This document shows positions 1-64,000 of a DNA stretch of 64,000 nucleotides, piece by piece. Positions within the stretch are counted from its first letter, which is position 1. Every line of letters begins with the position of its first letter. The notes below the pieces were generated by a model. The model saw only the letters and a program-made list of their open reading frames with translations, ran no database searches and was not told the DNA's origin. The stretch is from the NCBI GenBank assembly GCA_964016885.1, contig OZ024754.1:29822001-29886000 (forward strand). The letters run 5' to 3'. Position numbers and translations under genes: made by a program. This DNA comes from Eledone cirrhosa (taxonomy: Eukaryota).

Positions 1-76
1 TCGGCAGCTCAACAAACAACTTAATATATATTGTATATACAAACTACTATTCAGTTAATTCCTAACTTGACTATAA

Positions 77-256
77 TTGTCTCTCCTTTAGGCACAAGGC
101 CAGCAATTAACCAGTGCATTACTTGTACTTTATTTTATCGACCCGTAAGGATGAAAGGCAAAGTCAACCTCGGTGGGATTTGAACTCAGATCGTAAAGGG
201 ACGTAACTATGCTGGAAAGCATGACGTCCGACCCTCTACTGATACTGCCAATCCAC
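77..256 (-). mobile_element. tRNA-derived SINE, family 1 (Nin/Deu-like central domain)
   Basis: Reverse strand has Pol III A box (TGGCAGTATC) and B box (GAGTTCAAATCCC), followed by GACTTTGCCTTTCATCCTTACGGGTCGATAAAAT; many copies in this window. Confidence 0.85.
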
Positions 257-269
257 ATAAATGTGTATA

Positions 270-328
270 TACAGCATTGTATATATATATATATGTGTAT
301 CTGTGTGTGTGTGTGTGTCTGTGTGTGC

Positions 329-363
<35 letters not shown>

Positions 364-709
364 CGTATCCATGTATATATTTATGTGTGAGTATGTGTGT
401 GTGTATGTATGTATGTGTATACATATTCAAATGTGATTAATGTTAAACATATATATATATATATATATACACACACATATATATATATATATATATGTGT
501 GCGTGTGTGTTTGTATATATATATATATATGTGTGTATTTATATATGTATATATATATATATATATGTATATATATACACTGTATATGTGTGTATATATA
601 TATACATGTATATATACATATATATATATGTATATATGTGTGTGTGTATGTGTGAATGTGTGTATGTGTGTATGAGTGTGTGTGTGTATGTGTGTGTGTG
701 TCTGTGTCT

Positions 710-770
<61 letters not shown>
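270..770. repeat. Compound (TG)n/(TA)n microsatellite, representative of dozens in the window
   Basis: Directly visible; source of the [12 protein letters not shown] pseudo-ORFs. Confidence 0.98.
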
Positions 771-771
<1 letters not shown>

Positions 772-1338
772 CAAATCGGAAGAGTGTATAATTTGAAACA
801 AACTCAATGTCGTATATTTATATGTAATATTATTGAAATATTTTCTTATGCGGTATATTTTGATTAATCATCTGTTTTGCTGATTAGAATTACAACCGAA
901 TTCATAACTGATTTTTGTTTTGTTCCATTACAATAGCGTTTCATTAAATGCTATCAAAGAGAGTCGTTTATATATTTAATAACATCTACGATTGGAAAAT
1001 ATAATCTAAAAGAAAACGTGTTTTCTATAAATGTGAGATCTGCTTAAAGCTACAGACTGACCTTTCAGCTGTCATTGTGTTCTTAACTGTATTGTATATT
1101 GGAGTCTACATGACTCTGTGCATGTGTGTGTGTGAATGAATGAGTGTGGATGTGCATGTATGTTGTGTGTGCGTGTGTATGGTGTGTGTGTATCTGTCTG
1201 TGTGTAAAATAATAACATTTACTATCAGAATACAGAGCAGACTCTGAATATTGATATAATTTTGGGGAAATTAAACCAGGAGGAATTGTTAATATCTTGA
1301 TAATATCTTTAGACCTGGTTCTTCCTAGTAGGTTAATC

Positions 1339-3478
1339 CACTACTATTCCAGCAGTGTAATATTTCACTACACTACTAATCCAGCAGTGTAATATTTCAC
1401 TACACTACTAATCCAGCAGTGTAATATTTCACTACACTACTAATCCAGCAGTGTAATATTTCAATACACTACTAATCCAGCAGTGTAATATTTCACTACA
1501 CTACTAATCCAGCAGTGTAATATTTCACTACACTACTAATCCAGCAGTGTAATATTTCACTACACTACTAATCCAGCAGTGTAATATTTCACTACACTAC
1601 TATTCCAACAGTGTAATATGTTACCACACTACTATTCCAACAGTGTAATATTTCACTACACTACTAATCCAGCAGTGTAATATTTCACTACACTACTATT
1701 CCAACAGTGTAATATTTTACCACACTACTATTCCAACAGTGTAATATTTTACCACACTACTAATCCAGCAGTGTAATATTTCACTACACTACTATTCCAA
1801 CAGTGTAACATTTTATTACACTACTATTCTAACAGTGTAATATTTCACTACACTACTATTCCAACAGTGTAATATTTTATTACACTACTATTCTAACAGT
1901 GTAATATTTCACTACACTACTATTCCAAAAGTGTAACATTTCACTATACTACTATTCCAACAGTGTAATATTTTATTATACTACTATTCTAACAGTGTAA
2001 TATTTCACTATACTACTATTCCAACAGTGTAATATTTTACTACACTACTATTCCAACAGTGTAATATTTCACTACACTACTATTCCAACAGTGTAACATT
2101 TCACTACAATATCATTCTACACTGGTATTCCAACAGTGTAACATTTCACTATACTACTATTCCAACAGTGTAACATTTCACTATACTACTATTCCAACAG
2201 TGTAACATTTCACTACACTATCATTCTACACTGGTATTCCAACAGTGTAACATTTCACTATACTACTATTCCAACAGTGTAACATTTCACTACACTATCA
2301 TTCTACACTGGTATTCCAACAGTGTAACATTTCACTATACTAATATTCCAACAGTGTAATATTTCACTACACTACTATTCCAACAGTGTAACATTTCACT
2401 ACACTGCTATTCCAACAGTGTAACATTTCACTATACTACTATTCCAACAGTGTAACATTTCACTATACTGCTATTCCAACAGTATAACATTTCACTACAC
2501 TGCTATTCCAACAGTGTAACATTTCACTATACTACTATTCCAACAGTGTAACATTTCACTACACTGCTATTCCAACAGTGTAACATTTCACTATACTACT
2601 ATTCCAACAGTGTAACATTTCACTACACTGCTATTCCAACAGTGTAACATTTCACTACACTGCTATTCCAACAGTGTAACATTTCACTATACTACTATTC
2701 CAACAGTGTAACATTTCACTACACTATCATTCTACACTGGTATTCCAACAGTGTAACATTTCACTATACTACTATTCCAACAGTGTAATATTTCACTACA
2801 CTATCATTCTACACTGGTATTCCAACAGTGTAACATTTCACTATACTACTATTCCAACAGTGTAATATTTCACTACACTATCATTCTACACTGGTATTCC
2901 AACAGTATAACATTTCACTATACTACTATTCCAACAGTGTAATATTTCACTACACTATCATTCTACACTGGTATTCCAACAGTATAACATTTCACTATAC
3001 TACTATTCCAACAGTGTAATATTTCACTACACTATCATTCTACACTGCTATTCCAACAGTATAACATTTCACTATACTACTATTCCAACAGTGTAATATT
3101 TCACTACACTATCATTCTACACTGGTATTCCAACAGTGTAACATTTCACTATACTACTATTCCAACAGTGTAATATTTCACTACACTATCATTCTACACT
3201 GGTATTCCAACAGTGTAACATTTCACTATACTACTATTCCAACAGTGTAACATTTCACTATACTACTATTCCAACAGTGTAACATTTCACTACACTGCTA
3301 TTCCAACAGTATAATATTGCTATTCCAACAGTGTAACATTTCACTACACTGCTATTCCAACAGTATAATATTTCACTACATTGCTATTCCAACAGTGTAA
3401 CATTTCACTACACTGCTATTCCAACAGTATAATATTTTACTACATTGCTATTCCAACATTGTAGTATTTTACTACACT
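1339..3478. repeat. 32-bp minisatellite with 77-bp higher-order units
   Basis: Unit CTACTAATCCAGCAGTGTAATATTTCACTACA (CCAGCAGT at 1381 and 1413); later units alternate with a 45-bp variant carrying an extra ATCATTCTACACT-like segment. Confidence 0.95.
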
Positions 3479-3629
3479 ATTATTACACGTCTACATGTTA
3501 TATATACTCTGTTATTACAACAGTGTACATTATTCTAATTAGGTAGACGTTTTACTATTTATAAGCCTAACATATATACCCTATTAATCTAATAATGTTC
3601 TCCTATACTATCGGTATAATAAATAATAT

Positions 3630-3815
3630 TTGTTTCTACTTTAGGGACAAGGCTAGCAAATTACCCAGTTCATTACTGGTACTTTATTTTATCGACCCCG
3701 TAAGGATGAAAGACAAAGTCAACCTCGGCGGGATTTGAACTCAGATCGTAAAGGGACGTAACTATGCTGGAAAGCATGGCGTCCGACCCTCTACCGATAC
3801 TGCCAATCCACCGCC
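3630..3815 (-). mobile_element. SINE family 1, full length
   Basis: Near-identical to 42791-42974 and the reverse complement of 49773-49960. Confidence 0.9.
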
Positions 3816-4919
3816 TATAATATTAATATTGGATCAACATTTTGATATGCAATAAACCCTCGATAAAACGGATGAATTGGGGGACGCTGTCTCCTTTAAT
3901 ACCGGAAATCTTTTAACTCGAGTGTAAACCAGGGGCCAATTTTATTGGTTGCTATCTATAGAAAAAAAGGGTTTTAATGCAATATATAGAATGCTAAGTC
4001 TGAAGTTCAATTATTTTATAGAATATGTAATTTTGCTTCAGAATCTAGTTGATTAGCATTTTGCCGTGACCAGTGTGTCAGTACAGTGATGTATCATTAA
4101 AGGTTTTGTCTGTTAATCTGAAATCCGATAAATCAGGGTCTAGTAACCGAGAGTTTATTGGATATAATTTCTACAAAATGATTGCTTCTTGTTAATATTT
4201 ATACATAACCCAGCCCATAATTATATTCAGTAAGAATATAATTACTTGACTTATATATAAACTAGCTCCATTATATCATCATTGAAAATACCATTCATAG
4301 TTATTATATAATTTAGTTTATATCAAACATTGGGACATGTGTGGTTAGGATTGGCTTGGGAAAGTTAATACAATCCAAGCTTGAATTAGAGGAAAGAAAA
4401 ATACAATAATATAAAGTTAAACAACACAACAGTCTACACCATGAAACTCCATTTCTTTCATTTGAGAAAGGTAGTGTTATTCCGATATATTATGACATAA
4501 ACTAACGGTTTACCCTCTTATTATGATTATTTTCCTAATTTACTCTTGCCGTGACAATACTTAAATATTTATATTTTCACACTTAATTCTGCAAGAATTT
4601 TCTTTTTTTTTTTCATTATATACAATAGCTAAATTCTATCTGATATTAATGTCTTGTCCCATTCCATATATTTTATTCGCACCATATTATTTCATTTCAC
4701 AGCAACGACTTCAGTTAAATTCATCTGATTGGGAAATATTATTTTTTACTTTGCATCATTTCTATTTTATGTTTCATATTCGCTACTTTTTTATCACCTT
4801 CATATTATAGTGTCAATATATATTTTTTCATTATCTCATGATTTTCACACGATTTAGCGTTTTATAGACTATTCAAGTTATATTTCCTTTTACAAACTAA
4901 AATATATGTGTGTGAGTGC

Positions 4920-4964
<45 letters not shown>

Positions 4965-5217
4965 TGAAGATATGTACGGATAAAAATTTGTTTGTGTAGA
5001 TCAGTGTACAAACAAAAATAAGATTGCTTATCAAAGTATTTTTCTCAGCATGGTCCTTGTATGAGGTACGGTAATAGTCCAAAAAGTGAGATCAAGCTAC
5101 AGTATCCAGGTAGATCACGGAGTAATAATATATTTAAATGTGTAGGGAAAACAAATGACTAGGCGTAAAGTATAGAATATTCTATATTTCACGCCTTGTC
5201 ATGTGTTTTACCTATAC

Positions 5218-5348
<131 letters not shown>

Positions 5349-5469
5349 TTATGGTAGCTAAGATGCGTCCATAGGCGGTATGCCGGTTGAGCACTCTATG
5401 CACCTACGGAGCAGAGTATGATAGAATGGAAAACGAAAAATCAGTGATGTACCGGAACTCAATTTATTG

Positions 5470-5559
5470 CGTATTACAAATGTTTCTCCGGCGGACAGCT
5501 CGAGGTGCGATCTGTGTGTGGATCAACCTGACTCTGGATTCACAGGTTCCTCAGACACG
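5470..5559 (-). ncRNA. Type I hammerhead ribozyme with 61-nt domain II
   Basis: Reverse strand: cgtgt-CTGAGGA-(61 nt)-GAAA-catttg-TA-atacg; stem I cgtgt/atacg; GUA site. Confidence 0.65.
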
Positions 5560-5568
5560 TCTATATGT

Positions 5569-5688
5569 GAAGACGTGTGGCTGAGTGGTTAGAGAATTGG
5601 ATTCACAATCTTGAGATAGTGAGTTCGATTCCTGGAGCGGGCGATGCGTTATGTCCTTGAGCAAGACACTTTATTTCACGTTGCTCCT
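5569..5688 (+). mobile_element. tRNA-derived CORE-type SINE fragment
   Basis: A box TGGCTGAGTGG, B box GAGTTCGATTCC, then GTCCTTGAGCAAGACACTT. Confidence 0.8.
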
Positions 5689-5937
5689 TCTACCTGGAGT
5701 TGCGACCGATAGATAGTATTAGCAACTGGAAAGTCCGACGGAAACATTGTTTCCTCGGTCCGATTTGACGAAAGTCGATCGATCCTATTTATTTATTTAT
5801 ATTATATATATATATATATATATATTGGAAAAGTAAATAACAACAACAAGGAGTATAGTTACGAAAGGTGTTAGGTAATAGGTTCACGCTTGAGAGTGGG
5901 GGTGGGGGCGACATATATATATATATATAAATTTAAT

Positions 5938-6172
5938 GCAGACGGCTCATTTGGTCGGTGCTTATCCTGGTTTCATAGTGTGAAGCGACTGAGAGAACAA
6001 GACTCCTCGCTGGACAGGACGCCAGTCCATCACAGATTTAGACCCCCAGCTATTGATGGTACTCACTTTCAGCTGAGTATACTAGAAATGTAGTATTTTG
6101 CTCAAGAACACAACACGCAACCCATTACGATCGCACAAGTCCAACACCCTTATCACTAGGCCACGTGCCTCC
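5938..6172 (-). mobile_element. CORE-type SINE, family 2
   Basis: Reverse complement matches 62648-62880 (GGAGGCACGTGGC...TTCTTGAGCAAAA...CTCAGCTGAAA.TGAGTACC). Confidence 0.75.
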
Positions 6173-6173
6173 A

Positions 6174-6247
<74 letters not shown>

Positions 6248-6274
6248 AAATATTGCAAAACAAATTCAAAAACG

Positions 6275-6329
<55 letters not shown>

Positions 6330-6365
6330 TACACAAATATCAAAATTATGTTCAAATCATTTAAT

Positions 6366-6412
6366 CGCTGACAATTGTTTCTTCCAAACTTTAGTTTGGA
6401 GTCATCGGAGCA
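6366..6412 (-). ncRNA. Type I hammerhead motif, U4C core variant
   Basis: tgct-CCGATGA-c-tccaaac-taaa-gtttgga-a-GAAA-caattg-TC-agcg; palindromic stem III ACAATTGT; homolog at 35951-36001. Confidence 0.7.
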
Positions 6413-7825
6413 TTATCAATGATTGTACATATAATTAACCCCCTATTCAACTGAACAATCATATAGATACATATATATTGATGTTGTGAGCAACAGTTTA
6501 GTATTTACAGGGTGTAATGGATGCGACATATATTATACGAGAATTGTACAATAATTAAAATAAAAATTAAAAGCACAGAGTGGAATACATGCGACAGATA
6601 ATACAAGAGAATAGTCTAATAATTAAAGAGGTATTGAGAAATAAGTACATATTCAAGCGAGTAGAGATTGCACATGCGTTAGTCATATATATGAGAAGGA
6701 AACAAGCAAAGGTATTAGGCATATATGAACACCACTTTCTCGCTAACTAATTTCACTCAATACTTACTTCCTAACTATATCCCCCCCCCCCCCCCAACAC
6801 ACACACTACTAACCGCTTATCGTAATAAATGGTTACTTAAGTACGATCAGCAAACTACAACTACCAACTCGGTGTATATCGCCTTTCCATCCATTTCTCT
6901 TAACTTTTTCTTCCCCCTCCATCTCTCTCTCTTTCTCTCTCTTGCTCCTTCCTTCTCTACATCTATTAACCTGCTCTCTGTCGTAATAAATAATTCCAAA
7001 CTTGATAATATCAACACAATGCCTAAGTTGTCACTTTGAGAGTAAGCAGTATAATAAAACCACTTGTTGAACCCCTATCACAACATTTAGATTAAGCTAT
7101 CTGTATTCTTCAAACCACTCTCCTCCATTTTTCCTACCCCTACAGATCTCTCTCTCTCTCTCTCTCTCCCTCTCTCTCCCTCTCCCTCTCTTTCTCTCTT
7201 CCTTTTCTACTCTCTCTTCCCCAATTACTCCCTTTAAGAAATATAAACAAACTATGATCCAGCCATTAGTTCTGAAGAATTGATGGTACGAGCAGCATTT
7301 GAAAATTCAATATCTGAAAATTAATAACTACCAATTTGCATATAGCATGACTAGGCTGTGTAACTACTAAGGAAACATTTGTAAACACTTGGAATAAATT
7401 ACATTTTTATGATGTCTACCAGTTTTATTAATCATTCTTTATATATATATATTCTAATATATATGTATTTATATATATATATATAAGAAAGTGAGCTTTT
7501 TTTTCAAAATGAAAAATAACCGGTGTCCTACACGAGTGAAAGTATAAAGAAACAAAGATGAAATCGAAAATGCAACTGGAGTCTTATTTTTAAAAATGGA
7601 TTATCCATTTATTTTGAGACTTGAAACCGCGCGGTAAGGGTGAATATAGTAAGTACAGTAAACTTTTTAAAATTTATTTTAAAACTTTTTCTCTATTTGC
7701 TAAACCTTGATTATATATGTTCTGGTTCGTCAATTTATTAACCTGCCATAGAACCACATTGGCATACGTGTCCCTATATGCAATTTTTGCACGTAGGAAA
7801 ACATACTTTATTATTATTATTATTA

Positions 7826-7890
<65 letters not shown>

Positions 7891-8254
7891 TAGCGGTTCG
7901 GCGAATGGTTCGTTGGTTGTCTGTTTCATGTGCTCTTTTTGTAGGAGCCCGTTTAGCCTCTTGCGACCGTCGAATAGGAGATTCCACTGACGATTCGTTT
8001 GCCCGCCCTGTTCTTGTTGTTGGTGCTTCCGCAGTTTTTCGGCCAATGGAGTATCTCTTCCTTCGAGGCATGACCTAAAAGCAGTACGAAGTACACTGAA
8101 ACTCACTGGCAGAGTAAGGAGTCAACTCGTCAGTGAATTAAAAACCGATGCATGTGATTTCCGAACTGTTGACTATATAATTGCTAAGCCATGAGTGCCT
8201 CTTAACCGGGGTATGGATAGAGAGAGGGGTAGCAGTAAGAGCACCGGTTGGTAT

Positions 8255-8745
8255 GTATATATATTTCAGTGCAGAAGTAAATGATAAAGTAGAAAATCAA
8301 ACTTTCCAGTTTCTTCTACAACAACTACAACGGTACGCGATGGGGCCCATCCACAGCCCCGTCAGACAGAATGGAGAAACCGTTTCCCCGGAGGACGGCA
8401 AGGGAGACGCGCTGGAAAAGCAACTCCAACTCGCGGGGCTCACACCTGTGGCTGGCCAGCTCAGCGCCTATGGTGGTGAGTAAGGAGGTAGCCCTGGGGC
8501 CGAGGACACCAGAAGGGGGTACGACCGCAAACCTGTCGGAGAGCGACCGGTATTTGAGAAGTTTGGCCCCCTCAGCCCGACGTGCAGCAGAACCTGGGTC
8601 AGTCGCAGACTGCACCAGGTTGCAGCTGCAGAAAGTGTCGGTACAAGTGACATCCCAGACGAGGGGTTTGCTACCGCGGAACGGGAAGATGGCCTTATGC
8701 CGTCTGCTCGATCCAGCCCCACCGGCTCGAGCTGGGAAGGGAAAT
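8255..8745 (-). mobile_element. 3' fragment of CRE-like non-LTR retrotransposon
   Basis: Reverse strand encodes QSATDPGSAARRAEGAKLLKYRSLSDRFAVVP, matching 52595-52828; 3' UTR shared with 23179-23300. Confidence 0.85.
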
Positions 8746-9653
8746 TGAATATGGTGTCACTGAAAAGAATGGCGTAAGTGAAACGCCACACGCACGTACA
8801 CACACTCACGCACGCAAACGCACAAATGCACGCAAACTCACTCACGCACGGGTGCACGTACACACACACACACATGTTAATAGATTTAACTCTTAGTGGA
8901 ACGCTGCACGAACAAACACACACGCGCGCACGGACACACACACGCACGCATGTTAATTAGTTATAGCTTTCCTTCCCCTCTTCCACTGTCATGTATAAAT
9001 CACAGCGTCTGTTGCTCTCTCTCTCTCTCTATCTCTCTCTCACGCTATCCCCCTCTTTTAGTCTGTCTGTTTCTTTTAGTCTGTCTGTTTCTTTCACTCT
9101 CATCTTTCTCTTTATAACTCACGCACATTTCTCCCCTCTATCGAAAAACGCTGTGACGAATGAGGAGATGGAGGAGTAGGAGTAGAGAGCCACTTCGTCA
9201 CTTCCCCGTTTCTTTCTCTCCCCTCTCACTCCCTCATTGTGTACAGACATTGTCCACTTCACTAATTCGATCCCTAGGACTAAATAATTTTAAAGTTTTT
9301 TTGTTCAAAACACTCACAGGGCCATATACGTATTACATGTGCAAAGTTTAAAAAAAAAACGGTTGGCTACTTCTCGAGTTTTAGGGAAACAGATTCACAG
9401 ACATTCTTTGTTTTATATATAGAGATATGCTGCTTTATCATAACATATATCATCATAATTGTTACTTCAGGTGTATTCAACAATTGTGATGATTGTTGTA
9501 ATTACTGTTTAAATATAATGTTACAGTCATACAGTGAGATGTGTTGTTTGCCTGGAGAGTGGTTAATTAGTACATTGTAAAAGTGTGCCTGTCTTTAACG
9601 TACGCATTTTTCATGTGACGGATAAAATGTGTCGTAGCCAGTCTAATACAAAG

Positions 9654-9716
<63 letters not shown>

Positions 9717-9812
9717 GATATATATATATACTGGCAACTAGTGTGTAGAGCTTGAATATATATATAACGTTTTTTGAAATATCCACTTCTGCGTTTACAG
9801 ATTGACTTTGTT

Positions 9813-9863
9813 AGTTTCAGAAGATCCCGTTAAGGGTGAAAGCAGCGATTCTTTGCTTAAACT
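9813..9863 (+). ncRNA. Hammerhead-like motif with U4A core
   Basis: agttt-CAGAAGA-t-ccc-gttaa-ggg-t-GAAA-gca-gcgattctt-tgc-TT-aaact; all three stems present. Confidence 0.55.
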
Positions 9864-9879
9864 TTAATCTGTTATTTTA

Positions 9880-9995
<116 letters not shown>

Positions 9996-10578
9996 CTTTG
10001 TATTAGACTGGCTACGGCACATTTTATCCGTCACACACACACACATACACACATATATATATATATACTGTTCAAGAGTAAACCAATCTTAAAGAGAGAG
10101 ATGGAGATAGGAAAGGAGAAGAGAGATTGGTGAATTTGTTAGAAGCCAAAAGCGTAAAGGCATGTGCTCAATGTGCAATATGCAGTGGAAGGCAGCTAGA
10201 GGGCTGGGTTCATGCAGAGATTAGGTGCACAGAGCTAGAAATATTCATTAGTTAAGCAAAACAAGACCACAAAATCAAAACAAGACCACAAATTCAAAAA
10301 CAAAAGTATTTATTTTGCGATAAAGTATTGATTTTCTTCTTACGGAAAAAAACTCTGGTAATCTACGACGAATTTTTTTTTTAAGCACAAAATGTACACA
10401 CCATCCCGAGACCGAGGTATTCCGTACTTCTCTGTACTGTTATATAGATATATATAATTATATATTCGTGTACAGATATTTTTAACATACACAATAACAA
10501 AATATAAACAAACATATTTATTTCACGAGTCTCGATAAGGATAAATATATATCAAATATATAAGAACCCGAGAGCAAA

Positions 10579-10608
10579 TCCCGAGCAACGCAGGGCCATT
10601 CTGCTAGT
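10579..10608 (+). mobile_element. Possible Helitron 3' terminus
   Basis: GC hairpin CCCGAGCAACGCAGGG about 9 nt upstream of CTAG|T. Confidence 0.45.
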
Positions 10609-10689
10609 ATATAACTAAAATAGAAACAAAGATTGTTGACCTTTGAAAAACTATAGGATATGTGACAATGCTCCTTACATGCAAGCAAA

Positions 10690-12820
10690 ACAAACAAAAT
10701 ACAGCAAAGAGTGAAAAATAAAATAGAAACGATGTTTGGTAACAGTATAACCAGAACTCGTCAATATAGCCTGATAACCCTCAAAGAAGAATTGAGAGCT
10801 GTCAGCGAGAAACGCCGATAGCTGAAAAGGGTAGATGAAAGAAAGGTACTTAATAAAAGATACATACATACATACTGGTCCCCAAGAACAAAGACATCCA
10901 CCTGACAAAAAACTACCGACCCATTGTATGCCAGAACCTGATATATAAGATGTATACAGCTTGCCTGAACCTATTTCTTCAAGATCACTGTGAAAATAAT
11001 AACATCATCACAGATGAACAAGCAACTGGAAGAAAAGGTGTTTGGGGATGTGCTTAACAACTCCTAACCAACAAAACTGCGATGTCGGAGGTGTGACAAC
11101 TTAGGAACAATATGGCAACAGTCTGGCCGGAAAGCATTTAATTCGGTTCCCCACTCTTGGATGATAGAGGCCCTCCGACTTACTAAAGTCACCGACATTA
11201 TTATCAGAGCCATAGAGAAGATGTCTTCTTCTTGGGCTACTATCCTAAAGAAGGAGGACTCTATTTTAACTCTTAAAATAGAATATCACAGGAGTATATT
11301 TCAAGGAGACAGTCTCTCTGTGCTACTATTTATCCTATCATTAAAACCCCTTGTCCTTTCTGCTCAAGAAATGTGAGAGATACACCATTGGCTCACAGGA
11401 GGACAGAAATACGAACTTAACCTATAATTCCTTTGTGAATGACCTGAAACTCAACGCCAAGAACATAATTGGGATGAAGAGAAATCTTGACCTCGTTACA
11501 ACATTCTCAAAGGATATAGAAATGGAGTTTGGCCAAGATAAATGTTCATATATGACTGTAAACCGGGGAAAAACTACAACCCAGTCTGGGTTGTAGTTTT
11601 TGTAAACAACATTTAGGAACGTCGTAGCGTAGGAGCCCATCTACTGAGCAAGTCTGTCTACATGAGACAGATAAGATCATGAGAGTTATGAAGGAACTCC
11701 TTCAAAGATACTCCCTGCTTGATAATCAAAAACTCACACCTAACGAAATTGCCCAACAGTACCGCAGTGAATCCATAGATGAAAAACTGCATACTTATCA
11801 GCAAAAGATCAGGCATGGATTTGTTGCCAGGAAGCTCCAGAGTGAGAGTAATATAGATAAGCAAAATAGTCTATCTTGGACCAACAACTGCTAAATTGGC
11901 TCCCATTTTGAATGATACGCTTTTGCAATCCAAGAACAGGAAATCAACACAAAATACCTGATTCACAAAAGAGATAGGGATGGAGGCAAAACACCTAGAT
12001 GTGACTGCAGAACTAGACAGACTGCAGAATTAACATCGAAGATGTCACCCATATCATAAACAGCGGTCCAAAGATGTCATCACGATACTATCTCCCGCTG
12101 AGGCATGCTGTAGTGGCAAAAACACTGTACAATGCAATCCATAGAAAAGATAGCCCCGACAATAAACACATTAAAAGCTACAGCAATCTGGAAGACATGC
12201 ACATACATAATATGAAAGAGTAGTGGTGGAATGTTCCAGTAAAAACCCCAATAAAATGCAGACATAACAGACCACATGTGATGATATGGGACAGGGAAAA
12301 GAAGGCATGCACACTAGTGGAAGTTATCTGCCCAGTAGATGCCAATGTAATATCAAAGATTAGCGAAAAGGAGAATATTTAAGCAAAACTGATGAGAAAT
12401 CTGCAGATACTCCACCCTGATTACACCTTCAGATTTATGCCTGTGATTATTGGGGCACTGGGGTATGTTAGTAACTGCCTCAATACAAATCTTAAGAAGC
12501 TGGGCTTCACAGGAACAGAAAGAACACAACTAGTTAGGAGATTACAAGTACAATCCATTAATGGAACAGTAAAAATATGTAAAACATTCCAAAATTTCTG
12601 TATCTAATAACTGCATATACACATGTACAGATACAAAGCATATACACATGCACACATATAACTCAAAACATCCACATCCACACATACAATAACATCCATA
12701 ACTGCATGCAGACATGCAGACATATCTACCTAGTTGAAGTTGTGTAAATTCCAATGAAAGAATCTTGTATCTATGTTAGAAAATTTGTGAAATTATAAAA
12801 CCAAGAGAACATACATACAT
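10690..12820 (+). mobile_element. Degenerate non-LTR retrotransposon (R4/Dong-like), RT plus restriction-like endonuclease
   Basis: Broken frames: NYRPIVCQNLIYKMYT, IFQGDSLSVLLFILSL, FVNDLKL, C-terminal RH and RP.VMIWDREKK...VE motifs; ends in (ACAT)n; many stops and frameshifts. Confidence 0.85.
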
Positions 12821-13410
12821 GGTGGCTGCCAACTCGTTTTCGAGTACGGCCACTACTTTATATCCATGTAGGAGAACCCCTACCGATGCGCTGAACGAGT
12901 GTGACTTTTTAGTCCAGCCAGCGACTTGAAAACTCTGGTACAAACACTACACTTGTGACAATTATTGACACATAGTCCTGGGCCCATGGTACCATGTGAC
13001 GACAATTGCAGAGTGATCTCCAGATATAAAGCAATGCCTGTGCCGTGAAGATTTTATAGTGAGCAAAGGCACTGCACAAAGCCAGTTCCACTCTCTTAAC
13101 CAAGATGATATTTACCAAAAAGAAGAACAAGTCAACATCATTGGATACCATCAGGGTTTTCAGATGTTATATCAGATGATCCCTTAGCCTTTGTCAAGTC
13201 AGAATTCTAAGAGAAGGAAAATATACATACATACATACATACATGGTGGCTGCCAACTCGTTTTCGAGTACGGCCACTACTTTATATCCATGTAGGAGAA
13301 CCCCTACCGATGTGCTGAACGAGTGTGACTTTTTAGTCCAGCCAGCGACTTGAAAACTCTGGTACAAACACTACACTTGTGACAATTACTGACACATAGT
13401 CCTGGGCCCA
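12819..13410. repeat. Two tandem copies of a dispersed repeat (third copy at 38941-39346)
   Basis: All three begin at ATGGTGGCTGCCAACTCGTTTTCGAG immediately after a microsatellite. Confidence 0.85.
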
Positions 13411-13462
13411 TACACACATACATACATACATACATACATACATACATACATACATACATACA

Positions 13463-13493
<31 letters not shown>

Positions 13494-14749
13494 GTAGATA
13501 CATTATATTTCCTTCATTATTATACATATTCTAGAACCGGATCCCCGCCAGTTCCGAAGACGGGTGATCCAGCTATTTGGGCAACAGAATAATCCACCAG
13601 TGAAATTAACATATGAGTGGCTGAACACTTCAGAAACGATGATTTAACGTAATACCCAGGGATATTCACAGTGGGTGAGTAGTATACCCTTGTTTATTAC
13701 AGGTACAGTCCATCCAACCACCTTTAAAATAGGTTATATCTATCCAACAAAGTATGGGTGGATGTGAGGCTACGTTAAATAGTTGCCCAAAATGCCATTG
13801 ATTGTGAAACGAACTTCTTACCCACCCGCGATGCCACGTCCACATACACACACACACAAACATTCCCCAACATATATTTATATGTATGCGCGTGTGTGTG
13901 TGCGTGTGCGTGTGTGTGCGTGTGTGTACGTGTGTGAATATGTATATATGTATAATATATATATATACTTAGTATATATGTGCCTGTTTACATTTCAGAG
14001 TATTTTGAACGTCACTAATTATTAGTGTGAATAGATTCTATACATCCAAAGATAAATAATGGTAGTTTGATATATTAAACTTTCCTCGCATGAGAAGCAT
14101 TAAATACCAACAGCCGGTGTTTGTTGTGCGGCGAATAAATACATTTACAATGTATCAAACAGTAGTTTTCGTTTTAATAATCTATCGAACGTTACTGATG
14201 CAATTTCAGAATTAACAGGAAAATATTCAGGTTGTAGAATTCTTTCATCTACAAATATTATACAGAGAGAAGCATTTTGAAAATAAAGTATTTCTATGAG
14301 GGAAATTCATTAAATTTTCTATGGGAAAAATATTTCGTTTTGATGTAATTGTCTTTCACGTTCTGCTGTGACGAACACGTAGACCTTCTTTAATATTGTA
14401 TGTTATACGCAAATCTAAACTTCCATATTCATATATTTGAAATGCGTTTTATTACAGCTGTAAAGCTATACTAGATACGCGAGGACAATGAGTTTCGTGC
14501 TTAACGACACTTAGTTAGATAAGTACTCTTAAGCATGAAATTCCTTGCCTCAACTGACTGCTATAACTTCTCAGCTATAATTAAATAGGCATCACTCTAT
14601 GTATTGAGTTTGATTCTGTCCTTTGTGCAACCAATCATATATTTCCAATATGGCGTTTCAGTTAATTAATATTTTGGTCTTGTACATGTTTCAGAGATTC
14701 ACACTCAATTCTCCGAATTGAGAGATCACAGCTCCGGTACTATGAACAT

Positions 14750-16048
14750 GTAGTTAGAATGTTCTATTTTAGCATGTTGGTAGAGTACAGATGATTCTTT
14801 ACTATCTTGAAGCTCTCGCCTGTGTTCATTTATCCGTTCGCCTATACTACGAGTTGTCTCACCTATGTACACTATATTCTTATCTCTACATTGTCCTTCA
14901 GTACATCTTTTGCTATATACTACATTTCTAGTTTTACAGTTAATATGGTGGCTTAATTTACAGATTATACATTTCTTATCTATACAGGGAGGTCTTTGAA
15001 AAAGGTATATCTTGCTAATAAGTGTTTTTATGGAGGTACTTGGTCTTTCTACTATCTTAATATTGAGTTTATGTTTATCTAGGGCCCTTCTGAATTTGTA
15101 AGCTAATTCACCTCTAGGGGTTGCATTGATGAACATTACACTCTGGTATTTATTGCTATCATACCATGAGTTTATTCTATTAACCTTATTCCTAGTTCTT
15201 TCTATTCTATTTCAAAATTTGCTCCTATACAAGGGGCAGGTCCCATTTGTATCATTAACTGTAAACCTAGAAATGTAGTATATAGCATAAGATGTACTGA
15301 GGGACAATGTAGAGATAAGAATATAGTGAACATAGGTGAGACAGCTCGTAGTATAGGAGAACGGATAAATGAACACTGGCGAGAGCTTCAAGATAGTAAA
15401 GAATCATCTGTACTCTACCAACATGCTAAAATAGAACATAAGGGTAAATTAAAGAACATAGAAATAAAAATAGAATCTACACACAGAAAAGACGCAATGT
15501 TTAGACAAATCACAGAGGCAATAAACATAAATGAACTCCAACCAAAATTAAATAGAAAGCATGAATGGAATAGCAACATCACAACTTACAATTAAGGACA
15601 AAATGAAAACACACACACACACATAGAACAAACAACCAACCAGTAGCATGTAAATAAACAAATAAATAAACAAATATAAACACACACAGACACCCGGATT
15701 GTAACACATGCGCAAACTAAGCACAAAACACACACAAAAACAAGATGGCGTAGGACAGAACAAAGGAGAGGCACAAAAACAAAGAAAAGAATACCCCGTT
15801 ACTGAAGAGGTCACCGAATGTGTGACGAAAGAACTTTGACAATATATGAACAATCGTCTGGTTGTGGAACCAACCAACCGGAAATTTATAAATTCCTAAA
15901 TTTATAAATTTAATTTATAATAAATTGAAGTAAAAGCAACTGGTGCGTGTGTTTCTTATTGGCAACATGACCCTCCCAAAGTATAACAATATCGGTTTCA
16001 ACACACGTTTTCAGATAAAGAATCTTACTAAACAAATTAAGAAACGAA

Positions 16049-16050
<2 letters not shown>
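14750..16050. mobile_element. Penelope-like element fragment with internal inversion (GIY-YIG)
   Basis: Minus ORF: CIDKKCIIC...TRNVVY...YIGETTRSIGERINEH; ~15280-15436 is its inverted copy and continues on + to ITEAININELQPKLN, 3' UTR and (TA)n. Confidence 0.9.
15798..15840 (+). ncRNA. Type I hammerhead in PLE 3' region
   Basis: gtta-CTGAAGA-g-gtcac-cgaatgt-gtgac-GAAA-gaac-TT-tgac; homolog at 34502-34555. Confidence 0.7.
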
Positions 16051-16079
<29 letters not shown>

Positions 16080-16780
16080 GACTAAATACTGAATCTTGTT
16101 ACTCTGGAGTTTCACCTGCTGAGCGAGCAGCTGAAGCTCCAGACTAACATGACTGACTATTTAGCCTGAATATATATATTTTTAAAAAAGCCTTCGTGAG
16201 CCACCTTTTTCTAAAGTAAAGAAATTCAAACACACACACACACACACACACACAAGCACACAAATAAACACACATATCTTTACTTTCTTTATTCAATAGA
16301 AAATCTGAATTCTGACACCCCAGCGAACTAACCATATTCACCGAACCAGAACAATTCTCCCATCCCTTTCTCTTGACCATTATCTTTTTATCAAAAAATT
16401 CTCTAAAAAGGCTAGAGAATGGATTTCCAAATAAGGGCACAAAAATTTAATGAAAATTTGTTCACGTGACAGCCATAATTTCATTTATAACCAACCAAAA
16501 AAAAGCCTTCGTGAGCCTCCTTTTTTCAAGTAAAAAGAAATTCAAACACTCATATATGAAAAAACAACCTGTGACAACCCCACCCACCCCCCACCCAACC
16601 CTCTTATTTGAAGAACTATTGTAACGCGAACTGGCGCGAAATTTATTATAATTATTGACAAACCAATCAAATTACTTCTCGAAAAACCTGGCATTTCGAG
16701 CCACTTTTTCCATATAAAACAAGTAACATTCAGAGACCAACCAGATGTGAGAAAAACCACAGACCCTCCATCTCAACTCA

Positions 16781-16818
16781 CCTTTTGAAAAGCAGAAGAA
16801 CTGCGAAACCGGTAAAGG
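16781..16818 (+). ncRNA. Minimal type I hammerhead, U3-A8 core
   Basis: cctt-TTGAAAA-gcag-aagaa-ctgc-GAAA-ccgg-TA-aagg; palindromic stem III ACCGGT. Confidence 0.75.
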
Positions 16819-19800
16819 AACCAAATAAATATATATATTTTTTAAAAAAATAAGACTCCAGTTGCATTTTCGATTTCATCTCTTTTTCTTTATACTTTCA
16901 CTCGTGTAGGACACCTCGGTTATTTTTCATTTTGTAAAAAAAACCTCACTTTCTAATATATATATATGATTAGCCTCTATAATTTCCGTCTATCTACGGT
17001 ATTCCACACACACAGCATTAGTGAACATAATGTTATTGTAGTAGACGGATGCTGAATATTCCGTGTAGCGTGACTAAACCCAGGATCTCGTGTTTGCGAA
17101 GAGAATCTCTTAACAACTTAGCCAAAAATATATTATTGATTTAAGGTCCCGACAAATGGTTTGTAAGGTCGTCATGTCACCATAGCAGAATCCTAGACAC
17201 GAATAAGAGGCTTATCACTAACTTAGTTTTAGATGTTCACATATGATGACAAAATCTGTGTCTGATGTATCGATTTTCATTGACTAAAAGTAAAATTTAT
17301 TTGATACGATAAATTATACAGTTAGATTATATTAAATTCAAATATAGAGATATAGACGTAGCAAAATGTCTGAGCAACCGACACCATGACTTTTCTTGCA
17401 GAAGACCATTAACTTCAGATGGCGAGTGATTTAATGTTATAATTTCTATCATTACACCATTGCCATTGATGTTGGAAGGTAGTGTACATAAACAATAATC
17501 AAAAATAAATTTTTAAAAGTCAGACTTGCCGACATTTCTGTTGGTTTATTGAATAATAAAGATGTTATATTTATTACCTTTGTATTTTCAAACTGGTCAA
17601 TTATATGAAAGATTTCACAATTATTAGATTATATGAATTACATAAATTATTATTAGATGTGCGACGTAATAAAAATAAAATGCGTTACAAAAACTTAAAT
17701 ATCATAATTCTAGTTAACATTAGAATATATGTTATTCCCACTTCCTTTTACTGATCATAGCACAAATATGCTGTTACTTAGTTGCTGTATTTATTTCATA
17801 GTCGTGATTTATTCAACTCTAACTTTGATGTTTGTATAATACTTTCAGATATCGTGTAATTGTTTGGCATTGTTTCCACTTAATAAATTCATTTACAGTT
17901 TATTTTGTGTTTAAGATATTAAAAAATATTTCGTTTAAAACATTGACGAATATTTCATTTTCGACTTGTTATATTACGAGTTCAAATCCTGCTAGAGTCA
18001 ATAAAATTAAACGTGACATTATACCGGGCTCAATGAAAGTCAACTATATAGGTTCACCCCAAGTGTGTGACAATAAGTAGTGAACTAATATAAAAGGTCT
18101 AACATTTATGAATTAGATGAATGTGTATTTTGGTCTCAAATTTTCTTCTTCATCAAATATATTTATATTTGAATTAAATTGCTTTATTTTCTCTTTTAAT
18201 AATGATATAAGTGGTAAAAAAACTCTCATGCGAGCTGGACAACAGGAAGTCTTCAGAGAAGAAACCCCTGCTCTTTTGTTGTATTTTATTATATTCTAAT
18301 TTTTCCTTCTCAGTTCTCTACATCTTACTCTCCTTAACTTACCCTGAATCGCCCGCAGAACAAACAAAATACAAACAAAAAACAACTACACAAAGCACTA
18401 TACATCAATATCTTTGTATTAATCAAAAATCAAAAACATTTTAGAATATAATACGTTTGTGGGATAATTTCTAAATATTTATTTTAGATTTTGTTGTTTT
18501 TGTTTATTGTTTTGCCTGAAAGACATGTATGAGATTACGGAGGTGGGGAGAATATATGAATAAAAATATTGTGATAAACATTTTGATACCGACGAAGGTA
18601 TTCTCATAAAAAAAAGAAACATTATATAAAACTGTATTAAAAATATATTAAAAAAACACTAGGAAAGAGGAAATGTTGGAAGAGAAAAATAGAATATATG
18701 TTTAGAAGAAAAAAAAAAGGAAATTTATTTTTAAAAAATACATTCAATCATTAAGTATGATCTTCAAACTTCAAACTTACATAGAAAAAGTAACATTTAG
18801 TTCAGTGTTACAAAAACTATGGCGTCGATTGAAAGATGATACTGTTGATGTTCAAAGTGAAATGAAACTTTTATTAGGAAAGTGGAAATGATAAAGACGT
18901 GGCATGAATTAAGATGATATATGGATGAAAATAATTAATAAATTTCTAAACCCAAACAGTAAACATAACATTTATAGAATATAATGCAAAGTTATTAAAT
19001 TTTCATGAATCTAGTAAGTTATGGCGGCGATAAAATGCGACGTCGTACCTTAACGAACAGAGATTATGTTTCCTTACTCTTAGCTATCTCCATTCACTTG
19101 AGTTAAAGACATTTTTCAACATCCAATACTTTACAAAACTTATTTCATCTTTCCTCGAATTGAATAGAATTTATTCATTTTTATGATAAACAGTCAGATA
19201 ATTATACTATTGATGTCATCAGAGTTTAATTAAAATACCAATATATTCTTTTATCTGTGATTTATTTTGATAAGTGATAGATATTATCTGGTTTTTCTCG
19301 AGTGATATATATATATATAAAAAGTAAGTGTGAATATGTGTGTATGCGTGGGTATGAATGTACATTCACACCCACGCATACACACATAACTACACCCACA
19401 CACACAAACACACAAACACACACACATATACCCTTACACACTCACACGTACACACACAAATATATATATATATATATGTAGATAAATCTACCAAGAGTTT
19501 ACGGTAGTGTCCAATCCGTATGAAGAACTCAATGTATTCTGGATATCATGGAAAGAAGAGATGTAATGAAAAATCACTTTCGGTGAAAGATAAACGGTAT
19601 ACAGAGTCAAGATAAAATATTAAACAAATAATGAATAAAACAATGAAACAGTTCCTTATATTAAACAAAAAAAAAGTTCATTATTTAACGATCGTTTCTA
19701 GGATATATATGTGTTAGAATTGGCATGCATATTCAACAGATCTATGTACAAAATTATACAAAATTATACAAACTATCAAGATTAAATATACATACCAAAC

Positions 19801-19841
19801 ACACATATACGCCGTCTTCAGAAATATATATATATATATAT

Positions 19842-20037
19842 AGGAAAAAGTATGAACCCCGACGGCAGAGCTCAAGCCGTTTCGACAGTTATTTCTGGAC
19901 TGTCCAGAAATAGCCGTCGAAACGGCTTGCGCTCTGCCGTCGGGGTCATACTTTTTCCTATTACCCACTCTACTACCCTAAGTATTGAGTACTCTGGTGT
20001 GTTATGGTCCATCTGATTTTTTACCACAATTTCTTCG

Positions 20038-20040
<3 letters not shown>
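19842..20040 (+). mobile_element. Short (TA)n-embedded element with fold-back and 3' half of a hammerhead
   Basis: Palindrome 19842-19960; GAAA-cggc-loop-gccg-TC; homologs at 43850-43994 and 46560-46688. Confidence 0.75.
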
Positions 20041-20091
<51 letters not shown>

Positions 20092-20277
20092 ATAATAATA
20101 AATTTGAAGACTAAAATCCAAAGAGGGCCGATAAGGATAAATATATATCAAATATATAAGAACCGTAGAACCATTACTGTTGGAAGCTCCCGGATAGCTA
20201 TCCGGGAGCTTCCAACAGTAATGGTTGCATTTTTTAAGGGTATGTCAATATTTATTTATAAAACTGATCTATATTAT

Positions 20278-20340
20278 ATTTTGTCTGATGAAAGCACACC
20301 ATAATTTAACTTGGTGTCCTTGAAATATTTATAATGAAAT
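20278..20340 (+). ncRNA. Type I hammerhead
   Basis: attttgt-CTGATGA-aagcacacca-loop-tggtgtcctt-GAAA-tattta-TA-atgaaat. Confidence 0.7.
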
Positions 20341-20467
20341 AAATATGGTTTTATAAATATAGTTTCCATTTGTTAATATCGTATTTTTACTCCAAATATT
20401 TGTTGAGTGCTTTATATCAGTTATAAAATATTTGTTTGTTGTATCCCAACAATTTAAATAGAACTTT

Positions 20468-20515
<48 letters not shown>

Positions 20516-23178
20516 TAACAGATTAAAGTTTAAGCAAAGAATCGCTGCTTTCACCCTTAACGGGATCTTCAGAAGATCCCGTTAAGGGTGAAAGCACCGA
20601 TTCTTTGCTTAAACTTTAATCTGTTATTTTAATAAATATTTGCTCTACGGTTCTTATATATTTGATATATATTTATCCTTATCGAGCCCTTTTGGGATTT
20701 TAGTCTCCAAATTTATTATTATTACTATATATATATATATATAAACGGAAAAAATGAAACGAAATTTCATTTCCCACTCTTAGTACGGCTGTTACTTAAA
20801 TATAAGTATGTACACGTACATACATATATGTATACAGACGTACAGTAGTATGTATATATATATATACATACATGCACACATATGCACACATATATATATA
20901 TACATACATGCACACATATATATATGTACATATGGATTCACCGAACATTTATTATAATGCTCGGTGTGTTTGTAAACAAACATCCCGTATTAAGCGGTAG
21001 TGTCTAGCAACCATCGTTGCTAGACACTACCGCTTTACTACTACATTATAATATATATATTATATTATATATATATATATATTATAATCTGCCATAGGTC
21101 TCTCCAGTTAAGTTACAAAGCGTGTCATCAATGAACAACGGCCAAGTAGCATAACCATCTGATTTAGACGTTCTCTTCATAACTACGTAGTTTACTATCC
21201 GATTCCATGTGCGTTACATGCTTTTTGTTTGTATTTTTAAAGAGGAGAAACTGTTTAGAGGCTGACAAATGGGCATTTCCTTTTTCTGATTAGTAGGCTT
21301 AACTCACCGCCACCTGCTCTGTGAGTGAACCTAATGCAGTTCACTGCGCTGTAATTTATAGCGGCTATGTTTCGGCCTATTTTCAGCTTGTTATCATTCT
21401 GAGTGAAATATCGATCTCGTTGGATGTAAAATGTTTTGGGTCCTGCCTCTTGTTCTCTGTTTAGATCATAACAAAATCAAAAACTTGTTGCTGTCTTTTC
21501 AACGTTTTATTCCTTTCATGCTTATAATAATTCCTAAATTATACACAAGGACAACAATTTAGTAGGATACATCGATCCCTTTGCTTTAAATTTTTCGAAC
21601 CCTGAAGGACCAGCGACAGAGTCACCCATAGCGGAATTTGAACCTAGAACGTATTGAGGCAGAACAAATACCGTAAAACATTTTGCCCATCACCCTAAAG
21701 ATTCTATCAAGCCACCTTATGTCGAATCTAAAGACAAGCTTCATTAGTAATCATTTGAAAGCAGTTTTATACATATATTAGTGTGGATTTCTATTAATTC
21801 TGTGATAATACGTCCTGCACAATTGAATTTTTTTTTTCTAGTCTATTTTATGTAAATTCTTTTTGCATAAAAATATGTCGCATAAATACACGTCTACATA
21901 CATATACACATTACACTCATGTACACATAGACATACTCACTCACAGATAATCATGCACACTCGCTCACATAGGCTTACTCCCTCTCATGTGACAACACAC
22001 AGTCGCACACAAAAGCAATACTCTCTCACACACAAACACACATACATACCCACACACACATACTCTCACACATGTACTCACACACATTTACATTCTATGT
22101 AAATCCATTTAACTCAATGCATTTTGTATTTGTGAGATTACTTCTGTATCTACCCACACGTGAGTACATTCTAGAACGCACGAGTGAGTGTCTTTGTGAT
22201 GTTATAGGTTAGGTGGGAAGCATTCAGTTAAAACCTTTTAAGTGACAAAGCTCTCAAAAATCGCAATAATGAACAAGATATTCAATTACAAATTCTACAG
22301 TTATCTTGAAACCAAACGTAATATAATATATATCTATACCGTTACAAAATAATGGCGATAAAGAGTTAAGAACGTAAAATATTCGGAATTCTATTAAGAA
22401 AAACGCATCTTGTGTATTTGAACAAGAAAATAGATTTCAATTATCGAGAGACACATTCTCTCGGCAAAAATAAAAAAAAATAGAGTACGATTAACATAAA
22501 ATAAGCTCGTGATTCAATCAACTCTCGGCAGCAATTCCCGCTACCTCAAACATTATTTGTGCCACTTCGTCACAATATGTTACATCAAACATTTTTTTTC
22601 TGCGTCTTTACAACTTCGGCATCTCAAACACTGTACTTATCTGTTAGGTAGGAAAACATAAGCAGTTAACAAAAATTTAATATTTCAATCAGAATTCTAT
22701 TCATGCAAAAGTGATTTCACTCTAACGTTTGTGTGGGCTGTTTGTATTGTTTTGTATACACCGTGGAATATAACAAAATGATTAAAGGACTGCTTGCAGA
22801 ATCTCGTTCAACATATACTCAATTTATCCATAATGTAATTTTATCCATTCCACATAGATGAAGATAAAGGTTTGTAAAACAAAGATAAATAATTGTTCAA
22901 TAGGTATGAAGATTTCAAGGGAAATATAAAATCACTCGATCATTAATAACTCCCTGGTATTCTGTGAGAACCTCACTATCTATATTACGAAGGATTGGGA
23001 AAATGAAGAAACATTACCGAAACCTATGGCGGACATGATTATGACATTTTACAAAACCACATTACCTGCTAGAAATAACAGTAACACAAACGAGGCTCCA
23101 CGAAGATCCAAATAGTCAACCGGTTTTAAATATTTGATCTATATTTTAAAAGAACTACGTAGGCGTCAATTATAAAGA

Positions 23179-23300
23179 TGTATATATATTTCAGTGCAGA
23201 AGTAAATGATAAAATAGAAAATCAAACTTTCTAGTTGTTGTCTTCCTGTTTCTTCTACAACAACTACAACGGTGCGCGATGGGGCACACCCACAACTCCG
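23179..23300 (-). mobile_element. 3' end of CRE-like LINE
   Basis: Homologous to 8255-8360. Confidence 0.7.
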
Positions 23301-23372
23301 GCGAGAGACTCGTTGAATGTGCTGAAACTGTGATTTATAAAATGAATATCTTTATATATAAACCTATAAATA

Positions 23373-23750
23373 CCGTATTTCCCGGCGCCGAAGACGCTTC
23401 GTCCTCGAGGACGCACCCTAATTTTGACAACCAAAAATTTGAAAAAAAAAAATTGTTTCTACTTTTGGCACAAGGACAGCAATTAACCAGTACATTACTG
23501 GTACTTTATTTTATCGACCCCGTAAGGATGAAAGGCAAAGTTAACCTCGGAGGGATTTGAACTCAGACCGTAAAGGGACGTAACTATGCTGGAAAGCATG
23601 GCGTCCGACTCTCTACCGATACTGCCAATCCACCGCCCTTTTGAAAAAAATTTGAAAAAAAATAATAAACAACTTTCAGCCTCCAGGACGCGTGGTAGAT
23701 TTTTGATACTTATTTTAGGAAAAACGTAGCGTCTTCGACGCCGGGAAATA
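23373..23750. mobile_element. MITE (Tc1/mariner-pogo-like) interrupted by a SINE
   Basis: TIRs TATTTCCCGGCGCCGAAGACGC / GCGTCTTCGACGCCGGGAAATA; preceded by TA. Confidence 0.75.
23453..23638 (-). mobile_element. SINE family 1 nested in the MITE
   Basis: Full-length copy flanked by TTTGAAAAAAA on both sides (TSD-like). Confidence 0.9.
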
Positions 23751-24399
23751 TAATAAATAAATAGATTTAACCATACTCTCGAATAAACATTTTCAGAATT
23801 GAATACTGGAAAATTGTAGTTGTTTCTGGAAAAATTGACTTAGAACCAATAGCTTTCGGAAATAGCAGCATAAAGGTAAACTTATATCTTTTTTTTATTT
23901 GTTTCTTCCTTTTCTGTTCCCTTTTACAGTGTGTTTTGTTTTTATTATATAATGTCCAATCTATACCCGGGATCTATAAACATTTTAGGCCAGCGTCATT
24001 CCCCCATCTCATCAAACCCTTCGTGACATCCTTCATTCCCTCATAAATTAGTAAACAGAATATGAAATAAAATTATATTTTTAGAAATGATCCACATTAT
24101 TGTTATAATTGTTTCTACTTTTGGCACAAGGTCAGCAATTATTCCAGTGTATTACTGGTACTTTATTTTATCGACCCTGTATGACTTGTTTAGATTAAAG
24201 AAGACACCGGCGAATCATTAGTTGGCACTGTAGATATATGATGCGGAAAGGCAACGGAAGGCAAAAGGCACCCGATGGAATCGTGCGGAGGCCGTCATAA
24301 CTTATGGCCAGTCTTAGAGCAGAATAATCCTAATGAAGCCCTTTTCTTCTCCATCGCTGAAGGAGTGTATCAGTCAAAGCAGTGTCAGGCTGAAGGTCG

Positions 24400-24546
24400 A
24401 TACATATATAAAAAAATTAAATATGAAAATGCAAAAATGAAAAAATATATGAGAATAAAAAAAATTAAATCAAAGAGAAAGTAAGAGGGGGGAGTTATCA
24501 ATTATAAAGTAACACTAGTAAAAATAGAAAACATACAGAGTTTCAT

Positions 24547-24595
<49 letters not shown>

Positions 24596-24731
24596 CGTAC
24601 AGACAAAAGCACATACATGCGTACATACATACAAAAGCGCGCATACACACGAAGCATATATATATATATACATACATGTACATCTAATCACACGCAGGCA
24701 CGCGACCATATATATATATATACATATATAT

Positions 24732-24787
<56 letters not shown>

Positions 24788-25350
24788 ATATACACACACA
24801 CATATATATATAAGTATGTAAAAAAAACATAGATATAAAAACACACACACACACATATACACATACACGCGCGCATAAGAATGCATTCGCATATATATAT
24901 ACAAACACGTATACACACATATACACACTTACACGCATACATACAATATAAAAACCAGCCGTATGAATAAATGAGTACAAATTATACGCAAGTAAACATA
25001 CGTAAAAGCTGCTGAGGGACAACAGAATATATCTGGAGTTGAAAACGCAAGTGACATGTGTTATCAGGTAGTGAAAGAAAAGGGGGAAGTAAAATATGTA
25101 AAATTGTGAAGATATAAAGTAAGTGAATCAAAAAGCAGGGGGGGGGGGTCACTGGTGGATGTGAAGTAAAAATAAAGTTAAAAATAAAAATAAAAGTAAA
25201 TCAGAAAGAGAAGTCTGTAAAGAAGGTAAGTTAAGGAAAGTGAAGAACAAGAGTTTATGGAGGATAAGTATCTGAAAGTGTGTTAAGTTTATATGAGCTG
25301 GAAAGCAAGTGTGATTTCATGTGTGGGCAACTGGTGAAAATTTCTATATT
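24400..25350 (-). mobile_element. PLE 3' region
   Basis: Colinear homology to ~30700-31300 (e.g. GAGTTTATGGAGGATAAGTATCTGAAA...GTGATTTCATGTGTGGGCAACTGGTG). Confidence 0.75.
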
Positions 25351-25779
25351 ACACGATTAAAACAGAAATAAATCCTCATGTTTGAGAGTTTCTAGATGTT
25401 TAAGTAATAATTACATTTTAGATTATGTCTTCAAGAGGTACATAAGATATCAAAACTATGGACGTCTTAGCATAATTGTCGCAGACAATACTCTGCATGT
25501 GACATAATAAACGAATCAGTGTTAGAATACATAGCAACTACTATGTTATTACAATTTCTATAGCATTAAATTACTGAATGGTTATCTCAGTATACAATCG
25601 AAGTAATGTTCCTTAAAACACATTCTTGCATATTTTATTACATGTATATATATAATCCCAACTTTAGAATCTTTCCCCTCTACAAATTTAAAACTAATGC
25701 CACCCACACCCAGCGTGTGTAAGTGTATGTGTGTGCGTATGTATATATATATATATATATATAATGGAAAAATTTGAAC

Positions 25780-28060
25780 AGGGACAAAACAGAGAGGCAG
25801 TACAACGAATGTTTATTAATTTCACGCTCTGGAGAGTGGGGTGTTGGTGGGGGACGACGTTTCGGGCATAAGCCCTTCCTCAGGTAGGAGGTGTGTGGGA
25901 ACAGAGTTCAAAGGGTGTGTAGGGGAGTGGTGGAGAGACATATAGCGAAAGGAAACGGTGCGAATGAAAAAATAAAAAATAAAGATAAAAATAAAAATAA
26001 GGCATGATCAAAATACAAGGAATGAGATGAATTTAAAAATAAAGGCATGATCAAAATAAACTGAAATTAAAAGGGGGGTAAACAGGTGGTGGAAGGGTGT
26101 GGGGTGTGTAGGGGTGGTGGCGGGTGGAGTGGGGAGAGGGAGACGGGGTGTCCGAGCGGGGAGGGCTGAAGGTGGTGTGTGTGTGTAGGTGTGCGTGTGT
26201 GTGTGTGTGTGTGTATGTGAAAGTAAGGGTTGGGGGAAGAACGGGGTTGCATGTTCGGGAAGAGGTGTGTGTGTGTGGGGTGGGGGGTCGGAGTGTCTGT
26301 GTGTGTGTGGATAGAGGGGGGGAGAGGAATCAGGTGGCTGAGGGTGTAAATATGTGGTGGAAAGCACGTGTGTGTGGGGTTTAAGCGTGTTGTGGGTGTA
26401 GGTGGCGTGTGGAGAAAACATTTTTGGGGGGTGTGTGTGTGGGTGAGTTATATAGGTGATTACGTAAGAGGATGGTTGAAAAGTTGGTAAATTCCGAAGA
26501 TGTTTAGTGGATTGGTTGTTGGTCAATTTCTGCGTGTGGGTATTCCATGAAGCGATGGTCGGAAGAGGAGAGATGTGGGGTGCGCGCGCAACAGGAAGTG
26601 GTCAGCAGTGGGAGTGCTGTGGTCTGTTTGTGCTGGGAGGTGGTCAGAGGGCATAGCAGCAGTCGGTGGAATGGTAAAGAGGCGAGGATGGGTAGGTGTG
26701 AAAGTGGGAGTGAGGAGGGTGTGTGTGTGTATTAGTAGGGGTGTTAGTGGGATGAGTGTGGAGCGAGGGTGTGGGTGGAGCGGGGAGAGAAGGGTGTGTG
26801 TGGTTCTATGGAGGGAGTGTGGTGTACTGGTGTGTGTGTAGTTTGATGAAGAGGTGTTAGTGGGTGTTAGTATACGGGAGGTGGGGAGGGGTTGAATGCA
26901 GGTGTGAGTGGGGGTTAGTGGTGGTAGGGTGTGTAGAGTTGGTGGTGTACGAGGGTGTGTGGGTACGTGTGCGTGGGGTTGGGGGTGTTAGTGATGTTAG
27001 TTGCGTGTGGGGTGGGTGGTGTAAGTGGGTGCGTGTGTTCGTGTGCTTGGGGTTAGGGGGTGTTAGTGAGGTTAGTTGCGGGGTGGTGGGATGGGGGTGT
27101 GGGGGTGAGGGGTGTGGGGGTGAGGGTTAGTGGTGGTAGTAGGGTGTGTGTTTAGTGTGAGCGCGTGTATATATGTGCCGGTGGGTGTGTGCGTGTGATA
27201 AGGAGGGGGAGGAGGAGAAGAGGGGAGGGAAGGGATGTTAGTATGTTAGTTGGGGAAGGGTGGTCAGATGGGGGGTGGAGTGGAGGTGTTAGTATTGTTA
27301 GTTGTGGGGTGGGCGGTGAAAAGGAGGGGTGTGTTAGTGGTGTTAGTGGGGGATAAGTGTGTGTGGGGGGGTCGAAGGCTAAAGGAATAAGGGTGGGGAC
27401 TTCAGGCCGGGGGGAGTGTGGGTCTGTAAGAAGAAGATAGTTTGTTGTTCGACCGTAAGGCGATTGGCGGGTGTTCCGTGGCACTGGAGTAGGCCACAGA
27501 CTGTGAGATGGCGTGCGGAATGTCCAGGGCCACCAAAGTGGCGGGCGATGAGGGAACTGCCCCCGAGACGAATATCCCGGAGGTGCTCCGTGACTCGGTC
27601 CGCCAGGCGACGTCCCGTCTGTCCGACATAAGTCGCGCTGCACTCCGTAGACTAGGTTGGAGGAGGTGCAGCGGAAGGCATGCCGGACCGAGAGAGAGTG
27701 GCCGTTGGGACCCTGGAAGGTGGTGGTGTTGGTGATGTGGGGACAGGTGTTGCAGCGGGGCCTAGAGCAGGGAAAGGAACCGTGGGGGAACAGAGCGTGG
27801 GTTGGGGGGTAGGGAGCTGTGGACGAGGAGGGTGCGGAGATTGCGTGCGCGTTTGAAGGAGGGGGTGGTGGGGTTGGGAAGATGTGGGAGGTGGAGGGGT
27901 CGGACTGGAGGCGTCGGAAGAGGCGGCGGATGGTGCGGTGGAGGGGTAAGGTGGAGGGGTGGTAGGTGATGGGGAAGGGGAGACGGTGGGTGGGTGTGCG
28001 GTGGCGTGGGGTGAGGGTGGTGGAGCGGGGGACAGCACGGGCGCTGGTGAGAGCGGTGTG
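25780..28060 (-). mobile_element. Penelope-like element (Neptune-like Cys linker plus GIY-YIG), strongly G-rich on +
   Basis: Reverse strand 27790-27400 with frameshifts: GSFPCSRPRCNTCPHI...FRCTSSNLVY...YVGQTGRRLADRVTEHLRDI...IARHF...EQQTIFFLQTHTPPGL. Confidence 0.85.
25854..25885 (-). ncRNA. Minimal PLE-type hammerhead
   Basis: ac-CTGAGGA-a-gggc-ttat-gccc-GAAA-cg-TC-gt; stem I only 2 bp. Confidence 0.6.
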
Positions 28061-28636
28061 GACGAGAGAGATATATATTAGTAAAAAGGAAAAGAAAATG
28101 GTAACAAATTTTTCCCAGTGAAAAATAGTTTAATTAGGAATAAGTATAAATTAGTAATAAGTATTAGTTAGTATTCAGTTTTAATTTTAAGTTTTTACCG
28201 GTTGCGCATCTCTTATGCTTTTCAAAAATAATTTTGAGATAGAGTGCTCGTGATTTTTGCTCTAATCTAAGTTTTGGAAATTCTTCCTGTTTTATATGAA
28301 AAAAGTGGCTTGGGATGTATTAAGATTTGGTTGGTTGTTGAATGTCATGTGAATAAGCACTATAAATCTCGCGCCAATTCGTGTAATGGATTTAACCCTT
28401 TTGATACTAAGCTGTCTGTAATACAAATTGTTTATATTTATCAAAAACCTACCATTATTCTTTTATGAGAGAACCTTTGTTAAGGTACATTTCAAACACC
28501 ATTTAAATAATGAAACAAGTTGCTTATTTTGCTACATCATTCCAAGTTCTTGAATATCATATGTAGTGCCTTTCATTAGAAATATAGCAACGAAATGCCT
28601 AAATGATAGGAATTTGAAACCTCCAACAATAATTTG

Positions 28637-28871
28637 AAGGCGCGTGGCCTTCTGGTATGGTTGTTGGACGATCATAATGTCGTTGGTTCGATTACTGAGC
28701 TGGATTTTGTAGTATGGTCTTAGCAAAACACTGCATTTCATGTTGCTCCAGGATACTCAGCTGAAAATGAGTACCAGCATGTCTACCTTATACTCTCAGT
28801 CGCTTCAGGCCACGAAACCGGGATAAGCACAGGACTGACGAGCCGTTTGACCTGATACAAACTTTAGATTT
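28637..28871 (+). mobile_element. CORE-type SINE, family 2
   Basis: Homologous to 62648-62880. Confidence 0.75.
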
Positions 28872-29633
28872 TAATTAGAAATAACGTGATATGTGATAGT
28901 CTGGAACGTATGGTAAACGTATATTCCTGATCAATTTAAATATGTTTCTCCTGTAGATACCGAAGAAACTAATTTAACAAGAAATTCGAGAAAGGCGAAT
29001 TATTAAAGCTAGACATCAATTTCAAGATTATTTTAAAATGTACACCTTGTATGATAACAGAAATATATCAGAAATAGAAACATATTAATCGGTTGGAAAT
29101 AATATACAATTATCCGGATGGATTGACAATTTATTGAAATTAATGTCTAGCAACTGAAGGAGCAGATATTAAATTAACCACATTACTGCTAAATTTACGT
29201 AGACAGAAACTGAAAAGTAGCGGATTTGTAGACGTAATATTTTATATATGAAATACATTATATGGTTGACGAAACACGAATGCATTTATTAACACGCTAA
29301 GCTAGGAATCCCCAGTCTGATATCCTAAACTGGGAATGAAAATTTAGTTAAATTACATATCCCAAGTTATAATAGTATGACTAAGCCCTCTTCCATCCCC
29401 TTAAGGTGCTCTTCAGTAGAACTCTCATTAAAATATTCCTTCAGAATATCTACCGATATGATTAATCAAATCAATTTAGAGTGCTCCCCAAGTATACTTG
29501 CTGCGAAATGGCTGAAACTAATAAATGAATAAAATAACAAAATACAATGGGAAATCATTGGAACACAATTATTTGACATGAGAATTCGAAATACTATTAT
29601 TAAAAACAAACATTTATCTTTTTAAAACAATAA

Positions 29634-29712
<79 letters not shown>

Positions 29713-29812
29713 TATTGAAATTTCCGTTGCAAACAGAAAAAGTCATAGAAGTGAAGAGTGCTCTATGTAAGTACCAGAGCAAAATTTAATGTATAAAAAT
29801 CAATACAGTATA

Positions 29813-29890
29813 ATTACCTCATTACCAGAGGTTTCCCGAATAAGGCGAATACGAAAGAAACGTCTTCATTCGTTCGTCGGACGAGGTAAT
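29813..29890 (-). ncRNA. Type I hammerhead, U4C core, 10-bp stem I
   Basis: attacctcgt-CCGACGA-a-cgaatga...ttattcg-g-GAAA-cc-tct-gg-TA-atgaggtaat. Confidence 0.75.
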
Positions 29891-32085
29891 ATAAAACATG
29901 GCTAAATACTTGGAAAGTCTCGTCAAGAAAAGCAAAAAAAAAAAAAAAAAAAATTATATAAATATAGATAAAGGTATTACAATAGACATATGAAATATAT
30001 AAAAATTTTACAAGAAATATAGTTAGGTGTGTGTATATGTATGTATATACGCTCACAGATGTACATATGTATGTATGTACAAATGTGTGCGCATAGTGAA
30101 AATGTGTGCGTAAATATATGTGTGAAGGCAAGTCTATCTGTGTATCTGTAACTACAGACAGACATGATATGGATGTCCGGTTGGCAGGTACACAGAAAAA
30201 CAGGGTATTAGATACATTATAAGAATATGAAGGCACGCGTATAAACACACACGCGCGTACACTTATCTGTGGAAGAAAAAGAGGTAAGGGAGTGTAATAG
30301 TAAAAAGAAAGTATCATTCTCGATATACTTATAAAAATGGAACAATAATTTAGAAAGAAAAAATTAAAGAAAAGATGACAAGCAAGGTACACGCGTACAT
30401 ACACACATATATCTACAAGAAACGTATATCTATAAAAAATATATATATATACACGCAAAAACGTGCAGACAAAAGCGTATTCAAGTATACACACACAGGA
30501 TGCACATATATACATATATACGCCTCGCCCCATGTATATCTAATCACGCGCACGCACGCGACTGTATACATACACACACTCACACACACATAAAAATATA
30601 CATGCCTATATACATACACGCACTTACACATCCATACAATCAGTACGTACACACACATACACACACACACATACATACACTCACGCATATTGACCCGTTT
30701 ACATGCACACACATAAAAATGAGAAAGTAAAAAAAACAAAAAAACATAGATGTAAAATCACAGATATAAAAACACACATACATACACATATATATATATA
30801 TATACAAGCACGCGCGCGCACATACGGAGGCGTTCGTGTACATATACAGAAAGTATACACACATTAAGACGCTCAGACACATAGATACAGGGTGTAAAAA
30901 CAGCCTTGTGGATAAGTAAGTACAAATATAAAAATATACATATATATAAGAATGACTGCGAAATAACAGAAAATATCTGGAGTGGAAAACGCAAGTGATT
31001 TGTGTAATCAGGTAGTGAAGAAAATAGGGAAGTAAAAAGTGGAAAGTGAAGATATTAGGTAAGTGAATCGGAGAATAAGGGGGGGGGGGGTTGTGGTGGA
31101 TGTGAAGTAAAAATAAAAATAAGAATAAAAATAAAAATGAAATTAATAATAAGGTTAAAAATGAAAGTAAATCAGAAAGGGTAGTCTTAAAGAGAATAAT
31201 AAGAGTTTATGGAGGATAAGTATCTGAAAATGTGTTAAGTTTATATGAGCTGCAAAGCAGGTGTGATTTCATGTGTGGGCAACTGGTGGAAATTTCTGTC
31301 TTTGTGTTCAGGCAGGTCTTTGGTGATTTAAGATTTTGCAAAATCCAATATTTTTCATTTATGCAGAGCGTGCATTTTCTTGTTCCTCTTGCGTATTATT
31401 TAGATTGGTTCAAAATTGACCAATCCAATTTATATTGGATACCTTGGTCTTTCAAATCCCATATTCTGCTAGCCAGAGCTGTTGTAAATCTTTTTTCTGG
31501 ATGTCGAAAGGATGCGACATGTGAGTAATAACGCGTTTTGAATTTGTCTTGCGTCATACCTACATATCGTTCACTGGTGGCTGGGTGGTTGTTGCTGATG
31601 GTTGTCACTTTAGCCGCATATACAATGGCTTTGGTGTTGCATTTACCTTGTAATGGGCATTCACTTTTGATTCTACAGGAGCAATTTTGATGTTCTCTAG
31701 GTGATTTTTTGTTGATGATATAGGATTTAATAGGGGGACCGCAGGAATAGCTAATTTTGACACAGTTTCTATTAAAGATCTTATAGTATCTATGTGTTCT
31801 AGGGAAATGTTTATCTAGGAGCTCTAGGAATTTTTTGCCTACATTAGTTTTAACTGCTAGAGAGTAGGGGGGTGTGAACCAGATTATTTTTCTTTTCCTG
31901 TTTTTATGTTTAATAGAGATAGTATAGTTGGGTATGTATTTAATGGGTTCGCTAAAACCGCTATTTTGGAGGGCTTTATTATAGTAGGGGGATGCCTTAT
32001 CTATATTTATGTAATTTTTTTTTTTTTTTTTTTTTTTGCTTTTCTTGACGAGACTTTCCAAGTATTTAGCCATGTTTTATATTGG

Positions 32086-32153
32086 CTCGTCCGACGAACG
32101 AATGAAGACGTTTCTTTCGTATTCGCCTTATTCGGGAAACCTCTGGTAATGAG
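32086..32153 (+). ncRNA. Inverted copy of the 29813-29890 hammerhead
   Basis: ctcgt-CCGACGA...GAAA-cctctgg-TA-atgag. Confidence 0.7.
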
Positions 32154-32243
32154 GTAATTATACTGTATTGATTTTTATACATTATATATATATATATATA
32201 CGTATATATATATATATATATATATACGTATATATATATATAC

Positions 32244-32315
<72 letters not shown>

Positions 32316-32334
32316 ATATATATATATGTATATA

Positions 32335-32375
<41 letters not shown>

Positions 32376-32394
32376 ATATATATATATGTATATA

Positions 32395-32431
<37 letters not shown>

Positions 32432-32513
32432 ATATATATATATATATATACACATATATATATATATACATATATAATATAAGATCAAAAGATGGTTAAA
32501 GGAGTTCCATGTA

Positions 32514-32580
32514 TTTTATTATGCGCATTTCAAAAACAAACATCATCATGCAATAATATTTGTGTTTTCATCAGACAAAA
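32514..32580 (-). ncRNA. Type I hammerhead (inverted arm)
   Basis: Reverse complement of 32651-32717. Confidence 0.75.
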
Positions 32581-32650
32581 CAGGAGAACATGATATGAAG
32601 GCTAAAAAACACTTGTGGATAGTGCAGTTTTAAATCAACATGTTCTCCTG

Positions 32651-32717
32651 TTTTGTCTGATGAAAACACAAATATTATTGCATGATGATGTTTGTTTTTG
32701 AAATGCGCATAATAAAA
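32651..32717 (+). ncRNA. Type I hammerhead, palindromic stem III
   Basis: ttttgt-CTGATGA-...caaatattatt-gcat-gatgatgtttg...-GAAA-tgcgca-TA-ataaaa. Confidence 0.8.
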
Positions 32718-32874
32718 TACATGGAACTCCTTTAACCATCTTTTGATCTTATATTATGTATACTCCAGTCCTACAAACTGTAGAGTGCTTCTTATCCGAT
32801 ATCTGCATTGCTTTATTGTACTACAATAAAACTCACCTCCTACATATATACATATATATATATATACATATATA

Positions 32875-32919
<45 letters not shown>

Positions 32920-32957
32920 GTATATATATATATATACGTATATATATATATATATAC

Positions 32958-33077
<120 letters not shown>

Positions 33078-33099
33078 TTGTATGTATTTATATATAATT

Positions 33100-34835
<1,736 letters not shown>

Positions 34836-35411
34836 AGTGCACAAGCTAATGGCAATGAAGAAAAACAAAGCCAGACTCTTTAGTATTTCTGCAAATCCAT
34901 ATAGTTTTGGTTCATCATATTTGTAACTATTCACTCCACTGTACACTGAATAGCAGTAGTGTAAATCGCAGACATGTGTCAATGTGTTTCTATCGATGAA
35001 TTATACAAATCAAAACAGAAAAATAGGCTACAAACCAGTTTAGTTTATCTGAAAACGAAATTGTTAAAATAAGTTGTGCAATTAACTTAGCCAGGAAGAA
35101 GAGAAAGGAAGAAAAACTAAATCGTTGCAAATGTGACTGTTCAATCTTCCAAATGTACTAACACAAGTTTTAATGATAATGCAGGTGATAAAAAGTTAAG
35201 CTTAACTTTGCATTTATTACTCCAGTGTATGGAATATAGTGTAAGATTATTGCTTGTAGTTGCAGGTGTATATCGTTAAATAGGCTAAACTAAAATCACT
35301 ATTGCAATACATTTTTCTACTCAAACACTATACTTACTACTAAACTAATAGAAGGATTTTGGCAGATTTATTGATTTTTATATATGCATGCATTTCTGAA
35401 AAAGCACAAGC

Positions 35412-35578
<167 letters not shown>

Positions 35579-35681
35579 TAATTTATTACTATCTTATTAC
35601 CAGTAAGATAAATAGCTCAATGTAATAACACCAGTTGTTCTACAGAGCAGTTATTCGCTTACAATTGTTTCTTCCATTTAT

Positions 35682-35730
35682 TCGCTTACAATTGTTTCTT
35701 CCAAACCGAGGTTTGGAGTCTTCGGAGCAA
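35682..35730 (-). ncRNA. Hammerhead, U4C core (inverted arm)
   Basis: Reverse-complement counterpart of 35951-36001. Confidence 0.65.
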
Positions 35731-35950
35731 TTTTTCAATGATTGTTTACATACATGACCTCCTTTTCAACACAAGAGACATACAGAAACATATGTATTGG
35801 AGTCTTTGGAGCAATTTTTCAATGATTGTTTACATACATGACCTCCTTTTCAACATAAGAGACGTACAGAAACATATGTATATATACATATATTTCTGTA
35901 TGTCTCTTGTGTTGAAAAGGCGGTCATGTATGTAAACAATCATTGAAAAA

Positions 35951-36001
35951 TTGCTCCGAAGACTCCAAACCCCTCGGTTTGGAAGAAACAATTGTAAGCG
36001 A
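35951..36001 (+). ncRNA. Hammerhead, U4C core
   Basis: ttgct-CCGAAGA-c-tccaaacc-cctc-ggtttgga-a-GAAA-caattg-TA-agcga. Confidence 0.7.
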
Positions 36002-36036
36002 ATAAATGGTTTAAACAGAACTTTGATTCATGTAAT

Positions 36037-36079
<43 letters not shown>

Positions 36080-36173
36080 CCTATGCGGTTATGAAAACAC
36101 AGGTCTATGTATATATATATATATAGAGAGAGAGAGATAGAGAGAGAGAGGGAGGAAGGGGAGAGAAAGAGTG

Positions 36174-36213
<40 letters not shown>

Positions 36214-37179
36214 TGTTAAAGAGGTAAAGGTTTGGTTTTTTCTGTTTATTTGTTTTGTTGTTCGTTAGCATAAAATATGAAAAGGAATGAATAAGAATTA
36301 AAAGAGTGGTGTTATGACCAGTCTCAGAATATATTTATTATATTTACCGTGGGCCGGTACTTGGCTGTTGTTTATAAGCTTTGTTGCTGGATCAATAAGG
36401 TTAGTTAGCGTTTTCGGATGTAAAATCTTTCATCATACTCAATTCGTTTACTTGCTAAAACGAATGCCATTCTATCTCTTAGTCGAAAGATATAACGTAG
36501 ATAATAGTTATATGTATGTATGGTCCGGTAATTACTGAAAGAGTCGTAGGGGCGCCGTATTGACATACGGCGTTTCTTGAGCATTTCAAACCTGGTAGAA
36601 CCCATCCCGCTCCAGGCCTGAGTACAGCAGATTTCTTCCAGAGAAATAGATATTGAGGAAACATTCACCACAGTACAAGGCTGGTACTTATTTTATCGAC
36701 CTCGAAAGGATGGGATTTGAACTCACAGAGCAGACGGCCGGAACGAGTACCATAAAAAATTCTATTCGATCTTCGAACGATTCTCCCAATGCACCACCTT
36801 CACGATTGATATATACTTCGTTTAAATATTTTGTTTATATCACTGATTTTTCCTTTCAGGGGATTTCTTTTGGCAATGGAGATTAATAAATCTGATTCTG
36901 TTTATCTTTGAGGTTGTTGTTGTTATTGATATGGTTGTTTTGTTGTCGTTTTAGTATTTTTTTGTAATGATTGTCGTTGATTCTGTTCTTTATTTTTCAA
37001 TTCAATACGATCGGTATTTAATACACATAAATGAAAACATAGGTAAAACAATGAAAACATCGCTTCATCTAACGTCACAAAACTCCCCTCTAACAGAAAT
37101 AACAACGATATTAGTGGAGAGCAAACTAGGAGGTGTAACTGTCTGGATAGATCATCATGCCCCGTCAACAATAAATGCC

Positions 37180-37560
37180 GAGAACGAAACTTGGTCTACC
37201 AGTGCAACGTGAGGACGGAACATTCCAGCAAGGCCTACATCGAATTAACTGCCTGCGAGTTTAAGACCCGGTACTACCAACACCACCATTCATTTAAAAA
37301 TCTGGCCCGGTGACACGCTACAGCATTTTCTAGACATATTTGGGACAACAATGTTACCTATCATCTTACATGAGCCTACTTTCCAAGGCAAAATCTTACT
37401 CAGGAGGACGCCATCGGTACAACTTATGCTCGGAGGGAACGATCCAGATGGTGTTTGCCGAGGACCAATTATTAAACAAAAGGGATGAATTAGTTACCTC
37501 GTGTAAACACAGAATATATAGGACATATCTTACCTTCAAACCCCCTCATGACCCAGGTAA
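37180..37560 (+). mobile_element. Degenerate PLE GIY-YIG fragment
   Basis: YIELTACEFKTRYYQH...FSRHIW...NLCSE...LLNKRDELVTSCKH across frameshifts. Confidence 0.75.
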
Positions 37561-38227
37561 TACCCTTCCCAAGCATACTTAGGTAGAAATAGAAATAGAA
37601 TATTTCATTATTGTTAACACTTCCTAAGCATTCTTGGGTAGGAATAGAATATTTTCATTTTTGCAAAAATATACATATTGCCCTATAGAACCAGCCGAAT
37701 GGAGAGCTATGAGACATTACTAGACCTATTACTCATAGGTTAAGCACGAAGCACAAGCTTACTCGCAGCCATTACCGGACTGCCGCAATGGCAAGCTTGG
37801 TATATAGAGTAAATGTGTACTAGCATATAAATGCTTAAGCACTATCAAAAACTATAGCTTTAGAATTGTCAAAGAGAGCTATTAGCTAACCTTCAATTTT
37901 ATTATTTCCTTTTGCTAATGTCTTTCGATGGCTTTGATATGCATGTTAAAATTACAGTTTGAGGCATTTCTTATATAAAACAGGAATTTACTTTACTATA
38001 GAACCTTAGTTAACTTACATCAGTACGAGAACAGAAATAATTAGTACTTAGTTTATAGTTAGAATCAAAGAAATTCTAAGATATTTTACTTTGACTGTAT
38101 AGCCCATATATGGATTGTACCCCTTGATAAGTTCAGCTAGATTCCCACCGTTCAAATACTGGTGCTTTAGTTCGGATCTAGCTGTTGAAGCGACCGCTCT
38201 TACCCTTTCTGATATATATATATATAT

Positions 38228-38317
<90 letters not shown>

Positions 38318-38431
38318 GGGGGAGAGAGAAAGGGAGAAAATATAAATAGGATTTAGCTTCAAGTATAGCTGTATACAGATATGTATACAGAAACATGGTA
38401 TGCTTACAGGGTAAACATTTATATCCATCTT

Positions 38432-38509
<78 letters not shown>

Positions 38510-38901
38510 AAGATGGATATAAAGGAAAATAGAAAGGTCTTGGGGTGAGAGGTAAAAAAGGGAAATCCCTTGAAATCAATTATTATATTATTGGAAATAG
38601 ATATTGTAATGGAAGAACCAAATCCGAAACATATTTGACCTGCATTTCCTGGAAGATAAAGCGGCATATATTATATTTATACGTTCAGAGAAGTTATATT
38701 TTTATTACGTTACGTTTTTACCATTTCCATATTTCAAATAATGTATATCTTAATGAACAACCTGGAGAACATAGTTTATAGTCAGAATCAAAGCAGACAG
38801 TGTCATAAAAACGTGGAATTTATATATATATATAATATATATATGTGTGTGTGTGTGTGTGTGCGTGCGTGTGTGTGTGTGTGCGTGTGTGTGTGCGTGT
38901 G

Positions 38902-38940
<39 letters not shown>

Positions 38941-38944
<4 letters not shown>

Positions 38945-39346
38945 TGGCTGCCAACTCGTTTTCGAGTACGGCCACTACTTTATATCCATGTAAGAGAACC
39001 CCTACCGATACGCTGAACGAGTGTGACATTTTAGTCCAGCCAGCGACTTGAAAACTCTGGTACAAACACTACACTTGTGACAATTATTGACACATAGTGC
39101 TGGGCTCATGTTACCATATGACGACAAGTGTAGAGAGATCTCCAGATATAAAGCAATGCCTGTGCCGTGAAGCTTTTATAGTGAGCAAAGGCACTGCACA
39201 AAGCCAGTCCCACTCTCTTAACCAAGATGATATTTACCAAAAAGAAGAAAAAGTCAACATCATTGGATACCATCAGGGTTGCAGGTGTTATATCAGAGTT
39301 TTCCTTCTCCTAGAATTCTGCCTTGACAAAAGCTAAGGGGTCATCT
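38941..39346. repeat. Dispersed repeat, copy of 12819-13220
   Basis: High identity over ~350 bp; distal ~45 bp is inverted between the two copies. Confidence 0.85.
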
Positions 39347-39516
39347 CTCCTGGTGATTTTGGATGGCCATTGGCTCTTAAGAGCTCCTTTGGCCTATATA
39401 TATACATACACACATATATATATATATTGATATTGATATATACACATATATATATTGAAAAATACATAAAAATAAAATTTTATTTCTCATTATACATAAA
39501 TGTAAGAATGCACACG

Positions 39517-39590
<74 letters not shown>

Positions 39591-39599
39591 TAAGAGGAA

Positions 39600-40930
39600 T
39601 TCCAACTTTGTCTGATTTACTCGTTTTATTTACAATCCTTTAAAATATATATATAATGGTATTATAATGAAATAGTATGATAGAATATTAAATTCTAAGT
39701 GTTAATTGAACAAGTACTTTCATGCTTTCGCAATCTTCAGGTTCATGATATGTGGTGACAGTCGAGTTTGCAATTTTCAACTGTAATGAGATGGGTAAAT
39801 TTCCTACCTTTTATACATTTTATACAGAGAAAAGTGGCTCCAGAATGCAAAGCCCTGTAAACTGTATTTCGACCAATCAGTGTGTAGTTTCGCTGAATTA
39901 CTACAGCTGATTGGTTTAAGCGTCACGGCTGGTTGAACATGCTAACGACCAATAGTCATATCCAACGTATCAATTGTTTTGCTTTTTGAAATGATGAAAA
40001 TAGCATTTTCTATTAATCATCACCATCAACATCACTCCTATTATTATTATTATTATTGTTGTTGTTGTTGTTGTTAGTGGTCCTGGTCATAGTGGTAGTA
40101 GAAGTAATACCCCTAGGCGTTATTATTGTTCATTTAGCTTGGGTTTGAATTTATCAATAAAATTCTTTTCTTTGATTTTTCTCTTGATTTCACTTGGGCT
40201 GTGTAATTTGTAGAATGGGAATATTATAAATATTCCCTGACCACATGTTGCCAGGTGGCCGCTGAGGGGTATCTGACGGACATTTGGGTCTCTGATTTGT
40301 TGACGGTGTACCCGTGCACGATCTAATGAGAATCACTTCTCTATATTTTTCCACCCAGTATTTAACCGCCTTTATTCCTAAATCATGTGTAATGTTGGTG
40401 TAAAGGCTTACCACATCAAAACTGAGTAGAAGTGAATTTGTTTCCGTGGTTTTGGGAAGATGGGACAGGAAGTCGATATCATCCCGGATGAAACTGGGTA
40501 TGTGAATACATAGTGGTTTCAAAATAATGTCAACAAAATTGCTTAGACGGTGAGTGGGGCATGTTGGACCAGCTATAATAGGTCTAAGTTTTAAGTCTTT
40601 TGGGTGTAATAATTTAATGTACTCACTGTTTTGTTCTCTTACTGCCAGTTGTATTTCTTTTGACTTGTGAACTTTCGGTAGGCCATACAGGTTGCTGGGT
40701 TTCGGCTCAAAATTGGTGATGTAGTCTCTTTCCTTATCAGTAAATGAGTTGTGGTATTTTGAAGCCAGGTTGTTGATCTTCTTCATGATGTTGTGGTCTA
40801 TATTTGACGGTATTTCATGATAGAATGTTGTGTCTTTCAGTTGTTCCTCAACCAAATCCTTGTAGTATTCAGTATCCATTATAACAACTGCACCCCCTTT
40901 ATCTGCTTGTTTAATTATTATTGTTTTATC
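39600..40930 (-). mobile_element. Internally deleted PLE (RT N-half plus end of GIY-YIG)
   Basis: IKQADKGGAVV, YGLPKVHK, LRPII, SFDVVSLYTNI (PLE RT); later RKIKEKNFIDKFKPKLN stop. Confidence 0.9.
39707..39745 (-). ncRNA. Minimal type I hammerhead at PLE 3' end
   Basis: tgaac-CTGAAGA-t-tgc-gaaa-gca-t-GAAA-gtac-TT-gttca; palindromic stem III AGTACT. Confidence 0.8.
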
Positions 40931-40949
40931 ATTTTGTATATATATATAT

Positions 40950-41497
40950 ATATATATCTTTAAGTCGTTTGAAAGCCTCGACAATGTAAATGGGTAAATC
41001 TCCGGGTAACAAGATCCGGTGGTGGAGAGAGAGATGTAAGTGGGTGTACGTTGAGATGCGTGGTGTGTATAAGATGTGTAAGATGTGTAGAAGAATGAAG
41101 GGAAGAGTATAAATGCCCGACCGACCCCATTTCACGCGCACGCGCGCTCTACCGAATACCTCAGATATTCAAAACAACAAACAGCGGAGGATGCGTTTCG
41201 CACCTGTCCGACAGACAACCTTTTCCCCCACCCCAGAAAAAAACCCCAGTTGATGGATGTGAATCCGAAATATATAGGGACTATTAAATCTCTCCCAAGG
41301 TAACTCTCTCTTGTGTTGTTATTTTTACTTTATCCTTTATACTCTTCCCTTCATTCTTCTACACATCTTACAAATCTTATACACACCACGCATCTCAACG
41401 TACACCCACTTACATCTCTCTCTCCACCACCGGATCTTGTTACCCGGAGATTTACCCATTTGCATTGTCGAGGCTTCCAAACGACTTAAAGATATTT
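40950..41497. mobile_element. Short element with ~160-bp inverted arms (PLE-terminus-like)
   Basis: ~40955-41113 is the reverse complement of ~41337-41494; degenerate HHR-like motif at 41244-41279. Confidence 0.7.
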
Positions 41498-41538
41498 ACA
41501 TATTATTCCACAATGCTTCAAGCAAACATCAATACTCT

Positions 41539-41586
<48 letters not shown>

Positions 41587-41635
41587 CATATATACATACA
41601 CATATGTACGTATCGGTTATATCGAACATTAATAA

Positions 41636-41813
41636 TTGCTTCTACTTTTGGCACAAGGCCAACAATTAATCAGTATATTACTGGTACTTTATTTTATCGA
41701 CCCCGTAAGGATGAAAGGCAATGTTAACCTCGGCGGGATTTGAACTCAGAACATAAAGGGCCGTAACTCTTTGCTGCAACCGACCCTCTACCGATACTGC
41801 CAATCAACCGCCC
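41636..41813 (-). mobile_element. SINE family 1 with TSD
   Basis: AACATTAATAAT duplicated at 41625 and 41821. Confidence 0.9.
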
Positions 41814-41980
41814 TCTCTCAAACATTAATAATAATGTTCAATTCGTTTGTAAACAAATGGTCCTATTTGAAGCTGTTTGATATTCGGCCAGCAGTAACTC
41901 GCTCAGTATGCAAATGAGGCTACTCAGCCGATGTGTACTTAAGAAAATACTATATTTTTTAAACGTTCAACAGACTGGCA

Positions 41981-42035
41981 GAGGTATACATTCCTGATGA
42001 AGGGTAATGGCCCAGAAATATGTTGATTGTTCCTC
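41981..42035 (+). ncRNA. Type I hammerhead
   Basis: gagg..acattc-CTGATGA-a-gggt-aatg-gccc-a-GAAA-tatg-TT-gattgt..cctc. Confidence 0.7.
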
Positions 42036-42296
42036 AAAGCCAATGTTGAGCAAACAGGTCACGATTGGTCACCAGCACGGCACAGCTTCTAATCGGGCTC
42101 GTTTGTTTACAAACAATTCGAACATTATTATTAATGTTTGATATAACCCATACATACGTATGTATATGTATATATGTGTGTGTATATATATATGTGTGTA
42201 TATATATATGTGTACATGTGCATACTTATATTGATACACACACACACACACAGTAAGACATACATACACACACACACACACACACATACACATACA

Positions 42297-42369
<73 letters not shown>

Positions 42370-42410
42370 GAGATGCGAGACAAAGAGAAACGCAAACCAT
42401 CCATCTTAAT

Positions 42411-42454
42411 TTTACTTTTGAAAAGCATAAGAACTGTGAAACCGGTAAAGTAAA
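42411..42454 (+). ncRNA. Minimal hammerhead, U3-A8 core
   Basis: tttactt-TTGAAAA-gca-taagaac-tgt-GAAA-ccgg-TA-aagtaaa; stem I covaries with the 16781 copy. Confidence 0.75.
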
Positions 42455-42530
42455 TAAATGAATATTCTTAAAAGACTCCAGTTCCATTTTCAATTTCTTT
42501 TCCTTATAAACATATATATATATATATATA

Positions 42531-42582
<52 letters not shown>

Positions 42583-42585
42583 CGC

Positions 42586-42640
<55 letters not shown>

Positions 42641-42790
42641 CTTTTCATTAACACGAAATATATTAATACAAATCAATCTAAAAGTATCTCCTACCTAAAG
42701 ATATACCGTGAAATTATGTAATCTAGACCGAATGTTCTATATACACCATACAAAATAGAAAATAAAACATCTAACCACGTCCATAGATAT

Positions 42791-42974
42791 TTGTTTCTAC
42801 TTTAGGCACAAGGCCAGCAATAATCCAGTTCATTACTGGTACTTTATTTATCGACCCCGTAAGGATGAAAGGCAAAGTCAACCTCGGCGGGATTTGAACT
42901 CAGATCGTAAAGGGACGTAAGTATGCTGGAAAGCATGGCGTCCGACCCTCTACCGATACTGCCAATCCACCGCC
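42791..42974 (-). mobile_element. SINE family 1 with TSD
   Basis: TAACCACGTCCATAGATATT present on both sides. Confidence 0.9.
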
Positions 42975-43388
42975 TAACCACGTCCTAACCACGTCCATAG
43001 ATATTACACGCAAAATACATTCCTCTGTAAAAACTGTACCAACATCCACAGTAATGTCTGTACCGGAAAAGATCCTAGTCATCAGACTGTATTTCTTTTC
43101 GTTACTTGGGTTATGTTTAACAGTGTATACAAAAACTTACAAGTATAGCCTCCGTTATGTTTTTATTTTACTTCATTACAACTCACGTATCATCTTCTGT
43201 ATCAAAAAGTTTGCTTAGAAATAGATTTATCTTTTTTTTTTCTTTTCTACTAAAGATCAAGATTACGTGACAACTATTTTGTTGTAACTGGTTATAGAGA
43301 CGATATGTCTGGTAGTGTAGCTTACTCTTCAGGCAATATGTATTATATATATATATATTTATTTGGATATATATATATATATATTTGA

Positions 43389-43465
<77 letters not shown>

Positions 43466-43816
43466 AGTATATATATATATAGTGGTACCCACCTGTTTCA
43501 GATGGAACCGATAACCCTCTTAGAACTCAATGTAGTCTTGAAGAGATGGTTTTAACAAGATTAGTCAATGAGAGCTAGTTTGTTTTTTTATTTGGTTCTC
43601 ATAGGGTTCCATTGAAGATTCTACAGTCATTTATATGTGTATTGAACAATGAACAAATGAAGAACCTGTCTTTGACATTGGTTTTATTTTTATTGTGCAG
43701 TACACACACACACACATATACATACATATTATATATATATGTATATATATATATTACTCTTTCACTCTTTTACCTGTTCCAGCCATCCGGCTGAGGCCAT
43801 GCTGGAGCACCGCCTT

Positions 43817-43852
<36 letters not shown>

Positions 43853-44584
43853 CGAAGGAAATGTGGTAAGGAACCAGGTGGACCATAACGCACCAAAGTA
43901 GTCAATACTTAGGGTAGTAGAGTGGGTAATAGGAACAAGTAAGACCCCGACGGCTGAGCTCAAGCCGTTTCGACGGCTAATTCTGTACTGTTCCTATATA
44001 TATATATATGTGTGTATGTATCGATCATTGCATCGATCGTTCCTCGAGCTGGTCGCCAGAGAAACGATTGTAATGTCTAATAAATTGTATTCGTCGCACC
44101 ACTGATTCGTCGGCCAACTTCACTCCAATAGCAATGAGCAGAGATATAGTCCGGGGTCTAAGAACGCTCGAAGTCCCCACTGCTACAAGTTCTACCACCA
44201 ACTTACCAGACAGCATCCGATACATCGACGGTTTACAGTCATCTGCTTGGTGGGCAGCTGAGTTTGGGCTGGTAGCCGAACACAGAAGGTTGTCATAGAG
44301 TAGCTATCACCTTTTGTTTGCAACATTTTCTGCAAAATCTGGAAACGTATTTTCTTCACGTTTAAAAGTAATCATTAATGCAAAATTTTTAGATAATATC
44401 TTGGAGCAATGGTAAATATTTGGACTCCAACAGTTTTTGACTGAATTTTCGAAAATGTTGATTTGTTTATAAAAGTAACTTCATGCAGAATGAAAAAAAG
44501 CTTTTTTATGGCTATTGGTACCTATTCCCGAGCTTATTGAAACATAAATACAAATATACATAGATACATATATAATATAATATA

Positions 44585-44630
<46 letters not shown>

Positions 44631-44634
44631 ATAC

Positions 44635-44734
<100 letters not shown>

Positions 44735-45695
44735 ATATATATATATGTATATATATATATATGTATATATATATAAAAAACATGAGAAGAAAGAAGAATA
44801 CTGCGTGGTTTCACATGGGTTACATATGATAAATATAGTCCTTCGTCAGTGATTTTCCAACCATCATTGGTATTTCAACGCATTAAAAATCATATACCTC
44901 AGGTTGGTGCGAGCAATAACTAAAAAAAGTTATTGGGACAAGTAAATCGCGTAAAGCGAGTGAGACAAGTAAACAACATAGAAGGATAAAAGCAAACCGA
45001 AGATAGGAAAATAAACAAGCAACATGGTTATCCTGTCATCATAAGCTGGGTGGATTTTATGAGCGATCAAGATACAGACTGTCCGTCGTGAGTGAGATGT
45101 GAGCAAGAAGAGACCCTACTACAGCCAAACGGGAGGAAGTGAGAAGGGGAGAAACAGAGAGTGAGTGACTGGAAGTGCGAGGAAGAGGTCAGTCGAGAGA
45201 AAGTGTAACTGACAGAGGGGGCGAAAGAAGGTGAGAGTAACAGAGATAACGGGGAAGCAGTAAGAGAGAAACAGACAAACGCAGCCGAGGTAAATATGTA
45301 TAAAAAAACATAAGAAAGAAGAATACTGCGTGGTTGCACATGGGTTACATATGATAAAATTAGTCCCTCGTCTATGTATATATATGTATATGTGTGTGTC
45401 CGCATGTATCTGTGTGTTTCTAAATATATTGTTCATAACTCCCTCTGGTCGAGTAATCTTTGAAGTGTGGTGACTGCTGGAAAGCTGCCATTACTCATAC
45501 TTCTCGTCCCCTTCACCACCTCTTCTACGGCTTCGATATAAATACCCCCTCCGCCTCCCTGGTATTTTCTTCGGGGTTATAAGAGGCTTAGCTCTGTTTC
45601 TCGACCGTTATATCGCGTGACTATCTCCCCCTCCGCCTTTTGGGATACTTTCTCACGTCATGTAGACGCGTTCTTGAGGCTAGTAAAATGAGGTA

Positions 45696-45785
45696 TCCTC
45701 TTGATAAGTCGGCAGACCTCGCAAAGACTCTATATCTTTATGATGTATTGTTTTTGTTTATGCCACGAAACTACGTAGTCGAGGA
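45696..45785 (+). ncRNA. Type I hammerhead, U3-A8 core, long loop II
   Basis: tcctc-TTGATAA-gtcggca...tgccac-GAAA-ctacgtag-TC-gagga; GUC site. Confidence 0.75.
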
Positions 45786-46024
45786 ATCTAGGAGCAGTTT
45801 AGGTATGATACATTTTATTACTAATTATATCTAAATGTTTCTTCTCTCTTCATAATGTATTTTTAACTCTGATACTGGTTCAGTCTGATTCAACCGGATT
45901 GGTCTGTCCCAGTTATTCATTGAGCAACATCGGTAAGGTTGGCACCATTAACTCGCGGTTGGGTGTGGATGCATTCATGTATATGTGTGTGTCCGCATGT
46001 ATCTGTGTGTTTCTAAATATATTG

Positions 46025-46091
<67 letters not shown>

Positions 46092-46093
46092 AC

Positions 46094-46133
<40 letters not shown>

Positions 46134-46255
46134 GGATATGTGTTCCTACACGCACAAGGCGCTAAGGGACACATGTATTGTCCAACCTACTATAGTAGGT
46201 AAAGTCAATTTTTTAAAATTTATTTTGAAACTTTTTCATTATTTGCTAAACCTTC

Positions 46256-46302
<47 letters not shown>

Positions 46303-46417
46303 ACACATATATACATATCTACATATATACAAACATGTATATGTACATACATATACATGTTTATATGGCATCTGTGTATCATATAGAGATATGGATGGCC
46401 TACATTGCAGATACACA

Positions 46418-46563
<146 letters not shown>

Positions 46564-46683
46564 AAAAAGTATGACCCGGACGGCAGAGCTCAAGCCGTTT
46601 CGACGGCTATTTCTGGACGGCTATTTCAGTCCAGAAATAGCCGTCTAAACGGCTTGAGCTCTGCCGTCGGGGTCATACTTTTT

Positions 46684-46726
<43 letters not shown>

Positions 46727-46809
46727 CGTTATTCCGGCTTGAATCGGAGGTAACCACAGTAAGTAAGGTACTCGATACATTGCAGAGTATAAAAGTTTTA
46801 ATATAGATG

Positions 46810-46860
46810 AGATTCTACAGGACTAGAACTGTTTCATTCTTTAGAAATCATCAGGAATCT
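46810..46860 (-). ncRNA. Canonical type I hammerhead
   Basis: agattc-CTGATGA-t-ttc-taaa-gaa-t-GAAA-cag-ttctagtc-ctg-TA-gaatct. Confidence 0.85.
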
Positions 46861-46982
46861 GATATATATATGTAGGAGGTGAGTTTTATTGTAGTACATC
46901 GGATAAGAAGCACTCTACAGTTTGTAGGACTGGAGTATACATAATATATAAGAACAAAAGATGGTTAAAAGAGTTCCATGTA

Positions 46983-47049
46983 TTTTATTATGCGCATTTC
47001 AAAAACAAATATCATCATGCAATAATATTTGTGTTATCATCAGATAAAA
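46983..47049 (-). ncRNA. Type I hammerhead (32651 family)
   Basis: ttttat-CTGATGA...GAAA-tgcgca-TA-ataaaa. Confidence 0.75.
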
Positions 47050-47144
47050 CAGGAAGACATGATATGAAGGTTAAAAACACTTGTGGATATTGCAGTTTTA
47101 AATCAACATATATAAATATATATATATATACATATTATATATAT

Positions 47145-47260
<116 letters not shown>

Positions 47261-47803
47261 TATATATATTATATATATATAAATATATATATATATATAG
47301 CATACTATATATATTTTTTTTCCTCATTTCGTGAGTTGTCTCCCCTTCCCGCTTCGTGTCGCTATGATACTTCCTCAGTCAAAAACTGCTGGAATTTCAA
47401 ATTTGGCGGTCATTCGAGGCGAGAGAGAGCTACTCTACGGACATGATTTTTGACAGCGGTAAGAAATTTGTTTTCTTATATCAATGTTTAATGGGCTTCC
47501 ACTGGTGATTTATAAGTGCCCACCTAAATGTATTCTTACATGAATATATATTAGGCTTCTACATAAACTGGAAACATTCTCCCAAACTTGTAGAAAACTT
47601 ATAATGAAACAATTGTTTGGAAAGAGAGATATACTTTAACATTAATTATATCTCATAAAATAATACAACTGGTTTTTCCACATTATACATATTGTTAGCA
47701 CCCCAAACACTTAAATTGGGTTTATATTTTAATATAACCTAATGTTTGTTGAGTGAGATGGTTACCAGTCAGAGTTTAGCTTTAAACTATCTCTGTTATT
47801 GTA

Positions 47804-47911
<108 letters not shown>

Positions 47912-47915
47912 AATA

Positions 47916-47964
<49 letters not shown>

Positions 47965-48232
47965 CAGCGTGTGTGTATGTGGGTGCATGAGTGTTTGTAT
48001 TTGTGTGTGTGTGTTTATATGTGTATGTGTATGCACTGCAAAGATGTACAAGTGAATCTAATCATCGATGTAACTGTAAACGTGTTTTCAGCACGAAAAT
48101 ATATCGATTACTTCCACTTTACTATTCCATTTAATGTGTGTGTGTGTACATATATATACGGTTGTATAGATGTGTGTATATAAGTATGGATATGCGGGTA
48201 TGTAATTTTATGTGTCTATGTATGTATATTTA

Positions 48233-48263
<31 letters not shown>

Positions 48264-48325
48264 TTATTTTTATATATATATATATATATACATGTGTGTG
48301 TATATGTATATATGTATATACACAT

Positions 48326-48373
<48 letters not shown>

Positions 48374-48604
48374 GTGTGTGTATATGTATATATATATACA
48401 TATACACACACATATATATATATATATGTATATATTCGCTATTGTGAATCAGTAGTTAAATTGGTACTTAATTTCACACACCATACTACCGTTTTATAGG
48501 TATAGGCAAAGATATATATGTGTGTATAAAATGTATTTATCTTAACATATGTATATGTAAATGTTCACATGCATGTACACTTCAATCATCTATCTATGTT
48601 TAGA

Positions 48605-48701
<97 letters not shown>

Positions 48702-48783
48702 GTGTAGCGGCATGTGTGTGCCTGAGGCAATTTATACAGATGAACAGACATGCGCACGCAGACATACATACACACACACAGAG

Positions 48784-48814
<31 letters not shown>

Positions 48815-48976
48815 TGAACGCCGTTCACGCTAGCATTTCCTTTGAGAAAGAAGAATGCTTGTAATATGATAAATTGCTTCAGTTGTCTGATATATATAAA
48901 TATTATTTGAAGCAGGAATAAGAAACAAATGACATCGTTGCCCAACTCAACACATTTTTCAATATAATATTTTAGC

Positions 48977-49082
48977 AAATCCCGCCGAGGTTGACTTTGC
49001 CTTTCATCCTTACGGGGTCGATAAAATAAAGTACCAGTAATGAACTGGCTTATTGTTGGCCTTGTGCCTAAAGTAGAAACAA
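48977..49082 (+). mobile_element. 5'-truncated SINE family 1
   Basis: CAAATCCCGCCGAGG...CCTAAAGTAGAAAC; ATTTTAGCAA occurs on both flanks. Confidence 0.85.
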
Positions 49083-49585
49083 ATATTTTAGCAACTGCTC
49101 GTTCAGAGTATTAAATTTAAAGTTGATATACCAGAGGTTGAAACTACAACATTTGGACGTTCAACACCGTTGCAATGTAGTTGAACCTGTTTATAATACA
49201 TTCTGGGTCAAAGAAATATTCTTGAGTAGAAAACTAGGGCTGGCGCAACCATAAAGTCTAACCAGGCCGTCGCCTAGGGCGCATTATTGAGCCTTGAAAT
49301 GTATTACAGTTTTGTACAGGTTTGTATAATGAAATTAAATATGTAATATATATGTGAGAGTTTGTGTCTGTGTCTATATTTACATATGTGCCTGTGTTTA
49401 TGTTTATTTACCGTAACTTAGCGGTTCGACAGGATTATGTCGATAAAACTAACACCTGACTTGAAGAGATGAGTATTGGGCCTGATATAATCCACTTATT
49501 CAAGGTGATATTCCAACATGGCTAAAATCCAATCTAATAACTGAAAATTAAAAGAAAAATAACACTGGTCGGACAACCTGCTTCG

Positions 49586-49960
49586 TGGCTGAGAGTTACG
49601 GCCCTTTACTTCTGTTTTCAAATCCTGCGGGGGTTAGCTTTGTCTTTCCTCCTTACGGGGTCGATAAAATAAAGTACCAGTAATATATACTGGAGTCGAT
49701 TTAATCGACTTTCCCTTCGCCCAAAATTCCTAGCAATGTGTCTATAGTAGAAATCATTATTATTAATAACATAGGGCGGTGGATAGGCAGTATCGGTAGA
49801 GGGTCGGACGCCATGCTTTCCAGCATAGCTACGTCCCTTTATGATCTGAGTTCAAATCCCGCCGAGGTTGACTTTGCCTTTCATCCTTACAGGGTCGATA
49901 AAATAAAGTACCAGTAATGCACTGGGTAATTGCTGGCCTTGTGCCTAAAGTAGAAACAAT
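49586..49960 (+). mobile_element. Two adjacent SINEs (older variant 49586-49757; family 1 49773-49960)
   Basis: Both carry CCTTAC.GGGTCGATAAAATAAAGTACCAG; the second has intact A and B boxes. Confidence 0.85.
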
Positions 49961-50201
49961 TATTATTAATAACACACTGCTTATAAAGGAGACCGACCAT
50001 AGTATAACACTAAATGTACAATACCACATACTAAAGTGGACCCACTTATGCATCGAATGCTCATACTGGTAAACCAAAAGTAACGTAAAGTTATCAGATA
50101 TTAAACTATATATATATATATATTGATAGTCTGCGTAATGAGATCGGGAATACCACAAATCAAAGAAGTACTCGATATATAAGCATCATATATATATGTG
50201 A

Positions 50202-50275
<74 letters not shown>

Positions 50276-51109
50276 GATCAATAATATGTCCGTTGTGAGA
50301 TATGTTTAACAGTCGGATTCTATGAATATATAATTCTCAGCATCTGTCAATACCCAATAACAACAACAACAACAACAACAATAACAATAATATAAATAAT
50401 AATATCAATAATAATAATAACAATTAAATAATAATGATCCTCATAATAATACCTGATGAAGCTGGCGATGTCAATGATAAATTATAAATGATGTTTTCAA
50501 AAGTCTAGCGGCGTCGTTTGAAGCAACTATTGCAATCTATTGGCAATGAATCCGTCTAGCCATGCAGGATATATTATAACTCCAACGTATGATTGATCGT
50601 AACAGCCCTTAACCGATATTTCTGTTGTAACACGTTTATATTAACTTATACATATCATATATTGATCATCAACTCTATAGAAATTCTTCTTAATCAAGTC
50701 GAAATCAATATGGTGACTCATTATGTTGCAACTCGTTATCAAAGTGTTCCAGAAGCAATGAATCTTTTCAGTGAAAGTCCATATAATAATTACGCCGGGG
50801 AATATATTAGAGTTTATAGGTATGGTTAATAAGATTTATATCTGTTTCATTTCCTCCTCAGTAATTTGCAGATATGTTCATGAGCTGTAACATGTGACGA
50901 ACTTTTAGATTCCTCAAAAGTAAAACAAAATTAAATATAAATACAACGAAAGGAAAAACTTTCTCACAAAGGTTTCAATATTGATTACCTATAGATATCT
51001 TTTTAAATTATATTCAATTCTTACGCTAATATCTCGAACATTAATTTGAACTTACTTTAATATAACTCTTACACGTAGACGTGTTAAACGAAAAACTGAA
51101 ATATAGACG

Positions 51110-53045
51110 TCACTCCACGGTGGCTGTGAAGGGGCCGCACATGCAACCAGGCAGTTCTTCAACAGCTGCCCATCAGAACCGGCATCCATGGACTCCAGGC
51201 ACCTCATTATGAAGCTTAACATGAGGAATGCTTTAAACTGCTTACGCCGGGACCATCTGCTCGAAGCCTGCCTCAGCCGAACCCCCTCTGCGTACCCGCT
51301 GGCCTACCTGTCGTATGGAGCCCCGAGTATGCTCCTTGCTGCTGATACCGTCATACCTTCGGCCACTGGGGTCCAACAGGGCGACCCTTTGGGACCCCTC
51401 CTGTTTGCCCTTGGTATAGACCACATCGCCCGGAGTATCACGGCCCCTCTCAATGTTTGGTATTTGGATGATGCTACGTTGGGCGGGTCCGTACAGACTG
51501 TCTGCCATGACATACAATCGGTGGTTCCACTCCTGGCAGGAATCGGCCTCCGTCTCGGGCGTGCGGTCCATTCTCCACCAGATACAGTGGATGTCCTCAT
51601 CCTCGGGTCACCGATCCACTCGCCGGCCATCCGCTCCACCATCAAGTCCAGGCTTCAACAACTCCAGACTCTCACGAGCCGACTGGGCTTGATCGACGGC
51701 CACCCAGCCCTCTTTCTGTTGAGGAACTTCTTCGCCATGCCGAAGCTGCTCTATACCCTTCGCTGTGCTCCGTGCTACACTCACACATATCTCCTCGCTA
51801 ACCTCGATACTTGTATCCGAGAAGCAGCCGAGGAGATATGTAACGTCAAGTTTGACGTCATTGGATGGCAACAGGCAACTTTACCTGTCAGGTATGGCGG
51901 CCTTGGCCTCCGGTCCTCGATCTCACTGGCTTTACCGCCGTATCTTTCGTCGGTAACCTCGTGCCGCGTCCTCTTCAGCAGGGTTCTCCAAAACACAATA
52001 GAACCCTCTGTGTTCAGAGAACGTGAGGCCGCCTGTGAGACGTGGGACCGGCTGGGACTTAGCCCAGTAGACATCTCTCCTCCTTCTACTCCTGTAGACG
52101 TCAAGTCCCCCCCAAAGCACTTTGGATGCCATCCAGTGCAGCCTGGCCTCAGACAGGCTCACGCGCCAGCTCGACCAGCACCGCTTTGCCTGCTTTCGTG
52201 CGGCCTCCAACCCCCACAGTGGTGCCTGGCTCCATGCCCTGCTCTCCTTCTCTACGCAGTTAGACAATAATAGCCTGCGCATTGGCGTTTCTTGACGCTC
52301 GGCCTCCGGATCTTCGAGCCACACCAATGTCGCTGCGGATCCACCGTAGTTTCTTTCGGCCTCCACCCGCTTTCCTGTCGCCACAGTGCCGGCCGCCATC
52401 CACGCCATGCTGCTCTCAACGAGGTTATAAAGTATGGCTTGGACGCTGCAGGCTTCCCTTCCCAGCTCGAGTCGGTAGGGCTGGACCGAGGGGACGGTAA
52501 AAGGCCAGATGGTATGACCATCTTCCCGTTCCGCGGTGGTAAACCTCTCGTCTGAGGTGCCACCTGCACCGACACTTTCTGGAGCCGCAACCTGGTGCAG
52601 TCTGCGATTAACCGGGGTTCTGCTGCACGTCGGGCTGAGGAAGCTAAACTCCTCAAATACCGGTCGCTCTCCGACAGGTTTGCGGTTCTACCCCTGGCAG
52701 TGGAGAATTCTGGTGTCCTTGGCCCTAGAACAACCTCCCTACTCACCACCATAGGCGCTGAGCTGGCCAGCCGCAGGTGTGAGCCCCGGAGTTGGAGTGA
52801 CTTTTCCAGTGCGTCTCCCTTGCTGTAATCCGGGGAAACACCTTCTCCCTTCTGACCGCCGGGGCTGTGGCGGGGCCCCATCGTGTATCATTCCATATTT
52901 AGTTGTGGTCGGTGTGTGTGTGTTTGTATATATTGCTTTTGTTTTCATTCAGCATCATATCATTCTTCATGGCTTTTCTCTACTAATGAATTATATTTGG
53001 AAAAATAAAATAAACACGGCTTTAGCTGTTAAAAAAAAAAAAAAA
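51110..53045 (+). mobile_element. 5'-truncated CRE-like non-LTR retrotransposon (RT plus restriction-like endonuclease)
   Basis: GVQQGDPLGPLLFAL, WYLDD, QATLPVRYGGLGLR, CRCG..GLHPLSC..RHAALN, KRPDG; GC-rich; AATAAA then poly(A) at 53031-53045; frameshifts and stops. Confidence 0.9.
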
Positions 53046-54160
53046 TGATTATTACCATTAAGAATATGGTACTGTCTTTATAGAATATTGAGAAACTCAA
53101 CGTAAGAATAGCTGCCAAAACAGTAAAATTCCGTTAATGACATCGTTGGGTAAAACCTTACCTCAAAGGACAGGAATAAATGGCTAGAAGTGTGATGGTC
53201 CTGAGAATTGGTAGGTTTTGGCAGCTATCCTTGCGTTGATTTTGTCATTATTCTATAAATTCTAATACACTCGCTCCTGAACTCGAAATTTCCTTTTCGG
53301 CATCATACGTTGATTCCTAAATATTGTCTATAGAATATCAAATGGTAAAAGAATGTGAAAGTATTCAGTATATAGTATATGCCTTGCTCCAGTTTGATAA
53401 ATTTTATTAAAGTTCATATTTTAGGTTTGCTTATGTATAGTTTGCAACAGTAGCGTTCATGAATTCATATGTCTATTAATGCTTCGAGATCTTCACAACC
53501 CTATTTTCAGAAAAAAAATTGCTATAACTTTGTTGTATTTCTCATATGCTTAATCAGTAAATATGAATAAAGATAACAAAAGCCACACACACACAAATAT
53601 ATATATTATTATTATCTCCCAACTAGCGGACTAATGAGAGTAAGTTTAACAATTTTCCACTTTTTTTTGTGTGTTTTTGTTTTGAGATGCGCTCTAATTC
53701 CTGCTATTAATTTCATCTTTCACTCTTTTAAGTTGTGAAATAGACTGGTTTTACGCACGCGGCTGCCGCATCCCAGCTCGCTACTATATCGCTCTATAAT
53801 AGATACTGGCATTTAATGTCTGTTAAAGGTTCTTGACACTACCATTGTTATTATCGCTTTCCTCTAGCCATGGGACTTGGAGACATGAGCTGAATGCTAC
53901 CATTCTATTATACATCGATGTGGACTGCTATTTCTAATAACCATCTTTTCACTTCTTATTAATTTGTATTTGAGACACGTTGGCTGAGGGCTTTTGATGG
54001 GAACGAAAAGGATTTGTTTTCTATTCTCCCGCCACCACGTAAGTTTGTAAATCGGTGGCTGGTCGAGGGAGAGAATTGTATCGGATTCCAGTTGCTAATC
54101 ACTTTCTGTGTCGGCTGGGGTTTGGATTCTGTCGATCGATTGGTTATTGATTAGGCGATA

Positions 54161-54275
54161 CCCGCTGATGAAGCTACATACACCGATTATGCATTGTTGC
54201 ATAATATATGCAGACATAGGGTGCAGTGCACCCTACTGCTGCATTAAGTGTGGCCGAAACTAACTCGAGTCCGGG
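54161..54275 (+). ncRNA. Type I hammerhead with 84-nt branched domain II
   Basis: cccg-CTGATGA-a-gctacat...gtgtggc-c-GAAA-ct-aactcg-ag-TC-cggg. Confidence 0.75.
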
Positions 54276-54419
54276 AACTATTATAGGCACCCGTTTTACG
54301 TATGTTGTATCGAAGCGAATAACTATGTGTATACTCTGGGAATGTATCTTACATTGCCCATGGTGTACGCTGAGATACAACCGGTCCTGGCATTGATAAA
54401 TATGCTGGGTCCGTCAACT

Positions 54420-54498
<79 letters not shown>

Positions 54499-54782
54499 AA
54501 GAACAAAGTAGAGGCGTTACATATGAGATTCATTACTTAACCCAGTTAAAAATGTTTCCGAGGCAGCTAGCTCGTGATCTGGGGTCATCACGAGCCGGTT
54601 GTCTGGGAAACATTTGTAGCTGGGTTAAGCAATAAATCTCATATCTAACACCTCTACTTTGCTGATATTATACACCCTCTGCTCTGCATCTAGTGTCGAC
54701 ATTGGTACTCTCACCAGTTTCCTCAGGACTTACAGATCAGTTTTCTTCGGGCTTACCGAACCTTTTGCACAAACACACACAA

Positions 54783-54925
<143 letters not shown>

Positions 54926-55074
54926 CATATATATATATGTACATATATTATCCCTCTCTAGATCATTAGACAATATCCCAGACCTCATTCCCTCACCGAG
55001 TGGACTGGAGGACATCAAATCGGACCAAGGAAACAATGCTCTTATTGGTTTTTCCATTGCTGATACTATCTACC

Positions 55075-55198
55075 GGTCACAACATCTGGCAGAAAGAGCA
55101 ACATGAAATAAAGTGTCTTGCCCAAGGACATAAGACATCAAACTCGCAACCTCATGATTGCAAATCCAATTCTCTAGCCACGAAGCCACACGTCTTCA
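55075..55198 (-). mobile_element. CORE-type SINE fragment
   Basis: Reverse complement of 5569-5680 type sequence. Confidence 0.7.
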
Positions 55199-56702
55199 CC
55201 CTATATTTAATGGTAGACGTAAATATCATGTGAATGGCAACAAATAGTTCACGCCTGGTTTAAAATTGTTCAACACACTGATACAACCTATGTGAAACCT
55301 CTAATAAAAACTTCATGTTTCAATGGTTGAACAATTTAAATGCAGGATCTAAACTTTCTTACTACTCCCAAGGTATTTGTTTGAATCAATTAGTTAAATA
55401 ATGAAATAACTCCATCAATGATGCTTCAGAGAAAATACGGGGGATGGCTGAAAAATTCATAAGCTGAAAATGTCATACGTTGAAAAGTTCATAAGCTGAA
55501 AGGTTCATAGGCTGAACAAGATACACTCATGGAATGACCACATGAGGTTTATTCTTCAACATAGTCCCTGGGACGAAACAATTCGGTTATTAATAAGAAG
55601 AGTTAAAATTAATGAATTTCAGAGTTCTAGCATCACTTCCTCATAGTCAGCCTATCCGCGTATATAAAATACAATTGCCGAAGCCAAGCAATATGATTCA
55701 ACCCAGAATTTCATGCTCGTCAACCAAAATACTTAACCATCAAGTTGAAAATAGCAAATAAATCAATATTTGTTTTAATTTAGAGAAACTTTTATAATTT
55801 TTGTAGAATTGATTGGAAGCAGATTAACTTGAATATGTAGGACTTCTTGGTGGAACTAAGAAACGAATCAGAAAACCAAAATACATGATGTTTCAAAGTT
55901 GATTTTTAAAAAGAAATCTACTATTGTATATGCCATGAAGTGTCTTTTAAAGTTCTTGAGATATTTTAGATATCTTAATGATTCGCAGAAATAGCTTTTT
56001 CTTTATTTCCTATCTATTAATTGAATCTGCTTGGAAGTAAGCAATAGTATTTAAAAAGAAAACAGCTGAAACAATCTACTCCAACCACTCAAAATCTTTC
56101 CATCTAAATGAAATGCATTTTTGGAAATTACTGTAAATATTTATTCGACATATTAACCTTTATATTAAATATTTTTATCAGATATATATTTTCTGTGGAA
56201 AACAGTAAAAACGAATTTATATGGGAAAATTATTAATGTGATACGCTTTTTTATTTCTCTGAATTAGTGGGAAAACAGAATATATATACAGTAATTTAAC
56301 ATTTGAATATACTCTCAAGAAAACATATACACGCATATGCATGCACACAAATGTACACACACACACAGACACTCATACGCACACACATTCACGCACACAA
56401 AAGAACTCACTCATATACACAGAAAGAGATACTCATACGCACAGGAATGTAGTCACTCATACACAGACACAAAAGCCCACTCATAGGTTCACATACGCTC
56501 CACTTACATACAGTAATGTGTGGATGTATGTCTACGCAATTTCGTCTGTATGCGTCTGTTTTGCATTAACTGTTGTGCCTTTGTGTGGGTACTGGGACGT
56601 GTGTAAATGCTTATATCTACTATATATGTAAGCATATATATATACATAAGTATATATGTATGTATATATCGATCGATCTATCAATCTATCTATATATCTA
56701 TC

Positions 56703-56885
<183 letters not shown>

Positions 56886-56919
56886 ACACACACATATATA
56901 TATATAAAATATATAAACA

Positions 56920-56953
<34 letters not shown>

Positions 56954-57142
56954 GGTATGTATACATATGTTCACATAATTATGCGCATAAATATATACGC
57001 GTTGTTGGTATAATTATATATATATATATAACATACATACATACACACACACACATAATACATCCAAACACACATACATCCAAACACACATACATACATA
57101 CATACATACATACATACATACATACATACATACATACATACA

Positions 57143-57175
<33 letters not shown>

Positions 57176-57510
57176 TTATAACAGATAAGAATTTTAAACC
57201 GCAACAATTATTTTTTGAGGCCTACATTAATATAGCAGCGAATAGTTGTCTATAAGATATATATGTATGTTCAGTGTCTAATTAGGTATGTGTATATATT
57301 TCAGTTAATTTGATTTCTAATAAGGTAGGGATATGAAAAAGAGAGCGTATATGTGTAAACATAGATGTAAATGGTGTATTCATTTCTTTCTTTTAAACAC
57401 ACACATATTCATAAATATACAAATACACACACAAACCCATAATTACACACACACATACACATACACACATGCAGAGAGAGGAAATGTTTCAGATAATTCA
57501 GCCAAACATA

Positions 57511-57559
<49 letters not shown>

Positions 57560-57574
<15 letters not shown>

Positions 57575-57636
57575 AATGTATACGTACATACATATATGTA
57601 TACAGACGTACAGTAGTATGTATATATACACATACA

Positions 57637-57673
<37 letters not shown>

Positions 57674-58300
57674 GTATGGGTTTACCGAACATTTATTATA
57701 ATGTTCTGTTTGTATGTAAACAAACAGCCCGAATTAAGCCGTACAGTGTTCGGTAACCATCGTTGCCCTTTTGTTCAACACTGAAATTAGGCTACTGAAA
57801 ACGGATGTGTATATGAGCTGACTGGTTTCTGCGTATGGACGTCGACTAGGGAGACAATTCAAGTTAGACTGGTGAAAGGGAGACGATTTACGTTTGAGTT
57901 TATCCTGGGTAAAATTTACCCTGAGTCCTTGTAGTTACGTAAGATATATTTCGCACCGTGGGAGCAGTGATTAAAAAATTACTGTTATTTAATCTCTGCA
58001 AGATAGCTATTCGTTCATCGATACACGGCTTACAAGACAAATTTTCATTTTCGTATGGCCTAGATTTGGTTAGAACTTTCCATTGAAAGGAGTAACCGAC
58101 CTCTGCATCTTTGAGTGACCATATGTGGCTTGCAAGCTTCGTGGACGATCGCTTATCCGAATGTCTAAAAGTCGTCTGATGGTTAAGGAGGCGTTCTTTA
58201 AACCGGCCCTCCGCCATACCTACATATGTTTTGACCTCCTATTGTTGGTTTGATCGAATAGAAGTAACTTCAGCCTATTGCGGGCATGTTTCTGGTATTC
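57560..58300 (-). mobile_element. PLE GIY-YIG fragment and 3' end
   Basis: TYVGMAEGRFKERLLNH...TKLASHIWSLKD; 3' end 57570-57770 homologous to 20800-21020. Confidence 0.85.
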
Positions 58301-59039
58301 TGCGAGAGCATTCGGATGTAGTTTATTTCATCACAAAGGGTTTTTTGAATAGATAATCTGTCACGGAATGTTTTAGCACATATCTACTATTAACAAAATA
58401 TTTCTGTATGCTTAACTATTTCGTGACTACATTTCTGATATACACTGTATTTCAATTACTCAAGTAATTGGAGGGATTTTCTAGAATTATTGATTATTTC
58501 ATTACTGACGGAGAACATATGAGTCTTTATAAAATTATGTTAGAAGATTTTAATCAAAATATGAACATTCTATTAATTAATGAAAATTTGTGAAGGGTTT
58601 ACGAAAATAATTAATTATTTCATTATTAAACGGTATTTGGAAAACGGGAGACAAAAGGTTCTTACATATAGTTGAACGTTTTAAATTGCACGTCTCCCCT
58701 AAAATGGGTGATTTTGTTTCATAGAACCAGAGTCGTTTTGGAGCATGCTGATATGAAATGGATTAAATAATCATTTTCTTCATCCACACATCATTAATAT
58801 ACTTTGAAGGTGACTACATCTGATTATTAAACACGAACGCTAACTGCATGTTCTTAGTTACATTACTTTTAATCAAACAATTGCAACGTTACACCAAATA
58901 AGCTAGGTGTCGCCATCTACTTAGATTTCAACTTACTTAACTAACTTCATATCTATTTAGTATCCTTCAACTCATAATTTAACGCATAATTCAATTTCCT
59001 TTTATGAAATCAAATATAATGAAATGGAATGGACCTCAA

Positions 59040-61180
59040 GCGGTTTCTACGATGAGTGTTCTCGTAATTTTATGAAAGGAACAGCCAGCTTATGAAATTA
59101 ACGAGCAAGTGGCAGGGCATTCCAGATAAACATATTCATATAACTTAATCCGGGTGGAGATTCAGCATGTCACTGTGTGAGAAGACTGACCTTTGGAGTT
59201 ATAGGTAGAATCCATTTTGTATTATACTGTAAATAACTGAACATTCCGCAGACACGTGGAGCCTTAATGTAATTCTCGTGAGATTCAGCATGACAGTGTA
59301 TAAGGAGACTGGTCTTTTGAATTACTAAATTTTTTTCCACACGTTGACGCGTATGTGTGTATGTGTGTGTGCGTGTGTACATGTGTATATGTGTGTGCGT
59401 GTGAGTATATGTGTGTGTATGTGCATTATTTTATGTAAAAGTATATAAATAAAAATGCACAAACACAGACACATAAAAATACACTCACAGACATTCATTC
59501 ACACAAACACACACATACATACATTTAAACAAACACACACATACACATACACTCACACACAGTGTAACAAATGGAACACCAGCCGCTGTTTTGCTATAGC
59601 TTTTTGCCCATCCACTTTCTTCCTTTTACACACACATAACATAAACACACACACACACAAATTAACACAAACACACACACAAAAACACACACACACATTG
59701 TGTGACGGACGGAAGTCGCTCAGATTTCTCTATAGATGAGTAGAATCTATTTTGTATTATACTGTAGATGATTGAACATTCCGCAGACCCGTGAAGTCTT
59801 AACGTAATTCTCGGGAGGTTCAGCGTTAAACATTGTCTAACAAAAATTGCTTTTTGAATTACTGGTACAGTCCAGCTGACGACCTTCCAAATATTTTCCG
59901 TCTACCCAATTTCTCTCACAAGGATCGATCACCGAAATATATGATTGCGAAGCGATTTATTTAGTCAAGTATAAGTAGTATTAGCATTATCCTTAACGTT
60001 TCCTTGCTGAGAATTATGGGAGAAATCGATAATTAACTATTCGTGTTACATTCACGCCATTCATGTTATTCCAACTCGTGTTAAAAGTGCGACTACAGAG
60101 ATATTCCTTTCATTCACTACATTAATGGTTCACTAACATTACATGTTTCACTAACATTACATGTTTCAGCTACATTGTAATTGCTTCACAGGATAGACAA
60201 ATAAAAGTTGATGGAATGTGACACCTTATCACAACTGAAAGAGCTTTAGACTAACACAGCCTACGAGGGTCGCCTGAAAAGTTCATAGGATGACAATGAA
60301 TGGCGGATACTAACACTGTGAAGTCTTGCTTGCATTAATTTCAACTTTTTTTTATAATGTTTCTTACTATATTGTTTCTTCCCAGGGACTATGTTGAAAA
60401 ATAAACCTCATTTGGTCATTCCTTGAGAGTATGAACTCTCAGCCTATGAACTGTTCGGCCGACTCTCGGATTTTTGTTATTATCTTTATTTGGTGTCTAC
60501 ATAATTTTCCTTTTTCGTTATTTCTCAAAACACCCGAACATGATGGTGTTTGGAGATCTGGCATTAATGTATACGAGGAAAATAAACATTTTGAGAAGGG
60601 TTTCAATCAGAATGTGTGTGTTGTAATTCTTGCAACATATTTAAAGTTAACCTGAACATTCTGAACTACAATTCATTCTGTTATGGAGGCTATAATACGT
60701 CTGTGCTGGTCCTCCATCGGTTCTGACGATGAACATTCCGGTTGTTCGTACCATGAAACAGCTTGTGAAATTAACGTGCTGGACATTTTACAGACAGGTA
60801 TAACTTTAATGTAGTTCTTAGGAAGTTCGGTGTTACACAGTGTGTGTATCAAGACTGGAATCTTGAATTATTGGCATAGACCATCTTATATTCTAGTGAA
60901 CGTGACTGAGCATTCCACAGGCATGTGCACTCTTGATACACTTCTGAAGGGATTCAGATACAATCCATTTTTGCTAGCTAAGTGCACTGGAAGAAGCAAG
61001 GTGAAATGAAGCGTCTTGGTCGAGGACATTACATGCCCTTGTGAACTGAAAGCATGTCAGTACAATACATTTTTACTAGTTAAGTGGGTTGAAAAAAATG
61101 TCATGCATAATGACACCTGGTACTGCCAGGATTGGAACTCACGAGCACAACACACTATCCACTAAACCACGTCACATGCT
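59040..61180 (+). repeat. Cluster of old copies of a common dispersed repeat
   Basis: Recurrent GAAATTAACG..CAAGTGGC...CATTCC.CAGAC...TTAA.GTA.TTCTC...GATTCAGC motifs; also at 13550-13710. Confidence 0.6.
60262..60470. mobile_element. Mariner-type MITE
   Basis: TIRs TACGAGGGTCGCCTGAAAAGTTCATAGG / CCTATGAACTGTTCGGCCGACTCTCG; related relic at 55436-55660. Confidence 0.7.
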
Positions 61181-62559
61181 CTAAAATATATTGTTATAGA
61201 CTGTAAAATAGCATGTCATTTATTATTTCAATCTCGGCTTTAGTAAAACTCGCCTTTAGTCGGTCTGGTGAACATTCCTTATCTACGTGACTAATGGGGT
61301 TTCATTAAATATAAAATAAAGAGTTAAGTACTTCGATATGACTAGAATTATGTTACAAATGCTGCTTGTATCAGTTCTGTTGAAGCAGTTGTAGCTTCTT
61401 CTGCAGCATTTGCTGTTGTTGTAGGATATTGATAATTACCGATTAAAATTAAGAGAATTAAGACGTTTATTGTTATAAAGTGTCTAACAAAAGAAAATCT
61501 CTAAGAGGGATTAGCATTGAAACTAAGCACTGCACAATATGACGCGGAAAGCCGGCTACTTAAGAATTTTAGAATAAAATTAATTAATTAATTTTGAAAC
61601 TAGAGAAATGGAAAGAGTAACAGAAAGAGAGAGAGGGTGGAGAGAAAAGAGACATCTATAGCCTTCCTGAATTTCTGCTGAGAACTTTTACTCATTAATT
61701 GAAGCCGATCTAACAGGAACAGGAAACTACATCACTTTGATTAAAATAGACACTTTATAAAGCAGAGAAGAAAAGAATGAAAAGGAAAGCAAGAGTGTGG
61801 AAGTAGAGAAAAGGTTTTCAGGCAATAGCGTATTATAGTAACAAAAGAAACTCAACTGATAGATTCTCATGATATTACAATGCTCACAGCAAAGATTGAA
61901 TTATTTATCAAGCCTTTCTAAGAGTCTGAAAACTGTAGTTCGCAACAAAACTACTACAGCCGACACTAGCAATCGAGTATGACTTGGTAGCATGTAACGT
62001 GCTTTCGCAAAAACGCTCAATGCAGCTACGTGTAGAGACACAGGCAGTCTCTGGACTCTCACTCGTTCGATCCAGTGGAACATCCAGGATGGGACATATG
62101 ATAAAATAGAGGGTTGCACCAGCACTGAGCTGGTAGTTCCTTTATCGACTTTGTAAGGATGAAGGCCAGAGTGAACCTTAGCGATATTTGAACTCATTCC
62201 CTAGAGACCCGGAACAGATACCCAACACTCTGACTATCAACGAAATCTATCATCTTAATTCACAACAACAAGTACAAGAAGACTGTTGGAAGATATAAAT
62301 ATGTAGTTAGGATTTCCCACTAAATTCTAGAGAATACAAAAACTTTGAATGTTCTAATATCTATGCTCTGTAATAAATAATCAATACTACATGGCAATGT
62401 AGTGGGTAAAGTGTTCGTTCGAGCTTGTGGGGTTCTGATTCAGTGTCCACCGCGTAGCGGCACAATTCGGCAAGTGTTTTGTACTAGCCTCGAATTGACT
62501 TGTGAACCCTTGTGAATGGAATTCGGTAGAGGAAAATGTGAGATAGACGGTCTCACACA

Positions 62560-62646
<87 letters not shown>

Positions 62647-62647
62647 T

Positions 62648-62880
62648 GGAGGCACGTGGCATAGTGGTAAGGTTATTGGATTTAGGATCATAATGTCGTG
62701 GGTTGCCTGTTGTGTTCTTGAGCAAAACACTTCATTTCACGCTGCTCCAGTATACTCAGCTGAAAATGAGTACCAGCAATATCTCGTATTGTCTTGTACT
62801 CTCAGTCGCGTCACGCTATGAAACCGGAATAAGCACCGGCCAAATGAGCCTTTTGGCTTAAGACAGACTTTAGACTTTTT
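62648..62880 (+). mobile_element. CORE-type SINE, family 2
   Basis: tRNA-like head, TTCTTGAGCAAAACACTT core, short tandem tail. Confidence 0.8.
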
Positions 62881-62894
62881 TATATATACATACC

Positions 62895-62961
<67 letters not shown>

Positions 62962-62993
62962 AGATCAAAAGATGGTTAAAAGAGTTCCAAGTA

Positions 62994-63060
62994 TTTCATT
63001 ATGCGCATTTCAAAAACAAATATCATCATGGGATGATATCTGCGTTCTCATCAGATAAAA
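62994..63060 (-). ncRNA. Type I hammerhead (inverted arm)
   Basis: Reverse-complement counterpart of 63175-63241. Confidence 0.7.
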
Positions 63061-63174
63061 TAGGGAGACATGATATGAAGCTTAAAAAAGACTTGTGACC
63101 AGTGAAGTTTTAAATCAACATAAAAAACTTCACTGGTCACAAGTGTTTTTTAAGCTTCATATCATGTCTCCCTA

Positions 63175-63241
63175 TTTTATCTGATGAGAACGCAGATATC
63201 ATCACATGATGATATTTGTTTTTGAAATGCGCATAATAAAA
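63175..63241 (+). ncRNA. Type I hammerhead (32651 family)
   Basis: ttttat-CTGATGA-...cagatatcatc-acat-gatgatatttg...-GAAA-tgcgca-TA-ataaaa. Confidence 0.8.
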
Positions 63242-64000
63242 TACTTGGAACTCTTTTAACCATCTTTTGATCTTATATTATTTATACTCCAGTCCTACAA
63301 ACTGTAGAGTGCTACTTATCCGATATTTGCATTGCTTTATTGTGCTACATTAAAACTCACCTCCTACATATATACATATATATATATACATATATATATA
63401 TATGCGCGTGTGGGTGTGTGGTTTTCCGTGTCCCGGAACATAGTGCTTCGCTAAAATAAGTACCAGGTTTTACTAAGTAAGTACTTACGTTGATATGGTT
63501 TTCTAGAATCGTTTCAGAGTTGTGCTCCAGCATGTCAGACTGAAACCAATAATAGTATAAAAGAATACTGACAAAATGTCAACGAAAACAAGAAGCTGGC
63601 TGGACGCGTGGATATTACAAACAACTATTTAATAAGCCTTGGAAGAATGGACAGAAATTTCCAAATAGAAAATAGAAGCTATCAATAACGAGCAAAAGAG
63701 CACACGAAAAGGCTGCACGCTATGTATACAGACGAAAAGACTACTGTCTATTTATGTTATTCATGTCATGGTAAATCTGATATTGATAATACCACCTCAA
63801 AACTGGCGAGCTAAGGTAGAAATTGTTCAATGGCTTAAAGGTCAACAATTTAGTCTTTCTAAGACCAAGATTAATATGGTAAAAATGAACTATTGTTATG
63901 TGGACGGAATAAGTGGCCACTTGTACGTGTACTAGAACTGTATTTCATTCAAGTGTGTAAGTTAAAAAGATTTCAGAGATGTGTCACAATGGAAGATAAG

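Follow-up and report, generated by a model that had tools for sequence, protein, structure and literature searches.

A type I hammerhead motif with a predicted forked domain II in a non-coding repeat of Eledone cirrhosa

Is the hammerhead-like sequence at 54161–54275 of the window (the whole 64-kb stretch of Eledone cirrhosa DNA analysed here) a genuine feature, and what could the two hairpins in its domain II be for? A preliminary description, made from the sequence alone, had proposed that such a structured insert could be a regulatory module, or one that binds a reverse transcriptase (RT) or another protein, fused to the ribozyme. The segment is a real feature: a hammerhead sequence of type I whose domain II is predicted to branch.

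The motif and its predicted fold

A check of the window's sequence located every element that the preliminary description had named (Table 1). The full hammerhead core, the CCCG/CGGG stem I and the GUC site are all there, as is stem II (gctacat/gtgtggc), and the motif has the hallmarks of type I hammerheads, i.e., a CUGANGA ... GAAA ... NUH core, helices I, II and III, and an open helix I. The two hairpins (IIa and IIb) are likewise in place, albeit that one pair of the 8-bp upper stem of IIb goes back to a G-to-T change at 54217, private to this copy. Helix III had been left out, though it is the weak part of the motif: in the family, it consists of 2 bp and a palindromic tetraloop. Domain II measures 84 nt, and the strands of helix II enclose 68 nt predicted to fold into two hairpins; cleavage is predicted after 54271.

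Table 1. Coordinates of the hammerhead motif, of its repeat unit (both in the window) and of other families with a long domain II
Feature	Coordinates or loci	Strand	Remarks
Stem I, 5′ strand (CCCG)	54161–54164	+	91% of cells paired in alignment
Core CUGAUGA and extra unpaired A	54165–54171; A at 54172	+	0/7 core differences between subfamilies
Domain II	54173–54254	+	7-bp basal helix (54173–54179 with 54248–54254) closing the predicted three-way junction
Branch IIa	54186–54205	+	8-bp hairpin, 4-nt loop
Branch IIb	54208–54244	+	Long hairpin; base conserved, apex differs between subfamilies
Extra C (54255), GAAA (54256–54259), helix III, GUC (ending 54271)	54255–54271	+	
Stem I, 3′ strand (CGGG)	54272–54275	+	Sequence check
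Conserved block 5′ of stem I	54130–54160	+	Predicted 7-bp hairpin 54134–54152; GGCG 54154–54157
One full non-coding unit	53604–54425	+	92% identical to subfamily A majority; ~30 nt missing near 54113
Tail from predicted cut to fixed 3′ end	54272–54425	+	154 nt; putative reverse-transcription start
(TA)37 microsatellite at 3′ junction	54423–54496	.	Usual family insertion context
Family D	L160–L179		93-nt domain II; predicted rod, z −4.1
Family E	L268:3645–6875; L067, L180–L199		90-nt domain II; predicted rod, z −2.8
Family F1	L085–L129 (shared with F2)		82-nt domain II; predicted rod, z −2.8
Family F2	L085–L129 (shared with F1)		82-nt domain II; predicted rod, z −1.2
Family G			70-nt domain II; predicted rod, z −6.1; 4 copies aligned

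The motif belongs to a repeat family, 117 copies of which were clustered into subfamilies A (n = 56), B (n = 16), C1 (n = 23) and C2 (n = 9) and two groups of n = 3, smaller groups being dropped. The cleavage triplet is GUC in subfamilies A and B and GUA in C. Folding of a 141-nt stretch of the window gave −45.4 kcal/mol (z −3.19; none of 200 shuffles was equally good), and in the window sequence IIa and IIb pair with probabilities of 0.97 and 0.95, the basal helix II with 0.84, stem I with 0.54 and helix III with 0.04. The same three-way junction is predicted for the majority sequences of all four subfamilies (basal helix II 0.96–0.98, IIa 0.96–0.97, IIb 0.93–0.98), the pair probability of helix III being 0.0 in each of them, and the hairpin of the conserved upstream block also appears in the folds of B, C1 and C2. 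An extended stem I was considered and rejected: comparing A with C, 12–13 of the 30 positions in its 3′ strand have changed, the 5′ strand being unchanged.

An Rfam search did not report the motif at the gathering score, nor at E values of up to 10, the long insert being the probable cause. Scanning the genome for a strict core around a long domain II yielded 431 matches versus three in a reversed control, and 96 of the 100 listed matches to this pattern belong to the family of the window motif.

Both hammerheads of Penelope-like elements (PLEs) and non-coding PLE derivatives are already on record (accessible sections of PMC4209133, PMC7229834 and bioRxiv 10.64898/2026.07.22.740005). As the accessible text of Cervera and De la Pena 2014 (PMC4209133) has it, minimal PLE hammerheads combine a CUGANGA core and an extra nucleotide after position 9 with a helix II of 7–8 bp, a helix I of 4–5 bp and a palindromic helix III, and they sit near the 3′ end of PLE-type repeats that are mostly solo truncated copies; all of this is shared by the present family. 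The extra nucleotide here is the A at 54172, between 9 and 10.1, with G10.1–C11.1 at the helix base; the palindromic helix III/loop 3 of that text occurs in the family but is spoiled in the window copy. The extra C before GAAA results in an A–C opposition, and the search descriptor in the same sections permits an extra N11. The descriptor, however, sets 10 nt as the upper limit for loop 2, and loop 2 reaches at most ~9 nt in the part of the alignment examined, whereas it comprises 68 nt with two predicted hairpins here.

Another natural hammerhead in which a peripheral helix holds a large insertion is, in the accessible account of PMC6155905, the discontinuous hammerhead of mammalian Clec2 genes, which differs in being of type III, in having an insertion of 150–1500 nt in helix I of a single-copy host gene, and in its unrelated origin. 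In some Naiads, the halves of the hammerhead core are described as 35–50 nt apart (accessible part of PMC8557442). The literature covered (including accessible parts of PMC3088659, PMC6765202, PMC6155905 and PMC13725137), mostly open access with subscription papers largely outside it, held no PLE hammerhead whose domain II is long or branched, nor a PLE hammerhead from cephalopods. What is new here is the predicted long, branched domain II on a PLE-type hammerhead, beyond the published descriptor.

The repeat unit and the type of its ribozyme

The unit in the window is one of a family with a unit length of ~848 nt, residing in an AT-rich and microsatellite-rich genome of 3.0 Gb. A search for the family returned 3,279 first-look candidates; 40 were scored, and the other 39 are 92–94% identical over the region. 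A 26-nt family motif has 927 exact matches in the genome versus none in the control, from which, at a copy identity of 93–96%, we estimate some 3,000–4,500 copies. The 3′ ends are fixed ~154 nt past the predicted cut, mostly running into (TA)n, while the 5′ ends vary by 5′ truncation. Full-length units occur in 22 of 30 loci picked by their 5′ end (window included), and the 3′ fragment of a preceding unit abuts the unit start in 16 of the 29 other loci, picked in the same way. Three loci (L239, L339 and L340) hold head-to-tail pairs of a partial and a full unit with two intact second core boxes, the two motifs being spaced by ~830–840 nt, and inverted truncated copies occur at L022 and L239; no long tandem arrays were seen in the loci examined. 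Partial head-to-tail tandems, 5′ truncation and adjacent inverted copies are described as the typical arrangement of PLEs (accessible part of PMC8557442).

The unit contains no ORF longer than 107 aa and has no similarity to PLE proteins; the ORF with RT and GIY-YIG domains that defines an autonomous PLE is absent from it. We are confident that the repeat is a non-coding, non-autonomous element with PLE anatomy, and that its ribozyme is of the PLE hammerhead class. The family may already be catalogued in repeat databases without its ribozyme. It is present in the organisms labelled A and B in four public runs (DNA or unlabelled). A metagenome scan with the core and the family loop 3 gave five matches in prokaryote-like sequence, without similarity to the element, which we read as chance. 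A stall of the RT at domain II was entertained as the source of the 5′ ends and rejected, since the ends are scattered: of 30 copies picked by their tail, eight end past the cut, eight between domain II and the cut, and 14 farther upstream.

Among known elements, the non-LTR retrozymes (in the accessible parts of PMC7229834 and bioRxiv 10.64898/2026.07.22.740005) are likewise non-coding and non-autonomous; each of their units carries a type I hammerhead, and they have head-to-tail repeats, a proposed PLE origin and many solo monomers. Compared with these accounts, the unit here is longer (~850 nt versus ~300), occurs mostly solo or in partial tandems, carries a long domain II predicted to branch and is described from DNA, accumulation as circular RNA being a mark of retrozymes. 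The Poseidon element PAc of the green anole (PMC11167929, accessible part) shares AT-rich targets, an end downstream of the hammerhead and a tandem organisation, but it is autonomous, its hammerhead overlaps the start of the ORF, and no long domain II is mentioned in that part. Reverse transcription of PAc is placed there ~85–92 nt past the cut, as compared to a probable 154 nt here.

Helix III of the family, GAAAC-UCGA-GUC, is an 8-nt palindrome that yields a 2-bp stem as a hairpin, with predicted energies of +2.9 kcal/mol for the monomer hairpin versus −10.7 kcal/mol for the 8-bp dimer duplex. Judged by these predictions, the family ribozyme is of the dimer-dependent type of PLE hammerhead, and the three tandem loci could supply the dimer in cis. 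In vitro, monomers of minimal PLE hammerheads did not cleave and dimers cleaved at a low level, according to the accessible text of PMC4209133; a study of PLE hammerhead dimers, Lunse et al. 2017, is cited in PMC6765202 (accessible part).

The window copy departs from the family by a private 4-nt duplication in helix III (~54262–54265), absent from 62 other aligned copies, and by further private changes at 54175, 54182 and 54217; the public runs list its private changes as differences. The duplication spoils the dimer register, leaving −1.0 kcal/mol for the predicted dimer helix in catalytic register versus the −10.7 of the family, and turns helix III into 3 bp with a 6-nt loop. Solo, without a tandem partner, 8% diverged and out of dimer register, this copy is probably inactive or weak, and by itself it matters little. 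Domestication of this copy as a regulatory ribozyme, able to cleave as a monomer by virtue of the lengthened helix III, is extremely improbable: the duplication makes that hairpin slightly less unstable (+1.1 versus +2.9 kcal/mol), but its pair probability is only 0.04, and the divergence of the copy is that of an ordinary old insertion.

We found no coding partner of the family among 160 of its loci. Hits to PLE proteins occur in five of the 160, some of these loci being redundant; in none of the four read by eye is the unit continuous with the PLE protein, the two being separate insertions beyond microsatellites or other repeats, and in the fifth, L141, the protein is on the opposite strand. 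A strict hammerhead scan of 30 GIY-YIG loci, with thresholds that miss short helices, returned no match; the thresholds overlooked a short-domain hammerhead motif behind a GIY-YIG ORF at L239.

Elsewhere in the window, there are short-domain hammerhead-like motifs at 20285, 32657, 63181, 15802 and 34511 on the plus strand and at 32574, 39740 and 63054 on the minus strand, with two inverted pairs among them. Broken frames of a non-LTR retroelement, perhaps CRE-like to judge by its motifs, occupy 51107–52887 (plus strand), with an RVT_1 match (E 4e-4) below the Pfam cut-off. A fragment of a PLE GIY-YIG endonuclease lies at 57900–58238 on the minus strand, with 48,226 first-look candidates in the genome, and 26001–28000 is GC-rich with a strong G skew (GC 0.57, skew 0.69) within an otherwise AT-rich window.

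Other hammerhead families with a long domain II

Loosening the core pattern brought up hammerheads over a wide range of domain II lengths: 131,611 matches versus 15,268 in the control for domains of 8–38 nt, 306 versus 38 for an intermediate length, and 2,144 versus 15 for other long domains. The net ~116,000 short-domain matches, mostly with a palindromic loop 3 and often in inverted pairs, amount to a very high load of PLE-type hammerheads. Among 100 listed matches with other long domains, 92 belong to one family, E. In all, domain II ranges from ~11 to 93 nt among the families of this genome.

Families D, E, F1, F2 and G (Table 1) all have a palindromic loop 3 and a domain II predicted as a single rod with internal loops, and they share no evident sequence. 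D, E, F1 and F2 likewise end at (TA)n, ~50–100 nt past the cut. A long domain II recurs, then, among the PLE hammerheads of this genome, branching being seen only in the family of the window motif.

The families also have traits of their own. In family D, CCGAAGA replaces CUGAAGA in 10 of 15 readable cores, and the hammerhead often sits inside a perfect inverted repeat of ~50 nt. F1 and F2 have related domains II with an A–A opposition at the helix base, and their repeats are older (80–90% identical). Copies of family E are young (96–100% identical); its stem I is nearly absent (one pair), and the 7 nt that directly follow the cut find their complement within domain II, on its 3′ strand, which might allow an alternative fold. 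Three more hammerhead-like motifs with domains II of 63–86 nt, at L082–L084, may constitute another family.

Similarity to PLE proteins is found upstream of family E, on the same strand, in 11 of 20 loci. At L268, a partial upstream repeat is followed by an ORF (with one frameshift) and then by the hammerhead, ~600 nt past the ORF. The ORF has the motif YRDD, a cysteine-rich linker and a GIY-YIG-type motif, and the nearest Atlas clusters of its protein are RT/GIY-YIG; Pfam gave no relevant match for the family E protein. PLE proteins were assigned by visible motifs and Atlas throughout, Pfam having failed to recognise them. The linker agrees with what the accessible part of PMC8557442 describes for Neptune-type PLEs.

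Conservation and possible role of domain II

Loss of the branches among homologs had been named in the preliminary description as an outcome that would speak against its idea; both hairpins are kept in the predicted folds of all four subfamilies. The alignment of homologs that it had called for, made from 36 of the 117 copies picked to cover the subfamilies, shows the branches retained but no significant covariation in them: six pairs changed on both sides, where shuffles gave 5.7 (276 of the 500 shuffles reached as many), and the covariation score of 0.137, reached by three of 500 shuffles, is inflated by the relatedness of the copies. The four lineage-level changes in the basal helices all preserve pairing, viz., one compensatory change in helix II (A–U to G–C, subfamily B), A–U to G–U in IIa (B and C, no double change), and A–U to G–U (B) and G–C to G–U (C) in IIb. 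A search for distant relatives with the same loop 3 and an altered helix II gave five matches, four of them mutated family members, and thus no deep homologs for covariation. We regard the branches as retained in a manner compatible with selection, not proven by covariation.

Conservation at the sequence level is uneven. The apex of IIb differs at 8 of 18 positions between A and C1, versus 1 of 19 in its base, and refolds in a shifted register in the subfamilies, with a U–U mismatch there in B. Domain II without this apex, with region borders chosen after inspection of the data, shows 3 differences in 65 positions between A and C1 versus 120 of 499 in the flanks (Fisher p 1e-4), and 3 of 65 versus 86 of 401 between A and C2 (p 6e-4), C1 and C2 not being independent. 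There is no excess conservation between A and B (5 of 65 versus 30 of 703, p 0.21), nor is IIa alone or the base of IIb alone significant against C (p 0.06–0.14). The 35 nt 5′ of the core have one difference between A and C versus 21–24% in the flanks. An exact loss of IIb was found in two copies versus 927 intact junctions, and a genome search for a spreading lineage without IIb found none. The two copies, L305 and L306, show the same clean loss between short repeats.

Conservation of the sequence itself, reaching 35 nt upstream of the core, is what selection of the block as DNA would also produce, be it as an internal promoter of the pseudo-LTR or as a recognition site for the endonuclease, the hairpins then being a by-product of short palindromes; promoters do reside in pLTRs (accessible part of PMC6765202). 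We consider this decidedly improbable, given that the lineage changes in the basal helices all keep pairing, one of them compensatory, and that the fold of domain II is far superior to that of shuffled sequence in A (z −6.4), B (z −3.9) and C (z −2.7), four of the five other long families likewise outdoing their shuffles.

An improbable proposal, too, if less so, is that the junction would provide a tertiary contact in place of the loop 1–loop 2 interaction and so speed up cleavage, by pairing of GGCG (54154–54157) with CGCC (the family form at 54181–54184). Four G–C pairs can form in A, C1 and C2 at a similar distance from the core, and in other hammerheads, stems I and II are often linked by pseudoknots (accessible part of PMC3088659). 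Only 84% of the cells are paired, however, a double change occurs in one of 36 sequences, one pair each is broken in subfamily B and in the window copy, and no counterpart was established in other families.

Unlikely, yet less readily set aside, is a purely passive domain II: the same element and ribozyme class, in which the branches are a tolerated, self-folding insert that need only fold out of the way and leave helix II stable, and is read by no protein. The range of domain II lengths among the families, the long ones being mostly rods, would suit such an insert, as would the refolding of the IIb apex in each subfamily and the lack of a conservation signal versus B. But the base of domain II and the junction strands are kept in sequence between A and C against strongly diverged flanks, a mere need to fold would permit compensatory swaps, of which only one is seen, and no spreading lineage without IIb was found.

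We lean, with moderate confidence, towards a PLE-type dimer hammerhead in an element that relies for its copying on the RT-endonuclease of a coding PLE, acting in trans, with domain II, less certainly, serving as a handle for folding and docking. Inferring from published work on PLEs, a transcript through a head-to-tail pair would bring two hammerheads together, their 8-nt palindromes would pair with each other to make a single long helix III, and a cut after GUC or GUA would release a unit-length RNA, probably with the help of the protein. The protein of the coding PLE would nick AT-rich DNA and begin reverse transcription at an internal point of the RNA, ~154 nt past the cut, a start that would account for the fixed 3′ end and the partial tandems, the latter by read-through into a neighbouring or circular unit. 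Domain II would be the handle by which the RNA folds and the RT-endonuclease docks. We favour this handle on two grounds: over the 35 nt 5′ of the core and at the base of domain II, the sequence itself is kept and not pairing alone, and the protein of the anole PLE requires an RNA segment overlapping its hammerhead (accessible part of PMC11167929). In its favour is also that the long domain II of family E sits ~600 nt behind an ORF with RT and GIY-YIG. The RT- or protein-binding role first suggested for the branches is plausible by analogy, in a retroelement where the RT-endonuclease must act in trans. That the five other long families have rods and most motifs a short domain implies that PLE proteins generally do not need a branch.

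More tentatively, the junction together with the upstream block may be what the protein recognises, or what lets the protein help the ribozyme to fold. The ribozyme of the anole PLE depends on the protein for cutting, and reverse transcription begins internally, downstream; insertion in vitro nevertheless proceeded without cleavage, and none of the reads terminated at the cut (PMC11167929, accessible part), which counts against an essential role of cleavage.

PLE hammerheads by themselves are described as cleaving poorly (accessible part of PMC4209133), and in the sole PLE that has been reconstituted, the hammerhead needs the protein (accessible part of PMC11167929). The large, conserved and deletable domain II described here, alongside family E with its own protein and a 90-nt domain II, makes the recognition target of such a protein directly testable. 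At least 2,500 exact-pattern long-domain matches in one genome mark a blind spot of descriptor searches. It is a rather doubtful idea that these families represent an overlooked class of PLE hammerheads in this animal lineage, in which a domain II grown to 70–93 nt, as a rod in five families and a three-way junction in the present one, would be read by the RT-endonuclease, coupling RNP assembly, dimeric cleavage and the start of reverse transcription. If true, this would be a natural protein-gated ribozyme, whose module lets a non-coding passenger capture the protein of a coding element, and the class, invisible to published descriptors, may be widespread.
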